A stretch of DNA of 63,553 nt, counting the filler, from Atractiella rhizophila (taxonomy: Eukaryota): assembly GCA_021432655.1 (NCBI GenBank). It is 3 parts of 3 records of this genome, joined end to end, with 100 filler letters (N's around TTAATTAATTAA, not from the genome) between each part and the next. Parts side by side here need not be neighbours in the genome. Positions count along the whole stretch, not along the records: positions 1 to 21,227 come from MU271773.1; 2 more parts are not named here. The stretch is one strand, 5' to 3'. Positions 1 through 63,553 of this stretch are shown piece by piece; position 1 is the first letter of the stretch, and every line of letters starts with the position of its first letter. The notes under the pieces were generated by a model, which saw only the letters and a program-made list of their open reading frames with translations, was not told the origin of the DNA and searched no databases. A program made the position numbers and the translations under genes.

Positions 1-123
1 TTAGTTCCGTCAGTCAGAGCCTCGCAACTGGGCTGACGGGACTCACCATGGCCCTGACCCTAACTCTGTTCCCCAGCCAAATTTGACTGACAGAACAGTT
101 CCGTCACGAAGGAATAGTAGTAG

Positions 124-289
124 GCAAGGATGTACGCAGCATCAGGTTCATACCCTGGGTGCCTAAGCGGCAAGGATGTAGCCAGGATCTTGTTCCTGAC
201 AGAGGTAGGGTTGTACCCTGGGCAGCCAGGAGGCAAGGATTCAGCCTGGATCTCATTCCTGAAAGAGCCAGGGTTGAACGTTCAACCCT
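124..289. repeat. Degenerate tandem repeat (units starting GCAAGGAT at 124, 170, 233) ending in a perfect 20-bp palindrome AGGGTTGAACGTTCAACCCT (270-289); probable transposon-derived DNA
   Basis: Shared GCAAGGAT...GGATCT...TTCCTGA...AGGGTTG blocks read directly; palindrome checked by hand. Confidence 0.6.
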
Positions 290-928
290 AAAGTACCCTT
301 AGTAGTATGAAAGAGTTGTTGTGGGTGGTGATATAAGGGCTCAAAAGTACATGTGTGAGTCATGCTAATAACCCGTCGTGCTTTATATATAAGGATTCGG
401 TTGGATTCAATTACCAAAATCGGACTATTCTACTGACTGACGGAAGAGAAGAATCTGCAGCTAGAATATGTGCGACATGTAGACTTTCGCTGAGATGGTT
501 TGCGCCTGACCCCCAAGTCGTGCAGAAGGCCGCATGAGAGGTAAGGGCACTGGTTGCAAAGGTCTTTCTAGCAGCGAACTCCAAAGCGCAGGTCTCGGCT
601 GCAGCGATGGGGCGATTAACTTTCCAATTGATCGGACGCGCTGCGATGGGAACCTAGCAAAACGCAAGCGATTGGGCATCCGTTTGCAATTGTTCGCAAA
701 CTTTGATGTTCTCGCTATCTTTGGAAACGGTCACAGGCGAAACGCATCTTGTTGCTTCAAGAACACCTTGATGTCTCTAATAAAGAGGAAGACTCTTAGG
801 CATTTTGTCTCTCCAACGTCCACTGAAAACATCACCAGTCTCACTCCAAATAATTGGAAACTCAGGTAAGTGCGAGGATCAGAAGGTGTGAAGCATTAAA
901 AAGTTCATAGGCTCCAATTCACTGTAAG

Positions 929-1622
929 ATGACTATAATTCACAAACTTCCAGAAGACAACGCTTTCGGACACTCTTCCTCCGCGACCCAAAGTCCTTGG
1001 ACCTTTTGTGAATCGCAAAATAATAGTGAGGCCAACCTCGATCCTTGGAAAAACTGGAACCGCACTGTTGAGGACCAGAATCAAGGTACGACGAAAGAGC
1101 GAGAGCAGGAAGAGGCTAAGACCTTGTCTCAGAAATGTGCGTAAGCCGCTCATTATTCTGCACCACAGACAATTCCTTTGCTGACTAGCATATGTCACTA
1201 GCGAAAGAGGAGAACGAAACGGCCGCTGAAGCCTCCGAAGCAAATCCCACGTCCACAAAATCCAAAACTCGTCGAACTCGTAACGTCGCATTGTGGTTAG
1301 GTGTCGGTGTCGCCGCGGGAGCAGCTTTCTTTTCGGCCCCGGTATGGCTCCCACTGGTTGGGTGCGGGAAGGTCGCGGCTGGGGGAGCGGCGGCTGGGAA
1401 GGTTGCGGCTGGGGGAGCGGCGGCTGGGAAGGTTGCAGCTGGTGGAGCGGCGGCTGGGAAGGTAGCGGCTGGGGGAGCGGCGGCTGGAAAGGTTGCAGCT
1501 GGGGGAGCGGCGGCTGGGAAGGTAGCGGCTGGGGAGCGGCGGCTGGAAAGGTCAAGGCTGGGGGATCTGTGGCTAGAATGGTTGTAGCTGGGGGAGTGGT
1601 GGCTGCGGCTTGCAAGTTTTGA
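929..1622 (+). CDS. Two-exon Gly/Ala-rich putative membrane protein with GKVAAGGAAA repeats (loosely IFI27/ISG12-like glycine zipper); frameshift in the last repeat
   Basis: ORF 929-1144, intron GTAAGC (1141)...CTGACTAG (1188), then a hydrophobic segment VALWLGVGVAAGAAFFSAPVWLPLVG and the repeats. The sixth unit has 4 G instead of 5. Confidence 0.5.
1366..1568 (+). repeat. 30-bp coding minisatellite, 6 units plus a partial (GGRAAGGTNGCRGCTGGKGGAGCGGCGGCT)
   Basis: Units at 1366, 1396, 1426, 1456, 1486, 1516 (29 bp) and 1545 (partial); variation falls at third codon positions. Confidence 0.95.
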
Positions 1623-2084
1623 AGGATCATGGGTATTGGAGCTTCAAGCAAAAGGCTACAAGTGGGGAGGGGAACTTCTGTTCGTGTTCGGATTGGGATT
1701 GAAGGTACGAGATGGGAAGTGGAAACTCGAGGTAAATTTGGAAAGGGGAAGTGAGGAACTGCTGATAGTGTTGAGTGAGTTGAAGGGAAGAACTGCCGAC
1801 AGTGATGAGTGAGTTGAATGGAAGATCTGCCATTTGAACTTCACCGACGAGGTACCTCCTTGGAGGCGAGGTTGCGAAACCGCTGATTCATTTCGAACAA
1901 ATCAAATGGGAGTCAACTGAAGGTGCACCCATAACAACCTGCGTACTCCGGCGGAAAGCTACGAAGTGTTCCATCGAATGAACTGATCCCTCCGCCGTCC
2001 ACGTCACATTCCGAGCCCCTCAGAAATAAGTCGATCGACCCTGACTTGCAGATACGGCTGGCGGATATCAAGAAGATTAATACC

Positions 2085-2495
2085 AAAGGTCTACAAATCC
2101 TCTCGATCGACAATGGAGGCGGCTGTGCCTTCCCTTCCCTTTACCTGCTTGTGGGCACTTCGACCGGAGGATGGATTGCTTTGAGGCTTGGGAGGCTGGG
2201 GATGACTGTTTGGGAGTGTATGTACGCTTTCAATGAGATCGTAAAGGAGGTCTTCTCCCAGAAGCCGCTAGGTACAGAGGGCAACCCCCTTATTCTGACA
2301 GAGCTTTTGAACCCGTTAATCGAGAAGATCGTTGGAGATTACACCACACAGTCCGAAAGATCGATGCTCGCCAACTTGGACGACGCGAGTCTTCCAATGC
2401 TCCATCCAAACTTCGACGAGCGATGCCGCACCTTTGTCATTGCGACCTACGCCAACTCAGTAGTTCCTCTGGAGATGTGCTGTTACAGTGTTCCC
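2085..2495 (+). pseudogene. Patatin-like phospholipase fragment (N-terminal half, internally deleted)
   Basis: GLQILSIDNGGG (oxyanion motif) and GTSTGG..LGRLGMTVWEC (nucleophile elbow). The usual spacer between the motifs and the catalytic Asp region are missing. Confidence 0.8.
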
Positions 2496-3420
2496 TTCGT
2501 CGAGCGGCTGTTGGAGAAATTCGGAATGCAGAACTGCAAGGCAGTTGCAACACCGTTCGAAATTGGAGGAAAGCTGGAGCCGGCGACGGAGGAAGATAAA
2601 GAGGAAGGTGGAATCCCTGAGTCGTGGGTTGGTCGTTACCGAGAGGCAATTGGATCGCTTCTGTACCTCATGATCACGACTCGACCCGACCTCGCCTTGG
2701 CCGTCACTCAAGTCGCCCAGTTCGCCGAAAATCCCTCGTCGCTTCACTGGAAAGCCGTCAAACGAATCTTCAGATACCTACGAGGCACCTCACACTTCAA
2801 AATCACGTATCGAAGTGATGGAGAAGGACTCACAGGTTATTCCGACTCAGACTTCGCCGCCTCGTACGACCGCAAATCCATCTCAGGGATGCTGTTCACG
2901 AACGCTGGTGGCGCCGTCGTTCGGAAGAGCAAGAAGCAGTCGGTTGTCACTCTTTCGAGCACAGAAGCCGAGTATGTCGCTCTATCTGTCGCAGCTCGCG
3001 AGGCGACGTGGCTCCGCAACCTTCTCAACGACCTCGGTTTCCCTATCGACGGTCCGATCGACATCTTTGGCGACAACCTAGGCTCCCATCAGCTCGCAAA
3101 CAACCCTGTCTTTCAACAACAAACAAAACACATCAACATACCTTTCCATTACACTCGCAAATGCGTCCTCAATGAGAAGATCAGACTCCTCTACATGGAT
3201 ACGAAGGATCTCCCTGCAGATACCCTTACGAAGGGCGTTTTGAGGATGAGAATGGATAATGCGATGGAAGAGATTGGAATGAATGGAAAGTAGGATGCAA
3301 GCGGGAGTTTGATGGGGCTATGGGAGCATAAACACACCCTCCTTTCTCTTGCTGGTGCAAAGTCATATTCTCTTGGTTCCTTTTTCTTATTACTCAGCTT
3401 TTATACAATAAAATAACTTC
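2496..3420 (+). mobile_element. Ty1/copia LTR retrotransposon 3' fragment (RT C-terminus + RNase H, PPT-like tract, degenerate LTR)
   Basis: YREAIGSLLYL, TRPDLA, GYSDSDFA, SSTEAEYVA, DNLG, TKHINIPFH and ADTLTK motifs; stop at 3293 followed by AAGCGGGAG. Confidence 0.92.
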
Positions 3421-3421
3421 C

Positions 3422-3543
3422 CCTGCAAGTGTGAGACCCAGAGTTTTGATTGGTCTCACACCTTGCAGGTATGTATTTCATTCTCATATGGAACATACAA
3501 TAAGAGAGTTTTGATTGGTCTCACACCTTGCAGCACCTTGCAG
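3422..3543. repeat. 17-bp-stem hairpin (3422-3469), a 29-bp direct duplication (3440-3468 / 3505-3533) and a 10-bp tandem duplication (3534-3543)
   Basis: CCTGCAAGTGTGAGACC vs GGTCTCACACCTTGCAGG (one bulge); AGAGTTTTGATTGGTCTCACACCTTGCAG occurs twice. Confidence 0.85.
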
Positions 3544-3693
3544 TCCCGCTCGCCCCACCACTCGTAATCTTTATCACTCGCAGTGTCTAATGTTCCCCAA
3601 TCACGTATCAGCGAATGAGAGATGAGCATTTCAAGGGAGGAATGAAAATGTGGCAGAAAATTTGGTGGGATCACATGACGATGCTCCCTCCAG

Positions 3694-6409
3694 CTACGGC
3701 TTCCCGAAGCTCTTCTTCCGCTTTTGCAACGCGTCTATCATGCTTTTGAGGATCTTGCTAACATCGGCCTTCGGCGCACCAGCTTCACGATGTCTGCCTT
3801 CTGTCACATTGAGCCGAAGTGGTTGAGATACTTCCCAGAGTAGCGATAATACCTTCTTTCTGTCCCATCTCCATTCGACGTCGTAGCTACCTAGAAGCAC
3901 AGAGACGTCCGTGTTGAAGTCTCTTTGTGGAAGTTCAGAGCTGAGGAGATTACGTTTATTCACGAGGGCAGTTTGAGGATTGCCCTCCCAATCAGCGAGT
4001 GGATAGGAACCCTTAAGACGAAGTGGTTCGACACCGAAGATGAAAGAAGGTTCCTTGTTATCATAGATCCTCCCAGAGCCTTGCGCCATGGACGTCTCCA
4101 TAGTGGTCTGCAAAATTCGCTTTCTGAACGGTCCGATTTGTCCAGTCTTCTGGGGGACGAAATGGCAGAAAAAGTAAAATATGCAGAAAAGGACGGATTC
4201 GACGTCGTCAATAATAGTCTGTCGGTGTAAAGGTCGCACAGATTTTGGTGGTGGTGGGGGACACTTCATACCAGAGGATTCGCCGCTTTCCTCTACCACG
4301 TCGTCTTCACCCATGATGTCGTCCTCTTCGTTCGTGACGCTGACATTATCTATGACTGTATCTTTGCCATCGTTATCGTTATTGACATCGTCCATGATCG
4401 TGTCGTCATCACCAACCTCGTCGTTGCCTGTGTTGTACATGATGTCCCGGATTGCCTGCAGTGCACGTCGAGACAGAAAAATAAACGTTCCCTTGCGAAA
4501 CATGAGGAAAACCCTATTAACGTCGGATATTACTCACGGAGATCTCAACATGATGCTTTTTGTTACCGTCCTGTGTACCCTTACCAGAGCCAGTGTCCCC
4601 CGACTTGGGCATTTCGATTGAGAAATCAAAATCGTTTAACCAACCGAGAGTCGTGCCAGTTTCTTTTTGCCCAGGCGTCCATTCCCGCATGAAAATATTC
4701 GCATAGGAGACATCACGATGGGCGAAGTTGTGATCATTCAGAGTTGCTAACTCTGTAAGAAATCATCAGATACCGAGGTCACGGGTTAAGCGAAGGACTC
4801 ACGCCTGAGAACGCCAATGAAAGTATCCAGGACCTCCTCAAGGTTCGTTGCTGCTCCAAGAGGAAGGCCGATGGTAGAGTGTAAAATTAGAACAGGAACT
4901 AGCTCCTTCATCTGAATCTGCGGCTGTTTCTTCTTGTCCCAAAAAGCATATTCCTCGAATATCTTGCTCGTCGAGAACTGGGGAAATGAAAGCAGGACAC
5001 GGGGAGCGTGTTCGAGCCAGTCCCAGTATTGGCCCTGGCGATCCAGAGAACCTTCCTCGAGTTTCCTTCTCCACTCCTCAAAGCGCTTGACGGTCTTCTT
5101 CATCCTTCCGAGAAGAGTTTTGTCGAGCCATACATGCTTGATGACCCCGTATCCCTTCCCATCTAAAAATCTGCACGCCCAAACCTGTGTCCCGCTCCCC
5201 GTGATTGAGTACTTTTGGAATAGCCCCTCTGCCACGACGTTGGAGCGGAACCCGGTTCCCGTAACTTGGCAGCCGCTCAAACGTCCTTTCAGATCCAGTT
5301 TGAATCCCAGTTGTGCGGACGGTGGCAGGTTCGTTAGGGATGCTGACGGGGACATGGTTGATCCTGCGATCGAAAGTGACTCCTCAGAGGCTTGCGACGG
5401 TGATTCCTCAGAGGCTTGCGACGGTGATTCCTCAGAGGTTTGCGACGGTGACTCCTCAGAGGTTTGCGAAGGTGACTCCTCAGAGGTTTGCGACGGTGAT
5501 TCCTCAGAGGAAGATTCAGTCGGCGACACTTGAGAGGACTCCGCCGGGAGGTCCCAATTAAAAATCAACGTGCCGTCGTGATCGAAGATGTCGAGAAACC
5601 CGGTCTCCTTCTCGTCTCCTTTCACAAGGGTTTCCAAGTCCTCTAAAAACTCCTTAAAGTTCTTCTTCAGGTTCTGCATCTGGGATTGCCATCTGCCTCC
5701 ACGAGCATTAATGATCCAGCAGTACTTCTTGTTGTTGAGAGGTCCCTCGAGTAAAAGACCCCAGAAAAAAAGGCGAGGTCTCGCTGCCAGCGGATAGACG
5801 GCGCCACGGCCCAGCTGCCTTTTCCCCTTCGCGGCTTGGCTCTTTCGTCCAGTCTTTACTTCCACGCCACAAGCTGCGCTGGAGTACGCAGGTTTTGCCT
5901 CGAACTTGCAGGACGTCACCATTCCATCCATGTTGAGGGAATCCTTTTGGGTGACGTTGCCCCATAACTGCAACGATTCGTCCACTACGTGATATCTGAG
6001 TACCGAATTCGGCAAAACTTCCTGAAGACTTCGTCATGCTCTCTATCTTAAGAAATGGGGCAAGTTCACTTCAAGTTACCTCGTACATGCGCTTCATAAA
6101 GTCTTCGAGCGTCTGTTCATCCTCCCAATCCTCCTCACGAAACCTCTTCAATTCTTCGGAGAGCTGGGTATAGCTACCATTGAGCACCTTGGGGCGCAGA
6201 CCAGGGACTAGGATGGGAGGAGGTTCAGCCTGGACGCGACTATCGAACTGCAGATAGCGTGCTACGCGCTGAAAGATGCGAATCCGCTTGTTTGATGTGA
6301 ACCCAGACTCATCTGCCTTCCTCTTGTTAGAAGGAGTCGCGGGAGGCGCAGTCGTGACAAAAGTAGGAATCGGAGTGGTGTCTCTTTGTCCAGTGCCACC
6401 TTCTTCCAT
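3694..6409 (-). CDS. Fungal-type protein kinase (FunK1 / Pkinase_fungal), multi-exon
   Basis: Spliced reading gives VIKHVW, HRDVSYANIF (~4695-4720), LNDFDFS, GTFIFLS and DDVESVLF; GTGAGT donors near 4802 and 4538. Confidence 0.85.
5376..5510 (-). repeat. 24-bp coding tandem repeat (SEESPSQT/A, about 5 units) inside the kinase
   Basis: TCCTCAGAGG[CT]TTGCGA[CA]GGTGA[TC] units are visible on the + strand. Confidence 0.9.
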
Positions 6410-7668
6410 GCTGAGAGTTCCACTTGCCAGGTTGACTGCAATGTTGGTGGGATGAGTTGAGATGATTGATTACTAAGCTTGGCGACAAGCCTCCTCGCGC
6501 AACGGTGACTAGGTCCCTGATTACTCTGAGTATCCGCCGCGACGCGAAGCAATCTGATCTGATGGAGTCGCCATATCCACCATAGCAGACCTCCTCGATC
6601 GCAATGTCCTTCCTTTGGAAACTCGACTCAGGGAAATCCCAGACCCGACTCCAACCGCTAGCCCCGAAAACTTCAGAGCGGAGCTGCGAGACTTCGTCCC
6701 TATCACCTCCCCATCGACCCGCTTCCTCGAGGGCGTTTGCGACGCCACAGACCGTATCTTGGGACCCGAATTCGCCTGAGATCAACCTCAAACGTCTTTC
6801 CAGTTCACTTGCGCGCTATCGCTCGAAACCCTGTCGGAGACGAAAGCATCACGAATACTCAGGCTTTCGCCTCTTGGCGGCTTGCTGTCACGGATGCTTT
6901 CGAAGAAGCGACCAACCTGATCCTAGAATTTGAACGTGACACACCAATCAAGGTACTTGCACCGTCAGCAGGTTCTCGGTCGATCAGTGCACCAAGTTTC
7001 AAGGCGAACTCAAAGGCCAATGCGTTTCTACCAACCTTGGAGATCTCATTGTTACTATGGGCAAGAGCGACGACGGATATGGCACTAACTTGTATCGTGC
7101 AGGAGACGAAGCTGGAGCTCGTTCAATAGGCAAAAAAGTTCGTCCAGCCGTCTCCCTCATTATCCTAACAATTCCCAAGCTAGGGAAAAGATGTCCGTAA
7201 ATAACGCGACCTTAGGCATACTCTTAGGTGGAACGTCCTTCATCTTTTTCCAGCGAGTCATCACATCCGATCGATCCTACCTATTGTGTTCCGATAGGTA
7301 CACGTCGTCGGTTCTCGAGTTATCAAAATGATCGCTGGCAGTGTTTGGAGGATGCAATCCTCCTTCTACCTTCCGATCACCATCCCCTCTAGATTCAAGT
7401 CTCTTCGTCGGCACCTCAAATTCCACCTGCTACGAACTCTCTTTCTGGGCCGCCGGGACAAGGAAAGGACGCACAGATATCAAACAACGAAACCTGGCCA
7501 CAGCGGTAAGTGATCTCGTTCGGTGGTCGGTACGATCGCTAATCGTTGCCTTCCAGCCTGGTGCGTAACGCTAACCGGTCCGCCCAGTCGGCACGATTGT
7601 CAGTCCCTCTCATCTAGCTGCCCGCCATTGATGTCCACCTCTAGTCGAAGCTCTGGGGGGAGAAGCGA

Positions 7669-7800
7669 TTGGAAGTCGCTGAAGCCCTTGGGTGGGGAGG
7701 ATTCGCGACGGTTATCGAAGTAACCTTAGGCAGCGAGAAGTTCGTGGTCAAGTACTACAATGGTTTGAGAAAGGATGAAAGATCGAAGCCTGACCGATAT
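7669..7800 (+). pseudogene. Protein kinase N-lobe remnant
   Basis: LGWGGFATV...KFVVKYY matches the Gly-rich loop and beta3 Lys; no recognisable downstream catalytic motifs. Confidence 0.45.
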
Positions 7801-8160
7801 GGATTGCTTTCGACAAGAACTCGCAGCATGCAAGCGACTTTCGGACCTACAAGAGGAGTATATTCCGAAAGTTTATGGAAGCTAAGAAGAAGTGGAGGAA
7901 GTTTCGGCATCATTCTGATGAAAATACTTAAAGGTGCGTTCGAGCAGGGGTCGAGAAGATGTCATTTCTATCGAGGTAGGTTGTAACTGATCGGTTGACG
8001 TACATTTTATTTCGCTTTCTGGGGTAAAGCCCTGGTGGCGTTGAAGAAAGGGCACGAATTCGGCGTCGTCCAATATCCCTTCTTCAATCCTGTTTCAATC
8101 TCCAGCCCTCATTAACCTCATTCGTCATAACAGGCCTTGATCAAACCGAGCGTTCCTCTT

Positions 8161-8229
8161 AGTTCTCCTGCCTCTTCTAGAATTCTCCTGCCTCTTCTAG
8201 AATTCTCCTGCCTCTTCTAGAATTCTCCC
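8161..8229. repeat. 20-bp tandem repeat x3.5 (AATTCTCCTGCCTCTTCTAG)
   Basis: Read directly; no spacers between units. Confidence 0.95.
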
Positions 8230-9639
8230 AGTAAGCCCTTAAAAACAACAACATGCCACTTCATGGGCCGCGAAAGAGGTTTATTCCTACCCACTGTAGC
8301 CCAACTTCGTAGTCCAATCCTTCGACCGATCATTCTTTTCAAACGGTTAACACTCAATTTCAGTATCGTCTTGTCAATTTTGGGACGGTCGTAGTGCCAA
8401 GGTTCGACGATTGAGCAATACTCAAGACACAGCAACGCAACCATACGATCACGATTTGAACACGGCGGCACGCGTTCCAATCAACGTCCAGTGCCTACTA
8501 CAAGCATTACTACACCGGAATTAGACAAGAATCTTGAAGGGGACCCTGTTCCGGTTAGGATCATCTTACAGAAATCTCTGGAAGCGAGCATCACCAACGT
8601 AAGCAGCTTCAAGCTCTTGCGGAGCCCATCGGTAGCCTTGATGGTTTCCAGGCCTAATGTGCGCTCAATCCCAGATTTCATCTGTTACTCGAACCGAGCA
8701 TCATCCAATCCGTTCCCCACTCCAATGGCTTCATCCGCCCCCTCCGTAGGCACACGCAGGGCCAGCTCACCATCCGCGCCGCTGTTCCACGAAGCGCCTC
8801 ACAAAGTGTCCCCTAGGCGTTCCCCAAGGGAGTGGGTGTTTTCCAAAGAGATAATCATCCCCAGTACATGCTGGTGGCCCACGCCTCGATCAGCCCCATC
8901 CGTCGGTGCTGAAGGGGCAGGAGATGATGAGACTCCAATACCGCCTTGCAACTTCCTCATGGCCGCCGTCCGCACCACTTAACCCTAAACCCATGGCGCC
9001 TTCTCCCATCCCGGCGACCGGCGGCAATCTGACCTTGGGGAGCACTCCTGCCAATGCACCCTTCCCGCTGATGGTTATCCAGAGTTTGCACAACTCCCAG
9101 TCCCCACAAGCCACTTAAACGACCAGCAGCAGTTCAACCCACATGCTAACCCTATATCGTGGAAAGGAACCCGCGGAACCCAGGATATCCGAACGTCTCC
9201 TTCGCGCAAACAGTCCTCGTACCTGCAATTGGAAACAGGGATTTCCCCCGTTCCTCTTTCGCCCAACCACCCCGCCTCCCCAGTGACAGCCGCTGCCCAT
9301 GTCAAGAAAGTTCTCCCGCAAAAAAATGTCGTTGTCACCGAACAATTGGACCAAGCTTGTAAGGACAGCGTCCTCCAGCTCTTCCCAGTACCTCTCCTCC
9401 TCAACCCGCCCAAGTTCGCCTCCTCAATTCGAGACGACGTCAAGACCAATCTACGCCTTTAGGCGGAAACGAGATGCTGAGAGCTAACAATGCGGTCCTT
9501 CCTGGTGTCACCATTGAGTATCTCACTTCAATCCTTGTTCAGTTCTCGATTAAGCATCCTGCAGTGGAGAAAGCGTCAAGGTTATGATGTGACTCCATCA
9601 CAAATGGGACACATGGCAAAAGCCTCATTAGTCATACGA

Positions 9640-11580
9640 TGGCTCAGGTTAAGAGGGCTGTGAAGGCGATCGTCGAGGATGGCTCCTGCGTGGCGAATCA
9701 GATGAAAATGAAGATGCAAGAACAACCTCTGGATCACCGCTACCATCGCTTTTCCGTCCATACGGTGGGAAGCATCAAGTGGGAGGAGTGGGAGCGAACT
9801 CAGGTCGTGGTCAGCCATACGAAGGCGTATATGGACGTGATGAGTCATAAAGCACGTCATGCTGCTGACCATCTCGTACAAGGTATGAAATCTCACCTCC
9901 CGTTTCGCTACTATGTTGATGTTCTGACAATGTGCAGTGAACAGATTGCAGTTCGTCGATGGTTTCTGTTGCCGCCTCCAGGATCTTGCTTTGGGCGAGA
10001 GGCTGAGATCGAACTTGTGAGAGAAGCTGTCCTTAGAGGTCGTCATGTCGCGATTGTTGGTGGAGCTGGAAACGGAAAATCCGCTGTTGCACTCGACACA
10101 TTGTAAGCAGAGGAGATGAACCAGGCCTTCGCAGGCACCGAGAAGATCTCCGCTTTTGGGGTTCGCTGCGACAACTCTGACAACTTTGCCAGGTTTTGGT
10201 TTTCGGATCACGTTTGCATCGATATCTCCACGCTGTCCCAGTCCAGACCTCACCGCCACCTACTTCGGAAGCCGAATATGCCGTCTTGGTTTTGGATAAT
10301 GTTGAAACCCCCCTGCTTGCTGACAACGACAAAAAGCAACACTTTTTCGAACACCACTTCGTGTAACTCATTCGGGCCACTGCTTCTCGTGGTTCATCGG
10401 GGAGATCGAGCGGAATCTTCAGGTGTGACATGGAAGGCGGGCATGAAGTTTGTAGTTGGTAGTTTGGGGAATACAGTGCGCTGGAAGTCTTTGAAGATTC
10501 ATATCAGGGAGAAGATGAGTCCTCACGACCGCTTCGCCAGCCGGACTTCCACGCTCTATCCAATAAACTATTCGCTTTGCGTGCCAACGAGGATTCAACC
10601 ATGACCCTCGAGCAACTGACAAATGGAAGGACAAAAAGACATGTGTAGCTTTTTATGGGATGAAATAGAAAAGAGGCAATCACCTCCAATACCTCTATAT
10701 CGTTCTCGCTCGATTCTCCAACCCTCACAAGCAGTGGGAGTGCCGTCTTTGCGCTTGCACTACTGTGATGTCACGGTCTGACTCAACGATCTCTCAGAAG
10801 TCATTTCCAGCTCCTATGAATCGCAGGATATCTTCCAGCCCATTGCTGTTATTTCAAAGATTGGACTTGTCAATGACATCAAACGTACTCTTTGTATGCT
10901 CGCTCCCATTCGTGGATACCTCTTGTCTCTAATTCCAAACCGCCATTTTCCATGAGTAGTGCTCTATCACTTCAGCCGCTTGTGAACCATCTCATGGTAA
11001 ATGCAGAGAAAACCGTCCAGGTCACTATGCACTGCATCCCTTCCGTAGACAAAATGCGAACCTTGAACATGTCCTTCTCACAAACATGTTGCACCTACAC
11101 ACCCTTACCAATCCTTCAGCGCTTGGAGAAAATAGGTGAGTTCCTAGGCCTGAACATCGGCTCCTAACTTCACTCTTCCAACAGGTTATGCCTGTTGTGG
11201 ATACGACCCTCGGAATGCCACTTTCTGCCGGTCACACATAGTCTAGTTCGTTAGAACTGAAGGTTTCGTTCACAATGATCCTTGGCCCCTGATTTCTTGA
11301 GCATGGCGAGAACGAGAGTGGGCTGGCGAAGTTCAAGGAGGCGAAGGATCTCTACACGGAAATCGGAGATCGTCAGGGTCAGGAGGATCGTTGCATCCGC
11401 AAGGTCGAGATATTGATTTTCGATGTGCACGGAACGAGGACGCTATGAAGGTGTTCGAGGAGGCGAAGCACCTCTATATGGAGCTAGGAGATCGACTCAG
11501 TCAATCCAACTCCTTCATCATCTTCGCTGTTTATAGAGGGCGGAAAGAGGACGATCTGAAGGCGAGATAATCTGTTCTAC
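9640..11580 (+). pseudogene. Decayed fungal NLR-like STAND ATPase (NB-ARC-like) with C-terminal TPR repeats
   Basis: PPPGSCFGREAEIE...VAIVGGAGNGKS (Walker A, from 10059); in-frame TAA at 10104; AVLVLDNVETP (Walker B, ~10280); LLVVHRG. TPR-like AKFKEAKDLYTEIGDRQGQ and AMKVFEEAKHLYMELGDRLSQ at 11320-11510. Multiple frameshifts. Confidence 0.85.
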
Positions 11581-12040
11581 AGACGTGGGCGAAACGTTGA
11601 ATCCTTTAGAAACTTTGGATTCAATATCTCCTCATCTACCGGACATTTCGTGTCCTAATGACTATAATTTTGCTTGCAATCTCTGGGAATATAATAAAAG
11701 CATGGTTCTACGCATGATGAAGTTTCTCCAAGGATATATGAACGATTCCTGCATTTGCTTTTCCCACATCTTCAAAAATGATGGCAAGTCGACCATTTCC
11801 CAAAGCTTGGCCAATTTCCCCGGGACTTTCCATTCGATGTCCAGGAGTGGCTACTCAACCCTGCTTACGACATGACGTTATCCAACACCATCATCATCAA
11901 TCAACAACCCTAGATTACTGATTCTGATCAACAATACAACGCGATCATGTCAAATCAGGTATTGTCAACGCCTTCCCCTCAACCTTCTCCTCATCCTCAG
12001 GAACAGAAGCAGCCCTTTTCAACAGTTCCCGATCAACCCC

Positions 12041-14289
12041 ATGCAACCTCTCACCACAACCCACCGTACTGAGATAGATGTTTATGTGCCCAGCATCAGC
12101 TATCCTAAGGCATATCGAGCGACTGAAAAGGAGGTGAGGGGGACATGGGTGTCTATGAACATAGAGGGGTTTATGGGGATGATTGAGAAGAGCAGTCCAA
12201 TAGCTGAGGCAGCACTTTCCGAGCTGATGAAAACACGCCAGCCAATCGTACTGCCAACTGCTGAGCCGCTGCAATACAACGTCGTAGTAAGTGCTGTGCT
12301 TTCTGCCGCTCACGGGAGTGGATTTCATAGATCGAATAGATCGATGCGATGAGCGGTTATTTGGATGATGGATGGCAGCAGGTCAATACATCTGCTCCAT
12401 CGACATCAACATCCCCAACGTCTTCGACGCGACTAGTGCCAAACCGGATATCCTTCTTTATTCGCCACCCAGACGGGGAGTCGACGGTCGAATGACGGAT
12501 ATGAAGGAAGCTGAATTGTTCTGGGAGTTTAAAAATGGTGTGCACCCGTTTCACGATGCTCCCAAAACGGAAACGCACAGGGGCATGGGCAAGGCGAATG
12601 CCGACGAACCTGACATCAAAAACGATGCCTTGCAAGCGGCGATGGGGAGGGACGAATACGAGGATACTCCAAGCGGCTTTGAGAATGGAGCCGACAGTGC
12701 GGTGGAACTTCGCGGTCGAATAACGCTTTATAACACTGTCATTCAAATCCTCCAACACAGGACTCGCGTCTTTTCCATCTATATCGATGGAAAAATAGCG
12801 CGCCTCCTTTGCCATTCTCGTGCAGGCACAGCCGTCACCCCTCCGTTCAATTACAACGAGGAACCCCATCTTCATAAATTTTTGTTTCGATACACTCGCT
12901 CTGCCAAAGCTCAACGAGGACATGACGATACGTACAGGAAACCCAGCAACCGTGTCGGGGAATTAAATGCAAGGAAGCGCCTTGGACTTGAGGGTGACGA
13001 TCCACTATACGTCGTGGAGTTCGATTCGACGAGCTACTACGTCTCGAAACCTTTCACCAACTTTCACGAATATCCCGTCGGTCGCAACACGAAATGTTTC
13101 TGTGCATACTGCCCTGGCCTTGACAGCCTTGTCCTTTTGAAGGATATATGGAGGAAGATGGAGTACGAAAAGGAAGGAGACACACTTCGAAAACTAAATC
13201 TTGCAAACGTCCCCAACATCCCAACTGTTCTTGATGACCGCGATATGGACGGCAGCTTCCAGATATCGCGGCACCGTGTCGCCAGGCCATGCAGCATTAT
13301 ATTCAGGTAACTGACAAGATTGGACGCCGCTTTCTTCATTCACGTCTAGCTGGGAAATGGTCAACGCAGTCTGTGATGCCATTCGAGGCCGATTCGAGGT
13401 ATGTTTCTGCCTTGTTGTTACTGGTTGTCTGACCCGAGCACAGCCCACGAAGCCGCATGGGAGAGGACGACGATTTTATACCGCGATATTTCATCAGGCA
13501 ATATCCTTATTTATGATCTACCATCAACATCTGATGATGAGCCAAGAACCTCCCAAGTGTTGAACCTGAGGTTCATCAGAGTGACAGAACGAAGAAAAGA
13601 TGAACCTCAGATAGCTGAAAACAGACTAAACTACGGGAGCGGGCGGAACTGACACCAGATGCGATAGCCAACTCGAGAGAACGAAAAGAACGTAAAGACG
13701 AAAACATAATAACTTCAACACCAAGGACTCTTGATTGATTGGGAAATGGCAAAAGTGGGCCTTTCCCAGGACTCCAGAACGCACTGTAAGATAATCCACC
13801 GGTTAATTGTGCAAGTCATTCAAACTGGTGACTGTTTAAGGCACCCATCAGTTCTTAGCTCTTGAACTCATGGGTCCAGATCACATCCCGCATGGACCTC
13901 GACACGACCTGGAATCGTTCATCTACGTCTTGTTTTGGATCACACTACGCCATGCTAGCACGTTGATGTCAGACTACAAAAGAACAGAGTTGCTCCGAAA
14001 TTTCGATCGGAAGAGTACGATGGCGGCCAGTTACGCGGCGAAATTGACTTTTCTGAAGTCCCCCACCCAAGTGTTACATCTTCGTCTGGATACGCCAGGG
14101 CTGCGCGATGTGCTCCAGTCAGTCTGGGGGCCCTTCCAAACTTACATGGATACAACCGAACTTGGAAATGAAGGCGACAGAAGCATCGTGACGCATTCTC
14201 ATCTCATCCTGAAGCTTGCATCCGGCCTTAGAGACGAGAAGTGGAAACGTACGAAGGATGCTGCAGTCGAGTACAAGGTGCAGAAGTGA
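12041..14289 (+). CDS. Second fungal-type protein kinase (FunK1); possibly disrupted between 13650 and 13715
   Basis: GRNTKCF, LLKDIWR, YRDISSGNILI, GLLIDWEMA, GTHQFLA and HDLESFIYVLFW. In-frame stops lie between the catalytic loop and the DWE motif unless an intron removes them. Confidence 0.8.
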
Positions 14290-14927
14290 CCAAGAGATCA
14301 CGCAGATGACGATGGAGAGGATCAAGAAAGAACGGAAAGTGGTCAAGGAATAAAGGTGCGAGCGGTAGTCAACGCAATGGAAGGGTTTCGAGGAGCACGA
14401 AGAGCGCGGCGGGAAGTACGAAGAGATCTGCCAGTCGAACGAGAAGCAGGGTTGGATCGTGGAGTATCGAGAAGGACAGGTTTAAAGAGCCAAGGATGAT
14501 GTGAGTTTGAACTAGGTTACTTGCGTGCAGAAACTGAAGGATTCTGTCTAATATATATTCTTTATTCCTGATGCTGTTTCGCTGCTTTCCCTTTAGGACA
14601 TAATGTAACAATCTGATAGGTAGAACTGTGATATCTTCGGGTTATAAAGTGACGGGTTTGAGAAGCTTAAGGAATGATTCCCTTTGACAGACAGTCCACT
14701 TGAATTCTACTTTCCAAACAGTAAGAGAGAGACATATCCAAGATGTTGTGATATTCACCTTCACGATTCATGGAGGGTTAGGTTTCAGAATGTTCTTCTA
14801 TCAATCTACTGTGACATTTAATGGGAAATCGTTGTGCAGAATAAAGAGATTTGATTTTAGGCAAAGCCTCAAAAAGCTAGATCCTGAGAGTATACGCCGG
14901 TGCGCTTAGCGAATACACCTGTACGTC

Positions 14928-16750
14928 TCACTGCTTGGCTCCTATACGACTCAACCGCTCTTTGTCCATCTTCACAGCACGCCTCCAAAGTTCCTCAGTC
15001 AGATGCTTCTCTCCCAGTGAAAGAGTGAGCAGTCTACGCCAACCGGGAAATCGGATCAGTGTATGAAGGGAAGGGAAGGGAAAGGAGCAGTGAGATGAAG
15101 CAAACCGCATAAGTGTGATACGTCTCCCTAGATCTCCCTCCACCACCTGCACAACGTTCTCCTTCCTCCATGCCGAGAAATCTGACGCAATTATCTGAGT
15201 CCCGGAAAGCCGTCAGCGTGTGCAGATGGTTTTCAGGTGGCTGACTTACTTCGCTTAGTGTCGGCGACAGTTCCACCTCTTTATCATTCGCGCTGCTGGA
15301 GAGATGCTGAATATAACCTCGAAGTCTGTCTAGGGACTCTCCGCTTCTAACCTCATGTTGCATCGGTGAATCGGAAGGTAAGACAGAAACAACAGCGTCT
15401 GTCTGGGCTACCCATTAATTTGCACTTGCCTGAGGACAAGGTGACACCTACAACAACGATCGGTGTCCCGTGCGAGAGCACAATGAACCCGATATCTGTG
15501 GGAAAAGAAAAGGATGAGAAAGGGAAGGTATAGTCCAGTTTTTGTTCTCTGACAGCAGTCTGAAGCGCGTGGAGATTCTTTAAACCTGTACCGTAACATG
15601 TCAACAAACCGTGTATGATTTCAGGAGAGGAAGGTGTGCCTCCTTCGTTCAGTGCCCCTTCAGACAAGTGCGTCATGTCCACGCCTACAATCTGGCCGTC
15701 TGGCACTTGCAATAAACCTTTTGTTAAGGAATCACCGTCGGAGATGGGAGAAAGTTTGATTGATGGATTGTTAAGATACCCAAGGGAGGTATGTAGCGTA
15801 AAGAAGCGCGGAAGAAGCTGAGCCAACGACTCGAATATAGGCGGGACGTGTGTTGTTGCGGTAGGGAGGGACAGTGCGATAGAAAGACGGCCGAGGGGTG
15901 GTGATCGAGTGTGTCTGAATACTCTGTCAGAGAATGATGCAAGGGAAGGGAGAGAAACTTGCATCCGACTTATGACGGAGAGGAGGAGCCATTCAGCCGC
16001 ATGTTGGTCGCCGCTTAGTCCGTCAGTCAAATACCTCAGGGTCTCTTCGCGCAGAGTCTCAAACTCTTCGGTGGCTGGTATTGGAAGTGACAAGTCGTCT
16101 AGAGGTTCCATGTATAAAACATGAACTGTCGGTAGCTTCTCGTCTCCATTCTGGGTGACGAGATAGTCTTCCATGTCGAGGGAGGCGAGGTGGTCTTCAA
16201 CTGATACACTGTTACCCCTTACCATGGAGGAGGGGTCTGAAGGTGGATAGAATATCCCTACGCATTGAAGTAGTGAAGTCGAACGTAGCGAGTTCGCGAG
16301 AGTAGGGTCATACAACTTCAAAATGTAGCGCGAGTATGATCTTTCTGTCTTCATTCCCAAGTTCTAATCCACAGGTAAAGAACTGAATACCATCATTCCA
16401 GAAAGGATATAGCGTACCTCGCGAATCCACCCACTATCAACGTCCTCAACGATAATCACGCTGCGTTCTTCCCACTCTGCCTGTTCAACATTTCCCCCAT
16501 CATCCTCAAGCTCTATCTTGTCAACATATCTAAAGCCAGTCGGTACGATTTCTTCACCCCTCGTCGTGTCGATCACCATACATCTCAGCCTCACCAAAGA
16601 AGCAGGCGGTGTGGTGTTATCAGCATAAGGCGGCGAGATTTGGAGGTCACAAAAGGAGGATGAAATGGAGAGGTGCGTCTGCGGATCAGGGAAGGAACGA
16701 ATGTACTCTAAAGGAGCACAGAGAGCAACTGATGACGGGGAGGGAGACAT
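14928..16750 (-). CDS. MCMBP: Mini-chromosome maintenance complex-binding protein (MCM-BP), multi-exon
   Basis: SLVRLRCMVIDT, GDQHAAEWLLL, GLLQVPDG..VDMTHLSEGALNE, LDYTFPFS, TLMRFASS...LTEELW. Confidence 0.85.
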
Positions 16751-16781
16751 TTCGATGAAGATGAAAGTGGTCGTTCCTACA

Positions 16782-16795
16782 CGCGACGCGTCGCG
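16782..16795. promoter_or_regulatory. MCB (ACGCGT) cell-cycle box within a 14-bp palindrome CGCGACGCGTCGCG upstream of MCM-BP
   Basis: Lies 32 bp upstream of the ATG at 16750; MCB boxes typify G1/S replication genes in fungi. Confidence 0.55.
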
Positions 16796-17062
16796 CCACT
16801 TAATCGACTGTCCTGAACTCAGGAAAATCACATGAAACAGGATTGGGGTGCAATACAGGGTGCAATGGGTTAAGATTTGACGACCGATGTCTCCCATCAG
16901 ACTGAACATTTCATGTTGGAAGCGAGAGCTTCCATAGCACCAATCATCGAAAGCCAATTTCAGCTAATATTCTTAGTTATTATTCCCTTAATGGTGATTT
17001 TTAGTTGTAAGGATCGAAACTACAAGAAAATACACGACCACCTCAAATCTCCTACTTCCTAC

Positions 17063-19067
17063 CTAAACAACATCTGAAATATTCACCCTATCCCAATCTC
17101 AATGTTATTGCACTGGGATCTAGCAGAGGGGAGGGCTTACGGCATCTCATCGATCTGAGTAGCGTAATATTGCTCAATGTCCCTCAAAATCTTCACGTCA
17201 TCCAAGGTGACAAACTAGTCCATTCTATCAATACATGCAAAGCCCGTGAGTTGAAAGACCAACGTTTATAGCAACACCTTTTCGTCCAAAACGTCCAGAA
17301 CGACCGATACGATGAATATAAGCTTCACGGTTGTTGGGCAGGTCATAGTTGATGACCAGCGACACTTGCTGGACATCGAGGCCCCTCGACCTAATCAGTC
17401 CCAACGAACCTTAGCTCCACTCTACGAAATGTTTGACGACAAACACGCACCAAACGTCGGTGGAGATGAGCACCCTCGAGTTACCCTGCCTGAACTCTCC
17501 CATGATAGCATCCCTCTCCGGCTGGGGCATGTCACCATGCATCGAAGCGACGGTGAAGTTGGCATCTCGCATCTTCTCGGCAAGCCAGTCGACCTTCTTC
17601 CGCGTGTTGCAGAAAATAACAGCTTGAGTAATCGTCAATGTGTCGTACAGATCGCAGAGCGTGTCAAATTTCCATTCCTCTTTGTCCACGGCTAGAACCA
17701 GCGAAGATCATAAACGTTGGTGTCAAAAGAGATGACGCACGTACCAACGAAGAATTGTTTAATTCCCTCGAGCGTCAACTCATCACGTTTCACCAATATC
17801 CTTATCGGGTCGGTCATGAACTTGTTCGTCATCTCCAACACATCGTAGGGAAGAGTAGCCGATAGAATAACGACCTGAGTTTGTGGAGGGAGATACCTAT
17901 GGACATTTGTCACTTTCGACACTTCCCAAGGGCATCAGAACGAACCTATAGACGTCGTACACCTGGTCCTTGAATCCTCGGTTCAAGAGCTCGTCCGCCT
18001 CATCCAGTACAAGCATCTTGATATTCCTCGTTCGAAGATGTCGGCGTTTGATCATGTCGAAGACGCGACCAGGAGTGCCAGAGACGACATGTTGCCCGTA
18101 GTCCAATTTGCGGATATCCTCGCCGATGGACGTGCCGCCGATGCAAGCATGGCATTGGACATTCTGGAGAGAAATACAGTCAGTTTCATTAAGCAATTGG
18201 CGCAGCTTCGCGGCAGGAATACAACTTGTAAAAGAACAAGGTGATTGGAAGGCGGAAACAGGGGGCGTTTATACTATCTTCACGTATCTGACCTAATACT
18301 GTTGAAGCCACCATCAGCTGTGAAGAGCAAGTAAATTGCTGCGTTTAGATGGCGGTGATACAACAACATTTCTTCAGGAGAAGCCAACAGGAATGAGATG
18401 CGGTTGTTCTACCGTTCAAGCAATGACAACTGATGCAGAAATAACAATTTGTTCGCCTTCTTTTCATGTGTCCAGAGCCTTCGTTTGAAAAATTAAGAAC
18501 TAGAAAGGGACCGTACGCCCACATTTGTTCATGTCAATTGTCCAGCATGGGATACTTCGTTGGAGAAAAGGGAAAGGGGTTTCCATCTGAGCATCTGAGC
18601 ATCAAAATTCGCCCATGAAAAGAAAGCTATTGGAGAAGCGGAAGAGCAAGAGAAGCGAACTCATTCGCAGGAGTAGATTGTTTGAGAAATGGCCACCCTA
18701 CATGGAAAGAGAGACGCACCATATAATCACCCAAAGCAAGCACTACACTCTGAATCTGGGTAGCCAGTTCCCTCGTGGGACTGAGCACCAGAGCTTGAGT
18801 CTCCCTGAGCTGGGTGTCTATGCTCTGCAAAATGCTAATGCTGAAAGTGGCAGTCTTTCCCGTCCCGCTCTGAGCCTGTGCGATGACATCGCGTCCCTTG
18901 GTGATGGGCAGGATGGCACGCTGTTGGATAGCTGAAGGCTTCTCGAAGTTGTATGCGTATATGCCTCTGAGCAGGTCGTCCTTCAATCCGAGCGAGTCGA
19001 AGGTGGGCGCAATTGTCACTGACTCGGAGGTCTCGAACTGGAGGCGTGCGTCGGTGCTGGGATCCAT
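17063..19067 (-). CDS. FAL1: DEAD-box helicase eIF4A-III / Fal1 (EJC core), multi-exon with a 556-nt first intron (18164-18719)
   Basis: [77 protein letters not shown]-terminal QIDEMPVNISDVV*. Confidence 0.96.
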
Positions 19068-19105
19068 CGTACTCGACAACTTGGAGGTTGCTGTTGGTTG
19101 CTGAA

Positions 19106-21227
19106 AAGTTAACCACGGTGGCCAAGGGGCTCAACCTTGCTTCAGGGGTCTGTTTCTTCCCGACAGCACCTGCTTCATAGCTTCGTTCTGTTACAAAGGC
19201 CCTTGTGAGTGCATTCTCATGACCATTAAATCTGCTTTACCGAGATCCTTATTTTTACATCACTTACTTTTTTTCCATTACATAGGTGAATAGCATGGCA
19301 ACTCCATCACACCCGTGAACTGCCTCAACCACATCTATCCTTGCGGGCCAGGGCCATCCAAGCCGCATCATATTCCATTTACGTGAACATATTGAAATTC
19401 TCACCGTCCTGAGGAAGCTCGAATAGTTGCGGCTCGAACTTCTGGACTAATCACAAATCACAGCTGTCAGTACGTTACGTTAGCAAACGACTGATACAAT
19501 CGAGGTCTCTTGAGGAATTCGAATACTTCTACGACTCAAAACCGGACGTCCCAATTACCCCGTCATTACCAACCTTCGAGCATAGACGCCGCCTGAGAAC
19601 GTAACATTAGGTGGAGGTCTGCCTCCCACTCCGAGGGCGAGGGAGAGCGCCGTCGGACCAACGTGCGACATCGAATATGTTAGAATTCTATGCCACCTCT
19701 AACGACTTCTTCATGGACTCTGACAAAGCTCTCCTCTTGCTGGCGGACGTGTTGTCGATTCGGTCCACCGGTTACTCTGCATTGCACGAAGCTAGTTTGG
19801 TACGAAGTGGAAACGTGATTCGTACACCTTCAGCAGGAAAGACACAACAACAAGAGTAAATCCTGGGTAATCGATGACGCATCAATGGCTTTTCGATGGG
19901 AGCCGATATTCACATTTGTCCTGCAGAACTCCTACCGCCCCTCTCCCTTCCTCTCTTGCATCGACATGCCAATCACTCGTGCTCATTTAGTGGCAGTATA
20001 CAAGTTGTAGACGCGGATACGGTGCTCAGTCGGCGCAACCTCCTCATGATGCTTTGTACAAAGTAATTCCATGTATCTTCCTCGCTCCTGGATGTTGGGA
20101 TGTTGGATTGGTCAACATAGCATTGGACTTGCTTGTAAGTGCGCGGTCAACTCTCTGTTACATTCGACCAAAGTTTTTAACCTTTCAAACCTTGTTAGAC
20201 GTTAGTAGGCCACCTCTACCCAAAGCAGAGCTGATGTCAAAGTTCCTAGTTCGAGTTTCGGACTCAAACAACGTGGACAATGTTTTTTCAGTGCTGAAAA
20301 GTTGGGTTCTATAATATATAGTCTGAAAATCGAGGCGGAAACTTCCTCCTTCATTTTTCATACAATAGGAATCAGTCAAAAACTGGTGTAGTCTAAAGAC
20401 TTCGAAGTGGATACCTGATACGCTAGACGAAAACTTAAAGACGTTGAATGAGCTAGAGCCGTTTGAGATCTTGTAAAAGTCCACTGTCTTGCTCCTCTCC
20501 TTCCTGGGGCATGTGAGTTAGGTGGCAAGGTTGAAGTCAACTGCTTGTAAAACTTCAACTAACCCGTCTTAAGAACTCCAACCGTTCGTATTGCGAGTAG
20601 CTACACAAAGTTCGGGGGTAAAAAACACTCTGGAACCTGGCTAATGGTTTGGATTGCCCAAACGTAGAGTAGTCGACGAAAGGGAAGTGTAAGGCTATAG
20701 TTCTTATAACCGGTGCAGATCTCGTCGAATGAGACTCCAAAAAGGGAGAGCGAACCAAACTGTCTGATGTTAAGTCCTGGAAAGCAACCTCCTTGGTAAC
20801 TACGAAAGATTGAAGGGTTTAGACTGAAGCGACCTGTAACTACCGCCAGTGCTTGTGTCGTTACAAGAGAGTAGATTGAAGAAAGTAGTTCAGGTTGACA
20901 GGTTTCACTCACTTGAAGACGTATTTTACCACAGTAAGACACCGAAAAACTGCCTAAACATTTGAAAGAACTACGAAATTTAAGCTTTCTTAGTAGCGTT
21001 AAAGTGGAGGTCTATAAGATACCCGTTACCCTACTACCGCTATGGCTCTTCCGCCGTTTCTTCGTTCCTCGTCTACCTACCGTAAGGAAATGTAAACTTT
21101 TGAAAACTTTGTCTACCCTCTTGTCCCTCTTATATGAGTAAACTCGAGGTTCTTGGTTCACGTCAACTTTACCATATACTTCTTCAAGACATGAAACTCG
21201 CTTTTCCGAGTGAAAACTTAATGTATT
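19106..21227. other. 'Mirror' segment: reads as a frameshifted F-box/LRR-like gene only when complemented without reversal
   Basis: The complement-only text gives an open frame at 20436-20801 with LDRLPNLTGLHLISC and WPRLEQLTLR, FPNLTSLDID at 20813, and GCTGAC...TAG at 19488-19501. Confidence 0.85.
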
Positions 21228-21327
21228 NNNNNNNNNNNNNNNNNNNNNNNNNNNNNNNNNNNNNNNNNNNNTTAATTAATTAANNNNNNNNNNNNNNNNN
21301 NNNNNNNNNNNNNNNNNNNNNNNNNNN
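21228..21327. other. Scaffold gap with artificial TTAATTAATTAA linker (44 N + 12 + 44 N)
   Basis: Linker at 21272-21283 gives stops in all six frames; the identical construct occurs at 46746-46845. Confidence 0.97.
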
Positions 21328-21816
21328 CAGTAAGAAAGGCTGTTAATGCAGAAGCAACGCTCTCTTTGCTGTAAGGTAGACTAGGCTTTGGGAGCTTATT
21401 CCAAGCATTCGAGCCTGAAGCAACAGGACTACAATAACGAAACATGAAACCTTGAATAGGACTCTACTAGTCCAACAAGCGAACGATAAAGATCACTCAC
21501 TTGCAAAAGACAGATAAATCGCCCGCTCAGGCTGGACTAGCTTTGCTTGCCAATACAAAAAGCACCTCTGCAGCGAGAAAGATCACAGAAGCGCCTGCTC
21601 GTTTCGATGACGTTTTAGAGGCTCCAAGCTTCCTAGCTTTTAAGGGTATTACAGCATATCCCTTCCTGCGTTGAGGAGCAACGACAGCGACGCGACAGAC
21701 GTATTTCTCTTCCGGGTTTGGGTGCCGATGGATTCCGCGTAAATGGAGCGGCATCCTCCCCCCTTCTCCTCCCGCACTCAGATGATACCAGATCCACGAC
21801 GGAGTCGGAGGTTACC

Positions 21817-22808
21817 ATGGGGGAGAAGAACTCGGACCTGCTCCTGCTCCTCCTCTCGGACTCTAACCTCCCGACCGGGGGCTTCATCTCCTCTTCCGGC
21901 CTGGAGTCCTTCACACACCACGGCATGCTCTCCCCTTCCTCCTCCTCGGCAGCTGGCAGTGCTGGTTCCGGGAAGACATTGGAAGAACGCACGGTGGCGT
22001 TTTGGGAGAACGCGGTGGTGGCGTATGCGAACCAAGGTCTGTGGTTCTTGATCGAAGCTCATAGGACCTTGGAGGGTATGAACTCGAAGCGAGGTGAGAG
22101 GGCTTTAGTGTTAGAGAAGATATTGGAGTTGGACAGGCGATACGATACCATTTTGATGAACGACGTGACGCGTCGGACGCGTGCTCAGGGTTTGGCTCAT
22201 CTGGTGTTGTTTGAGAAATGCTTCGTGGTGCCGGAGATGAAGATGGATGGCGAGAAGGTGCAGGTGTTGAAAGAGTTCAAGAACGCGGCGAGGAGGGGTG
22301 AATGTCATGCCCACCAACCCATCGCATTTGGGATACTTTGTGCAGCATTAGGCATCTCGTCCAGTAAGAACTATCCTCCCGTTGGAAGTAAGATTGAGAG
22401 TTTTTGCTGCGTGAACTATAGAAAGGACGCAATACCTCCACCTCTTCCTCTACTCCCGCTCGTTGGTCCTCCCTTCCTTTTCTCTGCCCTTCGTCTTCTA
22501 GAACATCTCATCAAACATTCCTTCGAATGAATAGCATCCTATCCGCCGCCGTCCGCCTCAACCTCATCGGTCCCTACGCTTCCCAACGCATCCTGGTAAC
22601 ACGTGGAGACGATGTCATAACCCGCGCTCTATCGTCGACCGAAAAGCTCTCCTCCCTTGCATCATCGTCAAGTCAGAGGAGCGACGCTGCGCCTACGAAA
22701 GCGGAAGTGATGCTGAATGGATTGAAGAATTCTGCAACGACTAATCCTTTGATGGAGATCTTGAGTGGCAGGCATGACGTTGTGCATAGTCGAATGTTCA
22801 ATTCTTAG
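21817..22808 (+). CDS. ureF: Urease accessory protein UreF
   Basis: LLLSDSNLPTGGFISSSGLES, HQPIAFG, SILSAAVRLNLIGP, EILSGRHDVVHSRMFNS*. Confidence 0.93.
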
Positions 22809-23090
22809 AATTTTGTTTCTTTTTTAGGGGATTGAATTTTTTCAGATTTATGCATGGGTCCTCCTCCGTCAGCGGGTGATGGTTGCTCCAGCCTCATATA
22901 CAGAAACGAAAACGCTGTCAATCGCTCCTCCTGGTGAGAGGCAGTCTCCATTCTCGTCTCCGAGTTTGATCCCGATTCCGTCAGAATTCCATGCATGTGA
23001 CGTGACTTCATAACGAGGAATCTTCGACAGCAATAATTAAATAAGCTCACAAGTTACCAGTCCAACAACATCTTGGCCCTTCAATTCAGA

Positions 23091-23682
23091 ATGTCTTCCA
23101 TGAACGCTAGCAACTCCACAACTCAAAAATCCCCCATTGCAGGACTCCTCCCTGCCCCATCCCCAGTCGTCCCCTCGTCACCTTCTCCGACTGCGAGTTC
23201 CGACGAGGCTGGCGTGGGACAGGCGAACGAGGGAAGGATCACACTTGATCTCTCTGCGGGGTCTTCGAGAGTGTCATTGTACGATGAACTTGGTTAGTTT
23301 TTGCTACTTGCGAAATCCACTCCCATAAGAGCTTTGGAGCTGATGTTATCTGACGTTGATTGGATAGGGCCGACAGTCATAAACCTGGACGGGGTACCTC
23401 TTCCACTTCTTCCTTTCTTTCTTAAACTCACGCTAAGCTAATTCGTGTATCGCTGGGTTGCGGTTGTGGAATTTCGTGGTGCCGCGATAGACGCTCTCCC
23501 GCATCTCCAACTGGAAAGAAATGAGCACGATGGAGCGAGAACGCACAGTGATGATTTTGGGAAAGAGGAACGCGATCCGAAAGGCAGATCTGGAGGTCGC
23601 TGCTCAGAAACCGATGACTGGGGTTCCGGAAAAGTTGCCGCCTATGCTTCCTCACGAGGCGACAAAGGGGGGTTCGCTGTGA
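23091..23682 (+). CDS. Small conserved uncharacterised fungal protein, 3 exons
   Basis: Spliced reading LYDELGPTVINLDGTLSRISNWKEMSTMERERTVMILGKRN resembles a widespread fungal hypothetical family (from memory, not searched). Confidence 0.75.
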
Positions 23683-24535
23683 ACATTTGAAACATGTCAT
23701 AATCTACCGTACAGTTCCCTCCTCTTATTTCGTTCCATATAGAATTCTTAGATTGATTATGGTTTGAAGGACAGGGTTTTTCTCTTGTATATACAATGAG
23801 TCGATGAACTCTCAATTACATCCTTACCCGGCTTCTCATTTGACTACGGGAGAAGGCCAAGAATCACCTTTGCATCCCTCCATGAGCCAGTCAGAAGGAG
23901 GACTTCGGCTAGCCGCTCCTTTCTCTGATCTTGACGTGTGCGCAGGGGAATGGCTTGGAATAGTTGTGAGGTTTGAGTGATGACAAGGCTTTCCTAGACT
24001 GCGAAATACGACTGCGAATGGCGAGTGTCGTCAGATCTTCACACCTTCGATCCGAGTTCAATCGTCTTTCGGTCCTCTTTCCGCTTACTCTACAGACAGT
24101 TGCGCATGTCTCAGAGGATGGTTATGCTCCTTTGAAGGAGAGAGGAGCATGAAAGCTCCGCGTTTGTCTTTCACAATAAATTAACTCATTTCTCCCAGGA
24201 AATGAAGTTGTGTTCTTGGCGTTAGTTTCTACTATGCTCCTACTGAATATTCGCAGTCCATCGCGCAGTAATCTAGACTGCGAGGTGCATGAATCTTCAT
24301 GCTTGCTGAAATTCCCCTCTGATGATTGGTCGAGATGTAGGGATCACTGGTGTCAGAATCCCAGTTCAATCAGCGATCTAGTGCGGTATCTAACGGCAGA
24401 ATGTCCCTTGGTCAGACCGGCGTAGCGGGTTGGGAGAAAGATATAAGAGCTCGATGTTCCTCCTCTCAATGGTCCTTCCTCAGGCTACAGGTATATTGAG
24501 TTTGGAATCCTTTAAGCCAGAAATAAAATCAAAAA

Positions 24536-26226
24536 ATGAAGGCCATCACTCTTCTCTCCGTTTTAGGCCAAGTCGCCTTGTTGACCCTCAACGCTAATGG
24601 TTCGCCCTTTCTCCTTTTTCATTGATCTTGTGAACTTATTTTGAGGTTCAAAGCTCATCCTGGAGAGGAGCACGAAGTGTTAACGCCTTACGAACTTGCG
24701 AAACGCTATGCGGCGAGAGACCTTAGGCACAACAAGGCGAAGAGATGCGCTCCGCACATTGCTAGGTTCGAGTCTGCGAGGAAGGCGAAACGGTCGCTGC
24801 AGTTGAAAAAGAGGCAGGACGTCGCTACTGCTACCGCTTCGGCAGTTACTCCTCATTATACTACGATCCAAAACAGTAAGTCTTTTCATTAGCTCCTTTT
24901 GCCCAAAATACTGAGGTAACATTCAGCCACTTGTGTCACCGCCCCTGAGGTCACAGAAGGTACGTAGCCAAATCATGCGTGGCTCCATGTTCAATTACCA
25001 TGCTTCAGGTCCATATTACGTGGGTATTGATTTTCTGTTTAATCAACTTGATTAATTGAAAGATAGGTNNNNNNNNNNNNNNNNNNNNNNNNNNNNNNNN
25101 NNNNNNTAAATTGAAAGATAGGTGAACAACGAGCTCATTCGTCAAGACATTCGGGACGAACAACCAGGTTTACCTCTAATTTTGGACCTTGGAATAATGT
25201 TTGTTTTTCTCCATTGTTGTACCAATCTCTGACCTTTGCCTAAAGGGATACGACAACTTGCTCTCCTTTGAGTGACGCTCTTGTGGAACTGTGGCACTGC
25301 AATACGGTAAGGCTACACATTTTAACATACAGAGCCTTGCTTACAGAGTCTCAAACAGACTGGATACTATGCAGGTTGGGTTCTACTCTTCATATTTTCT
25401 ACGCACTCACCATTTTCTCAGGCTTTACTGGACTCACCTCTACTACGCCCGGAGGCGACGACGGTGCTCCTGGAGATATTCCTGGAAATGGAACTGCCCC
25501 AGGGAACGGAACTGGACCACCTCCCGGAGGACCAGGTGGATCTCAAGCTATGACTGATCAGGAGACGTTCCTGCGTGGGGCTTGGGTCACTGGTGGCGGC
25601 GGAGTGGTTGAGATGACTTCCGTCTACCCTGGTTTGTCTTCGTATCTACTTCTACTTCCCATATTTACAAGGAATGTTTGCAGGCTACTACACTGGGAGG
25701 ACCGCGCACATCCATTTGATGGTTCACACCAACTATACTGTCAACTCTAATGGCACTATTTCTTCCCACGCTGGTGCGTCTTAGGAATCCCTTTTCCTGG
25801 AATTCTTGTTTACTCTTTGATGCAGGCACGCTTCTCCACATTGGTCAATTGTTCTTCGACGACGCTGTTAATGATCAAGTTTTCGCACTGTCACCATACA
25901 ACACCAGTCAGCAAAGCAGGACGCGCAACGACGAAGATGGTATTCTTTCGCAGCAGAACGTATGTCTCTTCCACAATCTCGTCTGGACCATCTCATATCA
26001 CATACAGAGTGATGGATATTCCGGATTTGTCTCCTTGGAACAAATCGATCCGAACTCCATTGAAGCTGGATTCTATGGATACCTGACCGTCGGTGTTGAC
26101 ACTTCAGCGGATCAGACAATTGCGTCGACTAATTATGCGTCTGGAATTCCTGAAGACCTCCTACTTTCTGCTTCAAGCGCTTGGAGCGAATTTCAAGAAA
26201 CTGCAGAGGCTTCTCCAACTGCCTGA
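24536..26226 (+). CDS. Secreted intradiol ring-cleavage dioxygenase-like protein, many short exons
   Basis: Signal-like N-terminus, CVTAPEVTEGPYY, RQDIRDEQPGLPL, VELWHCN, TFLRG, YPGYYTGRTAHIH, HIGQLFFD; TATA-like ATATAAG at ~24441. Confidence 0.9.
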
Positions 26227-26559
26227 GCTCGTTAAATTGATGTCCTTCGCCGCGCCAGAAGCTAAAATGGTGTCAGTACACATGATTTAACTTGCAACGA
26301 ATGTTCATATGAGATATCTGTTTATTATTTCTTTCGCTCTTGTGAAACTCCCAAAGTGGTAGGAGTACTTGGAACAAACGGGTTGAGTAACGACAGTCAT
26401 TGCAAGTTTTACTTGGACAGAACTATAGGAGGAATGCCAACGATAAGCAAGGTTCCACACAACAACAAATGCAAAAAGTGTCCACGAATGTCCACAAATG
26501 TCTTTGAAACGATGTTAAGAGGTTTCAAATGAACAGATAAGGAAGCATATAGTCGATTA

Positions 26560-28623
26560 CTATGCGAGCTGCCCTCCAAACTTGCCTTGCTTCGGTTCGC
26601 TCCTCCTCCTGATCCAGTACCACATTGTCAGCCCGCCTTTGTCCCCTTTTGACTCACTCCTCCTCCTACTCCAATAGGTCATAGTCAACCTGCTTACAGG
26701 GAGACGTCTCCATGCTTGTTCCATTGCCGAAACCAGGTTATAAATTGCCATTGTCCATCGGTAATCAGTGGGCAAAGGCAACTTTCTGGCCTCACAGTGT
26801 TTCTCAATCATGACTTTCGCCCTACAGTAGAACTCCGCAAGCCTTGCGGTCCTATTGAGGAAGGGGAAATGCTGATGTTGTTCGTCCAGCTTCCAATAGC
26901 AGGGAGGAATGCTACGTGGAGAAATTGCGAGATGGGCTTGCAGGACCTGCCAATCGAAGTCTCGGCGGGGAATGGGTAGGATGTAATTTGCACGCTCGTT
27001 CCAGGCGATCGGTGTTGCGAAAACTGATTCTGTCCAGTCAAGATCTTTAAGAGGAGAGGGAACCACGATAGAGAGATGAGGAGGTTTCTTGAGTTTGTAC
27101 AAAGCCGTGATTGGCTTGTAGAGGTTGTCCAGAGCTTGTTCTCCAGTGAAGTGATCAGTGGGGGGCGGAGAGTCAGTGTTTGAACCTGCTGGCGAAACTG
27201 CTTCCCTGCGACGGGAACGTTTCACAGCTTGTCCTTCTTCAGCACTGTCGTCCGATGAAATCTTCCGCTTGTTAGGTCGCACTACTGGCAGGACAGGTTC
27301 CTCAGATTTCCTAAGGCGTTTGGATATTTGATCGGAGTAGGAAGACAACACATTGACGAATTTTTTTCGTTTATTCGTTCGATCCGGAAGTTCTGTTTGC
27401 TGTTCGGTGGGTATTTCTTTTCTGGGCACAGACGACACCGGGGTCCGTGTTGATGCTGTAGGCTTTGGACGTTGCTGCATTATTTTTGGCTGTACTGGTG
27501 GAAAGGCAAAATCATCGAAGTCGACAGCGACAGTTTGGTCACCCCAAGATGGCTGGGCCACTTTGCAGGCGTCTTCTCCTAAAATTTCCGAAATTAAGTT
27601 AAAATATCCCAGTTTCATTAACCAGCCCCAATGTCTCGTTGCGAGTTGCTGCTGTGCCCAATCTTTCCTTTGTTTGTCGAACGACCGTTTAAGAAAGCTG
27701 GCTGAAAAAGCAGATGGGCGTTGAAGAAAAACGATGCGGAGACTGCGGTCGTTCAGCACGGCGTTGGTATTTATCAACATATCGTTGGCGGGTTTGGAGA
27801 TGTTGTCAAAGAGATGCGATTTTGCGTGCGAAAATTTGGACGAGATGATATTCAGCTTCGAGAAAGGAGCCTGCTCGAACTCGTGACGGAAAAATTCTTT
27901 CAAACCCCAAAAAAACACTGTCACAGTCTCGGACTGCTAACGATGCGGTTCCTTGAAGGGGCTCCCTGGCTAAATTTTGCACGAGAACATCAGTCGCTAC
28001 TGGACCGTCGATGCTGAGTTCGTGAAGGGTGAGAATTTGTGAGATGTTGTCGATGTTTATTGGGCGGGAAGATACTGCAGAGGGATCGTGAATGGCATTT
28101 AATGAAACAACACTTGGGTTGAGGAAGTAATGAAAGTTGAGAAAAGATTCAATCTGCGCCTGAGGGCGGAGAGATAGATTTTCGAGGGTGAGACTGGATG
28201 GCCAAACGGGAACATCGTCGATGTTGTTGCGAGACCAAGGGGCGTAGAACCTGGTGAGGAATTCGTCGATTTCGCCTTCCTTGACTGGGCCTGGGAGGTC
28301 CCCTTCTTCATACCCCACGATCGTCAAATCTACGAATTGTCGCAGTTGGTATGTTCCGTTCACCGTTCGTTCTACAAATAATCCCTTTACTACGGTTTAC
28401 CGACCTGGGCAATAAACTTACCGGGTTTAGTGACCCAGTCCATCACTTTGACACCTATCTTCACTGAGTCCTCTGTCCACCCTTGAGATGCAGTTAATTC
28501 TTGTATGCGCGCGACAATCTCCTTTACAGGATAGTTGATAGTGTCGAGGGTACCAAATGAGAGTGAAATGTGAGGATTGTTGTCAAAATGGCGAAGAATG
28601 TGTCTAAAAAATTCATAATTCAT
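26560..28623 (-). CDS. Uncharacterised lineage-specific protein, about 3 exons, with basic NLS-like stretches
   Basis: Consecutive long minus-strand ORFs (28390-28722, 27806-28363, 26560-27924) separated by intron-sized gaps; no recognised domain. Confidence 0.6.
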
Positions 28624-30354
28624 GATAACGATGGAAGTCGAAGTCGAACAAGGGATAACCTCAAAAATACGGTATGAAGTCGTCAAAAACAGGTAAATTT
28701 GGTGTTTGGGTATCAAAAGCAATCAAGAACCAGTCTTGGAGGGGAATGCGAAGTAATCGAAGCCTTTTATAGGTTTCGACGGTGGTGGTAGAACAAAGAA
28801 AGTTTGTGTTGTTTGCGTTACGGTCGGAGAAGTGACCGCAAGGGTGACTTGTGCATGAAGAATAAAGTAACAGCGAAAAGCTCGTGCGTAACACATATGG
28901 CTCTAAGGATGGATGTGAATACGCAGTATGCGTTAACATTGATCCAGGGAAGGAGCTGAGCGAACGTGTCTTTGTTCAGCCATGACTCACGATTTGCTCG
29001 CAGACTACAACTCGGATATCGACAGCTTGACAAATAGGTGAGTTTCATGTCACATATGATGAATAACGGGTGGGCCTTTTGCGGACGGCTAGCCTCCGAA
29101 AAATGCATAGAGGTACATCTTCGCTTGGGCAACTAACAAAAGAAGATTAATTCGACGAAACACAGGGACCGGCTTCATCTCAGTCCAGCATGAAAGCTGG
29201 TTATATCATTCTCGCGCGAAAGGGAGACAAAACAATCAAAATCCATGTTTTCTCCCATTTCTGACTTTTTTTGTTGAACGGACGACACAGTCCTTATTAC
29301 TATCGTACCCACTACGATTGTCTCGAATTTAGAAAATGCAGAGCACCCGGTTTTTTTTCCTTCTGTACTCAGACGTTGAATCTCAAAGTCAAAAAAGGAA
29401 GAGAAAGCACCAATCCCAACAGTGACGGAGTGCCGTAAGGAAGGATACTATGCCGTATGAGTGCATGTTGGTTAGCACAGCAGTTAATACAAAACGAAAG
29501 CAGAGAAGGGGTTGTGTCCCTGCTCTTCCTGAACTTGGGAGAGCGACGTGTCAATCCTTTTTGCATTGTTCATCCCAGATTCGACGTTTCGTTTTGCTCT
29601 GAGAGGGAAATGAGATTTTCACATTGTTTTGTACAGCAGCCTACAATTCAAGCAGTAGTCATTGTGGTTACTGTAACGGGAAAGGCTGAACAATGTGTGG
29701 AAAGTAGAAAGAAGGTGAGTGCCGCGCCGGGGAGATGAGTGGATATAGCTTTATACGAAGTATATTAAGGAGGATTATTCTTTCGCCTTCTAGTAACACT
29801 CAAGACAGTTGCGAAGGTAGATTGAGGAGTCAAAGGTTGTGGAACAAGCCAGCCTAGCCTGTATTCAACGTCAGGTCGCTGGCTTGTCTTTGTAACGATT
29901 CACAAACTGTCGAAATAAGCAATAGACAACGACCTCTGCATTGATTCAGAGCAGAGTCGTTGAGGCTGGGCGATGCAGTTCTAGTAACAACTGGAACTGG
30001 AGAAACGTAATTTCTGTTCGCGCACTTTCTTCTCTTTCGTTCCAGAGCCCGATACGATTGGATGTAAAAGTGCAGACTCGTTCTCAACCGACAACATTCT
30101 CATCTCGCTGAGACTACCGAATAGGGGTTAGAGACAAATCGAAGCGCACCCTCTTTGCAACGATTCGACATCCCGACAGCCTCACTACTAAGACTTTGCC
30201 AGCGCATTGACCTGAGTTCTTTGTCGTTGCTTGGGAAGGCTGGCGGAAGAAAGACAAGGTTAGCGTTCTTCAGTGCGCAGCATTGTTCATCTTGCCCACA
30301 AAGGATTAAATTCAGCGAAGAGACTCATCATTCAGCTGCCTGGAGAGATGTTTG

Positions 30355-33300
30355 ATGTCTAGTCCCAATATACTCTCCACTCGCAAGCCCGTCCCTTCTT
30401 ACCAGCATAATCCTCAGCATCCCGAGCATTCCCTCCAGCAGCCTCTCCAGAACCCAACATACCCAAGTCCAAGCCCCAACGGCCATCCAGGCGAGTACGT
30501 CGACTCCTGGCTCCGCTCGCTCTCCCATCCTATACTGCCTCAAATAAATACCTCCGTCTCTCATTCCAACGTCACTGCAGAAAGGGAGGGATTGGTCAAG
30601 AGCGGTAGTTTGAAGATCACGAGTGCAGTGGGAGAGATAGGGTATTGGGACGATTTTTCGGCACAAGGAGTGCCCACAGCACGCCAATCTAGTGGTATGT
30701 CCTTTCCGTGCTCTCTTACGTGTTGTGCGTCTAGCGAATGGATGGGGAGTGATTAAGTTTTCGTACGTGCTGCGTGTAGAAGTTGAACGTTCGGCACCAG
30801 AAGGAGGAAAACAACCAAATCACCATCACGTTGGAGGAGAGGACGAGTCTCCTGCCTCTCAACACTCCATCAGACATTCTAAAAAGTCATCCGACGCGCC
30901 ATCCGACTTTGTCCTATATCCTCGTTCCGCTAGCAACCCAAACGTCATCGTGCCATCCGACAACAATTTTGGTGATTCTAGACCTCGGAAGTTGTCAAAG
31001 ACGCGCAGAGAACCTCATATTCTGCCCTCCACGCGCCGAGACGCTTCAGCAGTGAAAGAGAAGGAGAAGGAGAAGAAGCCTGGGAAGAAAGGGAAGAAGA
31101 AGGTAGAGGAGGGAATTAGAACTCCGTCGGTTTATTCGTACGAAGGATACGACGCCGACGGCGGATTCGACGAGCCCTCGCTTTCTCCCACTTCTCCAGA
31201 GGCTGAACGATTCGCTCTCGGAAGAGGAGGAGGGATCACGAGTTTGCCAAACGAACATCTCTCCTCGAGCTTGGGGCACGGAGGATTGCAAGAGTTTGCA
31301 GCGAAAGAGCGCCAGAATAGAGACGAACAGTTCATCACCCCTCCGCCACAGACAGCTTTCCCCGTTACCCACCAGCTCCCACACCAACTGCCTCCTCAAC
31401 CACCTCGTCAGGCCTCCCCTCCGCAACCACCACCACCACAACCTGCAAACGTCTTCTCACCCTCCACATCCGCCTCTTCCCGGCTCCCCACCAACAGCAC
31501 CAACCTCGCTCGTGCACCTTCTCTGAGGAGATCGAGGAGCCGAACATCCTCTGCCCCATCTTCCATCTTCCTTCGCGGCCTCACGACAGGGAGGGAGAAC
31601 GACCCAGAGCTTCTAAGAGAGCTAGAACAGGCGCAGGAAGAGGATAGGGCTGATTTAGAAGAGAGCTTCAAGAAGGAAAGGGAGAGAAGGAACACTTTTA
31701 CCGCAGCTGGAGGTGTCGGACCAGGGCCGTTCTACCACAAAGAGTTTACTACGCTGAAGGGAAAGGAGAGGGAGAGAAGCAATACGAACCAGACAGCGGA
31801 AAGCTCTCAATCGGAAGGCGTATTCTTCACCCCTAACGAGCTGACGCAAACGCATTCTACTGTCGATTCCAATAACGAGGAACCGAGATCCATCTCCAAC
31901 ATAAACGCCACTTTCAATATTCAACCTTCCAAGATCCCGGTACCGCACAAGAAGAGGAGAAGCACCTACGTTGAACCGACTTCTATCGATATACCTGTCA
32001 TCCCACAGGCCCGACCAAACAAATTGCACAAGAAATCTCGCTCAAGAGATCATCTCCCCACGCCCGTCACCGCAACAACCAACCTCACTTCGAGCAACAA
32101 CAGAGATTCCACAGCTCTTCAATCCACCGTCAATCCCTTCCCAATAGATATCCAAGAGACGCCGGTGCTCTCATCACACCCTCTTCAAAATCAGAACCAG
32201 AACCAAGACAGAATGTCATACCAATTCAACCGCAACCGCGGCGACTCCGACACCGTCACAGGCGGCGGCTTGATGCATGCAAACCAATCCTCACTCGACA
32301 GATCGAATTCGGGTTCGAAGCAACTACCACCTCTGGGCGCGAAAGCAACGATTGGGATGACGCGGGGAAAGAATATCCAGCAGGCGCAAGCGAGTTGGGG
32401 CGTGTTGGGGAAGGGAGAAAAGGAACAAGAATATCAGACTTATCATGCAGGAAGCGAGGAGGAGCATGGATTTGCTGACCATGATATTGACGACGAGGAG
32501 AGCGAGGATGATCATGAACTTGAGGGACCGGATGGACCGACGGAGGCAGCTATGTATCAGAGAATGGTCCAGCAGGGTCAAGCGCCGGGAATGGGGATGG
32601 GCGTGGGGAGGATCGATGAGCAGACGGAGCCGTCGACTGTGGAGGGTGGAATGGGAGGTGGAGGTGGTGGTGGTGGTGGCAAGGGGAGAGGGTTGGCGAG
32701 TCCCTTCGATCTGAGACCTGGAGAAGATGAGCAGCATCAACACAAGCCAGCACCCCATCCTTACAACTTTGGAAATGGCAGTTACGACGAACAGCGACTT
32801 GTAAGTCGCAATCATCAACCCCATCAAGTCCCTGCTCCAGTCGTATACCGTCCTCAAACGGATCCCTTCCCCCCAGCCCGCTCGCCCGTACGCGCTCTTC
32901 CAGAACCACCTCGTTCATCCCAAGCATTCCCTTCACATCCAGATCCCGGACCTTCCAACGGTAACAATCTTAATAATTCCACGGGAAGACAGTCTCACCC
33001 TCCTCTGTCTGAACCACCGCGTCCTAGACGCCTCTCCGACGGTTCCGCTCCCCCTGGCGCCAATGTGGGCAAAGCCGCAGCTGCGTTCGGACCGGCTCAG
33101 CAAGGGAAGGAGTATAAAAAGGATATTTTGTTGAGACAGCTCTACGATAGAGCTAAATCAGAGGCGGAAGGGAGAATGGTGGAGAGACAGAAGAGGTATC
33201 TGTTAAAGAAGGAACTGGACGGTGCTCTCGCTGAGGTATACTTCCATCACCCCGGTACCAAGTGGAGATGTTGATGTTGCTTTTGCTGGATGGTAGATCG

Positions 33301-34644
33301 ACGCTTATGCTTCACAAGCGGATACGTACAAACAACAACTCTTCGATACCCAATCTGAGCTCAACCGCATAAAGGCGGAATCAAGTTCAGAAATCTCGGA
33401 ACTGAAATCAGAAGTGATGGAGCTGCAAGAAAAACTTCGACGAGCTGAACTGCTCCAAGACGACGAGGCGGAGGCGTACCTTGATCTCCTACAGAATGGT
33501 TCAACTACGGACCCCCGGCGAAGAGGGACGATGAGCAAGTTTAGAGAAGAGGGGTTGGAGGTGGAGCGCGAGCGCGAGCGCCGAAACTCATTGGGAACCA
33601 TCACCCTCGAAGGATCCGTGCCGCCTGCCGGAGAGCCAGGGAGCTTCGCTTACAATGCTCGACAGTATGCGGCAGAACGGAAGAAGGGCCTGTCGGAGGG
33701 ATATCGCGCAATCGAAGCTAATAAGGGGAGGATGGTTGTTCCTATTCCCGAAGTTCGAACTCCGGTCCCTGCAGGAACACCAGGCACCCTCGTCCCTGCG
33801 CCAGGCACGCCGAGCTATAATCAACAGAATCAAGCAGTCCATTATGCTCAGCAGCAACAGAAGCATGATTCAGTCCCTTCGCAAAGTTCGCTGGATTCGA
33901 CTCAGGTTACATTCCAACCTCAAGGCCCAATGAGGAAGTTGAGCAAGAATAAAAAGGACAAGAAGCAACCTCCGCTCTCTGGGACGGGGAAATCAGGTGG
34001 TTTCGGAAGCCTTTTTAGGAGACGATCGTCGAGCGGAGCTTCAAAGACTTCCTCGATGAGACAAAGTCTCTCGCCCAATCCAGAGGCTGTTCAAGCTGCG
34101 ATGAACGGAGCGACGACGAATGGAATTGCACCTGTTGCTTCCATACTCCAGCCCACCGGAATGGTGCGAGCAGCGAGTGGGATTGATGATAGTCAAGACG
34201 AGGGAATGCATAACGCTGAAGCGAGGATGTCTTCGCCTGTTACCCGTTTCCAGCAGACGACCCCGATGAAGGATACCACACCAGTCAAACCGCCTCCGAC
34301 ATCCTTTGCTACCCCTCCGAATTCTGATCCTCAACCTGGCACCGGACCGAAACGCAGGACTCATGGTTACGAAGGAGGACAATATGGAACGGTGCTGGCA
34401 GATAGCGGAGAAGGTATCACTTGGGGAGAACCGCCAGAAGAGCCGAGGACGCGTAAGGGGAGTGGAGGAAAGTTTGCGTCCCTCGTTTCTCGAGGTCCGT
34501 CTCTTGCCCACAATACGATTATTTTCCACAGTTAATGTGGAGTTTTCAGGTTTTAAATCTGCCTTCCCTGCTCACGATGGCCCAACCCGTGACTCTCGCT
34601 ATCCTCCCTTGAGCGGTGGGCGGAACACCGCCATGGACTTTTAG
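30355..34644 (+). CDS. Large low-complexity Pro/Ser-rich protein with a central coiled coil
   Basis: ORFs of 860 and 373 aa linked by GT-AG introns (~30695-30779, ~33237-33296, ~34495-34549). Confidence 0.8.
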
Positions 34645-35258
34645 GAATGAAAAGTCGGTAGGAGCCGACACGAAGTAACGCCGAGAGTGGCAGCGTACAC
34701 GAACTCATTCATGGACTGAAGGTTTTCACTTTCTCTTGTTGTGAAGATAACTAAGATTCCTCTTTATCCCATTAAGTAAGGGCTCTTTCGCTTTTGCTTC
34801 AAAATAGGTTTCATTGAAGAACATATCTTGTTCGTACTCATTTCTTATTCCCCATCCATAACATTTCTTACAGACTACCCTTACATCATTTTTGAGATGC
34901 CCAGTTCACATAACAGTTACGTTTTGCCTTGTTGCGATGTCTGTGTTTCGTGCTCGCGTGTCGGACTCCTAGTGAACGTTTGAATGTTCCGTCATATCGC
35001 AGCGTGCAATGATACAACGTATGAAATGAAATGACAATCTATCAATTGTTGCAGGACCTTTCTGTTGCTGACTCGCCTTACCACTATCGCAGCCTCTGTT
35101 TCTCCGCTGCCACGACCATAGAAACGCATCGGAGCAGGTGTACAGCTACAAGTTGGATTATTTGAAGCTTGAATAAAGACATTGTCCATTGGTACTACTT
35201 ACTGCAAAACTACATGATCATACTCATACTTGTTTGGACATTCCTTTGTTAGCCAGTC

Positions 35259-36635
35259 TCATTTCCCTTGAGAAATATTTAAAGACGAAAAATCAGGCAA
35301 TTCCACGCCTGCTTCCTCTTTCCTTGTCGTAAATTTGGAAAGAATTCCTTCAGGCAATCGGTCAGAGGCTCTTTCGACAGAGGTTGGATAGAGGGCAAGC
35401 TTTCCTTCGCTGAGGACCAAAGCGAAAACTTTGCCTTCCTCCTGTTTCTCCAAGACACTCCTCACTTTCTTAAGCAATTCCACCACTCTCCCGAATTGTT
35501 GATCAGCTTCACCCAGATAGTCAACATACTTGGCTGCGATGTCCCTAGCTCCGTACCTGCGAATGGAAGTGAAGTTGCCGTTGAAGTGCATACCTACGTG
35601 AAGGTTCGGGGTATCGGAAATGAGAAGCTGCAGCAGAAGTCTACGCCAGGCGTGATAACCGGGTTCTTTAGTCTTTGAAGTGATCTCGAGCACAGAAGTT
35701 TGAGGAACCAGGCGTCCTCCGTGGACTACTGTAAGGCCAAAAGTCTGCCTTGGCGCTTTAATCTGCACCTTTGCCGTGTCTTCTTTTTTGGCTGGATCTG
35801 CAAAGATGCAAGCGTCGAGTTTGCAGCCGAGGAGAAACTTCAAACCTCCAAGGTCCTACAGCTTGTAAGACTGGGATCGCAACAGATTCAAAAAAAGAGA
35901 CACACATAAGTAATGATTCTACTATGCGAGCTCTTGTGAAGTCTCTTGCCTTCGTCGACCACCGCGGCAGCAAAGTTGTCCCCATAGTTAAATGTCTCGT
36001 CCGATTTGTCCCTCACATTTTGCTCCTCCACTCGCGTAAGCATGACAGTCTTTCCAAGAAGTCGCACATCAATTCTGAACGGTGTCATATCTCTCGCCTG
36101 AATGAAGTTGTACAGCTTCTTGACATTGTTTCGATCTGTAATGACATCGACTTGCTCGTACGCAAAATTAGGATCAACTGCGTCGATAGCGGCAAAAAGC
36201 CCTGACGAGCGATGGATGCCCATTCTGGAGGTTAATTCTGCTTGTTGGTCCACAAAGGCATCTCCGGAGTCGTGTTCAATTTTTAGAGGCAAATTTGGTT
36301 CTTTCCACACTGGAGGGAGTCCTATGCATCGCTGTCAAATTGGCTTACTCTGCGCCACAAAATCATCTCTTACCAGGCACGCGAATCGTTCTCCCATCAA
36401 CCCAATCAAATGAAGAAAGGGCTCGCACGTTACGCGGTTTGCAGGGTGTTCCGTCGTAAAGACCTGGGGTATGTACTTCTATCTGCTTTGCTTTCTCAAA
36501 CCCTGACAGTAAACTTGCGGACGCCAACGGTTTTATTGTGACGGCGTCTCCGAATTGGGTTCCTCCTCTTCCTCTTCCTCTTCCTCGTCCACGACTTCCA
36601 CCGCCGTAACCTGAACCTCTGGTACTCCAAGACAT
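35259..36635 (-). CDS. RAI1/DXO-like fold protein (fungal family often auto-annotated 'geranylgeranyl pyrophosphate synthetase') with an N-terminal RGG tract
   Basis: SFDW..IRVPG.PPVW, DSGDAFVDQ, ITDRNNVKKL, FRIDV, YGDNF, HSRIITY.LGGLKFLL..KLDA, VLEITSK, QLLISDTP. Confidence 0.7.
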
Positions 36636-37819
36636 GATGATTGGCACTTGACATCTAGTAGGGTAAGAGCACCATGTTTTATGGATTCCTACCAACAGTC
36701 GCAAGCGACGAATCAGAAACTCAGTTTATGTCGCTGTCGATGCTCAACGCGTTCATCCCCGCTAACATTGGTATTAAATTGGTCTGTTGCGCATCAACGC
36801 ATCGACGCAATTCACCAACGCATCCAGACGTACGCAGTGTCAACTATCAACGACGCGTTCTCCATCATCTTATTGGACTGAGGTCCTCCGAATTGAGTAG
36901 CCCATCCGGAGTGATGGGGCATGTCTGACAGAACCTATGACCTTCTTGCTGCCCTGCGTCGATGGATTCGTCTGTGGCTAATGTGCAACTCTGATCGATA
37001 CTGGAGGTTGGCCCTCAGGCCTAAGGCATCGAGCTTCGCTGCACTCCATCTCGACTGTGCAAATGCTGAGTTTGAACATTTGGTCAGCGCGATAAATTCA
37101 ATGCGAAGCAGAAGGATGCATCGGCAACACACAACAAGTGCCAAAGGTCTTGCTCCATCAAGTCTCCAGACTCAAGGGTATGTTTGAGGATACCATTGGG
37201 TTGAACTGCATTGGGTTCACTCGGGTTTACATACGTCATGAACCAGTATGTCAATACGTAGAAAGCCATAACATTTCTCATCCTACATAGCCTGAATGAA
37301 GAGATCAACGCTGTTCAAATACTCACTCTTATCAAGCTTGGAGACTCTACTACATTTGTGTATCCTCACTTCCATAGCAATGTTACACAGTTTCGTTTCC
37401 AAAGTCCAAATCCAAATTATTGGACTGAAGAGACAAGCTTACAGCAGCACCCCTAAGTAAAGAATTCTGCATCCTTCTACCCAGCTACAATGCTTCAACA
37501 GAAGCCACTCCAACCTCCACGTATCTGCCCTGCTCGCCTCATGCTTCTCCTTCTCCAACAACACAAAATGACTGGCAGAATGCGAGCTAAAGTTGGGGCT
37601 CCCCGGCGCAGCAAGTTGACAAGCCCCTATTCTTCGATTGCCTTCCTTCTTTCTCTCAGGAACGACCACCACCTCTTCCATTCCTCTCCACTTTCCCAGC
37701 CAGCCACCACCCAAACAACCGATAACGATTTGAACGAAACATCTAACGACCTCAGCTTATCCAGCCATTTACGTACAACACACTCTTACAGAACATAACC
37801 AGATTATCGAACATCAAAC

Positions 37820-38885
37820 ATGGGCATCGTCTGTTCTTCCCTTGCTTGGCTTGTTGGCGCTATCGTCAGTGGTACTAAGAGTAAGTTCTTCATTTGGTTG
37901 CATTGGCCGTGGTGTTGTGAGACACGAATCACTCCAGGTTTCTACACGAAGCTCTGCTCGAATCATATGCATCGCAGAAGACATGGATTGAAGCTGAGCC
38001 ATTAATGTATCTGTATAATATGACTACAATTCAGGCTCCACAGCCATTGTTGTCAGCTTGCTATTTTGGTCTTCGAGAACCTGCTCATGCGGTCCCTTGT
38101 CCCTTCTGCTTCTACCAAACTTGGCAGCATTTACCCCTATACATTGTAGTCCCATTCTCGCAATGACTGACTTGTTTTGGAACGGTACAGAGCTCGTCAC
38201 CTTCCTCGCTGATGCAATCACCTGGCTCCTTTCCGGTCTTGTCAAGATAGTGGACTGGCTAATCGTTGGCGCCGCTCAATTGATAAATATCACTCTCGAC
38301 GGGCTATCTTCTATCATCACCGGATTATTGAGATGTCTGGCAGGTCCGTCCTCCCTTTTTATACTCCGCGAAAAACGTTGTTGATTTACATGAACAACTA
38401 TTACAGGGTATGCTTGTTGCTGTCGCCCTAAGCCAGAGGCAGACGATCCAGAACTCGTCAAGAAGCAAGAAGAGACCACCAACCTTCTCGCCGTCCCCCA
38501 GGCTTCTCCCACTTCCGTATCCGAGAAGGCTCCTGCCACACCTGCAGCAACACCAGCTGTCGCTATCGAGGAAAAGAAAGGCTGGTTCGGCCGCTCGACC
38601 TCATCTGCTGACAAGACGGCGGAGAAGAAGGAAGAGGTAAAGGAGGGAGAGAAGAAGGGATGGTTCCGCTCTAGTTCTAATTCGGGCGAGAAGAAGGTCG
38701 AGGAGAAGAAAGAGACGGCTTCACCGAAAGAGGAGAAGAAGGGCTGGTTCAGCTTCTCGAGTGCAACACCTACCCCTACTCCTGCTCCGACTCCCGTCGT
38801 TGAGAAGAAGGAAGGTTTATGGAGGCGGATAAGCTCCAAGAAGGCATCAACTGAAGCTGCTCCTGCTGTCACTGCTGCCGCTTGA
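37820..38885 (+). CDS. Small lipid-anchored/amphipathic protein with EKKGWF repeats
   Basis: MGIVCS start, hydrophobic helical exon, ACCC, three EKKGWF units plus EKKEGLW; stop at 38883-38885. Confidence 0.65.
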
Positions 38886-39373
38886 GCCTGGTCTATCACT
38901 TCTCGTATCTGTGTTTACATGAGCCGAAGGACTATACTCGTTTGTGTTTCTTGATTGCGCTTTGGAGAGAGATTGGTTTTGGTTCCTTTTATGACCCGGA
39001 TGATAACGACTGTAACGACCTTGATGACCCGGACGAATACTCTATAGCTGCTTAATTCGCATTCTTTTCATAGTATCATGGGGATGAACCAGAAAGTTAA
39101 ATGTACCCTCGCAGCGTAAGCGTGATGCATGGCATTTCGATCAGTTCTTGTTCTGGTCGAACCAACATGTCGTCTTGTCTACGCTTGTGCAACTAGGTTT
39201 CTACACCAATGAACCAATCCATAGCTCGCCCATCTGCACTTTCTCGATAAATGGATCCCAACAGTACAGAACCTAACCGATAAAAATCGTTCCCTCCCTA
39301 TCCATGTCCCCATTTGAACTTGAACCGAAAACACGGATACAAACGCAAGAGCGGGATTGTGATTGGGAGACGG

Positions 39374-42288
39374 TCAACTAGCTGTCCTGAGTTTGGCTAT
39401 TTCAGCACGCCTGCGATGCACCAAGATCAGGAGGCTTCGAATGGAGAAGGAACGTTCTGCTCACAACTCATCCAGAGAGGTTTGTAAAGCTGCTGCATCT
39501 TCAAATTGCCGTCGTTTATTAGCATCTTCAAGGTACCCAGCAACGAGTTGCTCTTGCCTGCCAAAATTTATCTCAGCTCACAGTGAAGGAAAGAGGTTGA
39601 TGGCATACTCCACGAGAATTGCAAGAGCACCGTTCTGAGGATCCGGAGACTTGATCTTATCTCGAACATCTTTCCCATCATCCGACCCATTCGTGCTGAA
39701 GCTACTACTCGCCGTCCGGTTACCAGGTCTCTTCCGTTTGGAAGTGATCGTTTTGTCACCTCCAGCAAAACTGCTATCCAGTGCACCGAGGCCTATCGAC
39801 CAAGATCAAGTAAGGACGGGGGATGTGAGCGAGTGAGCGAGCGACTCACCACGAAGAGCGGCCATCTTTTCTCCAAGCCACAATGCAGCTCTCGTCGAGA
39901 TCGCCTTCGTTAACCGCTGTTGACTTCCGCCGGGCTTCTGGCCTTCCGACGTTTGGAGAGGCAGGTCGCGGATTCGTCGTGACAGTGTATCGTACGAGGT
40001 CAAGGACGATAATATCTTCTTCCGCACTGTCAGGGCCTGCGCCTGGATGTTTAGGAGTGCAGTCGAATTGGGATTTGATGTTGAAACTGAACTGGTATAT
40101 TCGTTGGTTAGGAGCGAGGGATGAATATGGAACTACTAACTTCATGTTGATTACGAGCTCTTGTAGGTCGGGTATCAAAGCTTCCACTTCCTCTTCCACT
40201 TGTATGAGCACCTAAACCGATCTTAGAGGGATGAAAATGTGCCTCTAGGAAACCCAACGAACTTTGTGCAACTTGACATAATTAGGTATAGGCGCGTTCA
40301 GAGTCATCGTCTGTCGTCGTCTAAGCCTCTGTTCAGTTTTCTCGCTCTTCAAAGCTAGGACTGGCATACAAAACAGACCGTACACAATCTCGGCAGACGC
40401 GAATCTCTTTTCGCTTCTCCTCCTTCGCAGGCTCCACCTTTGTCTTTCCATTCATGTTCAACTTATCCCTCTCCCTCGCTTCCTCATCGACATCTATCTC
40501 AACAATCCTCCCGCTCCCATCTCCAAAATCGTTCAATTCGTAAGTTATGAATGTCGAACAACGAACCGTCCGTGTGATAACATGAATGGGCTGGGCTGTT
40601 TCCCCTTCCTTATCCTTCTCGTCCACAACCGATGGCGGCGGATTCTGCTTCGAAAGAGGGGAGGCATTGGGAGGGAGAAAACAGACTATTCGACCACAGA
40701 GACGACAATGGTGTTTACGGGTCTTGAGGCCGAAGGCTGCCCTAGCCATTCAACGTGAGTCCAATCCCTTCCATTCTTCAGCGTGGACTCACATGCAAAT
40801 GGGGCAGCGTGACACGGACGCGTCGTCTTCCCATTTGACTATTGCTTGTTCTGCGTCTGGATCGGGTATCGTCAGTTGGCATGAAGAGGAAGGAGGCAAA
40901 GCTCACTTCGGATCTCCCACTCCCCTCCCTCTCCACCTCTTCCCAATGTGAGGTTCTTGAGCGTTTTCGACCAGACGTCAGAGGAGGATCTGGATATGCT
41001 TGACGAAATGGAGGATAATGATGAATTGGTGGAGGTGCGTTTTAAAGGTGTTGGGGTGGATGCGGGAAAGTGTAACGCGATCAACTGCAAAATTGACAGG
41101 TCAGCTGCTCCGTGCTTGCACCGTGATTTCGAAACTCGAATCCACTATCTCTTTGAAATATACTTTCTAGTCACACGCTGCCTCCCTGATTTCTTTCAAT
41201 CAAGACATGGTGCAGCATAACTCTCCACATTTCAGTTACTTTCGCGTGCTTCTTGAACCCCTCATCATTGATTCTCGATCCCAATACGTAAACGGTAAAC
41301 TTCCTCCTATGCTCTCTCGAACACGAATTTCATCGTCCCATCAGAACATAATAAAAGAAGGCATAAAACTTGAAATATATGTCAATTCAGCTCTGACAGG
41401 AGAAGACGGCGGTCAGGTCAGGTCGTTCAAATATTGCACAAACTCAGCACTTTGAGTAAACTCTCTTGAGGGAAGTTGGATTGGGAGGAAAGAAAGATAG
41501 GGGACAGAGTTGCGAAATGGTAGTGTCTCACTCTAGATGAGCAGACGAGTTTCTGTCCATGTCACTCTCCACCAAAGAGTGAGAATGGACAGTACACAAG
41601 ATGAACAGCTCTCTGAGCTTTTGCTCGCCATCCACACCACACCACTGAATGACAGAAACTATTCCATCTGACCACCTAAAAGAAAGGAAGGAAAGAAGTT
41701 CACCTTCTGAGCCCTCCTCTCGACCCTCTGGTCATCTAACCTCCTCCTCCCCGCCTCCCTCTCCCTCACCGCCAGGAAATCCTCCCACCTCTCCCTCCTC
41801 ACGCCCTTCGGCTGAAACCTAGGATGATACGGCGTCCTCTTCTTCTCCCTCTCGCTTTCCAGGGGGGTACCCGAAGAAGGCGGGGAGGTCGGGGGCTGGA
41901 AAGCGAGATGGGAGAGGTCGGAGGGGCGGCGGGAAAGCGAGGCGAGGTTGGGGGGCGTGGCTGTGGCGGACACGGGATGGGAGTGAGAGTGGGAGTGGGG
42001 ATGGGAGCTGGCGTTAGAGTGGGCGAGTGGAGGGGTGAAGAGATCGAGGGAGGGGGTGTGGGAGGAGAGTGCGGACGCGGGACGGACGAAGAGCGCCGGC
42101 GTGAAGGCTTCGGTGTGTGCCGGGGAGGACGTGTTGGGGGCAGGGAAGGAGAAGGCGGGTGCGGTGGGAGAGGTGGAGAGGAGGCCGTTGATGCCGTGGA
42201 TGGAGGAGGTGTTGGATGCCGTGCGCCGGGAGAGAGAGCGCGGCTGATACGGCGTGTAGACGAGTGGCGAGGTGGGAGGCGAGGACAT
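39374..42288 (-). CDS. PEP7: FYVE-domain Rab effector Pep7/Vac1 (rabenosyn-5-like); 619-nt intron at 41085-41703
   Basis: EQAIVKWEDD..CPIC, RKHHCRLCGRIVC, IRVCRDC and a C-terminal Rbsn-like QEQLVAGYLEDANKRRQFEDAAALQTSLDEL. Confidence 0.85.
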
Positions 42289-42776
42289 CCTTATCACCTG
42301 TTACCTCTTATTCCAACTGTAAACTGTTATTGTGCACAAGATGTTGAAGTCGATGACGCGAATGTCTACTTAACAAACATCCTATCGGCTAATCGAGTCA
42401 GGTTTACATCAATACAGGCTGGTTTCAGTCGTGGTTGTTCTTCAATTATGCCGCTTCATATTGTGCCAACCTGTGGTAAATTTATTAAAAAAGTGGAAGA
42501 ATTATGGGGCTCTACAATAAAGAATTGCCAAGCGGAATTGCGACTAGAAACGAGCTGTGGTCAATGATAACTTGAGAACAACACAAAACAAACTTGGAAG
42601 AGAGTGCAGTATCAGAGTGCAAGATTGTATCTGCGACGGGACGAGAATTTGAAGAGCGATGAATGCGACGGGTTACGAGAGCAGAGATGAAAGAATGAAG
42701 AACGAAAGTGAGCGAAAGCAGAAACTTGAAACGAAGAAAAGAATGCATCCGTCATAAACGTTTGTACAAAGTCTCG

Positions 42777-44334
42777 AAGAGAAGATCACGGCAACCTACC
42801 AATCATCTTTTCCTTCTCCTCACCAACGTCCTCCTTCACTCCTTCCAACCTACTCTTCTTCCTCAACATCGGCTTCCTCCCCTCTTTTTCTCTCTCCCTC
42901 CGAGTTTGAAGATGTGGTAGTGGCGAACTGGACAAGTTCTCCTTATCGAGCCACTCCCTCACTCCCCACCTCCGGCTCCGTCACGTCAGAANNNNNNNNN
43001 NNNNNNNNNNNNNNNNGAAAACACCTCCTCGCTCATCCACCGTCTCCTCTTCCCCTCGTTCCCTCTCCCCTCATCCTCGTCCTCCTCACCCTCCTCCTCC
43101 GCTCTCCTCTTTCTCCTCCGCGGCGTCACCGCCACGTCCATTCCAACTCGATCAATCTTGCGCTGGGGATTCGAAGGCGGAGGTGAAGGTGGAAGCGGAA
43201 ACCTGAACTCCTCCAGACTCCGAAACAGCTCGTTCTCCCTCACCCGAAACGATGTCCCAAGAACCGAGACGCAAAACCCGACTTCATGAGGCTTCAACCT
43301 CCTCCCGCTCCTCCGGAGCGCTTCCGCCTCCTTCTTCTGCTGTTTCGCCCACGACCTGTGCAGGACTGCAGGTTCGAGGTTAGGTGGAGGAGGCGGGGGA
43401 CGGGGGAGGAATGGGATGGGGGTGGAGGGATGGATGGAGAGGAGGATGGGTGGGAGGGTGTTGAGGTTGGTGTAGAGGAGGGGAGTGTAACAGTCTCCGA
43501 TTAGAGTGAGGGATTTGAGTTTGGAGAGAACGAGGGGGACCGCGTCTACGGTCAGGGTTCCTGCCTTTTCTGCGGCGTTCTGAAGACTGTTATGAGGGTG
43601 ACGCTGAGGATGAGGATGGGGTTGAGAGGTCTGTTCGATCCGAAGATGTCTGATGGAGGATTTAAGGAGCGTCCGGCTGAAGAACCGAGTGAGGTCTCGT
43701 CCCCTTCGCATCTGCAGGTTCCGGAGAGTGACAGTTTCTGGATACACTCGCACGTCGTGCCAGTGCTGTCTCGTCCAGGGAAGATATAGCGTTGCCAAAG
43801 CTTCGTCCAAGGCTTCAGCTGAAGGGGGAACAGAAGCGGGAAAGCTTTCGTCTCGGCCTTCGATCAAGAGGTTTGCTGGTTGAAAATCCCATTCAGTGCT
43901 CTTCCCTGTGTCAGAGATCAGCGAACGAAAGAATGAGAAAGATTGAAAACGGACTGGGATCTTCTCTCCTACTCTCGTCCTCCAACTTGATCCTCAAACG
44001 AGCCTGATCCCAACTCCACCCCGTCTTTCCCTCATCATCCAACTCCACCATCTTCTCCCAAACCACATCCGCCCTCTCCTTCATCCGTCTCACCGAAAAA
44101 GGACCATACTTCTTCTCACCATAAGTGTAGGTGAGATGAGGATCGTTGGAGAAGATATCGAGCATCTTGAGCAGGAAATCATTGTTCATGGGTATATTCG
44201 AAACCGACTTAAAGGAGGCGCGCTGCACGAGGGAGTGTGTGCGAGAGCTCATACGCTTTTGAAGGAGGTTGGGCACACTTTGGAGAATGGACAAGGTGGA
44301 GGGGGCCTGTGGGCGTGCAGTTAGCGCATTCAAG
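42777..44334 (-). CDS. Uncharacterised protein spanning a 25-N gap (42992-43016)
   Basis: ORFs 43911-44357 and 42986-43867 with an intron between them; reading continues past the gap to a stop near 42777. The start codon is uncertain. Confidence 0.55.
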
Positions 44335-46135
44335 TCGTGTGCTGAACGAAGAGACAAAGGACTGACAAACTTTGGGAAGTCGAGGCAGCGTGAAGAAAGG
44401 ATGGAAGAGTAAGAAGAGGAAAGGGTAAGAGAGGAATCAGTGTATGGGTATGATGAAAAATATTCCCTTTGTTCTCTTCCCAGTTCCCGATCCCGATCAG
44501 AAGAAAAAGCGGCATTGCTGAAAGACCTCTAGAGTATAGTTATGCAAGTCGAAAACATTAGCATCAAAGAGGTTTTAGCTCAGTTGGGAGAGCGTCAGAC
44601 TGAAGTAACAGTTAGTAATCTGAAGGTCATGTGTTCAATCCACATAAACCTCACTTTTTCACCCTTGTTTTTATTTCCCAAACCAACAAACAGGTCAACC
44701 TCATCCCGTTTCCCTCGTTTCCCAACCACAAACTGTCCACCAGCAATGAAGCAATGACATGACATAAGCGTTAGCGTTACTGTAATTTGTTGCCGTTTTC
44801 AGAACCGATATTTTTCTACGTTGAAGCAAACTCTCTTGTAACTCATTTTCATAGATGAGAGCTGAGAATGAGAAGCGCATATTTGCATAAACAGCCCATG
44901 CACTTCATCTCATCTCGTAGACATCACTGCTTGCCCAGCGTCATCCCCCCTTTCTCTGCTAGTTGGCGTACTTCAAGTTCGATCGATCATGTTCCCAATC
45001 AACATTGCCAGGATACAACAAAAATGGCCCAACGATTTAGAAGCTGTCTCCACGTCTCTCTACGCCGCCTCCTGCTTCTCCATCTTACATAATTATGCAC
45101 GCTCATTTTATTTGCGCCAAATCGTGCATCAATCCATGTCTTCGCAAAGAGGGGCGATCGTTGCAACTTGCAAGAGAGCAGCCAGGAACGTGCCAGCACA
45201 CCATCCATAAGAGCGACACCATTTCAGGACAAATAATCATCTCCTTCGAAATCCAATCCAATCCAGCAGTGTGTTGGGTGTGCTAGTTTGCGTTTGAAGA
45301 CTATAGTTTCGTCCCCGAAGTTGGCCGAGCAGACCGGACACAGGACCCGGAGGACTGGTAGCGGCTCGATTACGTCCGCCGAGACAACGGCTCCAAGACT
45401 CTCTTGCATCGAGGAGCTCAGTTCTCGTCCATCTCATCAGCGCCCCCTTCCCTCTTTCCTCCCTCCTATCCCCAGACTTGTTATTTCCCACAGTCACAGC
45501 TGCCGAGGAGGAAGTGAACCTCTCGGGTTGTTTTGTTGGATTCTGACACAAGGCGCGCATTGTTTTGGCGCAGTGGCAGCAGAAATTAGGTGCGTTAACT
45601 TGCTTGTCCAGGCTTGGAGACCATTCAGGGGCTTTGGGAGTAAAAATTTGCTTGTGGCGTTTATAAGACACGTTGGAGTGCCTGGCATCTTCTCAGCCCT
45701 CTTGAAACCAAGATTGGGGACCCTCTTGGTTCTCCCATAGTTGGGTGACACTGATTTTGGCGCAAGCATCCCGATCCATTGGCATCATGTCATCATTGCA
45801 AGCCACTGCCAAAATGTTGAATTATGGAGTGAATGATGCTCATTAACTCAGACAACAAAAAAATGAACAGTAAGGTCGGGAGGTGTGCCGTCCTAGGGAC
45901 CGATGGCCTCTTTAGCCTATCATCATCATACTCTCCGCACTCCGCAGATTGAATTTTTCAGCCGTTTACGAGCAAAGAAGAGCAGCACTGATCTGATCGT
46001 TGGAAACAGCTAAAAGTCGGGAAGATATCTCCCAATAACGCTGACGCCTTCCCAACATGTCGATTAATACCAGATATCTCAGCCTTTATCTCCCAAAGCT
46101 GCGGCTTGGTAATGTCACAGGATTGTACGAAGTGC

Positions 46136-47276
46136 ATGGAGGGGTCGAGGAGGGCCTCGATCATGCGCATGAGGAGGTATGTCTTTCCGAATCGTTGATG
46201 CCATACGACTGCTGATATTTGCTTGCACAGCTCTTCAAAGTCGTACCCGAAGTCTCAGTCGCCCATCTTGCTTACACACTGCTCAGTGCTTTCACCGTCT
46301 TCTTCGGCATGTTCAGGTACATATATCCCCTATCTCCAGTATTCCTTTTACTGATGCGGACTTTAGTGCATTGGTGAAGGAACGACTCTTCTTTGGAGAG
46401 CCGATCATCGCCACTGGCCTCGGAATCGTATTCTCAGAAACTGTAGCCGACATCTTTTCACCGAGAACATGGAACGGAGGGGGCGACTTCAACGAAGTCA
46501 CATTAGAAATCATGCGCATCGTTATCGCCCTATCGGTGTTTGCTGTCGGAGTGGAACTGCCAAAAAGTTATGTGCTGAAGCATTGGAAGAGCTTGTCCAT
46601 CCTCTTAGGCCCAAAGTGCGCCGTCCCTCCCCTCCCCCAAGCTGAAGACATGGTTGATGATGCTGATGAGAGCAGCATGCTGTTCGGATGGATGGTCTCT
46701 GGCGCGCTCATCTATGTCATCATCCCCAAATTGACCTTCCTCGAANNNNNNNNNNNNNNNNNNNNNNNNNNNNNNNNNNNNNNNNNNNNTTAATTAATTA
46801 ANNNNNNNNNNNNNNNNNNNNNNNNNNNNNNNNNNNNNNNNNNNNTTCTTTCCCGCGGTTTCCAGTTCGCAGACGGTAATCGCCCGCTAACTGTTCGCTT
46901 TTTACCATCAACATTTCTTTGTCGATAACGTTAGTTTCAGTTGCATTTGACTGTCATGAACACATCGTACCGCCGCACACCTCGTCCAGCAGGGAAGCCA
47001 GCGCGAAATCGAAACAAGAAGCGCCTGCCATTCGATCCTATTCCTTTCCTCCACCCTACTCCAGATGCAACTGTGACTACCGACGTGTCGGACGATGTCA
47101 AAGCAGAGGGAATGGTCGTGGTGGATGGTAATTTCGGTGGACCTGGTGTGGATAGTGAGCTTGGAGAACACGTTATTGAGAGCGTGCAGATCTGTGCGAT
47201 GGGGAGTAGAGATGAGCAAGGGCGATACATTGCCCTCGAGACAGTGAGCCTGAAGGAAATGAATGAACAGGCTTAA
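46136..47276 (+). CDS. CPA1-family Na+/H+ antiporter (Nha1/Sod2-like); middle lost in the assembly gap
   Basis: FGMFSALVKERLFFGEPIIAT, RIVIALSVFAVGVELPKSYVLKHWKSL..LLGP.MLFGW. A hydrophilic tail after the gap is tentatively assigned to the same gene. Confidence 0.85.
46746..46845. other. Scaffold gap with TTAATTAATTAA linker
   Basis: 44 N + linker (46790-46801) + 44 N. Confidence 0.97.
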
Positions 47277-47653
47277 TGCATACATCCTCACTAATTCATG
47301 ATCAGACTAAACGTTGCCGCCACTTGATATCAATTTACTGTAAACGGACAATCAATTAATCATCATTGTGGTGTCATACCCTCGTTCTCGTTACACTCGT
47401 TATTCTCGTCTCGTCTCACACGACTCGCTCACCGTACATGGGAGATTACGGGGAAGACCTGTTATTTACGGTACATTTGTGCCTACTTCAATCCACCACC
47501 TTCTCGGTTTTCTACCAGTGGGTTGTGCTATGGCCAAGTTCTGAGCAAAGATCTGGAGAACAACGCCGTAAGTTACAGCCTTGGATCCCACACGTGCACC
47601 TCTCTTCCCAGTGCTACGGTGAACTGACGCTGCCTATTAGCTTATTCCCTACC

Positions 47654-49099
47654 ATGACAATTTTGAGCCAAATGCAATGTTTTTCGTTTCAATCGCTGCC
47701 TATCGAGCTTCAGACGGAAGTTGTCGATGAGCTTGCAGTGCTGGAGCCCCATCGCCAAACACTTATTTCTACGAGCCGAGTCAATCGCGGGCTCAGGAAG
47801 CTTTCTATCCGCGTCCTTTTCAAAAGTATTTATCTGTCTAATTCCCGGTATAACCCAACAAACAATCACAGATGGCGGGTTGATTTCTCGACGCCTCTAG
47901 ATGACCTTCCTCTGTCATACTTGTCCTACATTCAGATTGTTCACATCAATCTGCATGAAGACATCTGCCTCGATGAGGATTCTAGATATCCTGTTGGTGA
48001 CGATTCTGATGGACGTCCCGTTCCTTTAATGCAATTAGTGGATCTAGCCATTTGCTTTCGAGATGTAACCACCAACTGCCATTCTCTTAAGGAGGTCTTT
48101 ATTCATCTTAAGTTTAAGGAAGGGATCGATTCACATGGAACAGCGTCAGCCAACTACTCGGGGCTTGTAACGACTGACTTCAGCTCCCTTGTTGACCAAA
48201 CCAAGTTTTGCGTCAATAAAATCCGACTTGGCTTTCATGTACACTTCAGTTATTCAGATTTTGATTGGATGGAATCACATACGAGAATCGAGGTTGCACT
48301 CCGTAGGATGACCCGGCCAGACATGATTACAAGCATCGAATGTCATTCCGGCTTCACAGCGGAGTTTGTTTTGCAATCGTTACTGTCATTGCCAGCGGTC
48401 GAGCAACTTTCTTTGGGTACTTGCAGCATCCCGGTTCTCGTGTCGCCGGCACAAACCAGCCTTCGTCATCTAAGCATTGATGCTGGATGGACCGACTTGT
48501 GTTTTGGCCATTATCCGGGGGATGTGGAGTGGGAGTGCTCTTTCAGTCTTGTCAGAACTTTTGCTGCCACTTTACAAAGCGTGCGCATACGCCACTACTT
48601 TGGACTTCGCGAAGGACTACATCGCGAGCACCCACCTTTCCAGTATCCCAACCTAAAACGATTCCACATATGCTACATTCAGCCTGAGTCTCAGCGAGAA
48701 AAGGAATGGTCTGCAGATGTTAAGGAATACCTACTTGATCAGTTGCGGCTCATAATAGGCGAGTTTTGCGTGTGCCCTTTGGAGGTTTTTGGGTTTTCGG
48801 AAAGCTATTCGTTTGATGCACGAGCTTCGGCAGGACTTTGGATTCTACCTACGGCTTCTGCGGAGAATGAGGAAGAATTCCAAGCGCCAGTTGCCTCGAA
48901 CCGTTCTGAAACTACTCCGGCTTTTGTTGCTTACTTCATTGCGAAGAAGAGGAAGGAAGGTTACCTCATGAATATCAAACGAGTGGATCTTGGACAGTCT
49001 ACTTTCGATTGCTTGACCAGAACAACACAAGGAGTCATGTACTCGGGCGAATTGGCAAAACTAGGAATTGTGACTAGGAGGGGGTGTCGTGAGGAATAG
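47654..49099 (+). CDS. F-box protein with degenerate LRR-like C-terminus, single exon
   Basis: FQSLPIELQTEVVDEL...SRVNRGLRKLSIRVLFKSIYL; LPAVEQLSL, SLRHLSI, YPNLKRFHI. Confidence 0.8.
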   Translation: MTILSQMQCFSFQSLPIELQTEVVDELAVLEPHRQTLISTSRVNRGLRKLSIRVLFKSIYLSNSRYNPTNNHRWRVDFSTPLDDLPLSYLSYIQIVHINLHEDICLDEDSRYPVGDDSDGRPVPLMQLVDLAICFRDVTTNCHSLKEVFIHLKFKEGIDSHGTASANYSGLVTTDFSSLVDQTKFCVNKIRLGFHVHFSYSDFDWMESHTRIEVALRRMTRPDMITSIECHSGFTAEFVLQSLLSLPAVEQLSLGTCSIPVLVSPAQTSLRHLSIDAGWTDLCFGHYPGDVEWECSFSLVRTFAATLQSVRIRHYFGLREGLHREHPPFQYPNLKRFHICYIQPESQREKEWSADVKEYLLDQLRLIIGEFCVCPLEVFGFSESYSFDARASAGLWILPTASAENEEEFQAPVASNRSETTPAFVAYFIAKKRKEGYLMNIKRVDLGQSTFDCLTRTTQGVMYSGELAKLGIVTRRGCREE

Positions 49100-51155
49100 C
49101 TTGTCCAGACTTAAATATTATTGCAATAAACATGTATCAGATTTCAGGCTCATAGTAGGTACAGGACAATGGACATTCTATTGAAACTAATATGTGATCA
49201 CTGATAAAAGAATGAAGGAATGGCTAGAATAAGAAGGATAAGAATGATGGTGAGGGAGATCCAAGTTTCATGGAACTACTAATACAGTAGAGAATGAATA
49301 TGGGAGAATGAATATGGGAGAATACCAACGGACCAAAACAAATTGTACAGAGCTAGGCACTGATTGGAAATGACACGATGAGCAGAGAAAGCAGGCAAAA
49401 GAGCGAAGAAGCCAATCCAAGCCAAGAATAGAGGAGGTGGCTTGGAGGCGAATTGTGGCCAGAAGCGTAAGCAATAGGATAGTGAGGAGGTGGGTTGGAT
49501 GGAAAGGTTGGATTCATGAAGCTGTTGCCACTACTGAAAGCCAGAGAAGGATCCTTGTCAGTGACCCTTGAATATTGAAAGTTGTCCCATGGGGAAGGGC
49601 AGAAGTCTTGAATGATTATCCCTTCCTCCTCCTCTCGGCGAGCCATCTCTGCCTCCCTAAAACGCCTCTCCCCCTTCTTGCATTTCCTTCCTCCTCTGTT
49701 GTTCCCCTTCTCGTCTCCTCGGCTCCTCTAGTTCCCTCCTCCTTCTATGCTCCTCACCTCGTTGCTCAGCTCGTCGCCCGCTCTTCTGTCTCCGTCCTCA
49801 ACGTTTGCCAATGTCGAGCAGCTCGAGTAAGCCGAATAACGACTGGTGAGAAATGGGGAATGGTGCTAATTTACGCCGCCTTGCGAACATTCATGGCATA
49901 TCTGCTTGTGAACCTCCATGTCTGATTGGTAAACGGAGAATTGTGACGATAGAGAGACGAGGAGGGGAAGATAAATGCCATTTTATATTTGCTGGTTGGC
50001 AGAGACCCTTTACAGAACGTGATTTGTTAGATCGTTTGCGAGGACGCCATAACTGGTTCGCAAACGCAAAAGCAAAGAAGGCAAGGTATCATTGCGTCAT
50101 TAATTCATGGACGCAGTATAAGTGTGTTTCCACGGGACCTCCGCAACAATGAAAAGAGTGTAATCAACGGAAACACTTGCTCTCGACATCACGAGAGGCG
50201 CGAAAGAAAAGGAGCCAAGCCACACTTGATTTGGTTAAATCATTGTCTCACGTCTTTCGTTCTAGTCAATAACATTGCCAAAGTCTTTACTAAAACGCCT
50301 CGCCCTGCCGCACGGCTTCATAAAATACAAAGTGACAGCATACTGTAGTTGACTCTTGACTCCTGACACAGACGTTGTTTGAAAGAACCGTAAAGTTCGG
50401 AATTTTTCAAACTTTATTCAACTACACTACGAGCAGCTGGCGAATTCACACTTGCTGCTGAGGAACGCTGCCGAGACTACCCACTGAGAATTGTGCTACG
50501 GATTATGTGGTTTAATGTTTTCACCCGCCCCGGTCGTGTCTTTCCTCTCTTCCTCACGACTGTTGGTGCGTCCATTTTCTTGTTTCAGTTTTCTTCTTCA
50601 GTCATTCTAACATTGCAAGGAACTAGTTGGGCTCACTTCTGGAGTTTAGTAAGTTGTTTTGCTTTTTAGCAATCGGTGCGCAGAAAATTAACATGAGGGA
50701 ACAGTATCTTTGATCCCATCTTCAAAGACATGAGAGACAGAGGATTTGAGGAGCGCCGAGAGCAGCTACTGCAGGCTCAAGCAGCGCAGAAGGAACAGTA
50801 CGTTTCTTGTTCTAACTCGAACAAGTTAAAGAGCACCGATTGATCACGTTTAGAAGTGCCGAAGTCACAATTCCTGTCAACAAAAGCTCAAGTTCGAACG
50901 GGCAGAGCCTTGCAATAGGTGCTCCTGCTTCTACCAAATAAACAACGTACCCACCTGACTGAAACGTGAGGTGGAGAAGCGGTAATGGCACCAGCTGCAA
51001 GGGCAAGATGGATGACGACGGAGAACGTCGAATGCTTCCAGTCTCAACGCACAGTTCCAAAGACTTTCCGAATTAAGATGAGTGAATACCCTGAACTACG
51101 TGCTCTTTCAAAGCAATATACATTTTGGCTCCCCACCCCCGCCAATGCCTCTGGG

Positions 51156-52692
51156 TTAATTGGCGAAGTCCCTCCTGCTATTCCACTGCCGAGCCTCCCT
51201 TCCACCAAGTCCTGCCTGACTCCGCGCCTCTCCCGCGTTAGCTATCGGCCGCTCCTGCCTTCCTTCCCTCCTGATCTTCCGATCCTTCTCATCCTTTGAA
51301 AGTTTTGGCTGTGAGCGCGTTTTCGATCTAGTCTTGAATGGAGTGGACATTGGTTTTTGGCCGGGGAAGAGGGGAGTCCCAGTGACTGGACGCTGGTAGC
51401 CTTGAACCTTCAGTAGTTGCTAATTCCCACCACAATGTTTAGCTATATTCTGCGGAAGCAGGCGACAGATGACAAGGATGGAGAACGTACCGGAAATTGA
51501 TCAGGGTCTCGCTTCTCGTCTCTATCCCAACCAAACTTCTTTTGTTCCTCATCCGTCTTCAACATCCTCAAACTATGTCTCCATGTCCGCACAAGAAAAG
51601 CAAGAGCAAGCTCGCCGTAAGAGTACGGTTTTGACAGAGGTTGTTTTCTAGCATCCGTTGGATCCGTAATCACTTCCTTCATCATCGTTTCCATCGAAAC
51701 AACCAGTGGTTTCTTCTCGAACTCGACTTTTGGCACCTCTTTCGTTTTCGGGATGAAGCGAAAGACCCTGATGAGGTGTTGTCGCGTCTCCTCAGAGATA
51801 GCACCCTGGTGGGCCTTTCCCAACCGAGTTAACCTAGGCTCAGCCATTAACCTCTCCACAAGTGCGACCGCCTCTTTCTCCCCAAACTCTCCCTTTTCGA
51901 CCCTCCACAGAAAACCGGTGATCTCTCTCAACTCTTCCTCCCGTCTATCATTCTTCGGATTCCCTGCCCATCCGTATATCATTTCGCGAGCGATGAGACC
52001 GGCGACCTTCTCCCGTTTCAAGTCTTTGGGATTGTCTACCAGTTCAAGAATGGCTCGCGGGGACTGGTCGTGATGGTGTGGAGGTAAGCGATGAAGGCGC
52101 GTGTAGCCAGCTTTCCGAAGGGAGTAGCGGTGAAGGAGTGTTCTGAAAACTTGTGGGAGTGTCGCTTCGTGAGCCTGTGCCGGCGCGAAAGGTCAACATA
52201 AACTCACTCCTGTACCGAAAACTAGCTAGTAAATCTTGCAAATATAAACGACCAAAAGCAGAGCCAAGTGACACTTGCAATTTGTCTGCGGTAGTTACAG
52301 CTTCAACGTTGTAAAGGTAAGCTCGTAGAGAACGGCTTCACCGCAATCATAAGCAACCTTTCTGCCATATTAACCTCGTTCACATGAGGTTACTAACATT
52401 ATGCAGACCACTTCGAAAGCACATAATGATAGAGGAAGCCAACACGTCCTCCAAACCTCAACCCAATGAAAGTATAAAGAAAGCTCACATAAGTCCATTG
52501 AGCAACTTTAACATGCTTGCCCCGTTTTGCTGCAGTCAGAACCTTCTCCACCAGAGGCTGTACCTGCTTTGCCTTTGCTACAGTGGTCGAAATTTGGTCG
52601 TGCATAATGAGGGAAGAAATCATGTTCCGAAATAGCTGTATTCGAGCTGCTGTCGGACGACCAAGTGAGGAGAATGCTACGCGATGTCGCAT
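51156..52692 (-). CDS. MRPL8: Mitochondrial ribosomal protein bL17m (yeast Mrpl8-like) with a long C-terminal extension
   Basis: MRHRVAFSSLGRPTAARIQLFRNMISSLIMHDQISTTVAKAK...RYSLRKAGYTRLHR...AILELVD; intron at 52175-52488. Confidence 0.9.
52280..52407 (-). ncRNA. Candidate intronic H/ACA-like snoRNA
   Basis: Two hairpins (TCTGC/GCAGA with TAACCTC/GAGGTTA; TGCGGT/ACCGCA with AGCTT/AAGCT), ACA just after the second; H box imperfect (AGAAAG). Confidence 0.35.
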
Positions 52693-52886
52693 GGTGCTAT
52701 TACAAGGCAGAAGGGTTACTGTGCAGCCGCAATGGAGAGTGGAATGTCTGCTAGGGGGACAAACAAAAATCTTGAGGGGCTCAAAAGAATAGCCCGAACC
52801 TTCCACACCTGACGGGAGGGATACTTTGCAGCATAGTTAGGTTTGTGAACGTCATACCGTTGAACTGGTTTAGTAGCCTGAGCAAC

Positions 52887-55033
52887 ATGGTCACTACAAC
52901 CCGTCAAGTCCGCACATTTGCGCCACAAACAACGCCTTCAGCCACATCTAATGCACTCAATGATCTTCTGAGATCCGCAGGTCCTGGAACCATCGTTCAT
53001 TTGCTGCCCAATACGACGTATCAGCTGCACTCCCCCATTCGGTTCTTCCATCCCAATCAAGAGTTATCCACATTCTCATATCCGAGAGAATCCGAGTCTT
53101 ACGCGCGCATAGTTGTCGCTGGACCCAACCAATCCGTTGCTCTTGATGTGACTGGGCAGGATGATGCTGTTCTGCGAAACTTGTACATCGAAGGAAATCG
53201 AGAGGAGCTGGGATGGATCGAAGGTGGTGGAGCCCTCGTCATTGTTGGAGGTAATGGCGTGAAGGAACCTACGGTGCAGGATTGCATCTTGAGGGATCCA
53301 AGAGGCTGGAGTTGCCTCCATGCCGTCGATTGGTGCGTTGGAGCTAAGATCTTAAACAATCTAGTCGGACCGGCTGGTCAACCTGCGCCGAAAGGTCCAT
53401 GGGCTGATGGACTGAGCTTGGCTTGCAAGGATGGGCTTGTAGTTGGTAATACTGTTCGTTCCTTCCTTTTCTTTTGAACCTGAGTTGAAGTTGCGTACGC
53501 AGATCATCGATGCTACCGATGGAGGCATAGTGGTCTTCTGTGCGCCAGGGACAATCGTGGCTTCCAACACTGTGGTTTCAAGAACACGGACTCTTCTAGG
53601 AGGTATCAACCTGTTAGTTATTCTGTATCCTTTTTGAGACATGCTGGACGCACAAGCCGAGCAAAGCGTAGATCCCTTTCCTTTTGAGGCCGACTACACA
53701 AATACGCGTGTTCTCAACAATCGGATAGTCACAGAGACATCTGAAGGGTACATCAAACTCGGTATAGGGTTTGTATTTCCTAACCAATACTCTGACCTCT
53801 CATGCTTTTAGCACAGGATTGGCGAGACGTGTTGGGGAGACAATCACAATACTCGCAACTACGGAGGCACAGTAAGCGGCAACATTATTGGGCCAGGTCT
53901 TCCAGCCTGTACATCAGTCAGCTTGATCTCATTACTTTCACTTATAGGGAAGTTCGGCTATGGAATTGCACTCGCTGGATGCCGCGATTTCACAGTTCTC
54001 CACAACACCATCAACCACGACACAACCTTCTGCGGCGATACGGCAGCTCGTCCTACGAACTGCCCACCTGTTCCTTTTCTCAAAACATGGGATCCTGATT
54101 GGGCTTTGGGAGAGTTCCAGCCGGAATTTGTCGAGGGAGAAGTAGGATATTTGATCGGGATCGAGAAGGGGTTCAGCAGGAGTCTCCGATTCCCCGTATG
54201 TCGCCCCTCTTGTTGTTTCGTTGAAGACTAAATCACGTCTAGAATAATTCGCTTCCGTCAGAGGTGAGAGTTCAAGGCGGTTGGCTCGGAATCGAAGATG
54301 GGGAGTTGAAACTCGTCGATCTTTCCCCTGATGGGAAGAGCAATACCGTTTGGTCGACGCGTTCGGAAGGAAAAGTTCAGAATTGGCAGTTCAAAGGCGG
54401 CGTTTTGATTGCGCACAATAAGGAAGGAGAGGCAGTGTGGGATTCGTGGAAGCATGTTTTCGGGCGAAACTCGACACCGGGACATGGAAGAGAGACCTTC
54501 ACGATAGAGAGAGGCAGGCTGATGATTAACGATGCAGCACAAAATGTGATCTGGATGAATAGATACTGTGCGTGTTCGAGTCCTGAATACAATACACTGA
54601 CAGCCGTGCAGTCTTTCCTCTGGGTTGGCGTTTGAATGCCGGTCAGTGGATTGCTCTTCCCTCCTCCACGAGCTTAGTATCTCCCGAATCTGAAACACCA
54701 ACACTCTTGCCTTCCCGTCGTGGTCCTATCTTCTTCACTCTTCTCCCCAATGGTCACTTGGTGCTCCATTTTTCGGTCCATCCATTGCAACCTCGACGGG
54801 AGGAAGTCATTTGGACGCCTCCCAATTGGAAGCAAGTCCAAGCGGACGGGGACTGTTTTTGCTCCTTACAAGGCGATGGCAATCTCGTCATCTACAAAGC
54901 TGGAGAAGCTGTGTGGGCTTCCGGGACCAACGGGGAAGGAGATATTGGGAAAGTGGGGTGCCTTGAAGTCGGCAGGGAAGGGATTATGCTTTCCGCCAAA
55001 GGTGGAGCGAGGTGGAAGAGCTGGGACAAGTAA
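52887..55033 (+). CDS. Right-handed beta-helix (pectin-lyase-like) protein with C-terminal bulb-type lectin domain(s)
   Basis: DPRGWSCLH, WADGLSLAC..VVGNT, DATDGGIVVF..SNTV beta-helix repeats; LQGDGNLVIY...VWASGT (QxDxNxVxY). Confidence 0.8.
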
Positions 55034-55214
55034 CTTTTACACTACTTTTGTTACAAAATCAATTGCTCAAACGTTTCTTCTATTCTACAGCGAGAGAGGT
55101 CAAACTAGGCAGACAAGATCGACGAGGAGGGCATAACATCATAAGTGGCCTAAATGCATAAAACAAAACCTTTGCATACATAACACGATCATATTTGCAT
55201 AATCCACCCCTCAA

Positions 55215-56481
55215 TTAGTAGCGACGCGTAGGTCTTACGTGCGTCGATTGGGTCCTCCTGCGCTGAGCTGCATTAGCGGCGTGGAAAGAAGCCATGACTC
55301 CGGATGAGAGCTTAAGAGGTGCAATCTGTAAGCCTAGACCGTTGCGATTGCCGGGACGGTCTACCTCCTTGATCCATCCAATGTTTCTCTTTTCATGCCA
55401 CATGGCGGGAAAAGAGTCCAGAGTTTCTGGATCTAGTGTGGAAGATGTGGCCACAGACGCAGTTCGTGTTGGTGGAATCAGGCGGATGTCTGGTACGGTT
55501 TTGGGAAAGTAGGATGGTACGGTAGAATTTGAGTAGTGTGATGAGTACGATGAATTCGAAGTCTGAGACTCAGCAACAGAATATGCATCAAAGTCGACAG
55601 CGGTCGATTCATCGAGTCTGAAATATTGCGAGAGTCCCCGAGTACCTGAACTGTACATAGGCGGTGGCGATTCGGGGAGTGGAGGAGGCTGAGGAAGGAG
55701 CGGCGCCTGAGGGAAATCAACCAAGAATCAAAAGAAAGGATAAAGTACTTACCTGTCTCCTAGGAGCATTGGGGGTTTCCCACATAGGAGGAGGGTCAAG
55801 AAATGAGTCAGCATATGAGCTGGTGGATACGTTCCTTCTCCAGGCGGAGCTGCGTGGCGGTTGAGGCGGGAGAGGAGGGAGGGGGAAAGGTGGCGGAGGC
55901 GGTAGGTTCCTATAAGAAGTGGAGGTCTTTGAGGCTTTGCTTCCGGAACTTCCAGCACCAGGAGTGGGAGAGGGCAAATTCTTATAAGACTTGGTAGGAG
56001 GTGGAGGTGACAGATCGTCCCAATGAGAATCGATGGTCTTTGAAGTCTTGCTTGCAGAAAGTCCAGAAACAGGAGTGGGAGAGGCCTTGTTCCGATAGGA
56101 CTTGGTAGGAGAATCTGCGTACGAGGACTTCTTTCGGCCGACACCTGCCAAAGAAGGGATAGAGTCTTTCCTCCATGGATCGATAAGCGAATCCGCTTCT
56201 GTGCTCATCGAGCCATTCTTCCCTCGCTGCACTCCACGGTTTCCCATAGCGGGGAGGTAGGGCTCTGGGTCGAACGAGAATTGCTCGAATGTGGCTTGAA
56301 CATCAGGAAAATAGTCGTATGACTCCTCCGTCGACGATCCTCGCACAGTGTGGACTGAGGGTTCACGGCGAAGCGGCTTCGGGGTGGAGGTGGGGGTGAT
56401 CGTTGAAGCATCGTCATCTTCGTCCTCCTTGGCATATGGAAATGGGTACGGGAAAGTGGATGAATGAGGTGAAGGGATCAT
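55215..56481 (-). CDS. Uncharacterised Pro/Ser-rich protein with an internal repeat
   Basis: Two long minus-strand ORFs joined by an intron (~55712-55752); TKSYRNKASPTP..SKTSKT / TKSYKNLPSPTP..SKASKT. Confidence 0.6.
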
Positions 56482-58323
56482 ATCCGGTATGACATTGGCA
56501 GGATATCCAGGTCGCCTTGGCTGTCGACATCAAAACAATGTTAGCGTCCAGAAACAAACAGCAGAAATGTGGAAACGCACCACATAAATGTGAGGGACTC
56601 CATTCTTCTCATATGGGAAAGGCTCATAGTCTGGATAGAAAGGCTCGACAGACCAGGCAAGTTGTGTACCTGAAAGCGTTCGCTTCCTCGAACTGGCCCA
56701 CATGTTAGCTCCTTCTTAACAAAACAAGTCAAAAAACCGAGAAAACACGTACCCTGACTTCACGAGCTTGGTGGGTGCCCTTCTTAGGCCTTGTCCGTTA
56801 CCTCCCCAAGACATTTACACGTCGTTTAGGATCTCAAACAAAAATAAAGGGAAACTGCGGAATCAAAAAGCGAAAATTGCGAAAACAAAATCTTAAGGAA
56901 CAACAAGGATATCCTTTTGCTAAGAAATAAAATATTTGAAAATTTTGGATAGTGTAAAGATAATGCCAGAAGGGGCGGTAAAAAGCAGATTTATCGCAAA
57001 AAATTGAACAAGTGGTGGCAAGCAAACGTTTATTTTATACGCAAAGAATGGTGAATAACAATTCTTTGAGGATATCTCGAGGGTACGCTCGTACTCGTTA
57101 TGCTGTGAGATGGGGGCACTGTGGTGACTTTGTGCGGGGAGCAGAGAAGGAGCCTCGACCACTTTTATACTTTTTCCAGACCGCCCTTGTTGTTGTGGTA
57201 TCGATACCGATGATTATCAATCAAATGCATCAAGTGTCTCAGACACAACCGCCCGTCAGTGTCTACAAGGCTTCTGTCGCAGAATTTTGTCAACAATAGG
57301 GAGGAAGGTGTCCAATGTCAAATAAAAGTTATGTCTCAGACAGAAATGCCCTCAGTCTCTAAACTCTAGGCTGTGCAAGATGCTTGTAATCGTGTTGTTC
57401 TGAGATGTGCGCACATCGAAGTGCTAAAGCACCAATAAGGTGAGGGCAAATTAACCACATGGCTCGTATTATAGCAGGAATTTATCCAACCAGTCTCCTT
57501 TATTCCATCCCCATTTATTCTCCGCCAGTCTGCACTAACGACTGATGTGTTGTTAAAGTTGTGAGGTTAGGACAGGCTGAATTTGACATATTCATCACAT
57601 TTTAATGAAAAAAGCGAATGCCACGAAAATTATGCTCCGGATAACAGCGAGATCCCTTTTCTCACTGCGGTAGCGCCCGGAACAAGAAGCTAGCAAGGGA
57701 GGAGGTACAAATAACCACTTGCGTCGATGGGTGGTCACATCTGACGCACACCATGCAAGTTGTTCGCAGCGTGCCTCCAGAACTCTTTTTATCGGCTAAT
57801 CAACTGGACAGCGTGATCAACTCGGAGCGTTTGCAGAATAAAAATTACTGCTCGAGGATTTGCACGGTACTGGGAGTAAATGTTAACAATCACAACATAG
57901 GTGTTGGCGGAGGAGGACACACAAGTAGGAAGTGATTCCAAGTCCAAATTTCTTATGATCTGTTGGATTTCAGTCTAATCAGGGGAGGTACAAAAATAAA
58001 TAATAACGCGAACATTTATCCCCATCAGTAGCATTCTAATGCTTGAAGACAATCTTGGGCAATGTGAAAGAATTCGGGAGGGAGAATCGAGATGTTGACA
58101 GGATCCTCGCACCCGCCGCTTCTTGCCAATAGCCCATTATTCTCTCTCTCTTCGCTTCATTTCGCTCGAAACGCTGCACCATATCCTTCAACATCAAGAA
58201 GCTAAAGAATCTTGTCCTGCCGCAAGGTCTGTCTCCATTTCTTAGGGCACGTGACGGGTGACTTTTTCCGTCACAAAGATTCCGCCACCGACAACCACGA
58301 CGAACACAATCCATTTCTCCAAA

Positions 58324-59843
58324 ATGTCCTCTCTCCTCGACAAATCTCTTGACCAAATCGCGCGCCAGAACTCAGCTCGTGATGGAGGCAATAAAAGGTC
58401 CTCATTGGGCGGGCGGGGTTCGCCTTACGCTGTAAGCTTGCCGTGTTTGCGCACAGGCTGTAGAAGAAAGGAACTCAAGCTGATGAGGTACGGTATTGGG
58501 CGGTTACTGTAGAGACCCGCTGCTTCTGGAGCGGAAGATAGTTGGAAACACGACCGGTACGACGGGCCTGGTGCCAGTCAGGATCGAAGTGGAAATGGAA
58601 ATGTGGGTGAGGGAGAAGATGGAATGAAGCCTTCGAGGGTTTTAGCGGTGCAAAATTTGCATTACGAAGTGAGCGAAAGAGAGCTAGAGGTGCGTCATTA
58701 CCTTCGTCATGAGAAGGTGTGTGAAGGAATGGACTTTGATTGTGTTTATTGGGCTAGGCGCTCTTTGGACAAATCGGCCAGATGGAGGTTGCGCCAACGA
58801 TTAAAGTAGGATTTCTCCTCCCTCCCCCTTTCTCCGTCGTTCGAACGTGCACCTCTCTGTTTGCGGTTGGTGGAATGTTGCATGCACCGACGAGTCGAGT
58901 GTTGCCTTTGGTTCGTTTGGTTCGAGAATAGAGCTGATGTTCGCTCCGCTTTCCGTGTATCTAGGTAAGCCTCCCCTATCTATGGTATTTTGAGAAATAA
59001 CATATTTATGGGTTTGATAGTTCGACAGATCCGGAAGGTCTGAAGGGACAGCCACTGTCAAATATGTCAACGTTAAAGATGCTGTTGCAGCGAAGAACGC
59101 ATATGATGGCAAGCTGGCGAAAGGTATCTTTCTCTTCCGAGTTAGGCTTCAATGGTTAATCAACCCGATTCGACAGGCGAACACATTAAGGTGACTTATG
59201 ACCAGCGATTTGTCAACATGCCGGTTATCGAGAACGACTCTTTGCTGAAGAGGGTACAAGGAGCGATGCCGTATGTACTTGGCTCTACCCTGATGCCGTG
59301 TCTCAGTTCGTTACATGACTTAGTGCTCTCCGCAGCAAGTTAGCTGAAAGAAACAATCCTCGTCCTTCCTCTCCTTCCAACAGCACAGGACCTCACCGCA
59401 CCTCTCTTTCTGACCTTCCTTTCCACCCCAAGAATCTCAACCGTCGCGGTGGAGCCGCATCTGCTCCTAGTCGCGGGTTTGGCGGTGGGAGGGGTGACGG
59501 GGGAAGGGGGAGAGGGGACGGGAGGGATGGCGGAAGGGGTAGAGGTAGAGGAAGGGAAGGGAGGCCAGCTATGGGTGCGGCGAAGACTGCAGATGATTTG
59601 GATCGCGAGTTGGAAGAATTCATGAACGCTCCAGCACCAGATGGTCAAGCAAGTGGGGCTGTGGATCAACCTATGGCAGTACGTTACGTGCCATTTTTCT
59701 TGATAGCATTAATGACATGATGATCATAGGCCCCAACAGCGACTATGGATGTCACGCCTGCTGATGGCGGAGTTGGGAATGGGAATGCTCAGAAGAGAGA
59801 TCTAGATGCACCAGAACAGAAGGATGTGGAGATGAACTATTGA
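58324..59843 (+). CDS. Aly/REF-family RRM protein (paralog 1)
   Basis: LDKSLDQI (REF-N), WKHDRY, VQNLHYEVSERELEALF..FDRSGRSEGTA (RRM), RGG tract, KTADDLDRELEEFM (REF-C). Confidence 0.9.
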
Positions 59844-60255
59844 GGAGAAGGGGTCGGTGCTTGAGTACTGTAACGTGGATGGCAATGATGGATGCAAAGG
59901 GTACATGGTTCAGTAATTAATTATTCTGGATGTCAATAACGAATGTCTCCTCTCGTCTTCCGTAAGGGCTCCCTGGCAGACAATAGGATGTTTCAGCCAT
60001 ATTCCTCCAGAAATTGCAATGACCGAGTGTGAGATAAGATCTTCCAGTGCAGCCTACGTCCAAGAGTCCAGCAAGAGGCTAGTCAAAAAGTGAGCCCTAT
60101 TGTCACCTGCTTCATGAAGGATAAAGATGAACCATTGATGATGATGATGAGCAGGTTCTTTGAGTTGAGTCACTGAAATGCCATTGACCCAACGACGACA
60201 AAGGTTGCTTTCTTATCTACATATTCCTTGCCTTAAACTATCTCACTTTTGCACC

Positions 60256-61903
60256 ATGGTGTGTTCTTTATCGTAAAATTGGGAGAAAAACGCCTAAATC
60301 GCACCAATGACAGGTTTCCGGGCTCGATTCCTCCCTCGACCAAATCATCAGCGCGAAAAAGAAGGCTCGCTCTTCCTCCACCGCAAAAGGAGGCAAAGGC
60401 AAACGAGTTGGTCTCTCTCAGTCGCGCAAAGTCTCTGGTGCGGGAAAGAAAACGAAGACTCCCGGAGTCGCGGCCATGGACGTGGATGGTGTCGCCACAT
60501 CCTCTGCTGGGAAGAAGGGTGCCAGGGCTAAGGCTAAGGCTAAGGCGACGGTGAAGGCGGAGGTGAAGGATTTGAAGGGAGAAGGCGTACCTGTAGATAA
60601 GGCGACCAAGATCTTGGTGTCCAATTTGCCACCTGATGTAACGGAGCCTCACATTCGCGTACGTTCTTTTCTCATCTTTGTATACATTGGTGCAAAACAG
60701 GTGGTTAATGCTATCCCTACTGTTGATAACCGCAGGAACTCTTCTCGCAAACCATCGGCCCACTCAAGTCGATCGAATTGGCGTACGATGCGAATGGAAA
60801 GTCAAAAGGAAGCGCCACTGTGGAGTTCAAGAAGCCTGGAGATGCCAACAAGGCTTTTAAGAAGTATAACAAGGTCTTGATTGATCGCAGTGCGTATTCT
60901 CTCTTTTTCTAGGTCCATCATCCTCTCGTCCTCCTTCCAATCTCCCCATCGACGAACGAATCGGAGCCGCCTTGTCCGCGTCTCGTGATTGCTGCTTTTG
61001 CGATGGAATATTGACTATGAAGAAGTCTGCCGTCGTTTACATCCGATACCGACTTTCGAGACGAGTTTGCTCTGACACCATGGGGGGTGATCCTTCACCG
61101 CTTTACGATCACTGTGCTACCTACCTGAAGAGCTTGAGCGCGATAGTCTGTGTATCGCGAAATTTCGAAGACGAACTTTCCGCACAGGAAAGAGTCAAGA
61201 TTGATGCCACTTAGCCATTTCTCTCGATGTCGTGAGCACGTCACTGTTCCCCGATGAGAAGCGATCAGAAGCGGATCTTCAATTGGGATGTCTGCTCAAT
61301 TTCAGGCTTGATGTGGATTGCACGGCGAAATAGGCTGCGGCTGTGGAACAGTGAAAGATGCGAACTGCTCGTGGGAGTTGGAGTGCCGCACATGCCTATT
61401 CGCTGTCCAGTCACATCCTGTCTCTCCCTTCACCTGTTTCCATTTGCCATTTTCGCCTCTCCAAACTCGGCTTATCTCTCTGCCTCCATAAACGTCCAAT
61501 CTGCGACCCAGGATTCTGACGTCTCCTCCCCCTTCTCGTGAAACAGCTCGTCCGATCAAGATTGAGATCCTCTTCGACCCCAACGACATCCCTCGCTCTT
61601 TGGCATCCAGACTGGCACCTCTCCCCGCGAAGAAGCCGGTAGCAAATCAGACAGTGGTGAAGCCTCAGTCAAAATCGACTACGACGTGAGTTTTTCTGCA
61701 CCGTTTGTGGATAAAGATGACGCTGATATGTTGTTGGTTCGTCGGTGGTTAGAGCAAAAGCGACTAAGAAACCGGCTAGGAAGGGAGCTAAGACCGGAAA
61801 AGGGAAGGGTAACGGAGCAAAGCAGGAGAAGAAGACTGTGGAACAGTTGGACCAGGAAATGATGGACTGGGAGAAGGAGCGAACGAATACTGGATCGGCC
61901 TGA
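60256..61903 (+). CDS. YRA1: Yra1/Mlo3/ALYREF mRNA export adaptor (paralog 2); first coding exon is the ATG only; 657-nt intron at 60890-61546
   Basis: LDSSLDQII, ILVSNLPPDVTE..ELFSQTIGPLK...YDANGKSKGSATVEF, RPIKIEILFDP, KKTVEQLDQEMMDW. Confidence 0.9.
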
Positions 61904-62325
61904 TGATCTCCCAAGGTCATTCCCAAGGTCTGGATTCTGCCGTCGACTTCGCTTCATCAAGACACTCCGATTTTTCACCTCTGCCTCCTTCCACCGATCC
62001 AATGTAAAACCCAACGTCACTGGATCCACCAATTGCTCTCCATCTCTTCGTGTTTAGTCAGTTCAAATATACTGTCACTATAATGCTTTGTCGTTTTGTC
62101 GATTCGGATTGCAAAATATGCTGTACAAGACACTTTTGCTATGCTGAGGCCTTAAGGTGTTAACATGTCCCAGGTTCCTCTAACGGCACAATGATATCAA
62201 ACCTCTGAAGATTGTTGACCTTCGCTCCGCACGTGACCTTAAATTTGGTTCAACGCGTCTGTCCGTTCTTTCAAAGTTCAAGCAGCCTCTCCTTTCCACG
62301 TCTTTCCTTGAAGTATCGCTCAAGC

Positions 62326-62655
62326 ATGGTTCGAGCAGTAAAAGGCGTGCTGCTCTCTAGGTAAGGCGACACGATGTCTTTGTTTCCACTCGACTTTGAG
62401 CTCCGAATCACAGTGACTCCGCCGTGAAGCAGCTCCTTCTTCAGATGGACGACGAGCGAGCAGCGCAGGGATACAGCAGATTCGTGATTCACGATTTGGA
62501 CGACAACCACGTTCTGATAAGCGCGGATATGGTGGATTTCATCAAGGACCAGCTGATGCTTGAGGTGCGCCGTTCGTTCTCTGATATCACAATAGGAAGT
62601 CCTTAGGGATGATGGGCAGCTGGAGAAAAATACGTTCCAGTTGACGGATGAATGA
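62326..62655 (+). CDS. TFB5: TFIIH subunit Tfb5 (p8), 3 exons
   Basis: MVRAVKGVLLS/SDSAVKQLLL...FVIHDLDDNHVLI...LE/LEKNTF. Confidence 0.93.
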
Positions 62656-62865
62656 GCATGAGGAAATGCTCAAAAGCACCCATTTGCATGACTTGATTAA
62701 GTGTTGAAACAGCCATCTTGAAGTCAAGTCTAACGGCTGTGATGTAAAGTTATTGTACTGTCACAGTCTGTGATTGCTTCTCAACGCGCCCTTTGCTGCT
62801 AGATTTAGTTTTGGCTCCTTCACAAATGACAAAAGATGGAGGTTGATATGGACGATAATGAGGCT

Positions 62866-63396
62866 TCAAACATCCACAAAGTGCTGTTGCAATCTGTTTG
62901 AGAGCTGCAATGTTTGTTTACCCCCTGCAGCAACAGAAGTGCCTTCTGCATATTTCCCAGTAGGGCACAGGGTAACCGTTCGGGTTCTGCATGGTTCCAG
63001 CATTGTCCCTGCGTTCTGAAGGAGCTGGGATGTCAGAAAGGCTTGAGATTTTTCTATAGTCCATAAGGCTGGGGTCACCTCGCCCCCATATGCTCCTCTC
63101 ATGCTTGGGCACTGTGTCATGATGCTAGATTGAGAGTTCAATGTTGTCTACACCACACCAGCAATACCTCGGCTACAACAGTCGAGATCCTCGTCCCCAC
63201 ACACAACCGAGTTACATAGCCCCTCGGTACTGTCCCCATACCAGGGATTGCATGAATCGCTCAGACCAATGTGTGAATCACCGCTCCAGCTCTCCAGCTG
63301 CCTCATAATTCGCTTTGCCGTCCATTCATTACAAGCAATTCCCGAAGCCCCACATGATGAACACAAACCCAACCTTCTCCCCTTCAATGGATGCAT
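62866..63396 (-). CDS. 3' part of a Cys-rich hypothetical gene, probably extending beyond the window
   Basis: Two adjacent minus-strand ORFs (63148-63396, 62866-63141) with many Cys; no domain recognised. Confidence 0.35.
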
Positions 63397-63553
63397 TTCC
63401 CGGTTGTGTAGGTAGGAATGTGTGCTGTTGCTGTTCAGTTTTTCTCCTAATTGCTGATTAGATTAGATGCTCCATTTCTTTCTCATCATCGCCGTTAATT
63501 GTCCTTTGTGCCTATCGGGTGCTGGGTGAAGTTGCGACCGAAACCGAAGGAAG

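Follow-up and report, generated by a model that had tools for sequence, protein, structure and literature searches.

The window analysed here, a stretch of 63,553 nucleotides of Atractiella rhizophila DNA (GCA_021432655.1, filler included), was found to contain a contig tail of 1,059 bases, at positions 20169–21227 (no strand assigned), which is written in reverse order without having been complemented. The evidence comes from contigs of public sequencing runs, from the polarity of the text under Markov models and from its TA/AT ratio. The tail is almost certainly an artefact of string handling in the assembly, that is, reverse-only text and not a real biological feature. It meets the preceding DNA at a false junction, 20168–20169 (also without strand), which carries no N gap and is placed by the breaks of the contigs and by a flip in polarity; the true neighbour of base 20168 is the letter stored at 21227. 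The real plus strand would read positions 1 to 20168 and then the stored letters in descending order from 21227 to 20169, and the true minus strand, in the 5' to 3' direction, is obtained when 20169–21227 is complemented without reversal.

A sequence-only reading had proposed a 'mirror' segment over the whole of 19106–21227, in which the true text would appear on complementing without reversing, and had attributed it to an assembly or finishing bug that flipped strand polarity beside a gap and not to biology. Both the attribution and the way of recovering the text were borne out, the latter for the tail at 20169–21227 only: contigs match the text when it is reversed without complementing, and the k-mer polarity is inverted. 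As for the extent of the segment, its right half (20169–21227) stands, while 19106–20168 is correctly written.

The tail ends at a seam, since 21227 is the base directly before a linker of the form N44-TTAATTAATTAA-N44. On reading of the sequence, this linker occupies 21228–21327 and places stops in all six reading frames; an identical copy, N44 plus TTAATTAATTAA plus N44, recurs at 46746–46845 (neither is assigned a strand), and plain N runs are present at 25069–25106 and 42992–43016. A longer separator, NNNNNCATTCCATTCATTAATTAATTAATGAATGAATGNNNNN, which contains the 12-mer TTAATTAATTAA, has served for joining contigs into a pseudochromosome (10.1101/2023.02.08.527609). The N-flanked core is common to the window and to this separator. 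However, the published string is longer in the available portion of that source, whereas here the 12-mer stands by itself between two N44 runs. The window, a pseudomolecule, joins at least three pieces end to end, so that gene adjacency across the linkers (for example between the hidden text of the tail and UreF at 21637–22805) is not established.

Pfam analysis of the long ORFs of the window identified Pkinase_fungal, MCM_bind, DEAD, UreF, FYVE and Ribosomal_L17 domains, and the window is fungal-type nuclear DNA. The Pkinase_fungal ORFs lie at 4789–6033 (minus strand), 12369–13307 (plus strand) and 13840–14286 (plus strand), with E-values from 6.6e-06 to 2.6e-12, so that a fungal kinase family has at least two copies or fragments within 10 kb. 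Long frames for which Pfam gave no family at E ≤ 0.001 lie at 30641–33271 (plus strand, 877 aa), 47360–49096 (plus strand, 579 aa) and 26563–27936 (minus strand, 458 aa).

Contigs and composition across the tail

Five public sequencing runs matched a query of 16000–21227, and the contigs of four of these (X1, X2, X3 and X5, with X1 and X2 being one sample) were compared with the window. The X1, X2 and X5 contigs match the window at about 99%, a difference of ~1%, and the compared runs may derive from another strain than that of the assembly. As the X5 contigs skip the introns of the gene FAL1, whose ends are GT..AG when read on the minus strand, this run is probably RNA. X1 and X2 have depth in all bins over 16000–20199; X3 covers the FAL1 exons only and its share is small, as is that of X4, the fifth run. 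The shares of words present in the runs (0.61, 0.50, and 0.42) could reflect a missing fifth together with strain differences and are not decisive.

The text as given is matched by X1, X2 and X5 up to 20168, and all three break at this base. Past it, the contigs of these runs carry at least 255 letters unlike the window, with one identical loose end of 30 letters. When the window is read in reverse from 21227 without complementing, this loose end agrees with it at 28 of 30 positions. Elsewhere, the highest ungapped match is 18/30 on the plus strand, 20/30 on the minus strand and 19/30 in the complemented window; across four 63-kb readings, chance gives 20/30 at best. It follows from the match at 21227 that the real DNA runs from 20168 to 21227 and then backwards. 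Beyond these first 30 letters, the evidence for reversal over the full length of 1,059 bases is purely compositional. As written, 20200–21227 has zero cover in all four compared runs, which was not counted as evidence. The comparison of the contigs revealed no strand-changing joint, and an exact scan of metagenome contigs for the 30-letter loose end gave 0 matches.

When both strands are pooled, complement-only or reverse-only text has each k-mer swapped for its reversal. Because every pooled k-mer of mirrored text is reversed in this way, polarity was scored by comparing the likelihood of the text as written with that of the text reversed, using strand-symmetric Markov models trained on the rest of the window (leave-one-out). 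Over the whole of 19106–21227 the reversed reading was better by 15–27 log units. With order 3 models and 500-bp windows, the z values for 20001–21250 were 2.5, 3.4, 5.1, and 6.4, which were reached by 0 of 239 outside windows. For 19001–20250 the corresponding values were 0.8–1.0, a level reached in 36 to 49 of those 239 windows, and the scores there lie ~3 sd under the value for reversed DNA. The 1-kb windows of the tail scored +19.0 and +31.7 compared with −20.8 ± 7.5 for normal DNA, a size which fits fully reversed DNA. The flip occurs at the junction, with a z of −0.27 for 19769–20168 and 3.48 for 20169–20568. The breakpoint was estimated at 20168/20169 from the contigs and at 20128 from the lowest point of the cumulative Markov score, these estimates being at most 40 bases apart.

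Simple ratios gave the same picture. Over 55 control tiles TA/AT ranges from 0.36 to 0.93 and GAT/TAG from 0.72 to 7.0. In 20169–21227 TA/AT reaches 1.88 and GAT/TAG falls to 0.35, while both ratios are normal in 19106–20168 (0.74 and 1.58, respectively). The enrichment of TAG-type over GAT-type words that had been described for the whole segment is present in 20169–21227 and absent from 19106–20168. The ratio of TCG to GCT, which had also been put forward as a marker, does not discriminate (1.21 compared with a tile median of 1.17).

Weak polarity anomalies were also observed in 400-bp windows elsewhere, namely at 1–400 (z 2.59, reached by 2 of 149 null windows), at 24669–25068, adjoining an N38 gap (z 2.28, 3 of 149), and at 21328–21727, adjoining the linker (z 2.16, 4 of 149). 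These could be short reversed contig ends or low-information intergenic DNA.

The region upstream of FAL1

The X1 and X2 contigs, a polarity z of about 1 and the ratios given above identify 19106–20168 (no strand assigned) as ordinary, correctly written DNA upstream of FAL1. This gene, which encodes a DEAD-box helicase of the FAL1/eIF4A-III type, lies at 17087–19070 on the minus strand and was identified by the Pfam DEAD domain and the X5 and X3 contigs. Its exon 1 is at 18720–19070 (minus strand; Pfam DEAD E-value 4.6e-19). The introns skipped by the X5 and X3 contigs, with CT..AC ends on the plus strand, are at 17087–17139, 17215–17263, 17389–17448, 17692–17744, and 17895–17943, and the same contigs define a long intron at 18164–18719 on the minus strand. 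In the neighbouring MCM_bind gene, also on the minus strand, the X5 and X3 contigs indicate an intron at 16364–16417 with GT..AG ends.

It had been suggested that polarity switches at 19106, some 40 bp upstream of the ATG of FAL1, and that the true promoter has been replaced. Neither suggestion survived the comparison, as contigs of X1 (18717–19418) and X2 (18717–19430) tile straight across 19106 with only single-letter differences and small indels; around 19106, their departures from the window are single letters and a deletion of 10 bases at 19086. FAL1 and its promoter are intact and untouched by the artefact. Two details read from the complemented text of this region, the peptide YVQHLRL near 20000 and a 'branch point' with acceptor at 19488–19501, fall inside DNA of normal polarity and are attributable to chance.

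Other indels in the contigs comprise 13 bases at 19277, 14 at 19559 and 6 at 19632, in addition to the 10 at 19086, and at 19430–19512 a block of 81 bases is swapped for 67 other letters in the X1, X2 and X5 contigs. From these contig sequences, the intergenic region upstream of FAL1 appears to be variable between strains. The depth of X5 over 19106–20168 is 9–72, compared with about 10 in the long FAL1 intron.

Alternative explanations and related systems

In favour of the whole of 19106–21227 being complement-only, with the promoter of FAL1 replaced by a switch some 40 bp upstream of its ATG, complemented text left of 20168 also gives protein-like frames, e.g., a 70-aa frame with YVQHLRL; the polarity of 19001–20250 is also slightly over the normal mean (z about 0.8–1.0). 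This extended version is nevertheless very unlikely, as the X1 and X2 contigs follow the window as written over 18717–19418/19430 and on to 20168, the TA/AT and GAT/TAG ratios of 19106–20168 are those of normal DNA, and its scores stay well under the level for reversed DNA. A real strain-specific insertion or divergent region, with the 28/30 match being coincidental, would be in keeping with the ~1% difference between the compared runs and the window, with the several indels, including the replacement of the 81-nt block by 67 letters at 19430–19512, and with the lack of cover of 20200–21227 in every run. Yet the match starts at exactly the predicted letter, 21227, and is far above chance, and a k-mer polarity inverted relative to all 55 tiles is seen nowhere else in the window, which leaves this explanation a slimmer prospect still.

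Inversions of real DNA are common events and the breakpoint here is sharp, as it would be if the tail had been truly inverted in the sequenced strain. The loose end, however, matches the minus strand at no more than 20/30 and no joint changes strand. Moreover, a biological inversion is a reverse complement and leaves strand-symmetric polarity unchanged, and for this reason it is excluded by the inverted polarity of the tail; it is hardly credible as an explanation. Least credible of all, to the point of being negligible, is that the 1-kb text is real as written in the strain, as polarity-inverted DNA produced by a 'swinger'-type A<->T + C<->G exchange or by parallel-strand or 3'-to-5' synthesis. 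We know of no established mechanism for polarity-inverted DNA. A small literature, in so far as it is represented by the accessible parts of these sources, does propose such 'swinger' nucleic acids (PMC4942731, PMC7027195), and applying A<->T + C<->G to the true minus strand yields exactly the tail as written; against this, the segment closes a contig next to an artificial linker, and three contig sets derived from reads carry the untransformed text. Reverse-only text produced by the assembly is therefore the preferred explanation.

Two slips could have produced it. A piece extending the contig from the opposite strand may have been complemented and never reversed before joining (the classic 'tr/ACGT/TGCA/ without reverse' error), or an extension into the gap on the same strand may have been saved back to front. 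Both give identical text and are indistinguishable from the sequence, and the location, where a contig ends at an artificial linker, suits them alike. We infer that one of the two occurred; the reversal of the text is itself an observation.

The tail resembles the orientation errors of draft assemblies in its position at a contig end by a linker, its sharp break without an N gap and the fact that contigs of relatives stop at one base. It differs in that the usual mis-oriented contig is a reverse complement, which is still alignable and has readable genes, whereas the tail is reversed only, aligns to nothing and is meaningless on both real strands. Reverse-only text is rarer than mis-oriented contigs and more damaging. 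A full-text literature search found no description of such text as an assembly artefact, and phrases of the type 'reversed but not complemented' referred, among the matches listed, to designed control sequences or other topics.

'Swinger' sequences have been proposed as the products of systematic nucleotide exchange by Seligmann and co-workers, with 23 exchange rules, in the portions of their work available (PMC4942731, PMC7027195). The likeness lies in the tail corresponding to the true minus strand under A<->T + C<->G in the same direction, the assignment of this rule having been made here. The claims in those portions concern RNAs, ESTs and short mitochondrial inserts (PMC4942731, PMC7027195), whereas a contig tail beside a linker points to a text error, and the context of the tail gives the 'swinger' hypothesis no support. 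Mirror repeats and H-DNA share with the tail a text that is mirror-symmetric to another sequence, but they need both arms in one molecule and the window is without an un-reversed copy. A mirror repeat was rejected as a candidate, with blastn and tblastx of complemented 18500–21227 against the window giving nothing at E < 0.8.

The hidden text and its meaning

Complementing the tail without reversal does yield the frame described in the sequence-only reading, a stretch of 121 aa at 20436–20801 (open over 20436–20798; corrected coordinates 20960–20598, minus strand) with FCETLDRLPNLTGLHLISC and YWPRLEQLTLR, and containing LTGLHLISC and LEQLTL. FPNLTSLDID is likewise present, starting at 20813. 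The statement that neither real strand holds a recognisable gene was also confirmed, in that 0 of 10 ORFs in 19106–21227 had a Pfam family at E ≤ 0.001, one of them giving a sub-threshold match at E 0.058. The open frame said to run into the gap in fact reaches the junction at 20168 and ends 7 bases beyond, at 20161 in corrected coordinates. In the true minus-strand reading, it is the 5' end that faces the assembly gap and the 3' end that runs into 20168. ORF length was discarded as evidence, the mirrored frame of 121 aa comparing with chance frames of 136, 110, and 107 aa on the real strands.

Leucine-rich repeat (LRR) proteins consist of tandem units with an LxxLxLxxN/C core in one frame. 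The true minus reading contains LxxLxL-type motifs (LTGLHLISC, LEQLTL and LTSLDI), spaced about 22–35 residues apart, and two strict cores of the form L..L.L..[NC], compared with a maximum of one among 110 real tile strands. Such motifs and cores are the likeness to fungal LRR and F-box-LRR proteins. In contrast to these, only one of the two strict cores lies within an open frame of at least 45 aa (the 121-aa frame), the open pieces of the true minus strand are in three frames with three frame switches, and no F-box was seen in this reading. Two relaxed LRR patterns were not enriched, their counts being reached by 20 and 10 of the 110 null strands. There was also no codon-usage signal, the best log-odds segment being 3.8 compared with 3.3 for the as-given strands and a real-tile median of 10.3, with flat profiles in all four readings. 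Introns with the full fungal consensus GTRNGY...CTRAY...AG numbered 0 on the corrected minus strand, and the 53 loose GT..AG candidates are too permissive for a gene model without homology.

Homology searches with tblastx, using the tail and the left half both as given and mirrored (four queries), gave 0 matches at E ≤ 1e-3 against 80 metagenome FAL1 loci; these loci encode FAL1 relatives with a best identity of 87%, and there is no close relative among them. No match at E ≤ 1e-3 was obtained against the window itself for the as-given or the un-mirrored version. The X5 contigs cross the 20168 junction at a depth of 15–72, compared with about 10 in the long FAL1 intron, and because they do so at low depth the region at the junction may be weakly transcribed. 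The sequence-only reading had proposed a frameshifted F-box/LRR gene here. An LRR-like gene or pseudogene may lie in the hidden text, at slightly less than even confidence, its motifs giving weak support; its 5' part would run into the assembly gap.

The biological weight of the finding is small, as the error belongs to a public assembly and not to the organism. Should a script bug be the cause, the tails of other contigs in this assembly may also be affected, and the tail is a quality-control flag for this assembly. Segments of this type are found from sequence by the Markov polarity score or by plain TA/AT, with the breakpoint placed within ~40 bp, and the polarity score could serve as a cheap check of assembly quality. 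In the deposited record of A. rhizophila, roughly 1 kb of real sequence cannot be read, and it may include an LRR-like gene. Since reverse-only text aligns to nothing, annotation pipelines will miss or misannotate it, and anything encoded on the true minus strand at 20169–21227 is invisible to annotation of the deposited sequence.
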